A stretch of DNA of 64,000 nucleotides from Promethearchaeota archaeon (GTDB lineage Archaea > Asgardarchaeota > Lokiarchaeia > Sigyniarchaeales > SOKP01). The notes beneath the pieces were generated by a model. The model did no database searches. It saw nothing but the letters and a program-made list of their open reading frames with translations, and was not told the origin of the DNA. Positions 1 through 64,000 of the stretch are shown here, one piece after another (the stretch's first letter is position 1; the number at the start of each line of letters is the position of its first letter). The position numbers were made by a program, and so were the translations under genes. Where the stretch lies: positions 192,001-256,000 of the forward strand of contig JBHLLT010000002.1 of assembly GCA_048938855.1 (NCBI GenBank), in the 5' to 3' direction.

Positions 1-412
1 CTGTTTCTTTTACTTTTTCAACTATTGTATTTTCATCAACATCCATCCCCAAATCATATATTTCAAAACCAGAACTTAAGAGTAGGGATGCTAATATATT
101 TTTTCCAATATCGTGGTTGTCTCCTTTGACTGTACCTATAATTATTTTAACCTTATCCTCAGTTTTATCTGATGCAGCTAAAATAGGCTTCAAAATATTA
201 AAAGCTTCCTTCATAGTTTCTCCAGCTAACACAAGTTCAGTTAAATAATATTCTTTCTCCTCATAACGACGACCAACCTCATCCATACCTTTTGTCAAAG
301 CATTTAAAACATCAAATGCATCCTTTCCTTCATCTAATGCTTCTTTCACAGCACCGGCAATATCATCTACTTCTAATTCAATTACTAATTCTGTTAAATT
401 TTCGAAATTCAC
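1..412 (-). CDS. Corrinoid (cobalamin-binding) protein of methyltransferase systems (MtaC/MtbC-like), 3' end runs off the window
   Basis: Not in the ORF track. Hand translation from GTG at 412: MNFENLTELVIELEVDDIAGAVKEALDEGKDAFDVLNALTKGMDEVGRRYEEKEYYLTELVLAGETMK...IIIGTVKGDNHDIGKNILASLL...GFEIYDLGMDV. Has a B12 cap domain and the DxHxxG motif; AAGGAG RBS upstream. Confidence 0.9.
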   Translation of the reverse strand, partial: MNFENLTELVIELEVDDIAGAVKEALDEGKDAFDVLNALTKGMDEVGRRYEEKEYYLTELVLAGETMKEAFNILKPILAASDKTEDKVKIIIGTVKGDNHDIGKNILASLLLSSGFEIYDLGMDVDENTIVEKVKET

Positions 413-545
413 AAATTTCTCCTTTCTGTATTCTATTATAAATGTTAATTTATACTAATGTAAATTAAATTTCTCCTTTAAATCTTATTTCATTATAAAA
501 ATCTAGTTTCCAAAATTGATATGCTTCAGAAATTTAAAAAGAGAG

Positions 546-698
546 AGAGGGAGATGAGAAAAAAACAAAATCTCAACATGTTTGTTTAAGATTTTGTAAA
601 ATTCAGTTTAGTTACCATTTTAATTAGGAAATTCCACGAAAAAGGGAATCCCTTTTTTCATTAGGGGATATTATTTGTATTTTCTCAATCTTCCCTCT
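546..698. other. Long imperfect inverted repeat with internal hairpins (candidate structured RNA or leader)
   Basis: AGAGGGAGATGAGAAAA pairs with TTTTCTCAATCTTCCCTCT; internal stems ACAAAATCT/AGATTTTGT and GAAAAAGGGA/TCCCTTTTTTC. Confidence 0.45.
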
Positions 699-949
699 AT
701 TGTATAATTATGATACTTTAATATTTAAAGTTAATTTAGCAAAAGCCAACAAACCAAAAATTATTCATCAAATATATATCCAATCAAACTAAGGTTCTTT
801 CTATTAAAAAATTCTAAAGAAAAGCATCTTTTAAAAGAAAAATACTAATTTTTTATAAATTCATTATATAGAAATGTAATTTTCAGATTATCATTACAAT
901 TAATTTAATATGACACTAAAGATTTAAATAAAAAATAATTATTTTCAAT

Positions 950-1753
950 GTGCCAGAAATTAATAATTCCTTAAAAGATATTAAGCAAGAAAATTCAGTG
1001 AACGAGAATAATATTATTTCAAAAACAGAAATGTTGAAAGAAATAAGTTCTGAGTTTGCTATTGTTTGTAAAGAGTTATTTAAAGATTATGAAATAGGAG
1101 ATTTTATTGTTCGAGCTGTTGATAATGTATCTGTAACAATTCATAATGGAGAATTTTTAGTCATTAAAGGACCTAGTGGTGCAGGTAAGACATCTTTTTT
1201 AAATCTAATAGGAGGCTTAGATTCACCCAATAAAGGAATATTATATTCTTTTGGTGTAAAAATTTCAGATATGGAAGAGGAATCCTTAACAACCTGGAGA
1301 CTTTTAAATACTGGTTTTGTTTTTCAAAATTATAATCTTATTAGTACACTTACTGCTGAGGAAAATATTATGTTTCCAATGAATCTTTCAGGAGTAGCTT
1401 TTAAAGAACAGAGGAAGCGTGCAGAAGAATTATTAAGAAAAATGAACCTTCTTGATCGGAGAGAACATTTACCATTTCAACTTTCTGCTGGTGAACAACA
1501 GAGAGTTGCTATAGCAAGAGCATTAGCAAACGATCCCCCCATGATCCTGGCTGATGAACCAACGGCTAATTTAGACAAAAAAACTAGTCAATTTATTCGA
1601 GATATTTTTAAAGGGTTAAAAGATGATGTTAGAACAATCATAATCGCTACACACGATGATTATTTAATAAATATAGCTGATAGAATTCTTTCTTTTGATG
1701 AGGGTAAAATTATAAATGAAGAAATAATAAGAAAATTCGAATTGAGATTATAA
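950..1753 (+). CDS. ABC transporter ATP-binding protein (LolD/MacB-like)
   Basis: Walker A GPSGAGKT, signature LSAGEQQRV, Walker B ILADEPT, H-loop ATHD. Confidence 0.92.
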   Translation: MPEINNSLKDIKQENSVNENNIISKTEMLKEISSEFAIVCKELFKDYEIGDFIVRAVDNVSVTIHNGEFLVIKGPSGAGKTSFLNLIGGLDSPNKGILYSFGVKISDMEEESLTTWRLLNTGFVFQNYNLISTLTAEENIMFPMNLSGVAFKEQRKRAEELLRKMNLLDRREHLPFQLSAGEQQRVAIARALANDPPMILADEPTANLDKKTSQFIRDIFKGLKDDVRTIIIATHDDYLINIADRILSFDEGKIINEEIIRKFELRL

Positions 1754-1758
1754 AAGGT

Positions 1759-3669
1759 ATGTCATCATTTGATTTTGCTCTGAAAGATTTATATCGGAAG
1801 AAAAAGGCGAATTATCCTTTTCTAATTATTATAATTTTGACCGTAACTATAACAGAATTCTTAATTTATTTTACTTCCTCACTAGGATTAAACATCTTTA
1901 TTCAATCTTCATTTTTGAATACTTATTATTTCACAAGTGGAATTAATCTAGTTTATAAACAATTTAATAGCTTAGTTCAGATCTTATTGATAGTATTAAC
2001 AATTAGCATTGTAATCGGTGTTTGTACAACATTAATCGTTTCAAAAAAGAAAGATATTGCTATAATGAAATCTTTAGGAACACTACCACGAGAATTATAT
2101 AGTTTTTTTTTGCTTGAAGTATATATATTGTTCATTATTGGTTTTATATTAGGTTTAATCTTAGGGCTGGTTACATTTGGAATCTTTGCTTTGATTATGT
2201 TTTTTGTCAATTTTCCGATTTTATTTCATTTCGATATCTTTTTTACATTATTTACTTTTATTTCCTGTATAATAGGTATTTTCTTTGTGAGTGGTTATGC
2301 AATAAGGAGAATAGGGAGACAGAAGATAATCCGTTCTTTCTCTAAAGATATTCCTTACAACTATAATGCAGGAAAACCTTTAAAGCTTATCCCTAAATGG
2401 TTAACTTCAATTGGTTTTAATATTAAAATTGCTGTTGTTAATACATTGAGAAAAAAAGGTGAATTTCAGAGATATTTAATATTGTTTTCTATTATTGGAA
2501 TATTGATATTTACTCTAAGCATCGGAACAGTTGTTATCAATTTTTCCTCTCGGGAGTGGATAAATAAATCACAAAATGAAAATATTGTAATTATCGGACA
2601 TGAAGATGTTGTATATAATTATTCTTTAATGTATAGGATGTTTTCCGATCCCCAACTCTTAATTAGCGAGGCAAATATAAATTTTACAGATTCACAATAC
2701 TTCTTTAACTTAAGCGATATACAAAGTTTAGAAAACATTGCTGAAATTGAAAAAATTGATGAAAGAATAATAAGTTTTTATGATGTAGAGGAATTAACCG
2801 GAACTATCATAACAGAAGATGGCTCTTACGTAACTGTTGGACAGGATCGAACGGGGAATATTCCTATAATTGGAGTTAATCCAGACAATATAATTCAAAA
2901 TTTTGAAATTGAAGGAAGATTCTTTACTGAAGAAGATGCTTTTTTCAACATGACTATTGCTGATGGTTTAGCTCAGAACTTTTTTGATTTTCCATTATTC
3001 CAAAGATTAGAACTTACTGGACTTAGTAAAGTATTTCATATTGCGGGGGTGGTTATTGATAGTTTTTATTCTGGGTGGAGTGGATATATAAGTATCAATG
3101 AGTCAAGGAAATTATTAGACCTAAATAATGATGAGGTCAATTTGATTATGTTAAAGCTAAGTCCTGGAACATATGAGGGACTTAGTGAGACACTTGAAAA
3201 TGTCACTAATACAATTGGTGAAAAATTTACATTTTTAAGATTAGACCAAGTTTTCCAAACAAATTTAAATTTCGTAAGCTCATTATCTGTATACCCAATA
3301 ATATTGATCATGGTAATATCAACAATAGCAATTTTATCATTGTATAATTATCAAAAATCCGGAATATTGGAGAAAGCGCAAGATTTTCTTATTATGCGAG
3401 CGATTGGTTCAAAAACTAAGTCACTTAAAAAAATACTTTTCATGGAGTCAATTTTAGTTATAATTCCTTCACTATTACTAAGTTTAGGTATTGGAATGAT
3501 TATAAATTCACTATTTCTTTTTAAGCAAATCTATTTACCTCCCTTATACATTCCATTTCTTTTCTTCTTAATTTTATTTATAATTTTTATGATATTTAAT
3601 TTTTTAAGTCTTTTTCCTATAATCAAGAAAATCAATAAATTTTCTATTAAGGATTTCAGTTTGTACTAA
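1759..3669 (+). CDS. FtsX/MacB-like ABC permease
   Basis: Two FtsX-type motifs (KKDIAIMKSLG, DFLIMRAIG), many TM helices, large extracytoplasmic loop; 5 nt downstream of the ATPase. Confidence 0.85.
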   Translation: MSSFDFALKDLYRKKKANYPFLIIIILTVTITEFLIYFTSSLGLNIFIQSSFLNTYYFTSGINLVYKQFNSLVQILLIVLTISIVIGVCTTLIVSKKKDIAIMKSLGTLPRELYSFFLLEVYILFIIGFILGLILGLVTFGIFALIMFFVNFPILFHFDIFFTLFTFISCIIGIFFVSGYAIRRIGRQKIIRSFSKDIPYNYNAGKPLKLIPKWLTSIGFNIKIAVVNTLRKKGEFQRYLILFSIIGILIFTLSIGTVVINFSSREWINKSQNENIVIIGHEDVVYNYSLMYRMFSDPQLLISEANINFTDSQYFFNLSDIQSLENIAEIEKIDERIISFYDVEELTGTIITEDGSYVTVGQDRTGNIPIIGVNPDNIIQNFEIEGRFFTEEDAFFNMTIADGLAQNFFDFPLFQRLELTGLSKVFHIAGVVIDSFYSGWSGYISINESRKLLDLNNDEVNLIMLKLSPGTYEGLSETLENVTNTIGEKFTFLRLDQVFQTNLNFVSSLSVYPIILIMVISTIAILSLYNYQKSGILEKAQDFLIMRAIGSKTKSLKKILFMESILVIIPSLLLSLGIGMIINSLFLFKQIYLPPLYIPFLFFLILFIIFMIFNFLSLFPIIKKINKFSIKDFSLY

Positions 3670-3770
3670 ACATTTTTATTCTTGTAATAAGATAAGATGG
3701 ATAAGGGATTGATAGGATAAATTTTAATTTCTAAAATTTTATTATTCTAATATAATGGTGATTCTTTTTA

Positions 3771-5087
3771 ATGTCTGAAGATGCGTTGAAAGCCCGGATC
3801 AATGATTTAAAGGTAGAACTTGAGAAAAAAGATAGAGAAATTCATAGTCTCCTTGATAGAATTGAGGAACTTGAAGATAACATAATGAGATTAGAAGCTC
3901 TTATTCCAGATGAAGATCCAAAGAATAAAAGCAAGAAACAGCAAGCAGTTGATTCAAAATTAGCTATTGAACTCGATGAAAAAGATAGAAAAATTCGAGA
4001 GTTAAAAAATAGTATGGGATTCTTAAGAAAAGAAAAAGTACAACTTCAACAAGAATTAGAAGTAATTAAAATTCAACAGAAAGACTCTTCGGTTATTAGA
4101 GTTGAAGATCTAAGAAGTGCTCCCCCTCTTAATATGCTGGTAAAAGAACTCCAAGATAAAGTTAACAATTATCGTTCAATAATTAATAAATTAAGATCCC
4201 AGAATATTGGGAACAATGACTTAAGTGAGCAACTAAATCAAAGAGAAATGGAAATTAAAATTTTAAAATCAGAAAATTTAGATTTACAACAAAAATTAAA
4301 GGAGCTTGATACTTATTCTAGAAAAAAAGGTTCAGATTCAATACAAAAAGAGTTAATTGAAGATCTTCAAGAACAATTGACTAAATCTAAAAAACAGATT
4401 GCAGATTTAAAGCTCAAAATTGTAAAATCAGATAAAAAAAGTAAAAAAAACGAGAAAGACATTACAAAAATAAAGGAATTCAAAAAACAGATCAATGAGC
4501 AAAAAGATATAGTAAAAGAAAGAGAAGCTGAAATTAAAGAATTAAAGAAAGAAATTATTTTATTACAGAAGGCTGATATTGCTGCAAATTTTGAACAAGA
4601 CGATATTACTTCAAATAAAATGATGAAAACTCTACAAAATGATCTTCAAAATAAACTAAATAAAGCAAAACAAAGAATTCAATCCTTAAAAAGTGAACTT
4701 AAAAAGATGCAAGAAGGAAAACCGATTGAATCCATGCAACCTCAAAGTGAGCTAGAAGGAAAACTCAAAATGCAAAGAGAAATGGCAATCTTCCTTCAAA
4801 AACAATTAAAAACCAAGGAAGAAGAAATTGAAACCATCAAAAATGAAGCAGTTCAAATAAAGGGAAAGTATAGACAATTAGAAAATCAAGTGAGATCAAA
4901 AGAGGAAAAACTTAATGATTTACAACGACAATTGGATAGTTTTAATATTCAAACTCAAGTACAACATACAAGAGTAGATCCTACTTTAGATTTGAGACTC
5001 AGAGAGCTTAAAAATAGACTTGAAAATTTAGAAAAATTGAATAATGAACAAAAATTAGAAATAGCTCAGTTAAGAAAACGAACGTAA
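3771..5087 (+). CDS. Long coiled-coil protein of unknown function
   Basis: 438 aa, K/E/Q/L-rich heptad pattern throughout, no Walker motifs; GGTGA SD upstream. Confidence 0.75.
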   Translation: MSEDALKARINDLKVELEKKDREIHSLLDRIEELEDNIMRLEALIPDEDPKNKSKKQQAVDSKLAIELDEKDRKIRELKNSMGFLRKEKVQLQQELEVIKIQQKDSSVIRVEDLRSAPPLNMLVKELQDKVNNYRSIINKLRSQNIGNNDLSEQLNQREMEIKILKSENLDLQQKLKELDTYSRKKGSDSIQKELIEDLQEQLTKSKKQIADLKLKIVKSDKKSKKNEKDITKIKEFKKQINEQKDIVKEREAEIKELKKEIILLQKADIAANFEQDDITSNKMMKTLQNDLQNKLNKAKQRIQSLKSELKKMQEGKPIESMQPQSELEGKLKMQREMAIFLQKQLKTKEEEIETIKNEAVQIKGKYRQLENQVRSKEEKLNDLQRQLDSFNIQTQVQHTRVDPTLDLRLRELKNRLENLEKLNNEQKLEIAQLRKRT

Positions 5088-5097
5088 ACTTGTTATA

Positions 5098-6078
5098 ATG
5101 GAACTTATTATATTAGGGAGTTCAGCAGCAACCCCTCTTAAAGAAAGAAACTTGCCCTCTATAGCATTAAAATACAAAAATCAAGTTCTTTTATTTGATT
5201 GTGGAGAAGATTTCCAAAGAAAGTTTGCTGAAGCTGGTTTAAAATTTAATAAGCCAATGAAAATATTTATTACTCATTTTCATGGTGACCATATACTTGG
5301 ACTACCTCCTTTCCTTTTTCGTTTAAGTTTAAATGGTAGAACTGCTCCAATGATAATTTTTGGCCCCAGAAATCTTTTTCTGTATTTATACCTCCATAGG
5401 AAAATACTTGGTTTAAAAGCCGAATATCCTATTAAGATAATAGAAATTGATTATCAAAATCAAAAATTAATAGAATTTGAGGGCTTAGATTCTGAAATAC
5501 CAAAGAGAACACTTGATATTGTCGCAAATGTAGTTTTTGATTCAAAATATTATTCAATAAAATTTGCTGTCGTAGATCATTCTATAATTACCTTCGCATA
5601 CGCATTCATTGAAAAACCAAGATATGGTAAATTTGTACCTGAACGTGCCAAAAACTTGGGTATCCCTGAAAGTAACTTATGGAAAAAATTACAAGAAGGA
5701 CAAATAATTGAATTCAATGGAAAAATGATTGATCCGATTAAAGAAGGAATTGTTGGACCCCAGAAACCAGGTAGAAAGATAACTTATTCTGGAGATTTGA
5801 AACCTTGTGATTCCTTAATTGAATTAGGACGGGATTCAGATATTTTGATTCATGAAGCAACATTTGCTAAATCCTTAGCTGAAACTGCTGATGAGAAAAA
5901 GCACTCTACATCAGTGGATGCCGCTAATGATGCAAAAGAAATGAATGCGAAAAAGCTTATTTTAACGCATATTTCTGCAAGATACCAACATGATGCTTTA
6001 ATTTTATTAGAAGAAGCTAAAAAAATATTTCCTAATACAATTTTAGCAGAAGATTTACTAAAAATTGTAATTAATTAG
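5098..6078 (+). CDS. rnz: Ribonuclease Z
   Basis: THFHGDH metallo-beta-lactamase motif, flexible-arm exosite, HEAT, HS and LTHISARY motifs. Confidence 0.95.
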   Translation: MELIILGSSAATPLKERNLPSIALKYKNQVLLFDCGEDFQRKFAEAGLKFNKPMKIFITHFHGDHILGLPPFLFRLSLNGRTAPMIIFGPRNLFLYLYLHRKILGLKAEYPIKIIEIDYQNQKLIEFEGLDSEIPKRTLDIVANVVFDSKYYSIKFAVVDHSIITFAYAFIEKPRYGKFVPERAKNLGIPESNLWKKLQEGQIIEFNGKMIDPIKEGIVGPQKPGRKITYSGDLKPCDSLIELGRDSDILIHEATFAKSLAETADEKKHSTSVDAANDAKEMNAKKLILTHISARYQHDALILLEEAKKIFPNTILAEDLLKIVIN

Positions 6079-6133
6079 AATCAATTCTATAATTAGGCTT
6101 TGAAAAAGAAGATGATAAAATATTGATTGTTTT

Positions 6134-6343
6134 CTAATTTCCACCTGCTATGTGTGGAAGTATTATAATCTCGTCTTCTTTGCCGATTTTTGTTTCTGGA
6201 GTTGCTTTTTTCCCATTTACAAGAATTCCAAAATACTTATCTTCCAAGTTGAGTTCTTTCAATAAATCGGCAACTACCATTGTCCTTTCTGGTTTATAGG
6301 TCTCAAACAATCCGGTGTCTAATAATTCACTGATCTGTTTCAC
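6134..6343 (-). CDS. ThiS/MoaD/SAMP-family ubiquitin-like (beta-grasp) protein ending GG-N
   Basis: 69 aa; ILVNGK...DEIIILPHIAGGN-stop. Confidence 0.85.
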   Translation of the reverse strand: MKQISELLDTGLFETYKPERTMVVADLLKELNLEDKYFGILVNGKKATPETKIGKEDEIIILPHIAGGN

Positions 6344-6610
6344 TTTGTAAAAACCACCTATTTCTTGTTTTTAATTATTAATAATATGTTTGTAATTATA
6401 TTTAATATTATTTCTTTAGATATATTCGTTTCAGAAAGCTATTAATTATAAGATCTGAAATGCTCTATTAGACTAATTTTAATCGTTCAGGAATTATTTT
6501 ACGGAATCCTTGAGTTAACTATGTTTTTTTGATTGAAATTAAAATCCAATTTTTTTTATTTTTAAATTAATTTCTATATATAGGCTTTACTTATTTGAGG
6601 AGATAATAAA

Positions 6611-8263
6611 ATTATTGAAGAAGAAGAATTCATTGAATACGCTGAATTTTTAGATAAACTTAGAAAATATGAATCTAAAATAAAAGAGATTAAAAATCCA
6701 ATAGAAAAAAAAAAGTTAATACAAGAAATGGTTTCAGAGTCAATTATTTTTTCTAATGAGATTGTTCAATCTGGAGAATTTTATGAAGCTGGAGAACTTC
6801 TGTTTTCTGTTGCTGAAATGATGGAAAATATCGAATTTTCTGAAGCTATTAAATTATATAATAAAACCATAGAATTATATAAAAAACAAATTGTTGATTA
6901 TAAACTCCAAGCTAAATTACATGAAATTGCTGAATTATATTTAAGAATTGCTGAAATTTATCGCGATAAAATTATAGATTATCAATCAGAGAAAAAAAAT
7001 ATTAAAAATAGTATAAAAATTTTAAAGCAAGAAAGTGATCTTTTAAAAGAATTTAATGAAACAAGAAAAATCGCTCAAAACTATCAAAATATAGCAGATT
7101 TATATTTAAAATTCTCTGATTTCAATAATGCGATAGATTTTTATGAAAAAGTTATTAATATATCTAAAAATCATGACTTTTTCGATATGCTATCCTACTC
7201 TTATCAACAGATAGGTTCATGCTATGAAGAGATTGATGATTACAATAAATCACAAGATATTATTTTGGATGGTGTTGAATTCTTCTCTACTCTCGCAACA
7301 AAATTCGAAGAGAAAAATGATAATATTACATTAGCCCAAATTTATCAGATCTTAAAAAATTTAAATAAAATTTTGGATAAACAAGACCAATACTCAATCT
7401 TCTCTAAAAAAGAAGCAGGAGCATATATAGATTTAGCAGAAACCTTAGAAAAATTACCAGAAAATTATTATAAAATCGCACGATATTATAGAGGCGCGGG
7501 ATTATGTTATCAAGACATTCAAAATAATCTAATTGAGTGTGCTTCCTGTTTTGTTTTAGCTGGCAATTTTTCAAAGAAAATTGAGGATTATAACCAAGCG
7601 GCTACAAATTTTTTTGATGGGGCAAATGTTTTTAAAGAAATGGGTAATTTTGAAATGGCTTATAAACATTATGTTGAAGCCGGTGACAATTATTGGAAGG
7701 TTGGAAGTTTCAATGAGTCTACAGAGAGTTACTTAAACGCTTATGATGCTGCAATTGAAGGTGGTTTAGAATTCAATAGATTTGGCATTTTTAATCAAAT
7801 AATTAGAGGTTTAAATAAGATTGTTGAAGAAGGATTAAAAAACAAACAATTCTTTACAGCAGCTACATTAATATTAGAAAGCATAAAATTTTATGAACAG
7901 CTTGATACTGCAAAAGATTTCCTTCTTAGAGAAATGGTTAACAATTTATATCGTTATTATTATCGAGCAGCAAACTTAAAGAAAATTGGCTATTCTCACA
8001 TCGTACATAGTTATGTTTTAGCATCAATCTCATGCATTTTGATTGGAAAATTAGATAAGGCATGGAAAGTGATCTCTGAAATAGACTCTAAAGAAACAAC
8101 AGTAAAAAAATATAAAGAAATAATAAAAATAATGATTGAAAAGGTTTCTCAAGGAAAAAGTATTGAATTAAATAGTTTTCCTTATGATTTAAAGAGAATT
8201 ATTGAATCCTCGGAAGAAATAATGTTCCTTATAAAGCTATTTAAGGGTTTTACACTAAACTAA
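6611..8263 (+). CDS. TPR / alpha-SNAP-like helical repeat protein
   Basis: Repeated helical motifs (A..Y..AG.CY, AA..F..GA..F). Track start is ATG 6728, but the frame is open 39 codons further up to ATT 6611, just after a GAGGAG SD at 6597-6602. Confidence 0.75.
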   Translation: MIEEEEFIEYAEFLDKLRKYESKIKEIKNPIEKKKLIQEMVSESIIFSNEIVQSGEFYEAGELLFSVAEMMENIEFSEAIKLYNKTIELYKKQIVDYKLQAKLHEIAELYLRIAEIYRDKIIDYQSEKKNIKNSIKILKQESDLLKEFNETRKIAQNYQNIADLYLKFSDFNNAIDFYEKVINISKNHDFFDMLSYSYQQIGSCYEEIDDYNKSQDIILDGVEFFSTLATKFEEKNDNITLAQIYQILKNLNKILDKQDQYSIFSKKEAGAYIDLAETLEKLPENYYKIARYYRGAGLCYQDIQNNLIECASCFVLAGNFSKKIEDYNQAATNFFDGANVFKEMGNFEMAYKHYVEAGDNYWKVGSFNESTESYLNAYDAAIEGGLEFNRFGIFNQIIRGLNKIVEEGLKNKQFFTAATLILESIKFYEQLDTAKDFLLREMVNNLYRYYYRAANLKKIGYSHIVHSYVLASISCILIGKLDKAWKVISEIDSKETTVKKYKEIIKIMIEKVSQGKSIELNSFPYDLKRIIESSEEIMFLIKLFKGFTLN

Positions 8264-8442
8264 TTTTAACTCTCTCTATCTACTTTCTTGTAAATTATTA
8301 CTGGATCTTGATAAAAACTTAAATATATTAAATAAAATGTTTATGATAATATCAAAAAAAGAATTCTGACATATCTAAAGTATTAATATTTACTCACAAC
8401 GCAGATAATTTCAGTAATCGAATTTTAAAGAAGGAAATAGTT

Positions 8443-9654
8443 ATGCGAAAAAATTATAAAATATTTGTTGTTTTTGTTTTAAGCATCATTTTCATAGGAG
8501 CAACAATTCCATTTTCTTTAGTTATATTTGGAGGACGTCAGCCTTCTCGATCAAATCTTGTTCATATATATGTAAATTCAACTATTTACAATAGTTTATC
8601 TTCTGATGTTTCACAATATAAACAAGATATTGAAACTCAGGGTTACACTGTAAATGTTTTCAATTGGTCTAATAGCAACGTTACTCAACTTAAAAGCCAT
8701 TTGATATCAGCAAGTTCAAATGGATTAACAGGGGCTATTTTAATCGGGAAACTCCCCTATGCAAAGGCACAATATTATGATAGTGCTTGGAGTATGTATC
8801 GTCAATTTTCTTGTGACTATTATTTAATGGATTTAGATGGAAATTGGACAGATGTAAATTCAAATGGATATTATGATGTAGGTGCTTCAGATAATAATGT
8901 AGAACATAATAATGGTACTGCAAATTGGTTTCCTGAAATTTGGGTGGCACGTATAAGTCCCTATACTATTTCTGAGGTTGGTTTTAATCCAATTACTTCT
9001 ATTAATAACCTTTTCAATCGAGATCATAATTTAAGGATAGGTCTTACTAATCGATCTCATAATGCTCTATTATACATTGACGATGAATGGGCGAGTTATA
9101 GAAATGAATGGATAAGCAATTTTACTGCATATACCGGTAATAACCTTACCTGTGAATCGACTAACAACATTACTAATGCAGCAAGCTTTCTTTCGAATAT
9201 TACAGATATTACAGATCCTAATTTTACAAATTATGAATTAGTTCATGTAATGGCTCATTGTAACGGTACTGATCAGCTGTTTGGAGTTACCACTAGTCCT
9301 TATCAACCGAATCCAATAGATGGAGTTTTAAATTATCATCAGATTTACATGAACGGTCCTCAGCCACTATTCTTCAACTTATATTCATGCTTTTCCACTA
9401 ATCTAATGCTAACGAATAATATTGGGACTCATTACCTTTTTAGTGGTCAATCTTTGGTTGTAATAGGCTGTTCGAGATCAGGAGGAATGAGTCTTTACCA
9501 GCCATTTTATGACTCTCTTAGAGATGGGAAAATCTTTGGAGAAGCTTATAAAGATTGGTTTTATGGACCCGAAATAATTCCTTTTGGACACTGGGAAGAA
9601 GTGTATGGAATGATGTTTCTAGGGGATCCACTTCTCACAATATATATGACATAA
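8443..9654 (+). CDS. Secreted or membrane-anchored peptidase C25 (gingipain-like) domain protein
   Basis: N-terminal signal/TM segment; motifs AILIG, PEIWVARI, HVMAH, FFNLYSC and terminal FLGDP typical of the C25/caspase-hemoglobinase fold. Confidence 0.65.
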   Translation: MRKNYKIFVVFVLSIIFIGATIPFSLVIFGGRQPSRSNLVHIYVNSTIYNSLSSDVSQYKQDIETQGYTVNVFNWSNSNVTQLKSHLISASSNGLTGAILIGKLPYAKAQYYDSAWSMYRQFSCDYYLMDLDGNWTDVNSNGYYDVGASDNNVEHNNGTANWFPEIWVARISPYTISEVGFNPITSINNLFNRDHNLRIGLTNRSHNALLYIDDEWASYRNEWISNFTAYTGNNLTCESTNNITNAASFLSNITDITDPNFTNYELVHVMAHCNGTDQLFGVTTSPYQPNPIDGVLNYHQIYMNGPQPLFFNLYSCFSTNLMLTNNIGTHYLFSGQSLVVIGCSRSGGMSLYQPFYDSLRDGKIFGEAYKDWFYGPEIIPFGHWEEVYGMMFLGDPLLTIYMT

Positions 9655-9745
9655 TCTCTATATTAAAGTCAATTAAATAACAAATTTTATTAATATTTCT
9701 TTTCTTTATTTTTTACATTTTAAAAAGATTAAGATTATTCTAATA

Positions 9746-10414
9746 ATGTCTATTAAAGAAACAAATAAAATTGTTTTAAGTTTTGATTTAGATAATACTC
9801 TAATCAATAACAGAGCAGGCATAGTTGCTTCATTTAATTATGCATTAAAGAAATATGATTTACCTAAAATAGAAGCCTCTGTAATAGAAAGTATGATTGG
9901 GATACCTTTAAATGATATGTTCATTGAAGTGACAAATCAAGATCCCTCAAAATTAGTTTTTGCATTCAGAGAATATTATACAAAAAAAGGAATTTTTCAA
10001 GCTAAACTTTTATCAGGAATTTTAGCTAAATTGAATGATTTAAAAGAACAAAAATTCATCATGGGTATTATAACTTCAAAAAAGCAAGAATTAGCCCGTA
10101 GAGTTGTTGAAATTTTAAATATTCAGAATTTTTTTGATTATGTTTTAGGAGAGACAGAAGAAACAAGAGAATTAGGAAAATTAGATCCCCATATAAATAA
10201 ATATCTAATTAAAAAATATTCAGGATACAAGATTATTGTTATTGGAGACCATCCTAAGGATGCAATGCTTTCTAACAATTTAAATTGTCCATTTATAGGA
10301 GTTCTTACAGGAAATCATACAGCTGATCAGTTAAAGGAAGCAAAAGAGGGAAAAATATTAATATTCAATTCTGTTAGTGAATTAGATATTGACTCAATAT
10401 ATACTTTAATTTAA
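9746..10414 (+). CDS. HAD-superfamily phosphatase (phosphoglycolate phosphatase-like)
   Basis: FDLDNTL motif I, ITSK motif II, IGDHPKD motif IV. Confidence 0.9.
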   Translation: MSIKETNKIVLSFDLDNTLINNRAGIVASFNYALKKYDLPKIEASVIESMIGIPLNDMFIEVTNQDPSKLVFAFREYYTKKGIFQAKLLSGILAKLNDLKEQKFIMGIITSKKQELARRVVEILNIQNFFDYVLGETEETRELGKLDPHINKYLIKKYSGYKIIVIGDHPKDAMLSNNLNCPFIGVLTGNHTADQLKEAKEGKILIFNSVSELDIDSIYTLI

Positions 10415-10479
10415 TCATAATTATATTCATGAATAATCTGCTATAAAAAAGAGAAAAAAGTAAGGAGAATATAATTATC

Positions 10480-11946
10480 TTATTCTTTACCCCAAGATTC
10501 ATATTCCTTCATGAATTCTTTTGGTTTCCATTGAGTATCCATAAATTTAGGGATTCCAGAACTGTCTCTTGGACCTACAACTACAAAAGCATTCGCTTCA
10601 TCTTCTAAAGCTCCACTCAGACGTGCCGCCATACCAGGGAGTACTAAAATTCTATGACTTACTTTATCAAAAACTCCAAATTCTTTTACTGCTTCTGCTA
10701 TTCCACCGGCATTAAACTGGCCACCTGCTACTGCGCTTTCAATTCCAATTCCCTCTGTATCAACTACTAAAAGCCAACAATTCAAATTTGCGCCTTGTAG
10801 ATCCTGTTCAACAGGTATCTTTGTCATTCTATAATTGCTAGTGACAAATATTGGATCCATATCACTTGGTTCTCCTATCTTATAAAGACCAGGATCAACA
10901 GCTGGATAAATCCTTGGATCTGAAAACACACTTTGCCGCAATGTCATTAGTGCCAAAAGAGCCCAAATTTCTTCTTTCTTCTGACCAGTATGCAAAACTA
11001 TAATATTTGTATCTATCGATTCCATTATTGCTCCCATTATTACTTCTTGATATTGATGTTCCCAAAGCTCTTTATCATCTCCTAAATTTACTTGACTCCA
11101 ATAAGCTGCAGGAACGCCCATAACAGGCCAATTAGCATTCACATCTTTCTTATTTATTGCCGCATTTCTTAATTGCATAATATTATCATATGTTACAGAA
11201 AGATTCCCCGGACCAAAATAAGTTCCTGAATCTAAAACGATCTCCTTTACACCAAATTTTTGTAAAGTCCCACTTAATGACATTAACTCATCTAAGTTAT
11301 TGGAACTAATAACTACTGGTAGATTATTTTGAATTGCAAATTTTCCAATCTGCTCCCATGTATTCTTTGTAACAGCATAAAGTAATGGTTTTCTATCTTT
11401 AATAACTTCTGCTGCTGCTAATAGAACATCAGCATTAAAACTACATAACATAATTGGAAGATCTGAGGTCTCAGCAATTTTCTTTGCTGCCAATTTAAAC
11501 TGTTCAGCATCTCCAGAGACGTTTCTTAAAGCAATTCCATCTAATGTAAGTACATCGCCAATTCTTTCTATCTTTAAATCTGTAAGATATTTTACGATTG
11601 CTTCTAAATCAACATCATCATCTGCAATTTCCATGAATATAGCTGTCTGATTGTAAAAAGTCAGTTGATGGCGCATTAATACTTCTTCTCCACCGATAGT
11701 AACTGCCCTATCTCCTGTTCCAATAATAACTGGTCTTTGGGGAGGAGTTATAAGCGCAATTAATTTATCTCGATTTTTTGCTTGTTTAGGATCTTGAATT
11801 AAATGAGAACAATCCTGTACTTTAATTTTTCTTTCAAGGATATCGGTTGCAAAGGCCATACACGTGTCATATCCACAGTCCTTACAATTACTTTTATCTA
11901 AAAGTGCATAAACTTCTAAAGGGCTTGGTCGTGCCATTTTTGACAA
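10480..11946 (-). CDS. cdhE: Corrinoid Fe-S protein large subunit (ACDS gamma subunit)
   Basis: N-terminal NCKDCGYDTCMAFA...C FeS motif, IGGEEVLMRH, VTSNY, VVDTEG, LPGMAA, VVGPRDSSGIP. Confidence 0.92.
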   Translation of the reverse strand: MSKMARPSPLEVYALLDKSNCKDCGYDTCMAFATDILERKIKVQDCSHLIQDPKQAKNRDKLIALITPPQRPVIIGTGDRAVTIGGEEVLMRHQLTFYNQTAIFMEIADDDVDLEAIVKYLTDLKIERIGDVLTLDGIALRNVSGDAEQFKLAAKKIAETSDLPIMLCSFNADVLLAAAEVIKDRKPLLYAVTKNTWEQIGKFAIQNNLPVVISSNNLDELMSLSGTLQKFGVKEIVLDSGTYFGPGNLSVTYDNIMQLRNAAINKKDVNANWPVMGVPAAYWSQVNLGDDKELWEHQYQEVIMGAIMESIDTNIIVLHTGQKKEEIWALLALMTLRQSVFSDPRIYPAVDPGLYKIGEPSDMDPIFVTSNYRMTKIPVEQDLQGANLNCWLLVVDTEGIGIESAVAGGQFNAGGIAEAVKEFGVFDKVSHRILVLPGMAARLSGALEDEANAFVVVGPRDSSGIPKFMDTQWKPKEFMKEYESWGKE

Positions 11947-12113
11947 TTCTTCTAGTATGTTTTTTTTTCTAATAGAAAAATGAATTTATATGTGTAGTCT
12001 AATTTTAAATTGAATTAAAAATTTGGTTTTTTAAAAATTTAACTCTACTTATCCTAATTCATTCCACAAATGGAATGGTAAGTTTTTAAAAAATTTTTGA
12101 ATTTAATAAGTCA

Positions 12114-13568
12114 ATGGATATCAATAAAAAAGAGTCGGAAAATTTACAATCATTATTTTACCCTAAACATATTGCTTTTATTGGTGCATCAGAGAGTTCA
12201 ACATTAGGTTCAATGATGTATTTACCTGCTTTCAAAGATTCAATATGGGCAAATACATTTTATCCGATTAATCCAAAACACAAAAGAATAATGGATTGGA
12301 AATGTTATCCTTCTGTTTTAGAGGTTCCCTTTCCTATTGATACTGCATATATTTCATTAAAAAAAGATTTTATTCCAAAAACAGTTAAGGAGTGTGTTCA
12401 AAAAGAAATAAAATGGATTATCATTTTTGCTTCTGGATTTTCTGAGACTGGAGATTCTAAAGGTAGAGAATTGGAGAAGAACCTTCTAAAAATTATTAGT
12501 GGTTCAAAAACAAGAATATTAGGACCAAATTGTCTAGGACCGTTTAATGCTGAAAATGGAATGGCGATTACTTTTGCTTCTCAAAAAGGAAATCAAGGAG
12601 GAGTATCTTTCATGTCCCAATCTGGAGGCCACTTAACCCAATTAGTTGATGTGGGATATAAACGAGATATAAGATATCGTTATGGTATAAGTTTTGGTAA
12701 TCAAATTGACTTGAATTGTGTGGATTTTTTAAAATTTTTTCGTCATAATTCAAAAACTTCTCTGATTGCAGCATATTTAGAATCTACTGGTTCAGCAAAC
12801 ACCAGGGAGTTGTTTATGGAGCTAAAGGACACTACAAATATCAAGCCAGTAATTATCTGGAAAGGTGGATATACAAAAGAGGGTTCTAGAGCGGCATTCT
12901 CACACACAGGTGCGATAAGATCGGATAACGGATTATGGAAATCAATGGCTAAGCAAACAGGAACAATTCTTGTAAAAGATAATGAAGAATTTTGGAATTC
13001 AATTAAAACCTTTGAATTACTTTATCCAAAATATATACCAAAGGGAAGAAATGCTGGAATTATAACACCTGGAGGAGGATTATCCGTTAACCTAACTGAT
13101 TTATTTTCTTCCCATGACTTATCTATCCCAGAATTAACTTCAGAGTCACAATCCAAAATTGGGAAGATATTGCCTGATGTAAACGTAAATATTAAAAATC
13201 CTGTTGATTTAGGAGCCTCAGGGTTTATTCTAGATATTTTTACAAAGTGTATTAGTATAGTTGTTGATGATCCTAATATTGATATAATTATTATTCCACT
13301 TTGGCCAGACCATATTTATCGCCATGTCTTTAAGAGAATGATTAAGATAAGAGATTCAACACCAAAACCTTTTGCTTTTTGTTTACCAAATCTGGCTGAT
13401 GATATTACCGTAGCTAAAAGATTTAATTCTGCTAAAAAATTAATTCATGAAAAAAGAGTTCTATATTATTTGTCATTGAGAAATGCAGCTAAAAGTTTGT
13501 CATCTCTTTGTGATTATATTGAGTTTTTAAGAATTCGAAAAGCACCAATTTATAGAGAGAATATTTAA
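12114..13568 (+). CDS. Acyl-CoA synthetase (NDP-forming) alpha subunit
   Basis: IAFIGAS, YPINPK, GFSETG, LGPNCLG, SQSGG, SFGNQIDL, catalytic SHTG, NPVDL; no fused ATP-grasp beta domain. Confidence 0.9.
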   Translation: MDINKKESENLQSLFYPKHIAFIGASESSTLGSMMYLPAFKDSIWANTFYPINPKHKRIMDWKCYPSVLEVPFPIDTAYISLKKDFIPKTVKECVQKEIKWIIIFASGFSETGDSKGRELEKNLLKIISGSKTRILGPNCLGPFNAENGMAITFASQKGNQGGVSFMSQSGGHLTQLVDVGYKRDIRYRYGISFGNQIDLNCVDFLKFFRHNSKTSLIAAYLESTGSANTRELFMELKDTTNIKPVIIWKGGYTKEGSRAAFSHTGAIRSDNGLWKSMAKQTGTILVKDNEEFWNSIKTFELLYPKYIPKGRNAGIITPGGGLSVNLTDLFSSHDLSIPELTSESQSKIGKILPDVNVNIKNPVDLGASGFILDIFTKCISIVVDDPNIDIIIIPLWPDHIYRHVFKRMIKIRDSTPKPFAFCLPNLADDITVAKRFNSAKKLIHEKRVLYYLSLRNAAKSLSSLCDYIEFLRIRKAPIYRENI

Positions 13569-13584
13569 TTGTAAACTATCCATA

Positions 13585-13872
13585 CTAAATTCTCTCAGAA
13601 ATGCTCTTTAAATATAATTTCATAAAAAATCGTTGACTACTGCAGTAGTCAAATTTCTGTTTTTGAGTAAGACTATGATTATTTTTTAAAATAAAATGGA
13701 TTTTTTTTATTGTCTCAAAATTAAAATCTCTATTTCTTCCTTCTTTATATGGTTCTGATTTAAATTTACAACTTTTACGTAAAATACTTTCAGAAAAAAT
13801 AACAGATTCATTAAAAAGTAAACCATCTTGAACAAGTTTGGAATAATTTTGTTCTACTTTTCCTGAACTCAT
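13585..13872 (-). CDS. Hypothetical protein
   Basis: 95-aa ATG ORF filling the intergenic gap; no recognisable motif. Confidence 0.4.
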   Translation of the reverse strand: MSSGKVEQNYSKLVQDGLLFNESVIFSESILRKSCKFKSEPYKEGRNRDFNFETIKKIHFILKNNHSLTQKQKFDYCSSQRFFMKLYLKSISERI

Positions 13873-14197
13873 ACTAATAATAACCTTATAGATTAAAATT
13901 TACTAATACTATTATTTTTCTTATATTAATTTCAGAGTTCGTGGTCTATTAATCCATTAATATGTTCATAATCAAACATGATATTAAAATTACCAAAAGT
14001 TGTATGAAAAAGAGTAAAGAAGGAATGCAAAATTCAATTTATAATAAAAAGTAGCATATTTAAGGCGAAATCCAATGTAAGATTGAAAATTTTGTTTCCC
14101 TTCCAAATAATATTTTAAAAATTAACTATAAAAATATCACAAATTTTTAAAATCCTAAAAGAAAAGAATGAAAAAAAATTAAAATTCCAAGTTTTAT

Positions 14198-14719
14198 TTA
14201 ATAGTATTCTTCTTTAGAAAGAAGTAGGGCAAAAAAACCATAGAATACAATATTCACCAGACAACTTATTATTGCTAATATTAGAATGACATTCGTGGAA
14301 GCCCATCCATAGGTAACAATCAATATACTTGCAGTATAAGGACTTAACCAAGCTGCAATTATTACAGAAGCAGTACTAATGACTGCTGTCAATAGCCATC
14401 CTCCAAATGATTGACTTTTACTCTCACCAAATCTCCCAGCAAGAATTGCTGCTATTAAAGGAGCAACTAAATGTCCTAGTCCCAATATCAACATGTCCAT
14501 GTCACTGAGAAGAAAAGGGGCCGCTATTGTCCAATTAAAAATTGCAGAGGGAGTACTTATTACTGATCCAAATAAATAATATAAAATCATTAAGGGGTAA
14601 GTTTGAATGATGGTGATCAATCCATTAAAACCCGTAAAAGCATAGTAAATTATTGTAAAAATAAAATTTATACCTACGAAAGCGATTAGGCTAAATAAAA
14701 AAGCTTTTCCAAATCCCAT
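14198..14719 (-). CDS. Hypothetical membrane protein (4-5 TM)
   Basis: Strongly hydrophobic 173-aa ORF. Confidence 0.75.
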   Translation of the reverse strand: MGFGKAFLFSLIAFVGINFIFTIIYYAFTGFNGLITIIQTYPLMILYYLFGSVISTPSAIFNWTIAAPFLLSDMDMLILGLGHLVAPLIAAILAGRFGESKSQSFGGWLLTAVISTASVIIAAWLSPYTASILIVTYGWASTNVILILAIISCLVNIVFYGFFALLLSKEEYY

Positions 14720-14894
14720 TTTTTCTCTGTCTCTATTTTATTAGTTTAACTATATAACTTATTATCCTCAAGGAAGTTATGAATTTTAAATTTTAGGGTA
14801 TCTTAATCTATCTTATCAGCCAATCATAAAAAAGTTTTTTCAGATTAATCCTCAAAATTTTAATATATTATGAACTCCTAAAGAGACTATAATA

Positions 14895-15923
14895 ATGAAG
14901 AGAGTTAATGAAAAATTTACTCTTGGAAAGCTTAAACATGATTATTTAGCTCAATTGTTCTCAGAAATTGAAATCCAAGATAATAGAGTAGTTATGGGAT
15001 CTAAAATAGGTGAAGATGCAGCAGTTATAGATATACCTGGTGAAAATTATCTAGTAGCTAAAACAGATCCTATTACTTTCGCAACTGATGAGATTGGATA
15101 TTATGTTGTAATAGTAAATGTAAATGATCTCGTATGTACAGGAGCTAAACCAAAATGGTTTCAATCAACGGTATTATTACCTTCATATCATACAACAAGT
15201 CAAATGATTAATAAGATCTTCAATGATATTCACAACACTTGTAAATCAATGGAAATAACTGTCATAGGAGGACATACTGAAGTAACTCCAGAACTTTCGA
15301 GGCCAATTGTGATTGGTTCTTTAATTGGAGAGGTTAACAAAAATAAACTCGTACTTACTTCAGGAGCAGAATCCGGAGATGCATTAATTTTAACAAAAGG
15401 TATTTTTATTGAAGGTACTTCAATAATAAGTCGAGAAAAGGCAGATAAATTATTAAATTATGGATTTAATGATAAATTTATAGAAAAATGTAAAAATTAT
15501 CTATACAATCCCGGAATAAGTGTTTTTCATGAAGCATTACTTGCAAATAGTCATTTTAAAATTAAATCTATGCATGATCCTACAGAAGGGGGTGTTTACA
15601 CTGGTATTGCTGAGATGACAATTGCATCAAATACAGGTATTTTAATTGATGAAAAGAAAATAAAAATATTAGAAGAGTCAAAAATCTTAAGTGAATTATT
15701 TAATCTAAACCCATATAATTGTATTGCTTCTGGATCATTACTAATTGCAGTAGATCAAAAGGACTCATCTGATCTAATTGATTTACTAATTAAAAATAAA
15801 ATATCAGCAATACAAATAGGGAATTTTACTACCAGAGAGAGTGGTTTATTGATTGAGAAAGAAGGTGGAAATCGAGAACCTCTGAGATATTCGGAAACTG
15901 ATGAAATCACAAAACTATTTTGA
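14895..15923 (+). CDS. AIR synthase-related (PurM/HypE-like) family protein
   Basis: GEDAAVI, KTDPIT, VNVNDL, IGGHTE, MHDPTEGG; lacks the C-terminal PRIC of true HypE. Confidence 0.85.
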   Translation: MKRVNEKFTLGKLKHDYLAQLFSEIEIQDNRVVMGSKIGEDAAVIDIPGENYLVAKTDPITFATDEIGYYVVIVNVNDLVCTGAKPKWFQSTVLLPSYHTTSQMINKIFNDIHNTCKSMEITVIGGHTEVTPELSRPIVIGSLIGEVNKNKLVLTSGAESGDALILTKGIFIEGTSIISREKADKLLNYGFNDKFIEKCKNYLYNPGISVFHEALLANSHFKIKSMHDPTEGGVYTGIAEMTIASNTGILIDEKKIKILEESKILSELFNLNPYNCIASGSLLIAVDQKDSSDLIDLLIKNKISAIQIGNFTTRESGLLIEKEGGNREPLRYSETDEITKLF

Positions 15924-16093
15924 TTTTTAATTGAAATTAAATATCCTAGATAATCAATTCTTAAGGATCCCCTATTATCTGTGTATAAATAAGATTTTTA
16001 TTTTAAAATTTTCTTTGTAATTATAATAACATTTTTTCTTAGGGTTGTTAAAAACCGATTATAAAGTTAAATGAATTAAATATTCGATCAAAC

Positions 16094-18016
16094 GTGACTT
16101 ATAAAGAAATAAAACAAATTGCTGATAATCTAATAAATAAGACACCATATCAAGATTTAAGTTTTAAAATTATTAACAACGTGTTCTTTAAGTTTTTAGA
16201 GAAAAACGGTAGAGAATTTGAAGAATTTAAAGATGATATTAAAATAAGGTGGGATAATTTTCAAAAAAGAAACCAAACTCGAGTTATTAAAAGGAGTTTT
16301 ACATCATTTTTCTATGAAAATTTTCATGATTTATTTAAATCATTTCTGCAAGTTTTTTTCAAGTTCAACGAGAATTCTCTTGAATTATTAAGTAAAGAGA
16401 AGATATCTGAAAAGATCATTTTTTTTGAATATAGTTATCAGTTAGACCCAACCGAGGAAGAAAAATTTATAAATATATCTGATGTCTTTCAAATTGAAAT
16501 TTTATATGGATTTTCAATAATTACAGGTTACTTATATTTTATTGTCCGACTTTTAGGAATGGTTATTAGGAATGTAATTCAGGAAAAAATCTTTATTTTA
16601 CTTGATGCTATAATCATAAAAAATGAAGATTTGAATAAAAATTTAAATTTCCTTATAATATGTAAAGACAGCAAAGATGAGATCTTTGAATCTTATTATA
16701 ATATGGTCTTATTTTATTTTTTAATGCAAATTAAAGGGATTCCAGAATCTTTTTTTGAGCAGTTGTATAAGGGAAGAGAAAAATTATATGAAATTGCTTT
16801 AGATGAATATCCTTCATCAAAAGAAAAATTAGTAGATCTTCTATATTATTTCTACAAAAAATGCAATTTACTTCAAGGCTTCTCTCCTTTATTAGATTTT
16901 TTTAATTTTGTGGGTGCACGAGTAGAAGATTCAATCTTTTCAAAGTTAGATATTATCAAAAGAGAATTCCTTGCCAATCTTAATTATTCAACGGAAAAAA
17001 AGAATGCTATCATCAAATTTTTTGAATATCTTGATAAAAAATCTACTTTATATTCAACTTTTCAAGCAAATAACCTGCCTTCGCCAAAATCACAATTAAA
17101 TTTATTTCTATTATACATGAAATACTATTTTGGAAGCGGTCTTGAAGCATTGGAAGTAGGTGATATACTTTTTTTACCAGAAGTATTTAAAGAGACTTTA
17201 AATCAGTATAATAAAAAAGTTGATGATGTAATAGGAGCCAATTCTATCAAAAATATTAATGAATTTTTGAATTACTTGTCAGTGTTATCAAATATTCAAA
17301 ATATTAACATTTTCTTTAAAAAAGTATTTGGAAAGAATACATCTCAACTGAACTTTGGATTCTTTAAAACGTTTTTAAAAAGCTTAAATTCAAATTTTTC
17401 TCAAAAAATAAAACAGGAAAATGAAATTCTCATGGAAAATATTGAGAATTCCCCCTTAACATTTCAAATTTTAGTCGATCATATTTGCAGAATTCTTTAT
17501 GTATTAATTGATAAAATATTTATGAAAAAATCTCCAAATGAAGCTTCTATCAACTTCATTGATCCACGTAGCCGCTATATTGGAAAAAATATTGCCTTAC
17601 GAGTTCTAGAACTTTTTGTTTTTCAAGATATTAATTATTCTGACGATGTATGGCCAGATTATATAATAAGTTTAAATAGAGATCAACTTAAGAAAGAATT
17701 AAAACAATTTGATGTATCAATACCTACTAAACATTTTTACTCACTTGAAGAATTGATGCAAATAATGATCACATATAACATTCAGTCTTTTTCAGACCAA
17801 CCCTATTTTGAAGAATGGATAATTAATGAGATTATAATTCCATTAAATAAGTTCATCCAAGAAATTCAAATTTCTGTTGGTGATCAGACTGATGAAGTTG
17901 AAGTTTATCAAAAATTAAGTAATTATATAATTAATGGTATAAAAGATAAGAAAATTAAGAAAAATCTTGAATTTCTTTGCCAACAGTTAGCGCCATTTTG
18001 GAAATATGTTAAATAA
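16094..18016 (+). CDS. Large hypothetical protein (640 aa, predominantly helical)
   Basis: Long uninterrupted ORF; no motif recognised. Confidence 0.75.
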   Translation: MTYKEIKQIADNLINKTPYQDLSFKIINNVFFKFLEKNGREFEEFKDDIKIRWDNFQKRNQTRVIKRSFTSFFYENFHDLFKSFLQVFFKFNENSLELLSKEKISEKIIFFEYSYQLDPTEEEKFINISDVFQIEILYGFSIITGYLYFIVRLLGMVIRNVIQEKIFILLDAIIIKNEDLNKNLNFLIICKDSKDEIFESYYNMVLFYFLMQIKGIPESFFEQLYKGREKLYEIALDEYPSSKEKLVDLLYYFYKKCNLLQGFSPLLDFFNFVGARVEDSIFSKLDIIKREFLANLNYSTEKKNAIIKFFEYLDKKSTLYSTFQANNLPSPKSQLNLFLLYMKYYFGSGLEALEVGDILFLPEVFKETLNQYNKKVDDVIGANSIKNINEFLNYLSVLSNIQNINIFFKKVFGKNTSQLNFGFFKTFLKSLNSNFSQKIKQENEILMENIENSPLTFQILVDHICRILYVLIDKIFMKKSPNEASINFIDPRSRYIGKNIALRVLELFVFQDINYSDDVWPDYIISLNRDQLKKELKQFDVSIPTKHFYSLEELMQIMITYNIQSFSDQPYFEEWIINEIIIPLNKFIQEIQISVGDQTDEVEVYQKLSNYIINGIKDKKIKKNLEFLCQQLAPFWKYVK

Positions 18017-18505
18017 TTTTAAAAATTCTGGAAATTGAATCTTAATATCGACTATTGGTATATTATTAACCTCCTTCTTTGGTATAGTTTTGGAACAGAT
18101 TATTCCTGAGATCATTTTCACGTTTACTGTTAGTTGTTCTCTAATTTCATCAATTTCTGATATACATAAAACAGTAGGATTGTTTAAATTTCTAAAACCT
18201 TCTGTAAACGTTAGATCGGATTTGATGGGACCGTTATTTAACCATTTTAACAGTTCTTCAAATCTATCTTCTTTGCGCTTTATAAAAATTGCAGTTTCTT
18301 TATCACTGTTTTGAATCACAGAAAAAAGAGCACCTGCTTCAGTAAATCTATAAGAATCTTTTCCTTTCTCATCAACTGGATGCCCTTTAACATTTTTTAT
18401 CACTGAAACTTTATATTTTAATTCTTTTTTTAATAGTTTTATGGCATTTGTAATAAATTCTGTCTTTCCAGATCCTGAATATCCTACAACATCTATTAGT
18501 AAAAT
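17987..18505 (-). CDS. mobB: Molybdopterin-guanine dinucleotide biosynthesis protein B-like P-loop protein
   Basis: Extending the track ORF upstream in frame gives (I/M)LLIDVVGYSGSGKTEF...VSVIK...GKDSYRFTEAGA...TEGF. The Walker A lies upstream of the track GTG; only ATT is available as a start (18505 or 18511) before an in-frame TGA. Confidence 0.8.
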   Translation of the reverse strand: MLLIDVVGYSGSGKTEFITNAIKLLKKELKYKVSVIKNVKGHPVDEKGKDSYRFTEAGALFSVIQNSDKETAIFIKRKEDRFEELLKWLNNGPIKSDLTFTEGFRNLNNPTVLCISEIDEIREQLTVNVKMISGIICSKTIPKKEVNNIPIVDIKIQFPEFLKLFNIFPKWR

Positions 18506-18689
18506 AGAAATTCACACTAGTTAATTTTTAATAAAAATTTATAAAAATCTTCTATACGAGATATATTCTTATTTATTTTTGATTATTTTTCTATTTTGAT
18601 TTATTTTAATGAAACAAAAATATATTAGTTCTATATCTATTATTTATTAAAATAAGTTATTTCAAAATCAACACAATCTCATTATCCAT

Positions 18690-20678
18690 ATGAATAATTC
18701 AAATCGATTTGTGTTCGATGCTAATTTTTTCATTTGCATGCTACAAGTTAAAGCTCGAAATATTTTAGAATATTTAAAGAAAGTTGGAGAAGAATTAGGT
18801 TATAATTATTATATTTCTCAGACAGTTTTTAATGAAATTAAAGCACCACATACTTACATGGATAAAATGAAGACTTTCATCAATATCGAAAATATATCAA
18901 ATAGTGAAATTGATAAAATAAAAGAGCAACTTGGCAAATTTAAAGTAAGGTTTCCTGCTCAAGATCCTGACCTCACCCTTGTTTGTGTTGGAAATAACTT
19001 ATTAGAAAAAAGTACAATTTTACCAGTTCATCTGGTTACAGATGACTTTAAATTAGCTAAAAATACTAACTTGCTTTATAAAGGTAAAATAGATATATTA
19101 TCGCTTTCAAGTTTTCTATTAAAAGTACAAAAGTCTACCACTAATTCTCAAATGCGACAATATTTTAAAGAAATATGGAAGAGAAGTCTTAATTACACAC
19201 TATCTTATATGATTGAACGCTCTAAAATATATCCTGCTGAACAAAAGATAACTTGGTTGATTGAAAAAGCAATTGCTGTAACAGAGAGTTCAATTTTAAC
19301 TCAAGATATCGAGCTAGAAAATCCTGATACTGGTGTAAAATTTGAGATTGGTGCTTCAAAATATCTAAATGAAATTGCTAATGCTGAGAAATACATCGCA
19401 AATCAAGAACTTCCTCAAAGTGAACAGAAAAATTTACAAGGGGTTCTAAATTTTCTTGAAAATCTGAAAATCTCAAGAGAGTATGTAATCCGAGCTCGTG
19501 AGGCGATAACTAGAAGTGAACCAAAAGAAGCAATAAAGTTATTAAAAATGGGGAATGGATTTTTAGTATCCTTACTTCAAGTCGCATCAGGCCAGTTAAA
19601 CAATCTGAAAGACTATGAGATTGTGGAACAATTGATTTGCTCTGAAATTAGCAAAGTAGAATTTTTAAGAGCATTTTTATTGGTTTCTTTAGGACGCATT
19701 AATGCTGCAATCGATTCACTTGAAAGAGCAGCATTATTCTCTGTTATAATTCAAAATTATAAAACATGTCTAACTCTAAATTATATTAAAGCATTGATTT
19801 ACTTATTTCATGGTCTTTATAAGAATGCTATAAAACAGTATAATTTTACTGAAGAGCTAGCTGATATTTATAATGATGATAAGTTACGACTTAAATGTTT
19901 AATCGGAAAGGCAATAGCAATTTATATTCAAGGTGAAAATAAGGATACAGCTCTAAATATAATGGAAGAGATATCTAAAATGGACCTAGATAAAAATTTC
20001 CTCGATGCAATAATCGTATTTAGTGAACTTGGTGATTATTTCCTAGCATTAGGTCATTCTCAAATTGCTGCAAATCTTTATAATCAAGCATTAGAAATTT
20101 CTATTGATTATAAATTGTCATATAAAAGTGAAATATTAATAGATAAATTAAAAAGAGCTTATATTGCAACTGTTTTAGTTGGTTATTCTGCGGGAGATAT
20201 GGTTGATAAATTAGACATATTGTTAGATAGAGCCTATGAGATAAAAGATAAAGAAAAATATAATGAACAAATTAAGAAAATTGCTAGTTTTAATATACTC
20301 TTTTATACACCTTTTGAATACATCTCAGGTAGGAAAAAGATAATACCCTTTGCTAATCTACCAAAGGAATTGAAAGAAGATTTTTTGGAGGTTGTTTATT
20401 TTGAGAAAAACTCACAAAAAGAAGGTGAGATTCTATTTATCGTCTCCCATTATGAACTTGGCTTACTTGGAATTAAATTGAAAACAACAGAAAATGTTAC
20501 TGGGATCGCAGAAAATTATACACTGAAAATTAAACCAACTGCTAATGTAAAGATATATGAACCTGAAGAAGAGTTAAGAAACGTGTTCCTTATACGAGCT
20601 ATAATAGAAGTTACAAACCAAAATCAAGTTCAAATTAAATATACACTTCCCAGTTTCTTTAAACAACTAAATTTATGA
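18690..20678 (+). CDS. PIN-domain nuclease fused to TPR repeats
   Basis: N-terminal FVFDANFF...E...DPD...VTDD acidic PIN residues, then TPR-like helices and a beta-rich C-terminus. Confidence 0.75.
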   Translation: MNNSNRFVFDANFFICMLQVKARNILEYLKKVGEELGYNYYISQTVFNEIKAPHTYMDKMKTFINIENISNSEIDKIKEQLGKFKVRFPAQDPDLTLVCVGNNLLEKSTILPVHLVTDDFKLAKNTNLLYKGKIDILSLSSFLLKVQKSTTNSQMRQYFKEIWKRSLNYTLSYMIERSKIYPAEQKITWLIEKAIAVTESSILTQDIELENPDTGVKFEIGASKYLNEIANAEKYIANQELPQSEQKNLQGVLNFLENLKISREYVIRAREAITRSEPKEAIKLLKMGNGFLVSLLQVASGQLNNLKDYEIVEQLICSEISKVEFLRAFLLVSLGRINAAIDSLERAALFSVIIQNYKTCLTLNYIKALIYLFHGLYKNAIKQYNFTEELADIYNDDKLRLKCLIGKAIAIYIQGENKDTALNIMEEISKMDLDKNFLDAIIVFSELGDYFLALGHSQIAANLYNQALEISIDYKLSYKSEILIDKLKRAYIATVLVGYSAGDMVDKLDILLDRAYEIKDKEKYNEQIKKIASFNILFYTPFEYISGRKKIIPFANLPKELKEDFLEVVYFEKNSQKEGEILFIVSHYELGLLGIKLKTTENVTGIAENYTLKIKPTANVKIYEPEEELRNVFLIRAIIEVTNQNQVQIKYTLPSFFKQLNL

Positions 20679-20708
20679 ATAAAAAACGTAATATTGAATG
20701 AAAAGGTA

Positions 20709-20981
20709 TCAATATTTTCTGAGACTCTTATCTCGTTGGCTTATTTGATGGCCATGAATAGCACAGCTTATACAATAATATTTTGTTTTACTTGGAGCTT
20801 GGATAATTGTACCTGCTTTTTTTAATTCAGTATACATTCGACCATCAACAAGAGGAACTCTTCTTGTTACTGCTTTTGCCTTACTCCTAGCGACAAATCT
20901 TCCACATTTACTGCATTGAACCCTTGCATAATGTCCTTTACTAGAACCGCTTCTTCCGCCACTTTTTCTTTTTTTTGGAAT
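20709..20981 (-). CDS. rps26e: 30S ribosomal protein S26e (ATT start)
   Basis: Not in the ORF track. Hand translation (M)PKKRKSGGRSGSSKGHYARVQCSKCGRFVARSKAKAVTRRVPLVD...YYCISCAIH...RKY-stop; S26e CxxC...CxxC zinc motif. Confidence 0.92.
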   Translation of the reverse strand: MPKKRKSGGRSGSSKGHYARVQCSKCGRFVARSKAKAVTRRVPLVDGRMYTELKKAGTIIQAPSKTKYYCISCAIHGHQISQRDKSLRKY

Positions 20982-21135
20982 AAAAATCAGCTACTTTTAG
21001 TTTTTTCTTATGTATCTTTTCTCTATATTCTAATTGAATTATATAAAACTTAAAAAATTTATCCTTTAGCTTGATAAAGTACAAAATTAACATTGAAAAT
21101 AGTTATTTAAAGAGTTAAAAACAAATAAAAATCAC

Positions 21136-21837
21136 TTAACTTTGCTTTCTTAAAATCTTAAAAGTATAACTTAATCGTTGAATAACTGTAAAAATTAAAG
21201 TTAGAGTATAAATTATTATACTAATAAGAAATACTGGGGTAACAGGAACTCTTGTAATAAATGGAACATATATCGTAAAAGGATCACCGAAAATAAGGAA
21301 TGTAATAAAATATATTATTAATTCTATAATTATTGTAAAAAGTAGGAAAAGAATTCGTTCAGCTCGTTCCATAAATCCAATACCTTTCATATTAACACCT
21401 TCATTTTCTGCTCTTGAACGTATGTATGAAATCATGATAACTAAAAATAATACTATATATCCTAATAAAAAATCTAATAAGCGTCCATAAATTAAAGCCA
21501 AGATTAGAATTGCGTCAGAGAGTCTATCTAAATTTGAATCCAAAAATGCCCCCGCTTGTGTCTCTTTATTTGTTCTTCTTGCAACTTCTCCATCAAATAA
21601 ATCAAAAGCACCAGCTAATCCTAAAAGAGCTGGAATTATCCATGAAAACCAAATTGAAAAATATAATCCAAAAAATCCAATCAATATAGAAGCAATTATA
21701 GAGAACGTAAAACCTAAATAAGAAATTTTGTTGGGGGTCACATTATGTTTTATTAGAAATTCTACTGGTAAATTTATATATCTCTTAGAAATTTCCTTCT
21801 GTTTAGACCTTTTATTTGTTTCCTCTTTTTCGTTCAA
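21136..21837 (-). CDS. CDP-alcohol phosphatidyltransferase (archaetidylinositol-phosphate synthase-like)
   Basis: TPN motif, DLFDGEVAR...GAFLDSNLDRLSD signature, SYIRSRAE, GFMERAER. Confidence 0.9.
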   Translation of the reverse strand: MNEKEETNKRSKQKEISKRYINLPVEFLIKHNVTPNKISYLGFTFSIIASILIGFFGLYFSIWFSWIIPALLGLAGAFDLFDGEVARRTNKETQAGAFLDSNLDRLSDAILILALIYGRLLDFLLGYIVLFLVIMISYIRSRAENEGVNMKGIGFMERAERILFLLFTIIIELIIYFITFLIFGDPFTIYVPFITRVPVTPVFLISIIIYTLTLIFTVIQRLSYTFKILRKQS

Positions 21838-21908
21838 ATCTTAAATGCTTCCCAATTTCTCATTATTTCGATTAATATTTTTAAAATTACTTTATAATAA
21901 AAAATTTA

Positions 21909-22502
21909 TTAAAATCCCAAAATATATAACTTCAATAATCTTATAATCGAAGAAGCTAGATATGATTGATCTCCAAAACTTAATCTAGAAACTTTCAGTT
22001 CTAGTAATTCCTCTGAATTAAGAAATTCATCTTCTTGACTTCCTATGATGAAAACTATCTTTTCTTGTTTTTTAATAATACTAAATTGTGTAAAAAAATC
22101 TTTTCCTTGTTCCTGAAGTATGTATATATTATAGTTTAATTTTTTGAAATGTTTTATAGCGTCTAAAATATCCATACTTGATTTTTCTAACGTGTTTAGT
22201 GGGTTTAAAGGTTGAGCTTTTTTATAGAGAGATTGAATAACCCTAGCAAAATTATCTGTGAAGAGCAATTCGTTTTTTGGGAAAGTTTTATAATTAAAAT
22301 AATCTGAAGAAAAAATAAAGGTGCCATAATGATCTAGAAATACCCAAATTTGAACATTCTTCTCAAAATGATTATTTCTTATTAATGCTGCCAAAATACA
22401 TCGTGATATAACATCCAACCTTCCTGAGGACCCTGGAATATCTTTTATGTTATACTTATCTACTTTTACAGTTTTAGACTTGATAAAGAAGATAATAGTC
22501 AT
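21909..22502 (-). CDS. trmY: tRNA (pseudouridine54-N1)-methyltransferase, SPOUT family
   Basis: DIPGSSGRLDVISRC motif; C-terminal FIIG...LSFG...YLAS knot. Confidence 0.85.
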   Translation of the reverse strand: MTIIFFIKSKTVKVDKYNIKDIPGSSGRLDVISRCILAALIRNNHFEKNVQIWVFLDHYGTFIFSSDYFNYKTFPKNELLFTDNFARVIQSLYKKAQPLNPLNTLEKSSMDILDAIKHFKKLNYNIYILQEQGKDFFTQFSIIKKQEKIVFIIGSQEDEFLNSEELLELKVSRLSFGDQSYLASSIIRLLKLYILGF

Positions 22503-22623
22503 AAAATTAGTATTGTATATAAAATATATATATAGAAAATGGTTTTTTAAATAAATATATTATATTAAGATTTAATAATTATATAATCCATCTATTCATA
22601 ATTGAAGATAATTAGGTTAAAGC

Positions 22624-23559
22624 ATGGATGAAATTGATATTTCTCTTTCATTACTTCTAATGGTTAATTCCAGAATTACCTATAAAGAATTAGCTGAAAC
22701 GTTCAATATGAGTGTGAATTCTATTCATAAAAGAATAAAATCTTTAGTAGATCTTGGAGTAATACAAGGTTTTAAATCAAAATTAGGATTCACAAATTTT
22801 CCTGGGATGACAAATATTATCATTTTTGGTTTTTCAAATATAAAACAAAAAAAACTATTAATAAACAAACTAGGAAATAATGAATTTATTTATAATGTGA
22901 CACAATGTAGTGGTAATGCGGTATATATTAATGCATATTTAAGGAATATTAGTGAATTAGACGCTTTAGTGTCATTTATTCGAAAGACGGGAAATCTTAC
23001 CGATTTAATTATCGGTATTGATAAAAGAATGCCCCCTATTAATGTTGAAGAATTGAATTTTAAACCTCCAACTGATTTAGATTATCTAATTATTAATTCA
23101 TTAAAAGACAATTCTAGAAAATCAATTTCTGATATTGCTATTGAAGTGGGAGCTTCCACTAAAACAATAAGAAGAAGGCTGGATCGCTTAACAGAAAATT
23201 ATCTTATTCAATTTCAAATAGATTGGTATCCTGACAAAACTGGAATAATAAATACCATGATAAATTTAGAATTAGATTCTAATGCAATTATTGATGATAG
23301 AGAATTTGAAAATAGATTAAAACAAAAATTAGGTTCAAATATTCTCTTTACTTGGTCATTTAGTAACCTTCCTAATTTTAAACTCATTTTTATATGGACA
23401 AAATCCATGAAGGAACTTCAAGATTTACAATCTTTACTCTCTTTTGAAAATTATAAAAAATTTGATTTGAATATTTTAATTGGAGGAAAAATGTTTCCAA
23501 CTTGGATAGATACCTTTTTAGAAGATAAAGTTAATGAAATAAAAACTAAATCACTATAA
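22624..23559 (+). CDS. Tandem Lrp/AsnC-type wHTH transcriptional regulator
   Basis: Two HTH units (NSRITYKELAETFNMSVNSIHKRIKSL; NSRKSISDIAIEVGASTKTIRRRLDRL), each followed by a RAM-like domain. Confidence 0.85.
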   Translation: MDEIDISLSLLLMVNSRITYKELAETFNMSVNSIHKRIKSLVDLGVIQGFKSKLGFTNFPGMTNIIIFGFSNIKQKKLLINKLGNNEFIYNVTQCSGNAVYINAYLRNISELDALVSFIRKTGNLTDLIIGIDKRMPPINVEELNFKPPTDLDYLIINSLKDNSRKSISDIAIEVGASTKTIRRRLDRLTENYLIQFQIDWYPDKTGIINTMINLELDSNAIIDDREFENRLKQKLGSNILFTWSFSNLPNFKLIFIWTKSMKELQDLQSLLSFENYKKFDLNILIGGKMFPTWIDTFLEDKVNEIKTKSL

Positions 23560-23904
23560 TTGATAGTTTTATTATATAGTTTTTTTCCACCAACTATATT
23601 AATAATGGGAATTCAAATTAAAGAATTGATTTATATATTATTTCTTAATTTTTTGAATAAAATTTAAGATAACTCAATATGGAAAATAAACTTAAAAAAA
23701 CAAGGTTTTTCAAAGTATAATTTATCACCCATGTGGGTTAAAAATGTCCCAATTTTCTTATACTTTTTTCCCTTTTTTGATAGACTTACTTAGCATTAAT
23801 TTTATATACGAATTTAAACAATTCAATATCAAATATTGGACTAAGAATGTTTTATAATATTCTAAAAATTAAAAATGGTAACAACAACATAAATGTGAAG
23901 AATA

Positions 23905-24729
23905 ATGGAAGAAATGAAAAATAGAATTAAACCATATGAAAAACCTGAAAATATACGCTATCCAAATAGTGAAATATCAGTTGAAGTTAAGGATCTTAAG
24001 AAATATTATAGCGGGAAGAAAGGCTATGACGATGTGAAGGCGGTTGATGGAATTTCATTTCAAGTTAAGTCTGGGGAACTCTTTGGTTTTTTAGGACCAA
24101 ATGGCGCAGGAAAAACTACAACTATTCAAATGTTGATTGGATTACTTAAACCAACTGGTGGAACCGCTTTAGTAAATGGTTATGACATTCATGAAGATCT
24201 ACCAAATATTAAAGAACTAATTGGAGTTTGCCCGCAAGAACCTGCAGTTTTTAAACAACTGTCTGGCAAGGAAAATATTGCACTGTTCGGAAATCTTCAT
24301 TTAATGCCCAAAGATGAAATAAAAAAAAGAATGGAATTACTTTTAAAGACTCTTGATCTTGCAAAAGCTAGTAAGAGAATGGCTAAAGGTTATAGTGGTG
24401 GTATGCTTCGCCAATTAAATTTGATTATAGCATTGATTCATGATCCAATGATATTATTTTTAGACGAACCGACTGTTGGTATGGATCCAAGAGTTCGAAG
24501 AAAAACATGGGAATTTATTGGAAGTCTTAAGCAAGTTAATAAAACAATATTCTTAACTACTCATTATATTGAGGAAGCAGAAGCATTATGTGATAGAGTT
24601 GCTATTATTGATTATGGGGTACTATTGGATATTGGTACTCCGAAAGAATTAATGGAAAAATATAAAACAGATAATTTAGAGGGCGTTTTTATGAAAATTA
24701 CAGGTAGAAGAATTATGGAGGGGATGTAA
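23905..24729 (+). CDS. ABC-2 type exporter ATP-binding protein
   Basis: GPNGAGKT, YSGGM, LFLDEPT, TTHY. Confidence 0.92.
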   Translation: MEEMKNRIKPYEKPENIRYPNSEISVEVKDLKKYYSGKKGYDDVKAVDGISFQVKSGELFGFLGPNGAGKTTTIQMLIGLLKPTGGTALVNGYDIHEDLPNIKELIGVCPQEPAVFKQLSGKENIALFGNLHLMPKDEIKKRMELLLKTLDLAKASKRMAKGYSGGMLRQLNLIIALIHDPMILFLDEPTVGMDPRVRRKTWEFIGSLKQVNKTIFLTTHYIEEAEALCDRVAIIDYGVLLDIGTPKELMEKYKTDNLEGVFMKITGRRIMEGM

Positions 24730-25470
24730 ATGAAAGCGCAACGACTTTTAGCTTTACTAAAAATGGAATTGAAAAAAACAATTCGAGAACCAGCATATTT
24801 ATTTTTAATGCTTTTATTTCCAGCAGTACTTACATTAGCTTTTGGTTTCGCTTTCAGTGATGCTTCGCTTGGAATTAGTTTTGATGCAATGGCACCGGGA
24901 TTATTTGCATATGCTTGCATTTTTATAATCATGACAGTCGCTCAATCCTTTAGTGATATTAGAGAACAAGGCTTGTTAAGAAGGTTAAATTCAACCCCTA
25001 TGACTTCTGGAGATTTCATGGGAAGCCAAATTATTTCAAATATGATAATAACAATGTTGCAAGTGCTTATAGTTTTCCTTCTAGCATTACCTTTTGGATT
25101 CAGTCCTAACACTAATATAGGAGGAATTTTACTCGCTTTTCTATTAATGGCGATTTTCTCTTTGAGCTCCGTAGGATTAGGTCTTATAACAGCTACAATC
25201 GCAAAAAGCTCCGGAACGGCAACTGGATTATCATTTATATTTATTCTGCCTCAGATGTTTTTTGGCACATTTATACCTCTTACTAACACTACTAGAATCA
25301 TTGCAATGGTACTTCCAAGCTACTATGCGACAGATGCAATTTCTTCAATATATAGTGGAGCTTCTTTGTTAAGTAGCAATATATTAATTGATTTTGCTTT
25401 TATTTCGATAGTAAGCATCTTAATAATATTAGTAGGTATATTTGTATTCAAAAAGTATGGAAATAAATAA
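24730..25470 (+). CDS. ABC-2 type exporter permease
   Basis: About 6 TM, REQGLLRRL motif; abuts the ATPase stop codon. Confidence 0.88.
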   Translation: MKAQRLLALLKMELKKTIREPAYLFLMLLFPAVLTLAFGFAFSDASLGISFDAMAPGLFAYACIFIIMTVAQSFSDIREQGLLRRLNSTPMTSGDFMGSQIISNMIITMLQVLIVFLLALPFGFSPNTNIGGILLAFLLMAIFSLSSVGLGLITATIAKSSGTATGLSFIFILPQMFFGTFIPLTNTTRIIAMVLPSYYATDAISSIYSGASLLSSNILIDFAFISIVSILIILVGIFVFKKYGNK

Positions 25471-25494
25471 ACACTAACTCTTTTTTTTTATTAA

Positions 25495-26511
25495 TCATTC
25501 TAAATTTAATGAATTAGAATTAGAAATCTTTATTGAAATCCTTCTTTTATATTTAGTGATCAAATAGAATGTAAAAGACATAACACCAATAGTTAAAACA
25601 GTACCAGTAATAGCAGCCCCATAATCATTTGTAATCCAACTTAGTAAAGGTATCCATGGAGAAACTAAATTATCAAGCCATGATTCACCATTATGGTCGA
25701 TTAATACGCGTTCTAATCCATCAGGGTTGTTCGATAAAAATCCTAATGTAAATCCTACGGCAATCATCAATAGTAATGTTCCCGTTACAACAATAACTGA
25801 AGTTATCGGTCTTTTATATTTACTAATATTAAGATTTATCGTTTTGTTTAACATTAATGGCTCAGTTGTAATAAAATTAGGTTTTACTTTATATATATAG
25901 AATATTATCAAACCAGAGATTATTGCTTCTCCAACACCAATTAAAAGATGCCAATAAACCATTGCTGGGATCGCAATTTCAATAGGAACTGCTCCAGCAA
26001 GAGATAATTCAATGCCACACATAAATGCTGCTAATACAATGGCAATATAAGATCCTAATGCGGTACTAATTGAAACTTTAATCTCTTTCTTAAGTGATGT
26101 TTTATTAAGCATTTTTACTATAAATAAAACGATATAAAATCCAATAATTCCTCCAATTATCCCCATATTAAAAGCATTTGCTCCTAAAGCTAAAATTCCC
26201 CCATCTCCGAATAGACTTTGTACTAATAAAACTAAAAAAAGAATCATTACCGAAGCCCATGGACCTAAGATGACAGCAATTAGAGTACCGCCAACTAAAT
26301 GACCTGAGGTTCCTCCTGGAACAGGATAATTCACAAATTGAAAAGCAAATATAACCGCAGCTAAAACTCCTATATATGGAATCAATTTATCGGAATCTTC
26401 TTTTTCAAATCTTTTTCCCATCTTGAAATATCCAAGAATCATAACTATAATAACTACTATCCATAAGCCAATAATAGTAATGGGATCCAATACACCATCT
26501 GGTATATGCAT
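25495..26511 (-). CDS. cbiM: Co/Ni ECF transporter S component CbiM/NikM fused to a PDGLE (NikN-like) domain
   Basis: N-terminal MHIPDG metal-binding motif, GTSGHLVG, GDGGILALGAN, C-terminal NPDGLERV. Confidence 0.9.
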   Translation of the reverse strand: MHIPDGVLDPITIIGLWIVVIIVMILGYFKMGKRFEKEDSDKLIPYIGVLAAVIFAFQFVNYPVPGGTSGHLVGGTLIAVILGPWASVMILFLVLLVQSLFGDGGILALGANAFNMGIIGGIIGFYIVLFIVKMLNKTSLKKEIKVSISTALGSYIAIVLAAFMCGIELSLAGAVPIEIAIPAMVYWHLLIGVGEAIISGLIIFYIYKVKPNFITTEPLMLNKTINLNISKYKRPITSVIVVTGTLLLMIAVGFTLGFLSNNPDGLERVLIDHNGESWLDNLVSPWIPLLSWITNDYGAAITGTVLTIGVMSFTFYLITKYKRRISIKISNSNSLNLE

Positions 26512-26575
26512 TTTTAATACACAAGGGTTAATTTTTTTTATAATGAATAATTAGAATGTTACTAATTTATAGCAG

Positions 26576-26622
26576 AGTATGAAAAGTAATAAATGTTGCT
26601 ATTTCAAATTTTAGTATGAAAA
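26576..26622. promoter_or_regulatory. Direct repeat AGTATGAAAA x2 in the divergent cbiM/cbiQ intergenic region (candidate metal-regulator site)
   Basis: Copies at 26576-26585 and 26613-26622; GTATGA equals the E. coli NikR half-site. Confidence 0.3.
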
Positions 26623-26649
26623 CTATCAAATTTTCGTGGAGATAAGCGT

Positions 26650-27453
26650 TTGAAAACTACTTTACCTTTTAGACATGAGAATGAAAAATTATACTTAGCA
26701 AAAGTACATCCATTAATTCGTTTTATATTACCCTTTATATTGGTGATACCTTTTTTAGTTTTAGAAAATATTTACCTGATAATTACAATTATTCTAATTA
26801 CCTTAATTGTTGATTTACTGCTTAGAATTAATATTCTACAGATATTTTCTAGATTAAAATTAGTTATTCCTTTTGTTTTTATAATTACAATCTTTATACC
26901 TTTTTATTTCGGAGAAACTGTTTTGATTAACCTCAACATTGGAATTAGCATACCAATTTATAAAGAGGGTTTTTTCCTCGCATCCCTTATTTTTTTAAGA
27001 GTTTTTACCTCGATATTTGTATTTATGTCTTTTTTTTCATCATTAACTTATTCTGAATTTATAAATGCTTTAACAAAGTTGAGAATCCCTTCATTTCTAA
27101 TTGGATCTTTGATAATTATGTTACATTACATCCCGATCTTAGCAAGTTCTAATATTAAAATAGTAGAATCCCAAGAAATGAGGGGTAAAAAGATAACCAC
27201 ATATTGGCAAAAACTCAAGACTCACGGTTTCATAATGGGAAAAAGTATCATAATAAATATGGAAAGAAGTGAAAAACTATATGATAGTTTAAAGTTACGC
27301 GGATTTTCAGGCAAGATTACATTTGCTCCAAGAAAAATCAAAATATTAGATATAGTATTAATGATTTTATTTATTCTAATGCAATCTTATTTTATTTTAA
27401 TAATAAATTTACAATCAATTTATGAATGGGTGTTTGGACTATTTATGCTGTAG
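26650..27453 (+). CDS. cbiQ: ECF transporter T component (CbiQ/NikQ)
   Basis: TM helices plus EMRG and KLRGF arginine motifs. Confidence 0.88.
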   Translation: MKTTLPFRHENEKLYLAKVHPLIRFILPFILVIPFLVLENIYLIITIILITLIVDLLLRINILQIFSRLKLVIPFVFIITIFIPFYFGETVLINLNIGISIPIYKEGFFLASLIFLRVFTSIFVFMSFFSSLTYSEFINALTKLRIPSFLIGSLIIMLHYIPILASSNIKIVESQEMRGKKITTYWQKLKTHGFIMGKSIIINMERSEKLYDSLKLRGFSGKITFAPRKIKILDIVLMILFILMQSYFILIINLQSIYEWVFGLFML

Positions 27454-28193
27454 AAGTAGATAATCTGAATTTTAGTTATAATGCTGGATTCGAAATCCAA
27501 GATATATCCTTTAAATTAAAGAAAAATACCATAACTGCCTTAACGGGAAATAATGGATCTGGTAAAACTACTTTATTAAGGTTATTAGTTGGGTTATTAA
27601 AGCCAAAATCAGGTCTTATAAAAATTTTTAGTGAGACTCTTTCAAGAAATAAGCAAAAACTATGGGAGATTAGAAAAGGAATAGGATTTTTATTTCAAAA
27701 TCCTGATAATCAATTATTTGCACCTACAATCGAAGAAGATATAAGTTTTGGTGCAAGGAATTTGAAGTTAGATGAGAATGAAGTCGCATTAAGAGTGAAC
27801 TGGGCCTTAGAAGCGGTAGGGTTATCTCAATTCAGGAGTTATTCACCATTCAATCTTTCTTGGGGTCAAAAAAAAAGAGCGGCCTTAGCTGGTTTGTTAG
27901 TAATGGAACCCAAATTATTAATTTTGGATGAGCCTTTTGCAAATTTAGACTTTAAATCAATATTCAACCATCTTAAAATCCTAGAAAAGTTAAGAAAGGA
28001 AAATGATATAACCATATTCTATACTACCCATAATTTATTTTTTGTAGAACACTGGGCTAATGAACTCATTGTGCTAGATAATGGAAAAATTATATTTGAG
28101 GGAAATCCCAGTAAAGGATTACAAGATTTAAGTGTACGAAACGTACTTGGTTCATATAACGATATTCTTTCATTGATAAACAAGAGTTATTAG
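27426..28193 (+). CDS. cbiO: ECF transporter ATPase (CbiO/NikO)
   Basis: GNNGSGKT, FQNPDNQLF, LSWGQKKR, ILDEP. Confidence 0.9.
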   Translation: MGVWTIYAVEVDNLNFSYNAGFEIQDISFKLKKNTITALTGNNGSGKTTLLRLLVGLLKPKSGLIKIFSETLSRNKQKLWEIRKGIGFLFQNPDNQLFAPTIEEDISFGARNLKLDENEVALRVNWALEAVGLSQFRSYSPFNLSWGQKKRAALAGLLVMEPKLLILDEPFANLDFKSIFNHLKILEKLRKENDITIFYTTHNLFFVEHWANELIVLDNGKIIFEGNPSKGLQDLSVRNVLGSYNDILSLINKSY

Positions 28194-28264
28194 TATATTT
28201 ATACAATAATTTTTCTATTAAATTAATTTTAAATTTATATAATTTATTTTCTAATAAACTTCTG

Positions 28265-28771
28265 GTGATCAATATTCACTTAGTCCTAACTTTTTTTCAT
28301 CAAATTAATGGCCCAAGTGTTTTATTATCTTACCCAGATGAAAAATTAGAAGAAAATCTCATCAACAAGTTAAAGAAATTTTTTGATTTAGATATTGATG
28401 AAACGTTTTTTGAAATAATATTAATAACTAAAAAAAAGAAAATAATTAATTTTAGTTTTGAGATCCCGTCGGAGTGGGCTCGAGGTAAAAAAGAATTTGT
28501 TATGCTCTCTTTAATAATGAAAAGAGAATATAAAAGTGAAGATCTTTACGCGTTCTTGGTCGATTCATGTTATAAAATCATAAATACTAAGAATGTATAT
28601 AAAGCACTCTATAAAAATTCAGATTTCCATTATAATGACATAGAAATTGATCTAAACTTTGAGATAATCAGAAAAATACTATTTAATTGTTTAAATAATT
28701 TGATATTAAGGATTGAAGATAAGATTAAAGGTGTAGATAAAAAAGAACCTTTTCCGTTTTCTAAAAAATAG
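28265..28771 (+). CDS. Longin/uDENN-like domain protein (folliculin/NPRL2/SMCR8-like)
   Basis: N-terminal LTFFHQINGPSVLLSYP (F..xGP.+..xP) and FSFEIPSEWARGKKEFVMLSLI (ARG hairpin as in the folliculin/SMCR8 longin). Confidence 0.6.
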   Translation: MINIHLVLTFFHQINGPSVLLSYPDEKLEENLINKLKKFFDLDIDETFFEIILITKKKKIINFSFEIPSEWARGKKEFVMLSLIMKREYKSEDLYAFLVDSCYKIINTKNVYKALYKNSDFHYNDIEIDLNFEIIRKILFNCLNNLILRIEDKIKGVDKKEPFPFSKK

Positions 28772-28806
28772 AAATTTTTATAATTTCATTATTCTATTTA
28801 TATATT

Positions 28807-29014
28807 GGGACAACAATGACGGGCTAAATGCGTCAATCGAGGGCTCATAAAAATATTTGAATATATGATGATTATGAAGCGCATGAGTACGCATACACTA
28901 GAGTTGAGTAATCAATACATCTCCTGGAAAAATGGGCTCTTAACTTAGCAACAGATCAACGGTCTAGCAATGAAGTTTGAGTCAGTACCCTAACAGGAAA
29001 CATGATTACGTCCC
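28807..29014 (+). ncRNA. Candidate ~208-nt structured non-coding RNA, class unknown
   Basis: GC-enriched island in an AT-rich spacer; closing helix GGGAC/GTCCC; several internal stems including a GTAA (GNRA) tetraloop hairpin; TATA-like TTTATAAT ~24 nt upstream; no long ORF. Confidence 0.55.
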
Positions 29015-29130
29015 AAAAAGGCATATAAATTAAAGCCTAGCACGAGAGAACATTTTTGATTTGAAAGGTATATCCTTAATATGAAAAAACAGTGTTAGTG
29101 TTTTAGGCAACAATAATATGCTGAAATTTT

Positions 29131-29601
29131 TTAAAGCATACCAATGGAATCAGATCTAAATAATTCCTTCATTTCCTTACCTAACTCCGCTTGATCGGTT
29201 TGAAGATACCTGTTTAGAATTAAAGCAATTTTTGGGGACCATTTTTTCATTATAGCTCGAATGAAACCAATTTGAGCATTTTTATCCGCCACAATACATA
29301 AAACTCCTTTTCCAACTTTCATTGAAAAGATCATCCCTTCAAGATATTCGGTAATTTGCAAATCAATAGCCCCATAACCTAGAATATGACCCTGTTCCTC
29401 TCCTGCAACAAAAACAGCACCCCCTATAGCACCAATTTTTTCAACAGAGATCCCATTTTCATCAGAAAATTTAAATTTAGCTTGACTTAAAATCGTTATT
29501 CCTGTATCATCAGTGATGAGCGCAAATTTTAACCCGGGAGCACTATTTATGATTAAGGTTAAAATCTTCTTTAATCTAAGCTCATCCTCAGTGTAACTCA
29601 A
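29131..29601 (-). CDS. Roadblock/LC7 (MglB/LAMTOR-like) protein
   Basis: ALITDDTGITILS, helix EKIGAIGGAVF, GVLCIVADKNAQIGFIR. Confidence 0.85.
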   Translation of the reverse strand: MSYTEDELRLKKILTLIINSAPGLKFALITDDTGITILSQAKFKFSDENGISVEKIGAIGGAVFVAGEEQGHILGYGAIDLQITEYLEGMIFSMKVGKGVLCIVADKNAQIGFIRAIMKKWSPKIALILNRYLQTDQAELGKEMKELFRSDSIGML

Positions 29602-29809
29602 CTATATCTCTACCTATTAAATATTATCTCTTTTCCTATTAGTTTCTTTTAGGTTAAAATATAGTTATTTAAACCAAACTTTATATTTTTACCTTATACT
29701 GACTTGAGATAATGAAGTTATTTTAAATATAAAAATTTAAGTAAACAATGTGTTTCCTTACGAACCGCAACAAAAAACAATTTTAATTTCTTTTCAGTAA
29801 ATTTTTGGG

Positions 29810-30157
29810 TTAGAAAAGCTCTTGTGATTTAATTAAACCTTTTAAAGGTCTTAGCCGACTCTTATATTCTTTAGATTTATCCAATAATACTAATAGCTTG
29901 TAATTTTTAGTTTTGTCTAAATCTCGTTTAATTTGAACTAAATGTGGATCCTCTATAAACCCCCCCTTTTTAACAATTGCAGATAAAGCCAAAGTGTTTT
30001 CAAGTACCCACAATTTCTTCGATATTTTAGACGCGATTGGGAAACCATGGCGATCGGTAATAACTCCGGCAACAAAGCTTGGGAAATTTTTCTCGATCCT
30101 ATATAAAAAATAATTAACCTCACTTTGGTTTATTAGTTTATCCATTCTTTTTAGCAC
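29810..30157 (-). CDS. Roadblock/LC7-like protein (short, divergent)
   Basis: AGVITDRHGFPIAS motif followed by helix and strands; likely start is the ATG four codons in, after an AGGTG SD. Confidence 0.6.
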   Translation of the reverse strand: MLKRMDKLINQSEVNYFLYRIEKNFPSFVAGVITDRHGFPIASKISKKLWVLENTLALSAIVKKGGFIEDPHLVQIKRDLDKTKNYKLLVLLDKSKEYKSRLRPLKGLIKSQELF

Positions 30158-30330
30158 CTAATCTATCAATATGATCTTATTGATGTTATTATATCATTAA
30201 ATGTTATAATACGAAGATAATACTAATATTGAATTTGAAGAAGGTTTATACGCTCAAAAATTAGAGATTACTCCAATAATATAAAGATAATACAATAATA
30301 TAGAAAAAATTGATTTCTACTAATTTTTAT

Positions 30331-31308
30331 TTATTTATTATTTCTCTTTAATGATATTCCCAAATTTAAATTATCTACAAGTTCACTAAATCGATTTCGA
30401 ACAGTAACTTCAGTTACACAACTTACTCGAGCGATATTTCTTTGAGTTCTTCTTTCATTAGATAGAATACACGAGGCATAAATTGCTGCAGCACAAACTC
30501 CAGTAGGACCTCTCCCAGAGGTTAATCCTCGTTCTTCGGCCATTCTTATTATTGTTTTTGCCGTTTTTTGGCATTGATTAGTTAGACCTAATTCTGAAAT
30601 GAATCTCGTAAGGAAGTCAATTGGTTTAGTAGGATTTAATTCTAAAGATAATTCGTTAGATATAAATCTAAAAGATCTTCCAATTTCTTTCTTATCCACT
30701 CGTGCGACTTCCGCTATTTCATTTAATGTTCGTGGAACCTTATACATTCTACAGGCAGCGTATAAACTAGCAGCAGCCACTCCTTCTATGCTTCTTCCAC
30801 GAATTAAATGGGCTTCAACAGCATCTCGATATATTTTAGCCGAGCATTCTCGCAAATTTTTTTGAAGATCAAGATTAGAAGCCATACGATCAAGTTCACT
30901 TAATGCAAAAGTCAGGTTTCTTTCAGTTGCATCAGATACTCTAATACGACTTTGCCATTTTCTAAGTCTATATATTTGACCTCTTAATTTTGCCGGTATC
31001 TCCTTTCCAAAAATGTCTCTATTTTTCCAATCTATCATAGTACTAAGTCCTTTATCATGGATCATATATGTCATAGGAGCACCTGTCCTCGTTCTTTTCT
31101 TTTTTTGGTCAGCATCAAAAGCTCTCCATTCTGGACCACGGTCAATATGTTTTTCTGAATGCACTAAACCACATTCCTCACAGACTAATAGTCCTCTATT
31201 CTCGTCAAAAAATATATTTTTTCCACATTCCTTACAGATATCAATTTCTGTGTATGAGTCATCCTCCAATACGGATTTTAAATTTCTCCAACTTGAAATA
31301 AAACACAC
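30331..31308 (-). CDS. tfb: Transcription initiation factor IIB
   Basis: Zn ribbon CKECG...CEECG, GPEWRAF B-reader, two cyclin repeats ([25 protein letters not shown]). Confidence 0.97.
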
Positions 31309-31357
31309 CTTTTTTTATAATATTCTTGATTTGTACTAGAAAGATTAATTCTGAAAA

Positions 31358-31612
31358 TTAATTTATTTTAGTATAAATTTTGTCGTCGGGGTTAAAAGAT
31401 TGATTAGATAAAGCTTTGATTGAAATAAAGGGAAAATCTATTGGACCGAAAACATCTTTAATAAATCCAATTTTTTCATACTTCTCATTGTACACTGAGT
31501 TTTTAATTATTTGTTCTAATTTATTATTCCATTGTTTTGCTCTAAAGATCTGATGATTTTTTGAGGATTTTCCGAGATAATATAGATTTAATTTAACCCA
31601 GTTCTTTTTCAA
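31358..31612 (-). CDS. gar1: H/ACA RNP protein Gar1/Naf1
   Basis: IGFIKDVFGPIDFPFISIK motif; gar1-tfb adjacency is conserved in archaea. Confidence 0.8.
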   Translation of the reverse strand: MKKNWVKLNLYYLGKSSKNHQIFRAKQWNNKLEQIIKNSVYNEKYEKIGFIKDVFGPIDFPFISIKALSNQSFNPDDKIYTKIN

Positions 31613-31766
31613 GAGATCCCCTAGCTAAGTGGATATACAATTTAAAATAAATGATGGTTGTTAATATTTAAATATAATGGTTTTTATTTCCCATTCATAC
31701 AAAAATGGAAACGACAGTTTAACCTGGTTTCAATAAATTTGTCGTTAAAATTATCAAAAAAAGATT

Positions 31767-32867
31767 TTAAATATAGTTTTTCTTTAGATTATACTTTTTC
31801 TTACAATCGCACTTAAATTCTTGCTGTTCTAACTCATCTAAATTTTGGGAAAGTACAAAGTTCTTAAGTTTTTCTCTTGCATAGGTCTCACATTCTTTCT
31901 TCAAACAATTATGAATACCTCTTTTTGTTCCCGCCCCAGAAGGATCAGACAACAATCTTACATTGTTTAAATCCTCCTGACTTACAGAATTTCTTATAGT
32001 TTTAAAAAGTGAATAATACCATGGTGGTCTATATCTATTTTGAAACCATAAATATTCTACTAAAGTTCCTTTTTGAACATTAGTAGGATTAATTGAAATT
32101 GAATTAACATCTAAATCTATTAATTTTTTTATTGAATATGTACAATCATCGATTGCTGCTTGTTCATTAAGAAATGGTGGTTTAAATAACAAATACACTT
32201 TTACACCAATATCATTTTCTTTACATTTATTCACAACCCTCTTAAAATCTTTGAATAAAACTCCCTTGTTAATATAATTATTTCTGACATAATCATCAAC
32301 ACTCTCAAGTCCAATAGCAATTTCAAGGTATTTCCTATTTAAGGTATCTCTTATTTCTGCCAATTTATCAGTTGTTATATATTCCATTCGCGATTCAATA
32401 ACAACTTCTTCAATCTTTTCAACGTTTGATATTCTATTATAAATATGATTTCGAACTTCTTTAGATATCTCATTTTCATCTAAAAAACTCCCAGAATTAA
32501 ATAGTTTGAGATTATATTTATAAATATCGCTCTCAATTTCATTCAGTTTATCGTTAAAAGCATAATCAAATTGATTAATAAGATTTGAAGATGATATCTT
32601 TCTTTTTGCAGCATCTAGATAATATCCACACATGGAACATCCTCCGTGCTTACTTAAAGCCCAACTACACCCTTTTGTTCTTAAAATAATTGTGAATTCT
32701 TTTCCAATTTTATCTCTGAGTCTATCATCTTTTGTCCAATAACTAATTGGACGTTTTAGTTGTTCTTCTCTTAAGTTAGTTTTTCGTTTAAGAGTATTTT
32801 CACGAATAGAGTTTATTTTTTCAACAATACTACTATTTTCTTTAAAAACGTAATTTTGGTTATTCAT
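31767..32867 (-). CDS. Archaeosine biosynthesis radical SAM protein RaSEA
   Basis: ILRTKGCSW...GGCSMCGY, FNSGSFLD, IESR, IGLES, YLLFKPPFL, YRPPW, HNC; overlaps arcS. Confidence 0.88.
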   Translation of the reverse strand: MNNQNYVFKENSSIVEKINSIRENTLKRKTNLREEQLKRPISYWTKDDRLRDKIGKEFTIILRTKGCSWALSKHGGCSMCGYYLDAAKRKISSSNLINQFDYAFNDKLNEIESDIYKYNLKLFNSGSFLDENEISKEVRNHIYNRISNVEKIEEVVIESRMEYITTDKLAEIRDTLNRKYLEIAIGLESVDDYVRNNYINKGVLFKDFKRVVNKCKENDIGVKVYLLFKPPFLNEQAAIDDCTYSIKKLIDLDVNSISINPTNVQKGTLVEYLWFQNRYRPPWYYSLFKTIRNSVSQEDLNNVRLLSDPSGAGTKRGIHNCLKKECETYAREKLKNFVLSQNLDELEQQEFKCDCKKKYNLKKNYI

Positions 32868-34935
32868 TGATTTTTACAATTCTCCCGCTTTTAGATTGTC
32901 TTATGAAATTAGATCCGACAATTAATTCTCCACTTCCAACAATTTTTTTCTTTTTTTTATCTAAGATTACTACTTGATTATCAGGGATAAGATCTAGGCT
33001 ATAATCTAAAACTCCAGCTCTAAACAAGGTATTACCTTTTATCTCTTCTCCATCAAAGACAATACAATTTGCGTCTATAGATTGGTATGATTGAATAAAT
33101 CTTTCCAAACCTAAATTGGCTAATTCGATTTGGCCTGTAGAATATTTAAATACTCCTATTTTTTCTTGAGTTTTTGAATCAATTAATTCAATTTGATTAC
33201 CGGATCTATTAAATTTAAGTTTTAAACTATTAGTAATAATTTTATTGCCTACAGCATCACCGAACTGATAATCTAAAATTTTAATAAATTTTCTAGTCCA
33301 TGTTTTGGAATAGGTTTCACTTTTCGGATAACTTTTCTTGGGTCTATATTTATCCTTATGTTCAATAATTAATTTCTCCAAAGATTGGAGAGATTCAGCA
33401 GAAGTTATATTACCAGATATTTCAGAAAAGATGAAATAGTTTGGTAATTTCGAAGCAGCTCTTTTTATAATTTCATGATATTCATTTTTTAAATGGCAAA
33501 TGATCGGTATTTTTGGGTCATATTTTTCAATTATTTTAATTAGCATGTCTGATGCAATATTTACTTCCTCGTTATCCCATTCACCAGTAACGGATATATC
33601 ATACGAATTGACTGGATAAATATTTTCTAATTGTATAGGAACACACCCTAATGGTGAGGTTAATATTATTTCTTGGAAATTAGGAAATTCTGGAAACTTT
33701 CTTATAATCCTATAAAATTTTTTATGAGATTTAGATTCTGAATAAGGCTTTTTAGCAGAACAGGGAAGAACAATAATTAAATTTGTCCAAGGTTCGGGGT
33801 TAAAAGTTTCAACTGCTTTTTCCCTAAACAGATGAAAATCTGGTCTATAGTAAGATGAGGGTCCAAGACATTTCACTATTTTTCCTTTTTGTTTTATTGG
33901 GGTTTCATATTTAATTACATCATAAAATTCTTTATCTAAAACCTTTAACATTGAAATTAAATTAGTATCATCAAGCGAAGACTTTTCCACAAATGCTCTA
34001 TAATCTTCAAAGTTCATATATTGCTTAATTTTATTCATATAATTGTTTGCCGTAATCAAATTATGTAAACTTAATAAATCAAGTTTTTCAGCAGAATATT
34101 TATTTTCTAATATTTTTGATAAATCCCCTCTACATGCTAAGCAAGAACAAGGGAAATGTTTTATTTTATAAATAGGTAATAAATATTCAATCGTATCATA
34201 AAAATTTTCAGCTGATAAAAACAACGAATATGAGGAATCAATCAAATCTATTCCTAGATATATGATCAATGGATAAAATTTTGGAATAATTCTCCCTGAT
34301 GCCATTATGACTAAATTGTTATCCAATTCTGTTTTGATTTTTACTATACTAGTTATTATATTTCTAAAATTGCTGAAGTTGTTAAAAAGATCTGATAGAT
34401 TTATGATTTTTATGTTAACAAATTCTTTGAAAATAAAGATATAAAGATCTAACAACTCAGCGTACTCAAAGAGTCTTAATGTTATACCAAAATTTAGATC
34501 AGGATGTGCTTTTAGAATTTTTTGAACATTATAAAGATAATTTCTTACTTCTGAACCTGCAAATTCCCTACTAATACTCGTTGTTGGAATATTAAATGGA
34601 ATAACTGATATTATATTGTCTTTAGACAAAATATTACTATTTTTTACTATAATTTCTTCAAATTTTTGTAAAGTACCTGTATATGTAAAAATAAATCCAT
34701 TATTCCTGAATTTCTCACGTATAAATCCCACTTTTAGAAAAAATTCTTTCGTAATTGTAAATAAATCATGATTTTCAAATTCTTGAACAAAATTAAAACG
34801 TTTCATTAAGGAACTTTTTATTGGGATTACAATATTGGGAGTATTGACATATAATTTTCGTTCTTTTGAGAAAATTATCCGCCCTATTCTTGAATATCCA
34901 ATCTTACTGGCAAGTACTTCAAAGAAATTAGTCAT
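32860..34935 (-). CDS. arcS: Archaeosine synthase alpha subunit (TGT-like barrel, PCSxxKPYSxSxSH domain, PUA-like end)
   Basis: GIDLID, CSCLAC...HN zinc site, LPCSAKKPYSESKSH, TSPLG, YDISVTGEW, DYQFG. Confidence 0.88.
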   Translation of the reverse strand: MTNFFEVLASKIGYSRIGRIIFSKERKLYVNTPNIVIPIKSSLMKRFNFVQEFENHDLFTITKEFFLKVGFIREKFRNNGFIFTYTGTLQKFEEIIVKNSNILSKDNIISVIPFNIPTTSISREFAGSEVRNYLYNVQKILKAHPDLNFGITLRLFEYAELLDLYIFIFKEFVNIKIINLSDLFNNFSNFRNIITSIVKIKTELDNNLVIMASGRIIPKFYPLIIYLGIDLIDSSYSLFLSAENFYDTIEYLLPIYKIKHFPCSCLACRGDLSKILENKYSAEKLDLLSLHNLITANNYMNKIKQYMNFEDYRAFVEKSSLDDTNLISMLKVLDKEFYDVIKYETPIKQKGKIVKCLGPSSYYRPDFHLFREKAVETFNPEPWTNLIIVLPCSAKKPYSESKSHKKFYRIIRKFPEFPNFQEIILTSPLGCVPIQLENIYPVNSYDISVTGEWDNEEVNIASDMLIKIIEKYDPKIPIICHLKNEYHEIIKRAASKLPNYFIFSEISGNITSAESLQSLEKLIIEHKDKYRPKKSYPKSETYSKTWTRKFIKILDYQFGDAVGNKIITNSLKLKFNRSGNQIELIDSKTQEKIGVFKYSTGQIELANLGLERFIQSYQSIDANCIVFDGEEIKGNTLFRAGVLDYSLDLIPDNQVVILDKKKKKIVGSGELIVGSNFIRQSKSGRIVKINE

Positions 34936-35088
34936 ATTTTGATTAAAAGAAAGATTTGTTTTTATTAATTCAATCAGTACAAAATATGAAATCTCTCAAA
35001 GTTATTAAGAATTTAGTCATCGAAAACAAAAATAATGAGTGATGCAAGGATGACTTTTAGAGGTCATGGGTGTTAAAAATCAATTAGA

Positions 35089-36393
35089 CTAGAATATTAA
35101 GAAATTAGTGTATGGGATTAACTCATCCAAGACGAAATTTGTATAAGTATCTTCTATTTCCTCTGAAATATATAAATCTCTTATGAATGTAACGTAATCT
35201 TGAATCTCTTTTACTCTTATAATGGCAAAGAGACCATATTGCTCACCTATACGAAATAAATCTGTAATATTTTTGTTTCTCTCCAATCTAAGTGCTAAAT
35301 CATTATATTTTGAAGGATCTTTTGGCTTAATTCGAAGAAGATATTTTCCTTTAAAACCTAATTCTTTTGGTTGAAAATTTACTGTATAATTTAATATTAT
35401 ACCTTGCTGCTCAAGTCTTTTAATTCTGTTATGTATAGTTGATTGAGATATTTCCTCCTCATATCTATTTTTAAATATGTCTCTTATCTCATATGTGGAT
35501 ATTGGTTTAAGTCCTTGACACTCTCGTAAGATATTAAGGATAATATAATCATTATTATCTATTTCAAAATTTTTATCAAACCTATTGTTATCTAATTCAA
35601 TCCCAGTGTTTCTTAAGGCTTTAATAATTTGATCCATTAATAAGCCAGATTCTGAGAGATTGTTTAGGCCAGATATAACTATTTTACCGTTTGGAAAAAC
35701 TATAATTCTTATTGGGGTATTATCCATTTCAATAACAAGTCCAGGAAATTTTTTAGGATGATATTTAGTATTTGGATTTTTTTGAGCAAATTGGTTTAAA
35801 TCGATTTTTTCTCGGCTATCAATTTCAATATTATCTCTTTCGCTTCTCTCTTTTTCTTTTAGTTTATGAAATAACCTATCTCGAAGTAAATCCTCTAAGG
35901 TAAATTTTGCTTTCCTGAGGCTAATCCCATTAGTTTTAAACACTTTTATTGTTTCAATTATTTGATATTTTTTAAAGTATGATCTTGCCATTATTTCATC
36001 AATTATATTTAATATCTGATAATATTCTTCTGAGGATTTAAAAACCAATAAAGCAAATAAAGAAAAATCTCCAATTATGCCATCTAACATTCTTAATTGA
36101 GGAATTTCTAATAATTCTTTAACCAGATCTGGCTCTTTTGGGTTTGTTTTTATCTCAATCATTACATATTTTAAGTTGTTAGGCTGAATGTTTGGATTAA
36201 TATTAATTGTAAAATTTTTAATTATTTTTTGATCTCTCAGATTATCAAGTTTGTTTTGATATGTTTGTCTAGAGAGTCCAATCTCACGGGCGTTTCTTGA
36301 AATAATAAACTTGGTTTTTCCACTTAAATTTTTTATGAAGTGTTGAGCTCTTAATTCATCTTTAATATCATTCATTTTAAAACAAATTTGCAT
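35089..36393 (-). CDS. Tandem Lrp/AsnC regulator with an inserted single TBP-like repeat
   Basis: HTH+RAM unit 1 (AREIGLSRQTYQNKLDNL; GIIGDFSLF), TBP-like segment IDLNQFA...YHPKKFPGLVIEM...IIVFPNGKIVISG, HTH+RAM unit 2 (ISQSTIHNRIKRLEQQGII; IGEQYGLF). Confidence 0.82.
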   Translation of the reverse strand: MQICFKMNDIKDELRAQHFIKNLSGKTKFIISRNAREIGLSRQTYQNKLDNLRDQKIIKNFTININPNIQPNNLKYVMIEIKTNPKEPDLVKELLEIPQLRMLDGIIGDFSLFALLVFKSSEEYYQILNIIDEIMARSYFKKYQIIETIKVFKTNGISLRKAKFTLEDLLRDRLFHKLKEKERSERDNIEIDSREKIDLNQFAQKNPNTKYHPKKFPGLVIEMDNTPIRIIVFPNGKIVISGLNNLSESGLLMDQIIKALRNTGIELDNNRFDKNFEIDNNDYIILNILRECQGLKPISTYEIRDIFKNRYEEEISQSTIHNRIKRLEQQGIILNYTVNFQPKELGFKGKYLLRIKPKDPSKYNDLALRLERNKNITDLFRIGEQYGLFAIIRVKEIQDYVTFIRDLYISEEIEDTYTNFVLDELIPYTNFLIF

Positions 36394-36511
36394 TTTTTTT
36401 TATGATTACTAATTAAATGTTAAATTAAATATATAAATATTTACATTCAACCAAAAAAAGCTTTATTAATTAATTAAAATTAATAATCTTACAAAAAAGA
36501 AAATGATTTAA

Positions 36512-37780
36512 ATGGTAAAATATAAAGTTGCAGATGAAAAATTGGCTGATCAAGGAAAGGAAGCACTCTATATTGCTGAAAGAGAAATGCCAGTCACATC
36601 AAAAATCATACGAGAACGATTTACTAAAGAAAAACCTTTAGAAGGAGTTGTTATTGCGGGATGTTTACATGTAACAAAAGAAACGGGGAATTTGGCTCGA
36701 ACATTGAAAGCTGGTGGGGCTGATGTATATCTCTGTGGCAGCAACCCTTTATCCACTCAAGATGATGTAGCAGCCGCGTTAGTACAAGAAGGAATTAACA
36801 TTTTTGCTTGGCACGGAAATACAGATGAAGAATTTTACTGGTGTATTAGACAATGCCTAAACGCCAAACCAAATATCTTGATTGACGATGGTGCTGATAT
36901 GATTGTTACTGCTCATCAAGAATATCAAGATTTGATTAATTCAGGTACAATCATAGCATGTCAAGAAGAAACCACAACAGGTGTTAAGAGATTTAGAGCA
37001 ATGGATAAAAATGGTGTTTTGAAAGTACCACTCTTCCCTGTTAACGATGCACGCTGTAAAAATCAATTTGATAATGAACTAGGAACTGGGCAAGGTATTA
37101 TAGCCGCAATTTATGGGATGCATGTATTGTTTGCTGGTAAATATGTGGTTATTGTTGGATATGGACATTGCTCTTCTGGTATGGCATTACGAGCGAGAGG
37201 TCTGGGTGCTAATGTAACCGTAACTGAGGTTGATCCAATAAAGGCCTTACAAGCAAAATTTGCAGGATTTAATGTAATGCCTATTGAAGAGACATTACCT
37301 TATGCAGATATAATTTTAACTGCTACTGGATGCAAGCATGTTATTGCACCCACTAAAGAAATGTTTGAAAAATTGAAGAATGGAGTTATTCTAGGGAATC
37401 TTGGACATTTTGATATAGAAATCCCAACTAAGGAAATTTACAATTATGCTAAAGAAATTAAACCTATTAGAAAAGATGTGGAAGAAATCACTTTTCCTAA
37501 TGGTAAAAAAATATATCTCCTTGCTAAAGGACGATTAGCAAATTTAGTTCTTTCTGAAGGTCATCCAGCTGAGATTATGGACATGTCATTTGGTTTACAG
37601 TCTTTAATGTCTGAGTACATCGTTAAAAATAAAGAAAAATTAAAACCTGGAATGCTCAATGTTCCCTCTGAAATTGATGATCGAGTTGGATTCTTAAAAC
37701 TTCAATCAATAGGTGTTAAGATTGATAGCTTAACCGAGGACCAATATAATTATATCCACGGTTTTCTTGAGGGTACATAG
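36512..37780 (+). CDS. ahcY: S-adenosylhomocysteine hydrolase
   Basis: GCLHVTKETG, SNPLSTQD, IDDGAD, EETTTG, FDN, GHFDIEI, GRLANL, GHP.EIMDMSF. Confidence 0.96.
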   Translation: MVKYKVADEKLADQGKEALYIAEREMPVTSKIIRERFTKEKPLEGVVIAGCLHVTKETGNLARTLKAGGADVYLCGSNPLSTQDDVAAALVQEGINIFAWHGNTDEEFYWCIRQCLNAKPNILIDDGADMIVTAHQEYQDLINSGTIIACQEETTTGVKRFRAMDKNGVLKVPLFPVNDARCKNQFDNELGTGQGIIAAIYGMHVLFAGKYVVIVGYGHCSSGMALRARGLGANVTVTEVDPIKALQAKFAGFNVMPIEETLPYADIILTATGCKHVIAPTKEMFEKLKNGVILGNLGHFDIEIPTKEIYNYAKEIKPIRKDVEEITFPNGKKIYLLAKGRLANLVLSEGHPAEIMDMSFGLQSLMSEYIVKNKEKLKPGMLNVPSEIDDRVGFLKLQSIGVKIDSLTEDQYNYIHGFLEGT

Positions 37781-37967
37781 ATTCAAAGTATTTAAAAAAG
37801 GATTTTTTAATTTTTTATTTTAATTTTCCAATTTCCTATTTAGTAATCCCTTTTATTAATTTTATCTTTCATGGTCGATTAGGACACAAAATAACAAAAA
37901 TAATAAAAAGGAACTTAAAATTTATTAAATTTCTAGTTTTATTCATTCTATATTAAATCATAATTAA

Positions 37968-38477
37968 GTGTTAAAAATGGAAGAAAATATAGAACTGGAT
38001 TCAGAAGAATTACTGGAATTAATGCGATATGCTTTTCTAAGGTTGGATGGTGCCTGGTTTATGGCTTCAGTAGAAAAACTCGATTTGGAGACTGCGACAG
38101 AATTAGATCTAAAAGCATGGGAGATGTTTTCTGAAAGGTTGGGGAAAAAGATCGCTTCAATAACAAATTTGAAAGGTAATTTTTCTCAAACATTACCAAA
38201 ACTAATGAAGATCCAACATACGCTTATGAATATGAATTCAGAAATAGAGATCATTAATGAGGGTAAAATGATTCACAGAGTTTTGGAATGTGAAGTTTGG
38301 AATATGGTTCAAAAAGTATGGCCTCAGGATGCAATTCCTTGTCACAAAGTTACACTAGCAAGCATTAGGGGGTTGCTAAAGGGAGCTTTTCCAGAAAAAG
38401 AGTTTGTTTTAAAACATACAAAGAAAATTCCTCTGGGAGATTCTTGCTGTGAGATTGAAATTTCCACTAAAAACTGA
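37968..38477 (+). CDS. V4R/ATC-hydrolase-like (DUF6125-type) protein
   Basis: LDGAWF motif; C..W, PC and C-terminal GDSCCE cysteines. Likely start is ATG 37977. Confidence 0.55.
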   Translation: MLKMEENIELDSEELLELMRYAFLRLDGAWFMASVEKLDLETATELDLKAWEMFSERLGKKIASITNLKGNFSQTLPKLMKIQHTLMNMNSEIEIINEGKMIHRVLECEVWNMVQKVWPQDAIPCHKVTLASIRGLLKGAFPEKEFVLKHTKKIPLGDSCCEIEISTKN

Positions 38478-38559
38478 TAAGTCTAGCTTTGATTTATTGT
38501 GAAGCTTTACATACTTCTTTTAATTTTATTCATATAATCAATAAGTTTGAGTTAGATAG

Positions 38560-39660
38560 ATGAATTCTGGAGATACAATTCAAGACAAAGCGGTAATAAT
38601 TGATCTTGAAAATCGTGATATCTCAAAAAGTTTATATGATGCTTTTCTACAAGCAGGGATTTTACCAATCATTAATCAATCTCATGAAATATGCGTACAT
38701 GTACCATTAGGAGCCACTTTTTTCAAAAATAAACAACCTATAGAAGGAACATACCTTGATGTTAAATTTGCTGAATCTATAATATTAGCTAGTGGTGATA
38801 AACCAGTTATTTTCTATGAAACACCTGCAACAAGTAATAGAAATATTGAATTTCTATTTGAAAAATTTGGTTACACTCAACTTGCGAAAAAATATTCACA
38901 AGTCCGAGTTCTTTGTTTAAAAGAAGATTCATTAGAAACTGAAAATTCAGTAAGTTTGAATTATGGGTTTGACTACCCCCCAGTTAGGCTCCCTAAGTTT
39001 CTCTTCAATAATAAAAATTTGATTATAAGTTTTAGTAATCCTAAAGCGCCATTTTCCGAATTTGTTGCAGGTTTTAAGGGACTTCCTTTTTCTCTGAGTG
39101 GTAAATCGCTTATTATCGGATCAACATTATTCCAAAAAAAAAATTTATTACATCTTGCTTTCTCTGATATTGGATTAGGATTAAAGGATTATATAGTGGA
39201 TGCATTAGAAAGGATACATAAAGCAGGTGTTGTTTGTATTGGAATCAATGGAGGACGCTTCGCAGGTGCTTTGCTTGATCAAGTAAAAGTAAAACCAATT
39301 GAGTGGAATTTGCTTGTAGTTTCTAAAAACATCGGAATTTCAGATGCTGTGACGGCTGAATTAATGGGATTTAATCCACAAAAAATAGAATTCTTCACAA
39401 AATTAGCTCAAAAAGGGCTTATTCCTTTTAATATTAGTACTATTCCTATCATTGAAATCGGAAATAGTCGTAATCGTTTAAAGGAAAAATTAAAAATAAA
39501 TAACCCGTTTTCACCACAAGAAATACCAATAACAACACGTCAATGGATATTTGGACTCCTTAAGCAAGTTTCATTTATAGATAGGTTACACCTAATTGGC
39601 AAAATTATCCCTTCCATAATTAGATATAAATTTACAAGGAAAAATAAATCCAACAACTAA
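38560..39660 (+). CDS. Hypothetical protein, distant DUF362-like
   Basis: RLPKFL...IISFSNPK and VSKN...DAVTAELMGFNP resemble DUF362 motifs. Confidence 0.45.
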   Translation: MNSGDTIQDKAVIIDLENRDISKSLYDAFLQAGILPIINQSHEICVHVPLGATFFKNKQPIEGTYLDVKFAESIILASGDKPVIFYETPATSNRNIEFLFEKFGYTQLAKKYSQVRVLCLKEDSLETENSVSLNYGFDYPPVRLPKFLFNNKNLIISFSNPKAPFSEFVAGFKGLPFSLSGKSLIIGSTLFQKKNLLHLAFSDIGLGLKDYIVDALERIHKAGVVCIGINGGRFAGALLDQVKVKPIEWNLLVVSKNIGISDAVTAELMGFNPQKIEFFTKLAQKGLIPFNISTIPIIEIGNSRNRLKEKLKINNPFSPQEIPITTRQWIFGLLKQVSFIDRLHLIGKIIPSIIRYKFTRKNKSNN

Positions 39661-39704
39661 TTTCATTTTATTTCATACTTTTTTACTAAAAGTTATAACT
39701 TAAA

Positions 39705-40730
39705 TTAGGGATTTAAGATATCCTCTATATTTATGTTTTTGCTATAGACTTCATAAGCAAGAGCTCTTAATCCATCTAATCCAATAGGTTCCTCCCGAAG
39801 CCTTTCTGATTCCCAAATTTTTAGTTTTCTAAATTCTTTTTTAATTTCTGCGATGTATTTTAGTTGTTGTGATCTAACTTCACTACAAAAGTCACATTTT
39901 TTAGGTTCTGGTATAATCATATTAATATGTACTCCTTCTAGTTTAATATATCGCTCTGTTAAATCTCTAGCTCTTTTAATTTCCTCAAAACTTGGCTTTT
40001 CTGCTATAGTTACGAGTCTGAGAGAACCTATATTATGGATTAACTCTGAAATTCTTTCTCCACGTTTTTCTAATTCTACAACCATATTAAAAATTTCTCT
40101 TCCTAATTCACGTCTTTCCTCATAATTATCAAATGGTTTAATAATATTTCTCCACATTTTAGAAATATTTCGAATTGCCCCTTTAATAGAATTATAGAAA
40201 TTCAACGAGTATTTAAGAACGACTTTAACCTGGTCTTCAGGTATTTCAAAAAGAGTAATCATATTTGCAGTTGGAGGAAAATCTGCAACAATTACATCAA
40301 ATTGAATATCTTGAGAACTGGTATCTTCGGCATCTAAAATTTTTTGAAAAAACATAGCATTTTTTAACGCTAATGGAATAGAATCAGCAGTAAATGTTGT
40401 ATCTATAAACTTTTCAACTTGCGGTATCATTCCTACAAGAGGCATTTGCTTACTAAGGGTCTTCATTTTCTCTATTAGATTTTTTGTATATTTTATTGCA
40501 TACTCATCTGCATCTGGTTCAATCGCCCATAAATTTTCTGTTAATGGTGTTATTTTGCTTCCAATTTTCACTTTAAATAAATCAGTAAGATTATGAGCCA
40601 TATCAAAAGAAATCAAAAGAAATCTTTTATCAGGTAGTAAATCGGAGAGTAAAACTGCTGTTGCTGCGCTAATGGAACTCTTTCCTACCCCACCTTTTCC
40701 CCCTAGAATGATAATTCTTTCCATAGTCAA
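39705..40730 (-). CDS. ArsA/Get3 (TRC40)-family ATPase, single domain
   Basis: GGKGGVGKS, SFDMAHNL switch I, DFPPTAN switch II, INMI, CDFC, EPIG..L. Confidence 0.88.
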   Translation of the reverse strand: MTMERIIILGGKGGVGKSSISAATAVLLSDLLPDKRFLLISFDMAHNLTDLFKVKIGSKITPLTENLWAIEPDADEYAIKYTKNLIEKMKTLSKQMPLVGMIPQVEKFIDTTFTADSIPLALKNAMFFQKILDAEDTSSQDIQFDVIVADFPPTANMITLFEIPEDQVKVVLKYSLNFYNSIKGAIRNISKMWRNIIKPFDNYEERRELGREIFNMVVELEKRGERISELIHNIGSLRLVTIAEKPSFEEIKRARDLTERYIKLEGVHINMIIPEPKKCDFCSEVRSQQLKYIAEIKKEFRKLKIWESERLREEPIGLDGLRALAYEVYSKNINIEDILNP

Positions 40731-41250
40731 ATCTACATCAAAAACTCTAAATAATATACCAAAAACAAAAATAACATAAAAAACTAATCAAATAAATTAG
40801 ATTATCAATAATATTCAATTAGCAAAAAATAAATTACATGTTTAATTTTATAAGGATATAACATTAAAAAATTTCAATAATTATTATCAAAATATTAATT
40901 TATTCAATCAATCATATCAAGGTATAATTAAAATTAAAATTAAATTTATATACTTCAAATAGATTCACAAAATAACAAAAATAATAAAATTAATAGCAAA
41001 TATATAATCAGTTGTTCAGTATATCAAAATTATTGTTCAGACGGATAAATCCAAATAAGAAGTAGGTTCATAAGTCAAGTTTAAAAAAATTATAATTATA
41101 ATCCAAAAGAGTAAATAATTAAGAATTCAATTCGAAATAATTTTTTAGTTTAATCATATTCAATTTATTTCATTAGATTCTACTTCTTTTTTATAAGTCT
41201 TCCTTTAGATTTTGATTTATTGTACATAAAAAATATAAATAAAAAAGGAA

Positions 41251-42438
41251 GTGATTAAGATTACAAGCCAAAATGAATTTACTACTAAATACATTATAGA
41301 AGTTAAATGTGTTATTAAAGGTGTTGTTGAGAAGTCTGATATTGTTGGAGCTATTTTTGGACAGACTGAAGGTTTGCTTTTGGACCTAGACTTGAGAGAT
41401 CTCCAAAAATCAGGTCGAATTGGAAGAATAGAAGTAGAAACTGAAGCACAAGAAGGAATGTCCAAGGGAATTATTAAAATCCCATCTTCATTAACTAGAA
41501 AGGAGACTGCATTGTTAGCTGCAACTGTTGAAACTGTATCTCGAGTTGGTCCATGTGAGGCAGAATTTTCACTTATGGATATTCGGGATGTGCGTGAAAG
41601 GAAAAGAAAAAAAATCATAGAACGCGCAACAGAACTTCTTAAAGAATGGGATCAAAAATCGTTAGAACAGAGTGAAATTGAAGAAAAAATCGATAAGGAT
41701 ATCAAACTTGGAGAAATAATCGCATGGGGTTCAGAGAATCTTCCTGCAGGCCCAGAAGTAGAAAGTAATCCCGATCTAATTATAGTAGAAGGTCGAGCTG
41801 ATGTCTTAAACTTATTAAGAATAAGTGTTAAGAACACAATAGCAGTACAAGGGACTCAAATCCCAAAATCAGTAATCGATCTTTCTAAACGAAAAAAGTC
41901 AGTAACAGCTTTTGTAGATGGAGATCGAGGAGGAACCATTATTCTTAACGAGCTTTTGCAAACTACTAAAATTGATTATGTTGCTAAAGCTCCTGATGGT
42001 TTTGAAGTTGAAGAACTTACAAGGAAACAATTGATTAAATCATTACAAAATGCAAAAACAGCAACGGATTTTAAAAATGGTAAATCTAAAGAAATCCAAG
42101 AAATTGAACATAAAGGTATTAATGGAGACCTCCAAAAAATATTAAAAAAATTTAAAATTAAAAATGAAACCATAATTTTTGATGCGATTAAGAATATTGG
42201 AAATGGTTTTGCTATAGGGTTTAACAAGAATCTCGAAAAATTATTTGAAATTCCCGTTGGAGAACTTTTCGAAAAAATCCGTAACTTTAAGGATACTCAA
42301 TATATGATTATTGATGGTATTTTAACTAAAAGACTTCTCTCACTTTCAATAAATATGAAAATAAAATTTATTGCTTGCAGAAATAAAGAAGAAGAATTAG
42401 CTATTCCTGGGCAAATTTCAGTATTTTATTATAAGTAA
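41251..42438 (+). CDS. dnaG: Archaeal DnaG (TOPRIM, exosome-associated)
   Basis: GVVEKSDIVGAIFGQTEGLL, LQKSGRIGRI, IVEGRADV, FVDGDRGG. Confidence 0.95.
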   Translation: MIKITSQNEFTTKYIIEVKCVIKGVVEKSDIVGAIFGQTEGLLLDLDLRDLQKSGRIGRIEVETEAQEGMSKGIIKIPSSLTRKETALLAATVETVSRVGPCEAEFSLMDIRDVRERKRKKIIERATELLKEWDQKSLEQSEIEEKIDKDIKLGEIIAWGSENLPAGPEVESNPDLIIVEGRADVLNLLRISVKNTIAVQGTQIPKSVIDLSKRKKSVTAFVDGDRGGTIILNELLQTTKIDYVAKAPDGFEVEELTRKQLIKSLQNAKTATDFKNGKSKEIQEIEHKGINGDLQKILKKFKIKNETIIFDAIKNIGNGFAIGFNKNLEKLFEIPVGELFEKIRNFKDTQYMIIDGILTKRLLSLSINMKIKFIACRNKEEELAIPGQISVFYYK

Positions 42439-42456
42439 TCTCCCTTTTCAAAATAA

Positions 42457-42699
42457 TTATGACCCAATAGGGAGCACTACAGAAAAGATCGCTTGAATTA
42501 TGTAAGAAAGAACACCTAAAATCAATAATCCTATAACACATATCTTAAAAACTAAGAGATAATCTTTTCTTTTTGGTTTATTTGCAATTTTGATTATTCT
42601 TTTTGTATTTTGAAAAAAAGTGACGATTCTATCGTAAAGACTCTGCTTTTTTTGTTGCTCACTTGTAGTATAACTTTCATATTTTGGGTAGTTAGACAC
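42457..42699 (-). CDS. secE: Protein translocase SecE/Sec61-gamma
   Basis: RIIKIANKPKRKDY followed by one TM, directly after ftsY; probable start is the internal GTG 42699 (track start 42765). Confidence 0.85.
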   Translation of the reverse strand: MSNYPKYESYTTSEQQKKQSLYDRIVTFFQNTKRIIKIANKPKRKDYLLVFKICVIGLLILGVLSYIIQAIFSVVLPIGS

Positions 42700-42761
42700 A
42701 AGAAAAAAGAAAGCACTGTAAGATAAAAAGTTATCTTTCAAGAAATTTATTTGAGTATAAA

Positions 42762-43652
42762 TCAAGAAATATCAAGTATCTTAGAAATAAATAAATCTCG
42801 ATCAAATAGCTCTAGATCTTCATAACCTTGCCCAGTACCAACGAAAATGATCGGTTTTTTTGTTTCAAACGATATAGATAATGCTGCACCTCCTTTAGCA
42901 TCAGCATCCAACTTAGTCAAAATATTAGAATCTATTCCCACATGTTTTTTGAATTCCTTTGCTTGGAAAAGAGCATCATTTCCAGCTAAACTATCACCAA
43001 TAAATATTACTTGATCAGGCTGAGCTATTCTACATATTTTTTGTATTTCAATCATTAAATTTTTATCAGTTACTTGGCGACCAGCAGTATCTACCAAAAC
43101 CACATCTATTTTTTTGGCCTTAGCATGCTCAATTGCGTCAAAGGCGACTGAAGCGGGATCAGATTTATAATCATGCTTTATTACTCGGATTCCGACATTA
43201 TCCATATGATAGGACAATTGCTCGATAGCTGCTGCTCGAAATGTATCAGCAGCAGCAGCAACAATCGAGAATCCATTTATTTTTAAGAAATGAGCAATTT
43301 TTGCCATAGTTGTAGTTTTCCCAGTTCCATTCACACCAAGAAATACAATTACATAGGGTAAACTCTTTTGTTTAATCAGTTCTATTAGATCAATTTCTTT
43401 TTCAGGAGTTAAGATCTCTTTAATAATTTCTTTTAATACATCAAATAGGATTTTTGGGGTTGAAGTAAAACGCCCTATTTGCTCGTCTTTAAAAAATTCG
43501 GTTATTCTATTACATATTTCATCAGCAGTATCAATTGCTACATCATTACTCAAAAGAAGTAATTTAAGCTCGTTAATCGCTTTATCCAACTTTTTTTCTG
43601 TTAATGTTTTTTTAACGAATGATGAAAATGCATTTTTTAATTTTTCAAGCAT
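42762..43652 (-). CDS. ftsY: SRP receptor GTPase FtsY (NG domain only)
   Basis: GVNGTGKTTT, DTFRAAAIEQL, DTAGR, TKLDADAKGG, GTGQ. Confidence 0.96.
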   Translation of the reverse strand: MLEKLKNAFSSFVKKTLTEKKLDKAINELKLLLLSNDVAIDTADEICNRITEFFKDEQIGRFTSTPKILFDVLKEIIKEILTPEKEIDLIELIKQKSLPYVIVFLGVNGTGKTTTMAKIAHFLKINGFSIVAAAADTFRAAAIEQLSYHMDNVGIRVIKHDYKSDPASVAFDAIEHAKAKKIDVVLVDTAGRQVTDKNLMIEIQKICRIAQPDQVIFIGDSLAGNDALFQAKEFKKHVGIDSNILTKLDADAKGGAALSISFETKKPIIFVGTGQGYEDLELFDRDLFISKILDIS

Positions 43653-43717
43653 TTGCTTCTCCGTAGTTCTTTAAAATTTGATTGAATAAATAACGAGAAT
43701 TAGTAAAAAATCTAATT

Positions 43718-44128
43718 TTAAGTATAAACATTTTGGAAATTTTGAGAAAGCTGTTGTAGGGCTTGATCTCTTTGTTGTATTTGAGTTGCTAAAAATTGAA
43801 TTTGTTGATTATGTTGTTCTATTAGGTTATCCAAATATTCTTTTGCGCTTTCTAAATCTTTCTCAATTACTACATCTTGTGAAACAGCTAGCAATATTTT
43901 ATTTGTATCTTTAATGGATGCTTTCACAAATATATGCCCCCCGATTGGTACCAAAATTTCATCATCTACATTGACTCCCTCCTTCAAATTTTCCACAGTT
44001 TTTTTTGTATTTATAACATTGGATAAAGAAACATTAACAAATTCTAATTGATTCTGAAGCATGTCACGATGCTCCTTTAGCTCTTGAAATCTCATGAGCT
44101 GAGCTTGATATTCTTGAGAAGGTTCCAT
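43718..44128 (-). CDS. pfdA: Prefoldin alpha subunit
   Basis: Coiled coil, EILVPIGG beta hairpins, coiled coil; conserved operon position. Confidence 0.92.
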   Translation of the reverse strand: MEPSQEYQAQLMRFQELKEHRDMLQNQLEFVNVSLSNVINTKKTVENLKEGVNVDDEILVPIGGHIFVKASIKDTNKILLAVSQDVVIEKDLESAKEYLDNLIEQHNQQIQFLATQIQQRDQALQQLSQNFQNVYT

Positions 44129-44160
44129 TTAAATCAAATCTGTAAAATAATATTTTGTAA

Positions 44161-44388
44161 TTATTCTGATAATTCTCGAATAAGATGATCTTGAGATTCT
44201 TCCAGACTTAGTTCTTTGACCTCTTGAATGTTGATCTGACGTCTATATATTCCGATTGAAGTAATCTGACTTAAAACTTTTTCGAGAGCATCCTTTTCCT
44301 TTAAAGCTCGTACTTCTTTTCGAAATAAATACTTTTTATGATTCTTTCTGTAATTCCCGATAATTCTGAAAATTTTAATCTCTGACAT
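44161..44388 (-). CDS. rplX: 50S ribosomal protein LX (L18a/eL20)
   Basis: IFRIIG...FRKEVRALKEKDALEKVLS...RRQINI; lies between aIF6 and pfdA. Confidence 0.88.
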   Translation of the reverse strand: MSEIKIFRIIGNYRKNHKKYLFRKEVRALKEKDALEKVLSQITSIGIYRRQINIQEVKELSLEESQDHLIRELSE

Positions 44389-44521
44389 AATTATTTTTAA
44401 TCATGTTTTCAAAGCTATTAAAATAGCATAATATGCTAAAAAATATTAAATTTTTTATTTTATCTTCTACAAGAATCTTAAGAAAATTATTTTCTGAAAA
44501 ATGAAATGTATCTCATGTTTA

Positions 44522-45193
44522 TCATAAACCTAATACGCTCGTAATTCTCATCATTTCAGGACCAGTACATTCGCTCCCAAAAATCCCGCTTTTATCATTT
44601 ACAACTGCTCCTGATCTTAAATAAGGTACTCCACGGTTAACGGTAGAAACATCAACTTCTTTAACTTTTAAAATTGAGGAAATATTTTCAATTTCTTCAT
44701 CTGTAGATAAAGGATGAATTAAACAGCCGTAATTATTAGCTAAAGATATTGAACCAGGAAGGTAATAATCAGCAAATTCGTAAACAACAGTCTCAACATT
44801 TAAAATATCTTCAATAGTAGTTTTATAATTTTTCAGGAAAGAGCTAACTATAGCTCCTTTATCATTGCATAAAATTAAATTTCCAAAAGCATTATCGATT
44901 GAATTCAGAACTCCGACATTATAAGAGTCATCCAAATATGATTTTAGATTATTAAGTTCATCCTCTCTAATGATGTGGGGTACAATTATTCCATATTTAT
45001 TTGAAGTAGTATATACTCCTAATAAATTAGAATTATTAATTGTAAGGGGAATAAACGGTTGCTCAAAAATAGTTTTAAATTTTATTAGTAATGGTTTTAT
45101 TAGTGTAGAAGGATAAAGAATATAAGAATTGTTTGCAGTTAAATATACTCCTACTAAACTTCTTCCAAAAATTTGAGTTCTGAGAATTGGCAA
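44522..45193 (-). CDS. eif6: Translation initiation factor 6 (aIF6)
   Basis: GNLILCNDKGAIV, ANNYGCLIHP, TVNRG, VVND..G...TGPE. Confidence 0.95.
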   Translation of the reverse strand: MPILRTQIFGRSLVGVYLTANNSYILYPSTLIKPLLIKFKTIFEQPFIPLTINNSNLLGVYTTSNKYGIIVPHIIREDELNNLKSYLDDSYNVGVLNSIDNAFGNLILCNDKGAIVSSFLKNYKTTIEDILNVETVVYEFADYYLPGSISLANNYGCLIHPLSTDEEIENISSILKVKEVDVSTVNRGVPYLRSGAVVNDKSGIFGSECTGPEMMRITSVLGL

Positions 45194-45266
45194 TTCTTTT
45201 CCTTTAATTTTATATTTCTAAAAAAGAGAAGATCGTATTCATAATTCTTTAAAAGTCTAGAGAAAA

Positions 45267-45713
45267 TTATGCTAAATAAACTACTACTAGACCATCAATA
45301 TTCTTGGTTGCTCTTACCTTTATTTTTCTTGGAGGTTTTTGAATTGACCTCTCCCATATCTTTTCATTAACTTCTTGAGTAATAACCAATGATTCTGGCT
45401 TAAAATGCCGTGAAATATACTCCTTTAAGTACCTGATTGCTTTTTTTGTTCTTTTATTTCTTGGACCTTTACGTGCTTTTGAGAGGGGAACAATGTATAT
45501 CCTCTCATCAATAATTTCTTCTTTAGGAGCCTCTTCCTCCTCAAATTCCTCTCGTTCTTCAATTTCCTCTTCAAATATCTCACTGATTTCTTCTTCTTCA
45601 GATATCTCATCTAAACTAAATTCTTCGATCTCTTCAATTTCTTCTTCTTCTTTAGAATCTCCTAATTCTTCCTCTAAATCATCCAAATCTATTTCTTTTT
45701 CCTTTTTTGCCAT
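45267..45713 (-). CDS. rpl31e: 50S ribosomal protein L31e with a long acidic N-terminal extension
   Basis: ERIYIVPL...RTKKAI...VNEKIWERSIQKPPRKIKVRA, preceded by ~65 mostly D/E residues. Confidence 0.93.
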   Translation of the reverse strand: MAKKEKEIDLDDLEEELGDSKEEEEIEEIEEFSLDEISEEEEISEIFEEEIEEREEFEEEEAPKEEIIDERIYIVPLSKARKGPRNKRTKKAIRYLKEYISRHFKPESLVITQEVNEKIWERSIQKPPRKIKVRATKNIDGLVVVYLA

Positions 45714-45741
45714 AATATTTCAATTTTACAATTAATTGTTT

Positions 45742-45903
45742 TTAATCTCGTTTTAATCTTTTATTCCGCCATGTTCTGTTTGTATATGGGCTACTTTTTA
45801 CATTACGATTTGTTTTTAAGGTCACCCAATTTGGAATTGATTGGCTTTGTTTCATTCTTTTTGCTCTACGTAACTTTGAACCTAAACTTTTATTGCGTGC
45901 CAT
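45742..45903 (-). CDS. rpl39e: 50S ribosomal protein L39e
   Basis: Below the ORF-track cutoff. MARNKSLGSKLRRAKRMKQSQSIPNWVTLKTNRNV...RTWRNKRLKRD. Confidence 0.93.
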   Translation of the reverse strand: MARNKSLGSKLRRAKRMKQSQSIPNWVTLKTNRNVKSSPYTNRTWRNKRLKRD

Positions 45904-45923
45904 TTTTTTAATCACTATTTTAA

Positions 45924-46265
45924 TTATTTTTTGATATTAAATTCTTTTTTTCTCCCTAAGGATGCAATTTGTTCTAAAAGTTTTTTGAATGCTTTATCAG
46001 GTAGAGGCGTTGCTCCTCTTAATTTTCCTGCTTGAAAGAGTTGAATTAATTGTATTTCTATTTGTTCAGCAAATTCAGGTTTAACTATTCGAATATTTTC
46101 TAATCTTTGTCTCCCTTCTGGTGATAAAATCTTTCGCATTAATTGATATTTTTTTGCTTCAAATTGTCTTTCCTGAGCTTCTGCTAATTGTTGTTGTACT
46201 GCTTGTTGTTTTAATTCTTCTAACTTTCTTCTTCTGATCTTCTCTAGATCTTCGTCATTACTCAC
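45924..46265 (-). CDS. PDCD5-family DNA-binding protein
   Basis: LEKIRRRKLEEL...ILSPEGRQRLENIRIVKPEFAEQIEIQLIQL. Confidence 0.92.
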   Translation of the reverse strand: MSNDEDLEKIRRRKLEELKQQAVQQQLAEAQERQFEAKKYQLMRKILSPEGRQRLENIRIVKPEFAEQIEIQLIQLFQAGKLRGATPLPDKAFKKLLEQIASLGRKKEFNIKK

Positions 46266-46290
46266 TCTATATCCCTATAAAACGCATTTT

Positions 46291-46716
46291 TTATGATTTC
46301 TGTCTTGAGATTACATGTGCCATTCTTTCTAACAAACTTGTACCTTCTGCAGAAACAACTCTTCCCTCTTTTTCCATCGGTTCAAGCAATTTTGCATTTT
46401 CTAATTGTTGCAATGCTACTCTTATTATTTTCCCACTTCCTTTAGCAGAATGATTTAGTCCAGGACCTTTTCGATTTCTTCCTCCATAAAATTTCCTAAG
46501 TTTATTCACTCCAATTGGACCATACTTCTTCACTTTTCTGAGAATTGAAGCACACCTTGTATACCAGAAATTCTCAGAATCTTGTGGAGCTAACTCTTTG
46601 AAAAAGGCCGTTTTCCAAAATTCTGAACCTTGAGGGGGTGAAATTTCAGGATACTCCTTTAATTTTTCTGCGATTGCCTCAATAAGCATTTGTGCGTTTA
46701 CTAGAAAAATCGACAT
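46291..46716 (-). CDS. rps19e: 30S ribosomal protein S19e
   Basis: FWYTRCASILRK, GPIGV, YGGR, GSGKIIRVALQQLE. Confidence 0.95.
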   Translation of the reverse strand: MSIFLVNAQMLIEAIAEKLKEYPEISPPQGSEFWKTAFFKELAPQDSENFWYTRCASILRKVKKYGPIGVNKLRKFYGGRNRKGPGLNHSAKGSGKIIRVALQQLENAKLLEPMEKEGRVVSAEGTSLLERMAHVISRQKS

Positions 46717-46811
46717 ATTAATCTTTAATTCTATCCTTCTTTAATAAATATGATACGTTTTAAAAGTCAGAATAGATTAAAAATTTTTCGTATTTTCTGT
46801 GTTCTGGAACC

Positions 46812-47072
46812 ATGAGTTATCAAAAAGAATTTAAACAAGCTTTACTGTCTCAACCACATTGCATTTTAGGCAAACACGGAGTTTCAGATGAATTTGTCAA
46901 ACACGTAACCAATTTATTAAAGAGATATAAAATTATAAAAGTTAAAGCATTGAAGTCTGTAGCAACTAAAACAAATATTAAAGAATTAGCTCAAAAGATT
47001 TCTAAATTAACTAACTCTTATTTAATAGATATCAGAGGAAGAATTTTTATACTTTCCCTCAATAAAATTTAA
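46812..47072 (+). CDS. YhbY/CRM-domain RNA-binding protein
   Basis: LGKHGVS...IIKVK...IRGRIFIL. Confidence 0.85.
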   Translation: MSYQKEFKQALLSQPHCILGKHGVSDEFVKHVTNLLKRYKIIKVKALKSVATKTNIKELAQKISKLTNSYLIDIRGRIFILSLNKI

Positions 47073-47104
47073 AAAATCATATAAAAATTTGATTAAAAGA
47101 ATAA

Positions 47105-47449
47105 ATGCCAAAACGTAATCGAAAAGTTAAATTTATTGTCAAAGATATCGCAAAATCCCGAATGCTTTATTTATTTCAAAAAGCTCATGAAGTATTTCCA
47201 GAAAATAAAAGTTTGGCAAATCGATATGTATATTTAGCAAGAAGATATTCTCAACGAGCTAAGATAAAAGTACCATTTGAATGGAAAAAACGTATATGCA
47301 ATAAATGTAAAATGTTTTTATACCCTGGTCAAAATTGTAGAGTCAGAATGCATTCACAGAAAGGAAAAGGTTCTCATATTTCACTAACTTGTTTTGAGTG
47401 TAATAAAACTACAAGGTATTTTATTAAATCGAAAAATAATAAATTTTAA
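47105..47449 (+). CDS. rnp4: RNase P protein component 4 (Rpp21)
   Basis: IAKSRM, LANRYV, KRICNKC...PG...RVR...TCFEC...RY. Confidence 0.92.
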   Translation: MPKRNRKVKFIVKDIAKSRMLYLFQKAHEVFPENKSLANRYVYLARRYSQRAKIKVPFEWKKRICNKCKMFLYPGQNCRVRMHSQKGKGSHISLTCFECNKTTRYFIKSKNNKF

Positions 47450-47459
47450 GAAGCTGAAG

Positions 47460-48134
47460 ATGCCACTAATATTGATATTGGTTGAATGTGGATTAGAATT
47501 AATTCCAAAACATATAAGAGATCATCCATCCGTTAAAAAAAACTTGTCATCAAAAATATATTCTTCACAACTTTTAGATAATGCATTACATCACTCCGCA
47601 ATGAAAAAATTAGTAAATTTAGAAAAAAGAGGGCGTCCTGATATTGCTCATCTATGCCTACTTAATGCTTTAGGATCTCCATTAAATAAGACTGGTAATT
47701 TAAAGCTATTCATACATACTATAAAAAATCGAATATTTGAATTTAATCCAGAAATTAGAATAACAAGAAACTACAATCGATTTAAAGGGTTAATGGCGAA
47801 ACTTTTAATCGATAATAGTATCAATGCTAATGGGAGCCAATTAATTTCTCAATTTAATGGTAATATATCTACTTTAATTAATACGTTCAAAACTACAGAT
47901 ATTTCACTATTTTCAAGCAAAGGTAAATTTATTCAGGATTATAAACAACTCTTTAAAGATGATTTTTCTAAAAATATTGTTTGTATAATAGGAGGGTTTC
48001 AGAAAAGAAACTATTCAGAAGAAATATTAAAATTATCAAAAAACATAATATCTTTATCAAAATATTCTTTAGATGCATGGGTAGTCATAAGTAAGATTAT
48101 TAATTTCTATGAACTTTATCATAACATAACGTAA
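47460..48134 (+). CDS. nep1: rRNA small-subunit methyltransferase Nep1/Emg1
   Basis: LLDNALHH, RGRPDIAH, SPLNK, RNYNRFKGLM, IGGF; likely start is ATG 47460 (track 47394). Confidence 0.92.
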   Translation: MPLILILVECGLELIPKHIRDHPSVKKNLSSKIYSSQLLDNALHHSAMKKLVNLEKRGRPDIAHLCLLNALGSPLNKTGNLKLFIHTIKNRIFEFNPEIRITRNYNRFKGLMAKLLIDNSINANGSQLISQFNGNISTLINTFKTTDISLFSSKGKFIQDYKQLFKDDFSKNIVCIIGGFQKRNYSEEILKLSKNIISLSKYSLDAWVVISKIINFYELYHNIT

Positions 48135-48208
48135 GTTTCCCAAAAACAGAAAAGTTATAAGAAATTAAATACTTTATTTAATACTAATTTAAATCAAATC
48201 AACAATTT

Positions 48209-48280
48209 GCGCTCGTTGTGTAGAGGTTATCATCCAGGACTTCCAATTCTGGGACCCGGGTTCAATTCCCGGCGGGCGCA
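48209..48280 (+). tRNA. tRNA-Gly (anticodon TCC)
   Basis: Acceptor GCGCTCG/CGGGCGC+A, anticodon arm CAGGA-CTTCCAA-TTCTG, T arm CCGGG-TTCAATT-CCCGG. Confidence 0.93.
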
Positions 48281-48321
48281 TACTTTGAACAAATTTATTA
48301 CTGTACAATTTTGAATATAGG

Positions 48322-48351
48322 TTCGTGAAAGGATGGTTTCACGAATTTTTT
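48322..48351 (+). terminator. Stem-loop followed by a T-tract downstream of tRNA-Gly
   Basis: TTCGTGAAA-GGATGG-TTTCACGAA followed by TTTTTT. Confidence 0.55.
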
Positions 48352-48560
48352 GATTTTCTTTGGAGTTCAAAGAATTTTATTTGTCATCCAAATACAAAAA
48401 GTTATATGTACAAATTTGTATGTTACTGTTGAAAAAGCGCCTGTTAAATACATTCCATTTCCATATTAGATCACTTTAATATTTGTATTAGAAAGGCGTT
48501 TTTTCATCTTTTATTTAGAAATATTCTTTACTCAATAATCTTAAATTTTTAATTAAATTA

Positions 48561-49727
48561 TTGACCAATACTGAAAAATCAATCATTATAATGGTCAATT
48601 ACATTTATAAAGAATTCAAATCAGTTTTTAATAAGTTAAAGTATCCTGATTCATGGTTTTGGTCACGTTATACTCTAAATTCCTATTCTGGATGTGCTCA
48701 TGCATGTATTTATTGTGATGCACGAAGTCAGAGATATTATTTAGAAGATTTTGAAAATGAGGTAATTATTAAAAAAAATTTTGAAAAGAAATTAGATCTA
48801 AGGCTAAAAAGAGCACGAACCTTACTACCTGATGTAATTACTCCAGGTGGCGTTAATGACGCATATCAACCGATTGAAGAAAAAATTGAACTAACTAATA
48901 AAGTCATTCAAGTCATTGCTAAATATAAATATCCAATAAATATTGCTACAAAATCAAAATTGATAACCCGAGATATTGGTATTCTTAAAAAAATTGCTTT
49001 TGATACTTGGTGTACAGTAGGATTCTCAATAACAACCACTAATGAAGAAATGGCAAAATTCTTAGAGCCATACTCTTCAAATCCATCTGAAAGGTTTGAG
49101 GCTTTAAAAGATATTAAAAAGCAAGCTCCAAATATACAAGGGGGAATGTATCTAATTCCAATAATTCCATTTTTAACTGATAGTGAGGAGAATTTAGAGA
49201 ATGTTATTAGAAAATCTAAAGAAGCAGGAGCTGATTTTGTATTATTTTCACCAGGGTTAACATTACGAGACTCACAAGCTCAATATTTCATAAATAAATT
49301 GAAAAGAAGTAAGTTTGCCAATATAATTAAACCTCTTTTGAATTTATATAAAGGAGAGATGCATCCCCCTTCTAATTATTGCAAAATCATTAATGCTAAA
49401 GCTTTGAAATTATGCCAAAAATATAAAATTAATGTACGACTAAAGCGTTGGATACCCTCAGATTATCGTAAATGGAACTATAAAATTTCAGAATTACTTC
49501 TAAATAAAGGATATATGGATTCATTAAGAACTGGAAAATCAAATAAAACTATGATGTGGGCGGGATTGAACCTTAATAATCTTGAAGAATCAATATTAAA
49601 TGTATATGAAAGAAACGAATTACATACATTGAAAAATTTTAATTCAAAGGTAATAGAATTTATTAAACCTTATTTAGAAGGAGGTAAAGATTTAAAGCAA
49701 AAAAGTGGGTTAGAGAAGTTTTTATGA
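48561..49727 (+). CDS. Radical SAM protein, spore-photoproduct-lyase-like (Rv2578c-type) family
   Basis: YSGCAHACIYC (CxxxCxxC), DAYQPIE, IATKS, FSITT, LEP, PIIPFLTD; probable start is ATG 48591. Confidence 0.85.
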   Translation: MTNTEKSIIIMVNYIYKEFKSVFNKLKYPDSWFWSRYTLNSYSGCAHACIYCDARSQRYYLEDFENEVIIKKNFEKKLDLRLKRARTLLPDVITPGGVNDAYQPIEEKIELTNKVIQVIAKYKYPINIATKSKLITRDIGILKKIAFDTWCTVGFSITTTNEEMAKFLEPYSSNPSERFEALKDIKKQAPNIQGGMYLIPIIPFLTDSEENLENVIRKSKEAGADFVLFSPGLTLRDSQAQYFINKLKRSKFANIIKPLLNLYKGEMHPPSNYCKIINAKALKLCQKYKINVRLKRWIPSDYRKWNYKISELLLNKGYMDSLRTGKSNKTMMWAGLNLNNLEESILNVYERNELHTLKNFNSKVIEFIKPYLEGGKDLKQKSGLEKFL

Positions 49728-50461
49728 TAAGGAAAATAGTCCAGGAAGTAATAGAAGATTTGAAAATAACTGCTCCTGAATTAACATTTGAGCAAATTAA
49801 TCGAAGAAATAAAATAATTAACTCCGATAATCCCATGTTTATTTACTATGGGCACAAGATATCTGAAATTGAAAAAATTGCAAGAGCAATAGACAATAAA
49901 TATCAACTTAGTTATGAAGATTCTCTTGATGTTTTTAAAATACTTGTTAAATCTAATGTTCACGAAGAAAAATTCGCTGGGATTTTTTTTTTAAACTGCT
50001 CTAAAGTTCATTTTAATGAAACGGTTATAACAGTTTTTAAGAATGCACTTTCTAAATATTGTGATACATGGGCTTTTTGTGATACCAGTTGTATTAGAGT
50101 TCTAGGTCCATTCCTAGGGAAAAATAGGAATCAAGCATTAGCTGAATTAACTATTGATAATTGGTCTAAATCTGAATATTTATGGGTTAAACGAGCATCA
50201 TTGGTCATTCTTCTTAAGATTATTATGATTCACAGAGTATTTGATGATAAATATATTTATGATTTTGTTAACAACATGCTCAAACATCATGAAGTTTATA
50301 TTCAAAAAGGAATCGGATGGCTTTTAAAAACATGTTCTAGATATAATCCAGAATCAGTCTTTAAATATTTAATGAATAATAGAGAAAACCTCTCCAGTTT
50401 AATTCTTAGATATGCAAGTGAAAAGTTTCCCAAAGAAAAGAGAAAACTCCTTTTTAAATAA
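49724..50461 (+). CDS. DNA alkylation repair glycosylase, AlkD-like (HEAT repeat)
   Basis: HEEK, DTWAFCD, W.KR, YIQKGIGWLLK, LRYASEK; ATGA overlap with the radical SAM gene. Confidence 0.88.
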   Translation: MIRKIVQEVIEDLKITAPELTFEQINRRNKIINSDNPMFIYYGHKISEIEKIARAIDNKYQLSYEDSLDVFKILVKSNVHEEKFAGIFFLNCSKVHFNETVITVFKNALSKYCDTWAFCDTSCIRVLGPFLGKNRNQALAELTIDNWSKSEYLWVKRASLVILLKIIMIHRVFDDKYIYDFVNNMLKHHEVYIQKGIGWLLKTCSRYNPESVFKYLMNNRENLSSLILRYASEKFPKEKRKLLFK

Positions 50462-50553
50462 CTTATTTTAACACTTATATAATTCTAACAAAAATATTAT
50501 AAGGAAATTATCGTTTAATAAAAACTAACTCCAAGATTTCTTGAGAACATCAA

Positions 50554-52587
50554 ATGAGATCACAATTTAAATTTGATAAAAAAAAAGGAACTATTTTACC
50601 AATTTTATTCTCTCTTTTATGTATAAGTATTATAACTTTTAATATCTCGCAAGTTAATAGCGATAAAAACCTACTACCTTATAATAATGATAATATAATT
50701 GAGCATAATTTAAAAATATCTGAATTATCGGAAAAAATATATATCAACAACAATTGGACTACCATTAAAAATGCTGGAATATGTACAGGGAATGGTACGC
50801 CTTCCGATCCATATATTATAAAAGATTTAATAATTGATGGTAAAGGTTCAGGAAGCTGTATTTGGATAGAAAACTCTAATGCTTATTTCAAAATTAAAAA
50901 CTGTACACTTTTTAATTCAGGAAATGGATGGGGTGATTCAGGAATCTGTTTGTTTTTTGTAAATAATTCTCAAATCCTTAATAATACATGTTTAAATAAT
51001 TTCTACGGGATTTACTTGTATAGTAGTTATAATAACCATATTAAAGAAAATAAGGTAAATAGTAATCAAGATGGAATATATTTAAGCGGTGGAGCTTTTA
51101 ATAATGTATCACAAAATAACGCTTATGGTAATGAAAACTATGGGATTACTTTATTTTCTAATCAGAACAATACTATATCAAAAAATTTATTAATGAATAA
51201 TCTCTATGGGATAGAATTGGATACAAGCAATGATAATAGAATTTTAAAGAATACTCTAAATAAGAATGATGAACGAGGAATTAGTTTATACTACGTAGAG
51301 AATAATTCCATCACTGAAAATTACATAGGTGATAGCTATTTTGGAATATACTTATTTGTAAGTAAGAATAACAACATCTCTAATAATAAAGTAAATAACA
51401 ACCAAATAGGAGTATTTTTATATTTATGTTATAATGACTTAATCTTAGGAAATAATGTGAGTGATAATGAAGTTGCATTATTTTTACGCGACTGCGAGAA
51501 TACTGTCGCTTCAAGCAATTTTTTTAATAATTGTGGAATTTTTCTCTCGGGGGAGCTAAATCTTCTGATTTCCCATGATCTTGATACTTCAAATCTAATT
51601 AATGGAAGACCACTATATTTTTATACTAGTAGATTGAATTTAGGGTCAAATGATTTCTTTAATGCAGGACAAGTAATATTAGTAGATTGTAATGATTCAA
51701 AAATATCTGATTTACATATTTCTGATGCTTCCCTTGGAATTTCACTTTATTATTGCAATAATATTAATATTTCGAGAAATGAGATTAAATATAATAAGGT
51801 TCATGGGTTCAACTTAAATTATTGTTTCAATATTAGTTTATGTAATAACAATATGAGTGAGAATGAGAATGGAGTTTACTTAGAAAATAGTGATTTTAAT
51901 TTGATTTTTGACAATTTAATATTTAGAAATAACAAAGGAATACATTTGATAAATAGTACTGAAAATAGAATATCAGAAAACATAATATATAATGAAAATG
52001 TTAATGGGATATATTTAGAGGCAAGTATTGGTAATTCAGTTTTAGATAATAACATTTTTGAGAATAATATTGGAATTTATTTTAGTTCTTATAGCAATTA
52101 CAATACTATTTCAGGAAATATTGTTAATTACAATACGTGGGGTATTTATTTAGAAGTTAGTGATTACAATTCTGTTTTCGATAATACCGCAAATTCTAAT
52201 ACAGAATCTGGGATTTATATCACTTTGAGTTTTGACAATACTATTTCGGAAAACACCGCAAATAATAATAATGGATCAGGTATATTTCTCTTCAAAAGTG
52301 ATTATACTGTTGTTTCGAGGAATACAGTAAATAATAACAATAGGGGGATCTATTTATATTTCAGTGATTATAACAGAATTTTTGGAAATACACTAATAGG
52401 AAATAATGAATGTATCGCAGAAGATCAATGTCAAGAAAATGTATTTAGAAATAATGGTTCATGTTCCTATGGTATCATAATATCAGATATTTCAATGTAT
52501 ATTCTATTTGCGGCACTTGGTATTGTCTCTGCTGTGATTCTTATCATAAGTGTATTCGTGAAAAAATCTTCAAAAGCAAAATCGTAA
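50554..52587 (+). CDS. Surface NosD/CASH parallel beta-helix protein, membrane-anchored at both ends
   Basis: N-terminal TM, GNGTPSDPYII motif, more than 20 GIYL..S.NN.I..N repeats, C-terminal TM and basic tail. Confidence 0.88.
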   Translation: MRSQFKFDKKKGTILPILFSLLCISIITFNISQVNSDKNLLPYNNDNIIEHNLKISELSEKIYINNNWTTIKNAGICTGNGTPSDPYIIKDLIIDGKGSGSCIWIENSNAYFKIKNCTLFNSGNGWGDSGICLFFVNNSQILNNTCLNNFYGIYLYSSYNNHIKENKVNSNQDGIYLSGGAFNNVSQNNAYGNENYGITLFSNQNNTISKNLLMNNLYGIELDTSNDNRILKNTLNKNDERGISLYYVENNSITENYIGDSYFGIYLFVSKNNNISNNKVNNNQIGVFLYLCYNDLILGNNVSDNEVALFLRDCENTVASSNFFNNCGIFLSGELNLLISHDLDTSNLINGRPLYFYTSRLNLGSNDFFNAGQVILVDCNDSKISDLHISDASLGISLYYCNNINISRNEIKYNKVHGFNLNYCFNISLCNNNMSENENGVYLENSDFNLIFDNLIFRNNKGIHLINSTENRISENIIYNENVNGIYLEASIGNSVLDNNIFENNIGIYFSSYSNYNTISGNIVNYNTWGIYLEVSDYNSVFDNTANSNTESGIYITLSFDNTISENTANNNNGSGIFLFKSDYTVVSRNTVNNNNRGIYLYFSDYNRIFGNTLIGNNECIAEDQCQENVFRNNGSCSYGIIISDISMYILFAALGIVSAVILIISVFVKKSSKAKS

Positions 52588-52714
52588 TGAGATTAGTTTA
52601 AATAAGCATTACACATACATGAAAAAACTTTATATGATATTTTTTCCTTTTTAAATTACGAATTTTGATATTTTGAAAACTTAAACGTTTTATAAAATAT
52701 AAATTCTCAGTACC

Positions 52715-52819
52715 GGCAAAGTGGCGTAGCCCGGAGTGCATTGGAATATTCCCGATGACGGGTAGGAACGCACTAGACTGAAGATCTAGGTATCGTGAGT
52801 TCAAATCTCACCTTTGCCA
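52715..52819 (+). tRNA. tRNA-Phe (anticodon GAA) with a ~31-nt intron in the D-loop (52735-52765)
   Basis: Acceptor GGCAAAG/CTTTGCC+A, anticodon arm CTAGA-CTGAAGA-TCTAG, T arm GTGAG-TTCAAAT-CTCAC; D stem GCGT/ACGC encloses 40 nt. Confidence 0.88.
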
Positions 52820-52950
52820 TATTATTTTTCATTTCTGTTTAACCTTGATTGAATGTCACTCATGGCAAAGCTCTTTTTTGATTGTTAAATTAATATTACT
52901 AATCTATTAAAAATATAATAAAGATATTTAATCAAGATGTTTAGATTAAG

Positions 52951-54144
52951 ATGAAATACAATTTTGATAGAGTTATCGATCGTTCTCAAACTAATTCAGT
53001 TAAGTGGAACAAAAACTTTTTAAAAGAGGAGTTTGGATCGGATGATGTCTTACCACTTTGGGTAGCAGATATGGATTTTCAATGCCCCCAATCTATTATA
53101 GATGCTTTAAAGAGACGGATTGATGAAGAAATTTTTGGGTATTGCTGGTATAAAACTCCCAACTATTTGAATGCAGTTTCAGACTGGATGAAACGAAGAC
53201 ATGGATGGAAAATTGATGATGATTGGATAATCCCTAGTCCTGGCATTGTTTCCGCTATTTATATGCTTGTTCAGACTTTTACAAATGTGGGAGAAAAAGT
53301 TATCATCCAACCACCAGTTTATTATCCATTTTTCAGTGCTATAGAAAATAATGGACGTAATTTAGCACTAAATCAATTAGTTTATGAGAACAAGAGGTAT
53401 ACATTTGATTTTGATGATTTCGAGAAAAAAGCTAAGGATCCATTAACTAAAATGTTTATCCTCTGTAGTCCTCATAATCCTGTAGGGCGGGTATGGACTG
53501 AAAAAGAACTCAAAGAACTAGGAGATATTTGTTTAGAAAATGATGTATTAATTATTTCAGATGAAATTCATCACGACCTAATTCTTTCGGGACATAAGCA
53601 TACTCTTTTTTCAACAATATCGAAAGAATTTGAGAATAATACTATCATGTGTACAGCGCCAAGTAAAACTTTTAATATCGCTGGGTTAAAAACCTCAAAT
53701 ATAATAATTCCAGATGAAAAATTAAGAGGTTCTTTCTTAAATACGATATCCAAGAGAAATAGTGTTATGAGTCCTAATGTATTTGGTATAACCGCATTAA
53801 TAGCTGCTTATAATGAAGGAGAGGAGTGGTTAACTCAAGTAATAAGTTATATCGAAGCAAATTTTAGTTTTTTAAAAGAATTTATCAATGAAAACCTACC
53901 TGACATTGACTTTATTGAACCAGAGGGGACCTATCTTGCCTGGTTAGATTGTAATAGATTGAGAATGAACGATGAAACACTTAATGAGTTTATTTTAAAA
54001 AAAGCAAAGGTAGCTCTTGATGATGGCAAAATTTTTGGTCCTGGAGGAGAAGGATTTGAAAGAATAAATGTAGGATGTCCACAATCAATATTGAAGGAGT
54101 GTGTGACTAGAATCAATGAAGCTTTAAAAAAAGAAGCTAAATAA
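52951..54144 (+). CDS. PLP-dependent C-S lyase (PatB/MalY family)
   Basis: LPLWVADMDF, LCSPHNPVGR, ISDEIH, APSKTFNIAG, EGTYLAWLD. Confidence 0.92.
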   Translation: MKYNFDRVIDRSQTNSVKWNKNFLKEEFGSDDVLPLWVADMDFQCPQSIIDALKRRIDEEIFGYCWYKTPNYLNAVSDWMKRRHGWKIDDDWIIPSPGIVSAIYMLVQTFTNVGEKVIIQPPVYYPFFSAIENNGRNLALNQLVYENKRYTFDFDDFEKKAKDPLTKMFILCSPHNPVGRVWTEKELKELGDICLENDVLIISDEIHHDLILSGHKHTLFSTISKEFENNTIMCTAPSKTFNIAGLKTSNIIIPDEKLRGSFLNTISKRNSVMSPNVFGITALIAAYNEGEEWLTQVISYIEANFSFLKEFINENLPDIDFIEPEGTYLAWLDCNRLRMNDETLNEFILKKAKVALDDGKIFGPGGEGFERINVGCPQSILKECVTRINEALKKEAK

Positions 54145-54152
54145 TCCTTATA

Positions 54153-54680
54153 TCATAAATTAGATAGCAATGGAGTGTGATTCCTGCGTGAATCAAGGAA
54201 AATTAATCCCTTGAAATCCTCGTTATTATCATCAATAAATTCCCAGAATTCATCATAAATTTCTTTAAGAGACATTTTTTTCTTGTGGAACTCTTTTTTA
54301 TGCTGTTCTTGACTTATTTTATTTTTAGAAATGGTAGGTTTATACTCAAGATAATTACCTTCAAGTATTAGATTTTCAAAAATGTCTTCTTCATTTCTTT
54401 TAGAATTCTTAAATTTGGAACCTATTTCTTGAGATGATTTGTTTTCAAACTCAAAATCTACTCTTTGATATCCGCGTACTTGAAATTGTTTATCTACGAA
54501 AGCTTGAAACTGGTGTTGGCACACTAAACCTCTAGCAATTGACATTGTGGTAAGTTGTTTTGATTCAGCAATGACAGATTTAGGAACATTCAATAATTTT
54601 TTTGATTTGCAAACTGGACAAATAAATTCAACCTTTGAGGTTTCAAATGAAATTTTGCCTTTAAATTCTGTAACTGCCAT
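54153..54680 (-). CDS. Zinc-ribbon domain hypothetical protein
   Basis: CPVC...CQHQFQAFVDKQFQVRGYQ. Confidence 0.7.
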   Translation of the reverse strand: MAVTEFKGKISFETSKVEFICPVCKSKKLLNVPKSVIAESKQLTTMSIARGLVCQHQFQAFVDKQFQVRGYQRVDFEFENKSSQEIGSKFKNSKRNEEDIFENLILEGNYLEYKPTISKNKISQEQHKKEFHKKKMSLKEIYDEFWEFIDDNNEDFKGLIFLDSRRNHTPLLSNL

Positions 54681-54800
54681 TAAAACACCTTCTTGAGATA
54701 TTCTAAAATTATTAATAAAAACCCCATTTAATTGCTAGAAAAAAGATTAAAATTTAAGATTAAAGAGATAAAACATTAAGTAATTTATTAATAACTATAA

Positions 54801-55343
54801 TTAAGCATTACCAGGATTAAATTTAATATTCATATTAGTCTCATCCAACTCAAATGTTATTTCTAAATTAGTTATAAAATCACTTTCTATTTTGAATACA
54901 TGTAAACCTTTAGTGAATTTTTTTGCTGTATTATCGTCTATTTTTATTAAAAGACCAATACTATCACCTACGTTAATCAGACGTCCACTAAGTTTACCTT
55001 GTAAAATATCATTAATCTTAAACGACTCACCTTTATGATAAATCAACAAACGATTCTCAACACTGTTCTTATTAAAACTTTGCTTAGTAAAATCTAAAGG
55101 TAAATCATCTAATAGAAACTTGCCATATTGTGAAATATCAAAACTGCTTGAGTCAATATCTTTTAGACTGAAGTCTCCTATCTCAATTTCTTCTGGAATA
55201 GCAAAAGGTATTATTAAATTTAGAACTTTTATTTGGAGAGAATCGACATTCCCATCCCCATTAGTATCAACAGTATATACACTTTCCTTTAGGGGAAGCA
55301 TTTTCCTTATAAGTACTTTGAAGGCAGATAGATCATAGGGCAT
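54801..55343 (-). CDS. Hypothetical beta-rich protein with a DxNxDG calcium-binding-like loop
   Basis: DTNGDGNVDS near the N-terminus. Confidence 0.6.
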   Translation of the reverse strand: MPYDLSAFKVLIRKMLPLKESVYTVDTNGDGNVDSLQIKVLNLIIPFAIPEEIEIGDFSLKDIDSSSFDISQYGKFLLDDLPLDFTKQSFNKNSVENRLLIYHKGESFKINDILQGKLSGRLINVGDSIGLLIKIDDNTAKKFTKGLHVFKIESDFITNLEITFELDETNMNIKFNPGNA

Positions 55344-55396
55344 AAGTCGTTAACCTATTAATTTTTTATGAATGAATAATTTAACTATTTAAAATA

Positions 55397-56437
55397 TTAA
55401 TATTTTTCTACTTCAGAAATCCTTACAGGACGATTTTCTTTATATGATTTATGAGCAGCTAGTGCTATTAGAACATTTTGTAATCCATCTTCCCCATTTG
55501 GTTTAGGCTCAGCATTTTTACGTAAGCATTGGAAAAAGTATTTCAATTCAGTTGAATAAGATTCCATATATCTGTCTATGAAAAAATAGGGAATTTTATC
55601 AATATTTGTACATTCAGAAGTATAAATACGAACTGTATTTGTTGCCTCATTATCTGCTATAACACATCCTTTTGAGCCAAATACTTCAACACGTTGATCA
55701 TACCCATAAACTGCCTGACGCGTATTATCTATTATTCCAAAAGCACCGTTTTCGAATTTTAATACAGCTACAGCAGTATCTATATCTCCTACATTGCCAA
55801 TTTCATTATCAATAAGAACTGCTCCAGTAGCATATACTTCCTTTACTTCACTCCTAACTTGGTATCTTGCCATATCCCAATCGTGAATGGTCATATCAAA
55901 AAAAATTCCCCCTGAAGCCTTAATATAATCAATAGGTGGAGGTGCAGGGTCTCGGGAAGTAATTTTAACAATTTGAGGTTCACCAATTTGACCAGAAGAG
56001 ACTGTTTCATAGCATCTTAAAAAGTTACGATCAAAACGACGATTAAAACCCACCATAAGTTTAACTTCTTTTCTATTAACGATTGAAAGAGTTTCTTGAA
56101 TGCGTTTTATATCTGTACCTATAGGTTTTTCGCAGAAGATATGTTTTTTTACTTTTGCTGCTTTTTGAATAAATTTTGCATGGGTATTTGTAGGGGAACA
56201 AATTAAAACAATTTCAATTTCGGGATCTGTAAAAATTTCGTTGGGATCATTAGTGAGTCTGGGAACACCCCTATCTAATGCCCATTTTCTCATAGTCTCA
56301 TCAATTTTAATATCTGCGACAATTTTTAGCTTTACTTCTGAAATTTTCTGTAATAAATTCTCAATATGAATTTTACCAATTCTACCAGCTCCTATTAAAC
56401 CTACACAAAAGGATTTCGTCAATAAATAACACTTCAA
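55397..56437 (-). CDS. iolG: myo-inositol 2-dehydrogenase (Gfo/Idh/MocA family)
   Basis: GLIGAGRIG, CEKP, GFNRRFD, SRDP, DMTIHD, YGYDQRVEVFG. Confidence 0.88.
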   Translation of the reverse strand: MKCYLLTKSFCVGLIGAGRIGKIHIENLLQKISEVKLKIVADIKIDETMRKWALDRGVPRLTNDPNEIFTDPEIEIVLICSPTNTHAKFIQKAAKVKKHIFCEKPIGTDIKRIQETLSIVNRKEVKLMVGFNRRFDRNFLRCYETVSSGQIGEPQIVKITSRDPAPPPIDYIKASGGIFFDMTIHDWDMARYQVRSEVKEVYATGAVLIDNEIGNVGDIDTAVAVLKFENGAFGIIDNTRQAVYGYDQRVEVFGSKGCVIADNEATNTVRIYTSECTNIDKIPYFFIDRYMESYSTELKYFFQCLRKNAEPKPNGEDGLQNVLIALAAHKSYKENRPVRISEVEKY

Positions 56438-56545
56438 ACCTTTGCAAATTTGTTAATTTTAAATTTTCTTAAGAAGAATAATATATTTATATTTAACTAA
56501 GGTTAAATTGAATTAATTAATTAAAATTTTTTAAAAAGTGTTGTT

Positions 56546-57754
56546 ATGAGTGAAGAAAAAATAAAAGTTTATGGATATCGATGGGTTGTGCTGTTGTTGT
56601 TTATGTTATTAAATATAACAGTACAAATACTTTGGATAACTTTTGCCGCTGTTACTGTACCAGCGCAAGTATACTTTGGAGGGGTTGATGAGTTATCTAT
56701 ATTTCTGCTATCTGCTATTTATATGATAATCTATATCCCAGATACTTTTTTAGCTTCTTGGTTGATCGATAAGTATGATTTTAAAATAGGATGTGGTATA
56801 GGAGCGGTATTAGTGGCAATTTTCGGTTTTTTACGTTTTTTTGCTGGGCCAGATTATTTATTGATGCTGATTTTTACAATTGGTATAGCAATTGGACAAC
56901 CATTTGTTATGAATAGTATAACTAAATTATCTGGTAATTGGTTTCCTAAAAGTGAACGAACTACTGCAACTGGCCTTGGTACACTTTCAATGTTCATTGG
57001 AATTCTGTTAGGGGTTCTCTTAACACCATTTCTTATAGTAGGTAATGATCTTGGCATTATGTTATTCATCTATGGAATCTTAAGCTTGATAATTGGAGCC
57101 CTTTTTGTAATTTTTGCAAAGAGTAGACCCTTAACACCCGCTTCTTCGGAACCTGTTAGTGAAAGAGTTTTAATGGGGGCAGGTTTGAGGAAATTATTTA
57201 CAAATAAATCATTTTGGATTTTGGTTTTCTTATTCTTCATAGGGTTAGGGATTTTTAATATGATAACAACATATATTCAAGTAATTTTGAATCCTTTAAT
57301 TTATGGAGATATTTTTGCGGGGATTGTTGGTGGAATTATGCTTCTTGGAGGAATTCTAGGAGCTATTATCTTATCAGCTCTTTCTGATAAATTTCAAAAA
57401 AAAGTAATAATAACGATAATTGCTTTAGCAATTGCTACTATTTCTTTATTCATTTTTACATTTGTGGCTGATGAAATTTCTCTAATTATCACAGCATTCT
57501 TATTTGGATTTGGATTGCTTGGTGCTGCCCCTGTAGCGTTAGAATATGCAGTAGACATCACCAAACCAGTTCCAGAAGCAAGTTCAAATGGAATATTGAT
57601 GATGGTTGGACAAATCGGGGGTATAGTTTTTATATTAGGATTAGCAGATCTAAAGTTACCAAGTGGAGATTATTTTCCAGCACTACTCTTAGAAGCTATT
57701 TTAATAGGTATTGCTTTAATATTGTCATTCTTCCTTAAAAAAGTGAAGCAATGA
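56546..57754 (+). CDS. MFS transporter (FLVCR/SLC49-like)
   Basis: 12 TM; KVYGYRWVVL, GQPF...WFPKSERTTA, ALEYAVDITKPVPEASSNG. Confidence 0.88.
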   Translation: MSEEKIKVYGYRWVVLLLFMLLNITVQILWITFAAVTVPAQVYFGGVDELSIFLLSAIYMIIYIPDTFLASWLIDKYDFKIGCGIGAVLVAIFGFLRFFAGPDYLLMLIFTIGIAIGQPFVMNSITKLSGNWFPKSERTTATGLGTLSMFIGILLGVLLTPFLIVGNDLGIMLFIYGILSLIIGALFVIFAKSRPLTPASSEPVSERVLMGAGLRKLFTNKSFWILVFLFFIGLGIFNMITTYIQVILNPLIYGDIFAGIVGGIMLLGGILGAIILSALSDKFQKKVIITIIALAIATISLFIFTFVADEISLIITAFLFGFGLLGAAPVALEYAVDITKPVPEASSNGILMMVGQIGGIVFILGLADLKLPSGDYFPALLLEAILIGIALILSFFLKKVKQ

Positions 57755-57874
57755 TTCATAAATTCCTCTTTTATTTCTTTTTTTAATTTTCTAACTAATG
57801 ATACTTTATTATTACGAAATAAAACATTTAGAATTTTGAATACACTTGAGTACTAAAAATTAAAATAGGTACAA

Positions 57875-58231
57875 CTAATTAGTCCTCACGCATTCATTTA
57901 TAACATCAAAAATCTGAGAAAAATCTAATTGATCATCCAATAAAGTTATTATAATTTTCCCCATAAATTTAATTGAAAATAGATAATAGTTGCTAGCATG
58001 AATTAAGTTAAAATCTGGGTTATGAACTCCTATTTCCGAAGTAATTTCTTCAGCTAATTCATACAACTGTGACATGTTCAATCCTATTGATGTTTTATTA
58101 AATTCTTCGTTAATATATGATTTGATTACAGCACCATTCTCAGAAGTGATTATAACAAAATATAAACCCGATTCTCCAAACTTTTTGATTAAAGAGTCAA
58201 GAACTAAATCGACTTCTAGAGATGCAGTCAT
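57875..58231 (-). CDS. Roadblock/profilin-fold-like small protein
   Basis: Helix, FVIITSENGAVIKS, helix, three strands, helix. Confidence 0.6.
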   Translation of the reverse strand: MTASLEVDLVLDSLIKKFGESGLYFVIITSENGAVIKSYINEEFNKTSIGLNMSQLYELAEEITSEIGVHNPDFNLIHASNYYLFSIKFMGKIIITLLDDQLDFSQIFDVINECVRTN

Positions 58232-58354
58232 TGTAATATAATTTAATGGTTTGCTTATTTATAATTTTAGGTAAAATTAAATATTTCTACCTAAAATCTT
58301 TTAGTTTTTCTTTAATACTAAAAGCAAATTTTTTAATAATGATTTTAGAGAGTT

Positions 58355-59173
58355 TTATATCTCAAAATATTGCTCAATAACATTTTCGAATTCATGAAAT
58401 GGACTTAAATCCCCTTTAAATCCTATTACATGAGACTTATAGTACGTGTCTAAGAATTCTTCTACAACCAATTGCATATATCTTTTAATATTTTCAGTTC
58501 TTTTATCTTTATCAATTATATATGCAAAAATGACATCTTTCTTAGTTTTTAAGAATAAATGACAACCCCCAAGATTTATATCCTCAAGTTTTAAGCCATA
58601 TTCTTCACCAGCAATAAAGTCTTGAGCATAAATCAATATTGCTGAAATAAAACCTGCGATTTGGAAGTTATTATTTGCCATATTGGGTCTATCTTTTTTC
58701 ACTTTTGAAAAATATAAAAATCCTGCTTTATCTATGATAAATATCCCAATTAATCCCTTTGCTTTGGGAATAGTGATACTGCTAATACAAAATTGTCTTA
58801 ACTCTGTGTCTAATATATCTGAGCACATACATTGGAAAATTCTTTTTGATAAATAATATAAGTTAGTATAGTTCATTTGATTTTCTGTTTTATCAATATA
58901 CATAAAAATTATTTTGCTTTTTTGTTTCTTTTCAAAGAAATTTATATATACTGTAAGGCTTCCAATATTATCTTTTATATATCCTTGCCTTTTATTATAA
59001 ATTTGATCTTTGTATAAGTCAATTATTTTCATTGTAAGTGTGATACCAATACCTTTTTGGAAAAGGATATCAAAATTACCACCAATGTTTAATTCTGAGA
59101 TAGTAAAACCTCTTAAGTGAAAATTCTGGGAGGTTTCCTCTAAATTTTGATAGTTATCATTTATGGTAATCAT
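58355..59173 (-). CDS. Protein with a C-terminal longin/Roadblock-like domain
   Basis: IFIIDKAGFLYFS...IAGFISAILIYAQD...LEDINLG...IFAYII...FLDTY...F..FENVIE. Confidence 0.6.
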   Translation of the reverse strand: MITINDNYQNLEETSQNFHLRGFTISELNIGGNFDILFQKGIGITLTMKIIDLYKDQIYNKRQGYIKDNIGSLTVYINFFEKKQKSKIIFMYIDKTENQMNYTNLYYLSKRIFQCMCSDILDTELRQFCISSITIPKAKGLIGIFIIDKAGFLYFSKVKKDRPNMANNNFQIAGFISAILIYAQDFIAGEEYGLKLEDINLGGCHLFLKTKKDVIFAYIIDKDKRTENIKRYMQLVVEEFLDTYYKSHVIGFKGDLSPFHEFENVIEQYFEI

Positions 59174-59356
59174 ATGCTTACAATTATTTTTTGTGCTATT
59201 TTATGATTTTGTGTTAATAAAATAATCATGATTAACATATTTAAATCTATTTGGAATAAAAAACTTTAAATAATATAGATTTTTGACAACAAAAAATAAA
59301 TTATATATTTTAATACTTTAATACTAAAAACAGATAAAAGATACTTCAAATAATTA

Positions 59357-60247
59357 CTAATTCAAATAATTGTGTAAAACTTCAAAATCTGATAAATTAA
59401 ATGGTTTCAAGATTACTCCTGTAGCACCTAAATCTTTAACTTTTTGTTCGATCTCGATATTAGGAATTGCTGTTAAGAAAAATACTGGGATCTCCTTCAA
59501 TTTTCTATCTGAATTAATTCTTTTTAAAATCTCATAACCATTAATATCTGGTAAAATTATGTCAAGAAGGATTACTTTAGGAATATAATTCTTTAGTTCC
59601 TTGAGCCCTTTAAATCCACTTAATACACCTTTACAAGAAATTCCCAACGATTCAAAATAACTTGTTAATAAATTAACAGTTTCAATATCATCCTCTATTA
59701 ACAATATATCATAGTCCATTACCCCATCAACCAATTCTTCTTTTTCCGTCTCAAATTTATCTAGGTGCTCAACAATTTTCTTCTCAAGAATTTGACATTG
59801 ACTTAACACATTTTTTATAATTGAGATCACCTTATCATTCAATTCAGTGGCATGTGCTTCCATAACTAACTGTAAATATCCTTTAATTGATGTTAAAGGT
59901 TCTTTTAAATCATGGGATAAACTAGAAAGGAGATCAATATCTACATTTTTATTTTTTAGAATAATTTTTGATCTATATTCAATAAAGAATTTTAATGCTT
60001 CTCTTATTAATTTGGATAAAGTGGAATAGTTATTACTATTTGCAAAATTTAACCATTCTTCCTTTGCATCTTTAGAAACATACAAGGAGATTCTTTCCTT
60101 ATCAGTAATAAAATCATCCTTACCAGTTTGCCATTTTCTAAAACTTTCAGTAACACTTCCCCGCCAAATAGCTTTCTTACCTGTTTCCCTTTCAAATTCT
60201 TCCATTTCTTTAGTTATTTTTTGGCGATCTGAAATTTTGCCCACCAA
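59357..60247 (-). CDS. RHH-HisKA-receiver signalling protein lacking the HATPase domain
   Basis: RISLYV...LSKLIREAL (RHH), LSHDLKEPLTSIKG (HisKA), LLIEDD...LLDIILP...LTA...KPF (REC). Confidence 0.8.
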   Translation of the reverse strand: MVGKISDRQKITKEMEEFERETGKKAIWRGSVTESFRKWQTGKDDFITDKERISLYVSKDAKEEWLNFANSNNYSTLSKLIREALKFFIEYRSKIILKNKNVDIDLLSSLSHDLKEPLTSIKGYLQLVMEAHATELNDKVISIIKNVLSQCQILEKKIVEHLDKFETEKEELVDGVMDYDILLIEDDIETVNLLTSYFESLGISCKGVLSGFKGLKELKNYIPKVILLDIILPDINGYEILKRINSDRKLKEIPVFFLTAIPNIEIEQKVKDLGATGVILKPFNLSDFEVLHNYLN

Positions 60248-60472
60248 TATTTTTAACTTTTATACATATCTATCAGTTTTTACATATTTAAATCTTTTTT
60301 TACACTAAAACTTATATAATCAAAAATAGTGAAAAAAAGAGCTTATCTAAAAATGGTATGCCCTATTGATAAAAGATTAGTCTAGGATTTGGATTTATAA
60401 GCTTAATATCTAATGAATGGAAAATAAAAATAATAAATAAAAAAAAAATGTAAAATATTATCATTGAATACT

Positions 60473-61306
60473 TTACTTTTTATCAAGTGTTAATGAATTT
60501 TTTAATTCTTCTGCTAACGACCCTAATTTATGAGCTGTAGAAGTTACTTCTTCCATCGAAGCAGTTTGTTGTTCTGCAGAAGCACTTATCCCTTCCATTG
60601 CACTAAAGGAGAAATTTATTTTATCAATTACTTCTTTAATTTTATCGTTTGTATCTCGTACAGCTCCTTTTGATTCCTCGGCTAACTTTCTAACTTCATC
60701 TGCTACAACAGCAAATCCTCTTCCTTGTTCACCAGCTCTTCCTGCTTCTATACTAGCATTCAAAGCCAATAAATTCGTTTGATCTGAAATGTTTGTAATG
60801 ATACTCATTACACTGTTAATTTCATTAGTAGACCTCATAACATCTTGAGTATTTGATGTCATTTCTAGGGTTGACGAGGCAATTTCTTCTGAAGCAGCAT
60901 TTACTTCACTAGCACTAGCAGCAAGTTCATTCGCTATATTTGCAACATTAATACTGGCATTTGAGGCTGCATCTATTACACCTTTCATATCATTGGAAGA
61001 TTTTTCAAGTTTTTGTTCCAAGAAAGGAATTACCGCGAAAAATAATGCGACTACTCCAATAAATAAGGCAAAACTTTCTCCAAAAGAGTCTGCATAATCA
61101 GAATTCCAAAGTTGCCACTTATCAAGAAGATTACCCATTGTATATAGAGCCCCTCCAAATACAGAAAATACATATATAGCGTTTGTAGGTGTTCTTTTCT
61201 TGTAATAAATAAATATAGCTACTATTGTTGCTATAAAAAAGAAGAGCATACCTACTAGATTAAAGCCACCATCAAGTAAATCTGCTGGATCGATTTGTAA
61301 AAACAT
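60473..61306 (-). CDS. Methyl-accepting chemotaxis-like protein (3 TM plus short signalling hairpin)
   Basis: [40 protein letters not shown], and [10 protein letters not shown]. Confidence 0.9.
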
Positions 61307-61314
61307 TTATTTTC

Positions 61315-61623
61315 TCACCGCTCCACCTTTTTAGTAGGTAATTTGATTTGTTTACCTTTTAAAACTTTGCTATAGTATTCATAGATTGCTGCGAGACAAA
61401 ACAAGATTCCTGCTAACATTGCAAAAAAGTGTTCCATAAAATTAAAAAAATCAGGTAGTATGAAAGCCTCTAAATTCGTTGAAAGGAAAGTTATAAATAC
61501 TGAATAATAACCTGGAAACCACTTCATTATATCACGTCTTCTTTTTAAGAGAATAGGAGAAAACGCAACAGGAATGGCCAAGATTATTAAAACTGTTAAT
61601 TCATTGATTTCTAAACTTGGCAT
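61315..61623 (-). CDS. Small 3-TM membrane protein, co-oriented upstream of the MCP
   Basis: Three hydrophobic segments; 8-nt gap to the MCP start. Confidence 0.75.
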   Translation of the reverse strand: MPSLEINELTVLIILAIPVAFSPILLKRRRDIMKWFPGYYSVFITFLSTNLEAFILPDFFNFMEHFFAMLAGILFCLAAIYEYYSKVLKGKQIKLPTKKVER

Positions 61624-62148
61624 TTATTACTCATTTCTTATTTTTTATATAAAACAAATCTAAAAGCAAAATCCCTTCCGAAGAAATTGCTTTAAGATGT
61701 TTTTTTATAACTAGTAAAAGTTTTTGTATATAAACATTCTTTTTTTGATCATTTTCTGTTTTTCCGTACACAAAAAAAAGTATTATAATGTAAGGATATA
61801 TTATTTTAAAATTATAATATTTTATTCTATACTTAGGAAGAGTTGCCCTATTAATTCTTTAAGATTAAAAACAATGAAATTTTAATGAATATGATACTTT
61901 TCCATTAAGTTAAATTCGGGAAAAGGTAAATATTTAAATAAACCAAATTTTTAAATTTATGTAAAAATTTTTAAAATTGATAACTTTATTTTATTTTTAA
62001 TCAATTTTAGTTTTTTATATTAAAAGTTACTAATAAAATAGAAATTAGGGGAAAAATTAGTGATTCAGTTTTGAAACAATCAAAATAGATACTTAATAAG
62101 GAGACAAAACTGCACCTTTAATTTAAAAAAAGGCTAGAGGGTAATGAA

Positions 62149-63729
62149 ATGGAAAAAATTGAAGAATTATTAAAGAAAGATAAAGAATATAAATCAAATA
62201 TAATCGATAAGGAAGGTACATTCAATTTAGAACAGAAATTAAAAGATTCTGAGAAAAAATTCCGAGTTTTATTTAACAATTCAACAAGCGGAATCGCTTA
62301 CCACAGAATAATATATGATGAAGCAAAAAATCCCATTAATTACGTAATTACAGATGTGAATAACCAGTACCAAGAAATTTTATCATTTAATAAGAAAGAT
62401 ATTTTAAACAAAACTGCAACACAAATATATGGAGTTAAACAAGCGCCATATTTAGAAATATATTCAAACGTAGCTGCAACCCAAGAATCAATTTCATTTG
62501 AATCTTATTTCGCACCAATGGATAAATACTTTAAAATCTCTGTAATATCCTCCCAAAAAGGGGAATTTATCACTATTTTTAATGACATAACAAAACGTAA
62601 ACTTTCAGAGCAAAAAATATTAGAATCTGAAGAAAAATTTAGAACTATTACCGAACAGTCTTTTATAGGCATAGCTATTTTACAAGATTTTCAATTTAAG
62701 TATGTTAATCAACAATTCTCAGATACATTAGGATATACCACTGATGAGATTTTAAATTGGAAGCCAAAAGAATTTTACAAACTTATTCATCCTGATGATC
62801 GCAAAATGGTTTATAATCTTACTGAACAAAAATATCATAGCAGAAATACAGAAATTGCAAATTTACAATTTAGAATACTTAAAAAAAATAATGAAGTCAT
62901 TTGGTTAGAAATTATCTCAAAAACAATATCTTATAAAGGCAAGCTAGCGAATTTGATTGCTACATTAAATATAACAGAAAAAAGAGAAGCAGAAAGGATT
63001 GTTCTAGAAGAAAATAAGAAATTGCTTGAATTGAATAAAATGAGAAAGGATATAATTACACGTGTGTCTCATGAATTAAAAACCCCATTGACTTCAATAT
63101 ATGGCGCATCTCAAATTCTAATAAAACATCTTAGAGAAAAACTTGATGATGATGTAATGAATTTTGTTGAAATTTCTCATAGAGGTGCTATACGTTTGAA
63201 AAAATTGGTAGAAAATTTAATTGATGCTTCAAGAATAGAAACTGGAAAATTAATGCTAAAATTATCTGTTCAAAATATCTCAAATCTAGTTAGAGAATGC
63301 GTTGATGAGATGAAGTATCTTACTTACAATCGCAAACAATCTATTAATTTAAAACTTCCTGAAGAAATATACTTTTATGTTGATAAAATCCGGCTCCAAC
63401 AAGTAATAACTAACATTTTATCAAATGCAATTAAAAATACCCCCAAAAATGGATCTATAAATATCACCCTTACAGAAAAATCAGGATATATTGATATTAG
63501 AATAAAGGATAATGGAATTGGGTTAACCGAAAAAGAAAAAGAAATTATTTTTGAAAAATTTGGTAAAATTGAACGGTATGGGATGGATTTAGGGGTTGAC
63601 ATTGAAGGTTCGGGACTTGGATTATACATCTCTAAGGAGATAATCGAATCGCACGGGGGACATATTCTTGTAGAATCAAAAGGAAGACATCAGGGAGCTT
63701 TATTTACGATTAGATTATTTAAAAACTGA
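62149..63729 (+). CDS. Cytoplasmic PAS-PAS sensor histidine kinase
   Basis: Two PAS domains (SEKKFR, SEEKFR, IHPDD), SHELKTPLT, NILSNAIK, DNGIG, GSGLGL. Confidence 0.93.
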   Translation: MEKIEELLKKDKEYKSNIIDKEGTFNLEQKLKDSEKKFRVLFNNSTSGIAYHRIIYDEAKNPINYVITDVNNQYQEILSFNKKDILNKTATQIYGVKQAPYLEIYSNVAATQESISFESYFAPMDKYFKISVISSQKGEFITIFNDITKRKLSEQKILESEEKFRTITEQSFIGIAILQDFQFKYVNQQFSDTLGYTTDEILNWKPKEFYKLIHPDDRKMVYNLTEQKYHSRNTEIANLQFRILKKNNEVIWLEIISKTISYKGKLANLIATLNITEKREAERIVLEENKKLLELNKMRKDIITRVSHELKTPLTSIYGASQILIKHLREKLDDDVMNFVEISHRGAIRLKKLVENLIDASRIETGKLMLKLSVQNISNLVRECVDEMKYLTYNRKQSINLKLPEEIYFYVDKIRLQQVITNILSNAIKNTPKNGSINITLTEKSGYIDIRIKDNGIGLTEKEKEIIFEKFGKIERYGMDLGVDIEGSGLGLYISKEIIESHGGHILVESKGRHQGALFTIRLFKN

Positions 63730-63875
63730 TCAATTGGCTAAAAGTGAATTACCTTTATTTTGCTCCTCATGCTTATCAATTAAACATTAACAATTAAATT
63801 GTCATTCTCCTTATTAAAAACTATTAATCCAAATTTTATATCAATAAGATATAATAATTTTATTGGTAAAATCAT

Positions 63876-64000
63876 ATGAAAAATGCTATAAATATAGCAC
63901 AGAGTACACTTTATATCGCCTGCATAATTGCAGTCGTATTATTGGTAAATGATTATTTCATTAAAATTCATGTTCTATTAGATTATTTATTAATCTTTAT
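63876..64000 (+). CDS. Possible start of a membrane protein (runs off the window)
   Basis: MKNAINIAQSTLYIACIIAVVLLVNDYFIKIHVLLDYLLIF... open to the window end; hydrophobic. Confidence 0.35.
   Translation, partial: MKNAINIAQSTLYIACIIAVVLLVNDYFIKIHVLLDYLLIF

Follow-up and report, generated by a model that had tools for sequence, protein, structure and literature searches.

Gene Organization and Limits of the RNA Gene

The locus was analyzed within a stretch of 64,000 nucleotides from a Promethearchaeota archaeon (the window). On the basis of conservation, covariation and RNA contigs, we place an RNA gene on its forward strand at positions 28807–29115. The gene lies between an ORF of 168 amino acids without a Pfam match (28265–28771, forward strand) and a convergent roadblock-like gene (29131–29601, reverse strand), which adjoin the RNA in 42 and 64 of 70 loci, respectively. 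A further ORF is found in the neighborhood (29810–30157, reverse strand), and the RNA gene sits downstream of gar1-tfb.

The TATA box proposed in the original prediction is present: TTTATAAT occupies positions 28777–28784 (forward strand), its first T lying 30 nt upstream of G28807. Of 49 homologues, 48 have a TATA-like box 28–32 nt upstream (−28 to −32), which is retained also at loci with a different upstream gene. The 5′ end of the gene was inferred from the TATA spacing and the 3′ end from the last ACA box plus 3 nt. All motifs listed in the original prediction are found where it placed them. The description of the locus as a GC-enriched island holds against the window (40 vs. 28%), but not against nearby coding DNA, which reaches 42–43%. 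The single sequence taken alone is weak evidence for an RNA gene, with a fold z-score of only −1.93; it is conservation and covariation that make the gene real.

Conservation and Presence in RNA Libraries

By BLAST, 49 of 60 family genomes contain the element; with a covariance model, a single copy was detected in 110 of 121. With a second covariance model, 92 of 150 phylum genomes were positive, spread over 17 families. The stems of the RNA covary. The RNA had been proposed to end at GTCCC (29014), for a length of about 208 nt. When flanks are included in the alignment, conservation continues beyond GTCCC to approximately position 29112, the end of a third conserved hairpin, and the gene measures approximately 308 nt (28807 to ~29115).

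Metatranscriptome contigs from four runs, selected for containing this stretch, are restricted to 28824–29106, apart from one stray match of 36 bases at 28223. A 282-nt contig (4 differences) and a 270-nt contig both lie entirely inside the gene and span position 29014, the end first proposed. Neither the strand nor the exact ends of the RNA can be read from the contigs. None of the contigs extends into either flanking ORF, which is weak support alone given how the runs were selected. The proposal of an independently transcribed, structured non-coding RNA of the L7Ae type, with its own TATA box, is supported.

The RNA Comprises Three H/ACA Hairpins

The fold consists of three hairpins built alike: above a lower stem and an internal loop, a 10-nt stem leads to a K-turn or K-loop, and the hairpin is followed by an ANA triplet. 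Motif 1 (28829–28897) has its lower stem at 28829–28833/28889–28893, its upper stem at 28843–28852 and its ACA box at 28895–28897. The corresponding elements of motif 2 (28923–29002) are located at 28923–28926/28994–28997, 28938–28947 and 29000–29002, and those of motif 3 (29035–29112), which falls outside the coordinates originally predicted, at 29035–29043/29098–29108, 29050–29059 and 29110–29112; all are on the forward strand. The combination of lower stem, pocket and upper stem that characterizes an H/ACA hairpin thus occurs three times, in stems with two-sided changes. In archaeal H/ACA RNAs, the K-turn or K-loop is positioned 8–11 nt (best 10) above the pocket, and the ANA box 14–16 nt 3′ of the top of the pocket (PMC4652768, PMC7075261). 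Here, the K-turn lies 10 nt above the pocket in all three motifs. The TGA of the bulged strand is invariant (50 of 50 homologues), and in this sequence faces AA in motif 1, TA in motif 2 and GA in motif 3.

ANA boxes are recognized by pattern in 50, 44, and 49 of 50 homologues for motifs 1, 2, and 3, respectively. Their distance from the top of the loop is 14, 17, and 16 nt in this sequence. Across homologues it is 14–15 nt for motif 1 (in 50 of 50), 13–20 nt for motif 2 and mostly 16–17 nt for motif 3. The 17-nt spacing of motif 2 exceeds the 14–16 nt range by one nucleotide; it is tolerated in one study (PMC7075261) but too long by another (PMC2377435).

When 50 homologues were aligned with plain MAFFT, without any fitting to the proposed fold, 83% of the cells are paired, against 37–44% in slid controls, and 31 of 66 pairs show two-sided changes; two helices scored low in it because of alignment shifts. 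In a model-fitted alignment that includes distant families, and that leans toward the model, two-sided changes were seen at 48 of 53 pairs.

Three further elements connect the first two hairpins. The closing stem P1 pairs 28807–28811 with 29010–29014; its first three pairs are retained in every row with letters, and two-sided changes occur in distant families. An additional K-turn is formed by a box C-like strand (AATGACGG, 28812–28822, forward strand) and a box D-like partner, CTAGA-GTT (28898–28905); its TGA is present in 50 of 50 homologues and its flanking stems covary. Helix P2 pairs TAATCA (28909–28914) with TGATTA (29003–29008) directly beneath the second ACA box, with 99% of cells paired and two-sided changes at all six pairs across families. 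The extra K-turn closes motif 1, P2 closes motif 2, and P1 closes both.

This fold replaces several of the stems first proposed. Neither TTGA-GTAA-TCAA nor CCT-AAC-AGG is conserved as a hairpin; their strands form part of the helices TAATCA/TGATTA and CCTG/CAGG. The TGACG/CGTCA stem shows no two-sided changes in 50 homologues. The proposed pairing of ATGCGT with ACGCAT does covary (GC in 32, AU in 14 homologues), but since TGACG/CGTCA does not, there is no support for the switch or pseudoknot suggested from it. The perfect C box at 28865 is present in sequence, but represents a bulged K-turn strand, hence the absence of a CTGA D box after it. Among the other pairings considered, GAGTT/GGCTC, suggested by RNAalifold, was rejected for lack of two-sided changes (0). 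TAATCA/TGATTA was also rejected as the P4 helix of RNase P/MRP, since this helix is nested and the true RNase P gene is found on another contig.

The homologues include departures from the three-motif plan: one of 193 nt without motif 2, one seemingly without motif 1 (another genome of the same family has G at 2495), and an additional copy of motif 3 about 480 nt off in one genome (G141, L128:479-587). The loci concerned are L163 (G254), L159 (G184), and L128:479-587 (G141).

Other readings are that the element belongs to the 3′ UTR of the convergent roadblock gene, as a SECIS-like structure or terminator, or that it is a switch RNA or a reduced form of RNase P/MRP or SRP RNA. The roadblock gene is a frequent neighbor, K-turn cores resemble SECIS cores, and short RNase P RNAs have the size of the 208-nt P1 domain. 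However, the RNA occurs without a roadblock neighbor at six loci (L035, L114–L116, L121, and L122), the TATA box, K-turns and ANA boxes are all on the forward strand, and the RNA contigs enter neither ORF. The absence of covariation in the alternative TGACG/CGTCA stem argues against a switch. That the RNA is neither RNase P nor SRP RNA, as originally stated, is confirmed by the lack of such Rfam matches at the locus and by the location of the RNase P (134.9 bits) and SRP genes on other contigs. These readings are largely refuted, and we consider them scarcely credible.

Relationship to HgcG/Pab40

With high confidence, we assign the locus to the box H/ACA guide RNAs: the RNA is encoded in single copy, is transcribed independently and is probably the orthologue of HgcG/Pab40 in Asgard archaea. 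It had been regarded as an RNA of unknown class; its three-motif H/ACA structure and transitive homology to Rfam HgcG/Pab40 now assign it to a known class. The evidence for this is computational, and comprises its conservation, fold and boxes, its complementarity to rRNA, its occurrence in RNA libraries and the genes for the proteins.

An Rfam search at gathering and E-value thresholds returned no match at the locus other than a chance lncRNA hit, and a direct search of five genomes with RF00064 (HgcG) gave only chance matches elsewhere. Eight of 20 distant Asgard homologues do match RF00064, along the whole model or the greater part of it (E-values 7e-12 to 7e-5). Distant homologues score 18–52 bits (best 51.9), below the gathering threshold of 77 bits. 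As neither this sequence nor any homologue reaches that threshold, we file the RNA as a probable orthologue and not as an Rfam member. In the reverse direction, a covariance model of the Asgard RNA matches motif 1 of Thermococcus HgcG (E-value 2e-5), using HgcG sequence taken from two Thermococci genomes (211–213 bits with RF00064).

HgcG/Pab40/Pf7 of the Thermococcales (RF00064) and the Asgard RNA have three motifs in the same order (PMC2377435, PMC4652768), the first directed to the U2496 site and the third to helix 69. In Pyrococcus abyssi, motif 1 of Pab40 acts at U2588 and motif 3 in helix 69 (PMC2377435), and motif 2 weakly modifies U1932 (PMC2377435, PMC4652768). Motif 1 of Thermococcus HgcG has a nearly identical pocket in the same U2496 context, with CGAGG in both RNAs and a 3′ guide of GCGA in HgcG versus GCA here. 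HgcG motif 2 shares ACCC on the 3′ side, and motif 3 the GTTA 3′ guide. The RNAs differ in the target of motif 2 (U2554 here, P. abyssi U1932 for Pab40), and in the number of unpaired target bases in motif 3 (5–6 here, 2 in HgcG/Pab40). The fourth K-turn, P2 and P1 are found here only, whereas Thermococcus HgcG runs from motif to motif.

An enlarged unpaired loop over helix 69 is also known from stem-loop 2 of Haloferax volcanii sR-h45, where one pocket with an unpaired UVUN generates the pseudouridines equivalent to yeast 2258 and 2260 (PMC7075261). sR-h45 is a two-motif RNA with another 5′ target, and is likened to motif 3 by description, not by sequence.

Prediction of rRNA Targets

The 23S rRNA of this genome is not in the assembly. 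Its only long rRNA, on contig C18 (loci L054 and L059), is only 68% (23S) and 79–83% (16S) similar to rRNA of the same genus, whereas a 185-nt 16S end on contig C40 is 99% similar; C18 is probably contamination. As C18 is foreign, we used the 23S and 16S rRNA of relatives of the same genus, and scored every U of both for each pocket. Position numbers are those of E. coli, by our own count from known landmarks; yeast Um2921 was assumed to correspond to E. coli Um2552. Published offsets equate yeast 2826 with 2457 and 2260 with 1917 (PMC11077068).

For each pocket, bipartite pairing of at least 8 bp around an unpaired U was found on the relatives' 23S rRNA, with 10, 11, and 9–10 bp for motifs 1, 2, and 3. 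The top-ranked site is in each case a U with a pseudouridine at its yeast counterpart (25S 2865, 2923, and 2258; PMC8307265), out of approximately 46 such sites in yeast overall. Motifs 2 and 3 rank these sites first only if 3–5 unpaired bases are allowed. The best score on shuffled rRNA equalled the real one in 3–13 (motif 1), 21 (motif 2), and 19 (motif 3) of 100 shuffles, so that each pocket singly exceeds chance only modestly.

The guides of motif 1, ATCGAGG (28836–28842) and GCA (28881–28883), are predicted to target U2496 through 10 bp (3 + 7) with UN unpaired, and the pocket geometry is canonical everywhere. The guides of motif 2, AATGGGC (28931–28937) and CAG (28983–28985), find their best site at the predicted target U2554 in the A-loop, with 11 bp (4 + 7) and 3 nt unpaired; at least 8 bp are formed in 49 of 50 homologues, and in genome G066 the pocket is canonical, with 10 bp and UN unpaired. 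Rejected sites for this motif include helix 89 for the 5′ guide (10 bp in some genera, 8 bp in this genus, with no U in pocket register), and U2585/U2586, where none of 50 homologues reaches 8 bp. A match of GAGTCAG to helix 69 derived from the foreign rRNA on C18.

Because helix 92 varies, motif 2 provides a real test of guide-target pairing. In 10 of 13 families with a readable 3′ guide, C, U or G at 2551 faces G, A or C in the guide, and changes at 2560–2561 are matched in families f8, f9, and f17; mismatches occur in f9, f10, f13, f17, and f27. These counts were read by eye, by family and with no correction for kinship. Family f12 (L204 and L207, with L153 and L169) has C at 2554, yet its 3′ guide compensates the change at 2551, which pseudouridylation does not explain.

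The guides of motif 3, GAGAGA (29044–29049) and GTTA (29094–29097), have their best site at U1915 in helix 69, the predicted target, with 4 + 5 bp and 5 nt unpaired (5–6 nt in the family). At least 8 bp with helix 69 are found in 50 of 50 and in 20 of 25 homologues. Because of repeats the register can slide, and the sequence therefore points to U1915 as the most likely target, possibly with U1917, or to U1921 in a slid register.

The behavior of motifs 2 and 3 raises the possibility that this H/ACA-type RNP uses one or more pockets to chaperone rRNA folding, motif 2 resembling yeast snR10 in its processing role, or modifies another U. The compensated guide of f12 and the 3 and 5–6 unpaired nucleotides of motifs 2 and 3 would fit such a role, and many predicted targets in P. 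abyssi are unconfirmed (PMC2377435, PMC11077068). Against it stand the canonical geometry of motif 1 everywhere and of motif 2 in G066, and the precedents for enlarged loops: pockets leaving four bases unpaired work in Haloferax sR-h45 (PMC7075261), as do those leaving three in Pab19 (PMC2377435). We regard this alternative as unlikely, although the least improbable of those considered.

Predicted Protein Partners and Proposed Mechanism

The genome encodes Cbf5, with its GTLDP catalytic motif intact, Nop10, L7Ae, and a Gar1-like protein. The gene for the latter H/ACA RNP protein (31358–31612, reverse strand) matches Pfam Gar1 with an E-value of 9.6e-7 and 28.9 bits, just below the cut-off of 29.3, and is located beside tfb, 2.2 kb from the RNA.

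For protein binding, catalysis, the exact uridine and the role of the extra helices, we infer the following for a guide RNA of the HgcG/Pab40 type. Each hairpin would bind L7Ae at its apical K-turn, while Cbf5, together with Nop10 and Gar1, would contact the lower stem and ANA box. Pre-23S rRNA would pair with both strands of the pocket, and Cbf5 would isomerize the exposed U: U2496 in the peptidyl-transferase center for motif 1, U2554 in the A-loop for motif 2, and helix 69 for motif 3. The extra K-turn, P2 and P1 would join motifs 1 and 2 in a single domain and probably shield the 5′ end. The mechanism is that of a textbook H/ACA RNA; its variant part is the fourth K-turn, P2 and P1.

The basal K-turn could also be read as part of a composite C/D-H/ACA RNA, in which the C-like and D-like strands flanking motif 1 would direct 2′-O-methylation through recruitment of Nop5-fibrillarin. 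It does carry the C/D consensus, nearly perfect in G254 (ATGACGA with CTGA), and in Pab21 a C/D motif shares its transcript with an H/ACA motif (PMC2377435). However, the sequence 5′ of the D-like and D′-like boxes varies and is taken up by internal pairing, and some families (f10) lack the motif. As no free conserved guide of 10–12 nt was found next to these boxes in the homologue alignment, a methylation role is unsupported, and we judge this reading highly improbable. A new RNP architecture is somewhat less remote but still improbable. It would either nest an H/ACA hairpin within a C/D core recruiting Nop5-fibrillarin, or use motif 2, which f12 retains despite its C at 2554, to chaperone folding of the A-loop without modifying it. 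If true, it would represent an archaeal forerunner of the composite or dual-function sno/scaRNAs of eukaryotes.

As an H/ACA guide, this RNA is predicted to serve three functional-center pseudouridines, a task divided in yeast among three or four snoRNAs. The latter, snR46, snR10, and snR191/snR3, are two-hairpin RNAs without K-turns, and Asgard archaea are the closest archaeal relatives of eukaryotes. By numbering offset the rRNA sites are the same (25S 2865, 2923, 2258/2260, and 2264; PMC8307265), a likeness of target site only, for which no sequence homology is claimed. No Asgard H/ACA RNA was described in the part of the Asgard and Loki literature covered. The gene is conserved across much of the phylum and missed by Rfam, and its alignment could extend RF00064.

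Additional Observations

The SRP RNA of this genome (G000, contig C70, 155534–155862, L053) would likewise be left unannotated, because its 72.4 bits fall below the Rfam cut-off of 96.5. Close to the guide targets, the 23S genes of some relatives contain inserted sequence, within or next to helix 69 and around position 2600 (L078 in G041, L081 in G038, L065 in G058); these insertions are possibly rRNA introns. Elsewhere in the window, positions 52760–52819 (forward strand) match the Rfam tRNA family with 31 bits, without a D arm and uncalled by ARAGORN, and may correspond to the 3′ part of an intron-containing tRNA.

Follow-up and report, generated by a model that had tools for sequence, protein, structure and literature searches.

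The window, a stretch of 64,000 nucleotides from a Promethearchaeota archaeon, contains on its minus strand a single uninterrupted frame of 434 codons whose product carries, in this order, an HTH-RAM unit of the Lrp/AsnC family, one repeat of the TATA-binding protein (TBP) and a second HTH-RAM unit. The database version of this protein begins at the second methionine, which is the probable start. The gene is transcribed divergently from ahcY and is followed by a block of genes that ends in tfb (Table 1).

Table 1. Features of the lrp/ahcY locus, in coordinates of the window
Feature	Position	Strand	Remarks
Tandem Lrp/AsnC regulator with TBP-lobe insert	35089-36393	-	434 aa; probable start 36375, giving 428 aa
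Lrp unit 1 (HTH + RAM)	35917-36393	-	dN/dS 0.11
Lrp unit 2 (HTH + RAM)	35092-35562	-	30% identical to unit 1; dN/dS 0.15
Helical spacer	35857-35898	-	Replaces first half of TBP strand 1; long insert class only; spacer region dN/dS 0.55
Single TBP repeat	35593-35832	-	Copy of the host TBP1 N-lobe, 37.5% identical in this genome; dN/dS 0.35
F216, first intercalating Phe of TBP	35746-35748	-	Invariant, 85/85 copies
F233, second intercalating Phe of TBP	35695-35697	-	Kept in 84% of copies (weighted)
Candidate Lrp operator, ends TGTTAA	36408-36423		Conserved across the family, partly in other families; putative function
lrp TATA-like box (36430-36437) and BRE-like element	36430-36445	-	6 bp from candidate operator
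ahcY BRE-like and TATA-like element	36451-36469	+	Kept in carriers and most insert-loss lineages
ahcY, adenosylhomocysteinase	36512-37780	+	Divergent partner conserved across the order; probable regulatory target
arcS, RaSEA, gar1-like, tfb	30331-34935	-	Downstream; same order with and without insert

Architecture of the regulator and its locus

A sequence-only reading had described a TBP half-domain that lies between two complete Lrp/AsnC units and keeps both phenylalanines that TBP intercalates into DNA, and this description holds. The Pfam TBP model (PF00352) matches residues 192-262 (window 35608-35820; E=8.9e-14) with a score of 51.5 bits (cut-off 22.9), the top PDB sequence matches are archaeal TBPs (2z8u, E=4e-18), and the folds closest to an AlphaFold model of the isolated lobe (pLDDT 73) are TBP lobes (1mp9, Z 8.9, rmsd 3.0 A, 88 residues). 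Both phenylalanines are present. On either side of the repeat, RAM stretches match PF01037 (AsnC; E=1.3e-10), HTH_24 is matched too, and the top Foldseek matches of the Lrp halves are all Lrp proteins. The product scores below every named NCBIfam equivalog cut-off, and the ESM Atlas returned generic Lrp clusters only, all below 0.9. Together with its helical spacer the insert spans about 108 aa (35593-35916). An AlphaFold model of the full-length protein leaves the domain arrangement unfixed (pTM 0.40), and a predicted complex of two lobe copies (residues 152-264) scored 0.01 with no usable arrangement and speaks neither for nor against pairing. The phenylalanine pair and the basic phosphate contacts that characterize TBP lobes are found across copies; each chain has one TBP repeat, short of the two-repeat saddle of a functional TBP. 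We place the protein in both the Lrp family and the TBP-domain superfamily, but not among the TBPs.

An insert confined to this assembly would have pointed to a chimera. PF00352 lies between the same Lrp units in 94 of the best 120 protein matches, which, where a source is named, nearly all bear Promethearchaeota/Lokiarchaeia or other Asgard labels, and a contig from another sequencing run within the likely source study crosses the insert and both junctions with zero differences; chimerism or misassembly is thereby ruled out. Among the best 150 matches from 1.84 billion representatives (50% identity), a single full-length cluster, along with fragments, has the Lrp-TBP-Lrp architecture. The feature is real and lineage-restricted.

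The closest known regulators are archaeal Lrp/AsnC (feast/famine) proteins: FL11/PH1519 (PDB 2cyy, 2e1c), LrpA (1i1g), LysM, Ss-LrpB and Ptr2. They consist of the same HTH and RAM units, supply the best sequence and fold matches of both halves, and likewise face a metabolic gene transcribed the other way, a conserved box standing beside the core promoter. Lrp/AsnC regulators bind DNA as RAM-paired dimers and form higher oligomers, and their RAM domain takes up a small-molecule effector. Unlike in those proteins, two units are fused here in a single chain, which implies a putative pseudo-dimer, and a TBP lobe sits within the linker; whereas Ptr2 recruits TBP, the present protein contains a TBP lobe instead. 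A second tandem Lrp-type gene in the window (22624-23559, plus strand) encodes two AsnC-type HTHs and, as had been noted from its sequence, no TBP lobe. This paralogue is only a distant relative; insert-less orthologues, which occupy the corresponding locus of sister genomes, provide the proper control for the insert.

The divergent linkage to ahcY, likewise proposed from the sequence, proved general: the tandem Lrp gene lies head-to-head with ahcY in 20 of 20 loci, including five genomes of three other families. Given this conserved partnership, the regulator probably serves SAH/homocysteine metabolism, and SAH, homocysteine or Met are candidate effectors hinted at solely by the linkage. The block of arcS, RaSEA, gar1 and tfb is present as earlier described and follows lrp throughout the host family. 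As evidence for a partnership between lobe and TFB, the tfb neighbour is ruled out, because it also lies beside insert-less lrp genes and is absent nearby in four of five other-family genomes, where none lies within 7-8 kb. Downstream of tfb, two small genes (29131-29601 and 29810-30157, both minus strand) are 70-93% identical across the genus; neither has an NCBIfam match, and 29810-30157 has no Pfam match either.

Capture and loss of a TBP1 repeat

The window's genome encodes two complete TBPs, TBP1 (genome contig C1:20317-21066) and, on contig C41, a second TBP that has diverged strongly. Inserts are up to 62% identical to the N-terminal lobe of TBP1 (family median 47%). The N-lobe match beats the C-lobe match in 23 of 23 inserts scored and the lobe tree splits N from C lobes with support 100/99, which rules out a C-lobe origin; the divergent TBP2 is ruled out as donor as well. 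The inserts radiate from TBP1 on long branches, and their single origin, recovered in 74% of bootstrap trees from few columns, is not rejected. We have thus shown that a copy of the TBP1 N-lobe was inserted, in one clade, into the short linker between the Lrp units. The N-terminal repeat of host TBP1 is the direct donor, and the insert shares its fold and has largely retained its outer DNA face. Unlike TBP1, the insert is one repeat with a degenerate dyad strand, lacks the TFB-binding glutamate pair and is dispensable. Gly-Ile-Lys-Leu closes the TBP1 lobe, and Gly-Ile-x-Leu opens the Lrp linker. In carriers, a motif of the Gly-Ile-x-Leu type stands at both ends of the insert, its right copy being followed by the ancestral 10-residue linker, which fits insertion by microhomology, so the lobe probably entered via this shared stretch. 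In a small clade (L088 of genome G052, P0065, P0075 and P0095) the insert has a fuller strand 1, ends in the TBP inter-lobe linker and has the second phenylalanine replaced; it may represent a second capture, or gene conversion or refreshing from TBP.

How widespread is the insert? In a sample of the family, the long form occurs in 30 of the 112 genomes with the gene: 17 of the host genus, this one included, 10 of a second genus and one each of three other genera. In the remaining 73% the gene occupies the same position, and its linker measures 7-13 aa. Genomes G083 and G142 are counted as non-carriers; their orthologues (G142:C71:23463-23918 and G083:C6:1593-2057) have frames of 394 and 375 aa, which are longer than the insert-less form, with no match in the lobe region.

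In a tree built on the Lrp halves with the insert removed, all 46 of 46 carriers fall into one clade (100/98) together with 11 insert-less proteins. The carrier label requires seven changes on this tree, five of them forced by well-supported branches, and carrier monophyly is rejected (AU p=0.0003). The linkers of the nested insert-less proteins differ from the ancestral linker and resemble leftover pieces of the two junctions, left and right, fused at breakpoints that vary by lineage. We read this history as one gain followed by four to six independent in-frame losses: the best tree has six, and no fewer than four are forced. The fifth of the loss lineages compared below at the promoter (G122/G104) was assigned by linker sequence and stands outside the tree. 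Recombination with insert-less alleles could explain some of the losses, notably that in the lineage with an ancestral-type linker.

Constraint on the lobe and its possible roles

The lobe is under relaxed purifying selection. In ten independent genome pairs its purifying selection is significant (N versus S, p=1e-21), and the insert evolves at about three times the rate of the Lrp halves (Table 1, same pairs) and 14 times that of TBP1, whose N-lobe has a dN/dS of 0.025 in four pairs. Within the lobe, dN/dS is 0.06 at turns, 0.24 at the outer DNA face, 0.28 in the core and 0.49 at other exposed sites (outer face versus other exposed, Fisher p=0.0013), with the 11 outer-face sites and the other classes assigned from what we take to be the contacts in TBP-DNA structures. 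Column entropy over 85 sequences is 1.48 at the outer face versus 2.16 at other exposed sites, with p=0.003, a generous value, like the other conservation p-values, as the sequences are related. Lys or Arg occupies the three phosphate-contacting positions in 96%, 84% and 95% of copies, and at least seven of eight key face residues are retained in 88%. The second phenylalanine is replaced in 16% of copies, and the copy in this genome, among the most diverged, has Glu at one of the three phosphate-contacting positions. The convex helical surface is the most variable part of the lobe.

Features that make two lobes into a TBP have decayed. Most copies lack the strand-1 Asn-x-Val of the lobe-lobe dyad, either through deletion or because an acidic strand and the spacer helix have taken its place. 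Of the dyad residues of strand 5, Thr survives in 35% of copies and Gly in 79%, the latter having become Asp, Glu or Asn in 20%. TFB is bound by a glutamate pair in the TBP C-lobe (PMC7221094); just 10% of copies have acidic residues at both positions, which are His and Lys here. The best explanation is that the lobe neither rebuilds a saddle nor recruits TFB.

How might such a lobe serve the regulator? The best reading, which we hold tentatively and at slightly less than even confidence, is an optional single-lobe grip on the minor groove. We envision that the single-chain Lrp pseudo-dimer would bind the lrp/ahcY divergent promoter through its two HTHs, as family membership and synteny suggest, and that the likeliest target of the lobe would be the TATA-like box of its own promoter, where it might tighten binding or hinder the real TBP and so tune autorepression, the choice of target and its effect being the weakest steps of the scheme. 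Such a lobe would be dispensable, with no saddle rebuilt and no TFB recruited. The low dN/dS and entropy of the outer DNA face and the basic character of its phosphate contacts argue for a grip, as does the precedent of RNase H3, whose lone TBP-like lobe binds across the minor groove of a duplex (PMC4132731).

The promoter itself offers a further, weak indication, which must be read with the proviso that its elements, among them the BRE/TATA-like pairs of lrp and ahcY that stand back to back, are putative consensus matches within very AT-rich DNA. None of the 32 carriers examined has more than one mismatch in the lrp TATA-like box, but four of 16 insert-less genomes, which belong to three of the five loss lineages, have two or more; on the ahcY side, insert-less genomes have no such mismatch excess. 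Once protein distance is taken into account, divergence is greater on the lrp side than on the ahcY side in three or four loss lineages, in one of which it amounts to a single-base indel in the BRE. That carriers keep the box better is a weak hint that the lobe may read the lrp TATA-like element. Against this, loss lineage L1 has no promoter change and another keeps the TATA box, among the five lineages available. Within 12 nt beside the box, the G+C difference between carriers and losers is small (0.87 versus 1.31), and a sigma-70 promoter scan, by a model ill-suited to archaea, stayed at shuffle level. Lrp/AsnC proteins bind imperfect inverted repeats of 13-17 bp with an AT-rich centre, and the candidate operator is a 16-bp box that lies 6 bp from the lrp TATA-like box on its downstream side. 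Across the genome the operator shows no enrichment, with 82 matches as compared with 104 for the control, and we therefore propose no regulon. A semi-palindromic motif with an AT centre (36382-36392) immediately precedes the probable start codon; roughly two thirds of the carriers and most nested losers conserve it. It presumably resembles Ss-LrpB-type operators and is a possible second autoregulatory site.

Several further observations weigh against a single-lobe grip. The lobe has been lost six times in the best tree, at least four losses being forced, with carrier monophyly rejected; the insert evolves fast, replaces its second phenylalanine in a fraction of copies and has a Glu at a phosphate contact in this genome. 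With a full-length pTM of 0.40, its reach to the DNA is hypothetical, and the conserved hydrophobic face of the sheet could also serve protein contact or stability.

Close behind in likelihood is that the lobe is a tolerated passenger, a partial TBP copy that landed in-frame in a permissive linker, was kept while it was harmless and folded, and is deleted by chance. The repeated, clean in-frame losses with differing breakpoints, the absence of the insert from most sampled family genomes, the long branches on which inserts depart from TBP1 and the concentration of the tightest constraint on turn residues all favour this account. Its prior is raised by the frequent duplication of TBP in the family (up to three paralogues per genome), by decaying stand-alone N-lobe copies and by other N-lobe fusions, which at the same time make the lobe a recurring module. 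A mere passenger sits poorly with an exposed DNA face that is constrained like the buried core and twice as strongly as other surfaces, with a first phenylalanine that is invariant in all 85 copies yet was lost by one stand-alone copy, and with persistence of the lobe in a clade of several genera.

Alternatively, the lobe may be a protein-contact module whose concave face or helices bind a full TBP, another lobe or a TBP-binding regulator, which would change the oligomeric state or tether the real TBP in the manner of Ptr2. The concave face of TBP is a known protein-binding surface (TBP dimers, TAF1, Mot1), and its hydrophobic residues are conserved in the lobe. Archaeal Lrp activators bind immediately upstream of the BRE (PMC2995911). 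We nevertheless regard this as distinctly unlikely, since the flanking basic residues are conserved as well, which fits nucleic acid better, and since the convex helices, the usual partner surface, are the most variable part. Least probable is the sequence-only proposal of a regulator-tethered pseudo-TBP, in which lobes from two chains would pair into a complete saddle, providing or imitating TBP and placing transcription start under ligand control: most copies do keep both intercalating phenylalanines and the outer face, and Lrp proteins oligomerise (PMC2995911), but the lobe is an N-lobe whose dyad strand, dyad residues and TFB-binding glutamate positions (PMC7221094) are degenerate, the genome already has two complete TBPs, TATA-like boxes stand at both promoters, and the lobe was lost several times at the same locus.

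Other captures of TBP lobes

Single TBP domains outside TBP are known from the N-domain of RNase H3, from halobacterial TbpA and from monopartite TBP domains of Thermococcales, and two isolated fusions of TBP domains with possible DNA-binding domains have been reported; that survey nowhere mentions Lrp (Brindefalk et al., 2013, PMC3597702). The lobe described here resembles the RNase H3 N-domain, which strengthens minor-groove binding (PMC4132731), in being a lone lobe outside TBP, and resembles TbpA in its close similarity to full TBP. Whereas the reported fusions diverged anciently from TBP (PMC3597702), the Lrp capture is recent, with identifiable donor, junctions and losses. A literature search found no description of an Lrp-TBP-Lrp fusion, in line with the earlier impression that the architecture is undescribed; most subscription journals lay outside its coverage.

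The same N-lobe was captured elsewhere. In a GTPase-HTH fusion (L099:1280-2803, minus strand, in G014; P0121 and P0123-P0129) its partners are a small, Rab-like GTPase and an HTH of the ArsR/MarR type; the fusion comprises seven clusters of 507-508 aa with lobe identities of 63-100% and is an independent capture of the TBP1 N-lobe. P0255 (320 aa) carries a TBP N-lobe at its C-terminus (residues 229-304); its N-terminal part has no Pfam match and looks, by eye, longin/uDENN-like, which would make it a third fusion. N-lobe captures thus recur, with no C-lobe capture among those found, which suggests that copies capable of binding TFB are purged.

From a broader perspective, Loki archaea may repeatedly recruit a TFB-blind TBP N-lobe (Lrp, GTPase-HTH, longin-like), and in the present protein a ligand-controlled, tethered lobe, alone or paired, may gate the TATA box against TBP. 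We consider this rather unlikely; if true, it would be a new mode of archaeal promoter control made from a piece of the basal machinery. The fusion is real and testable, and its most exciting reading is unlikely. It is a traceable donation of half a basal transcription factor to a gene-specific regulator, for which donor, junctions and natural deletion controls are available, and it opens to experiment the question of whether a lone TBP lobe can bind and bend DNA, a point relevant to the origin of the two-lobed TBP by duplication. Even if inert, the lobe would illustrate cleanly how Asgard archaea gain and lose a domain.

Lone and duplicated TBP genes occur as well. Stand-alone N-lobe frames of about 120 aa occur at one shared locus in three genomes (L096:1847-2206, L097:1685-2050 and L098:about 2000-2376, all minus strand); one of them is without the first phenylalanine and one is interrupted. 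At L103 (G140:C9:164753-166047), two near-identical full TBP genes stand in tandem.
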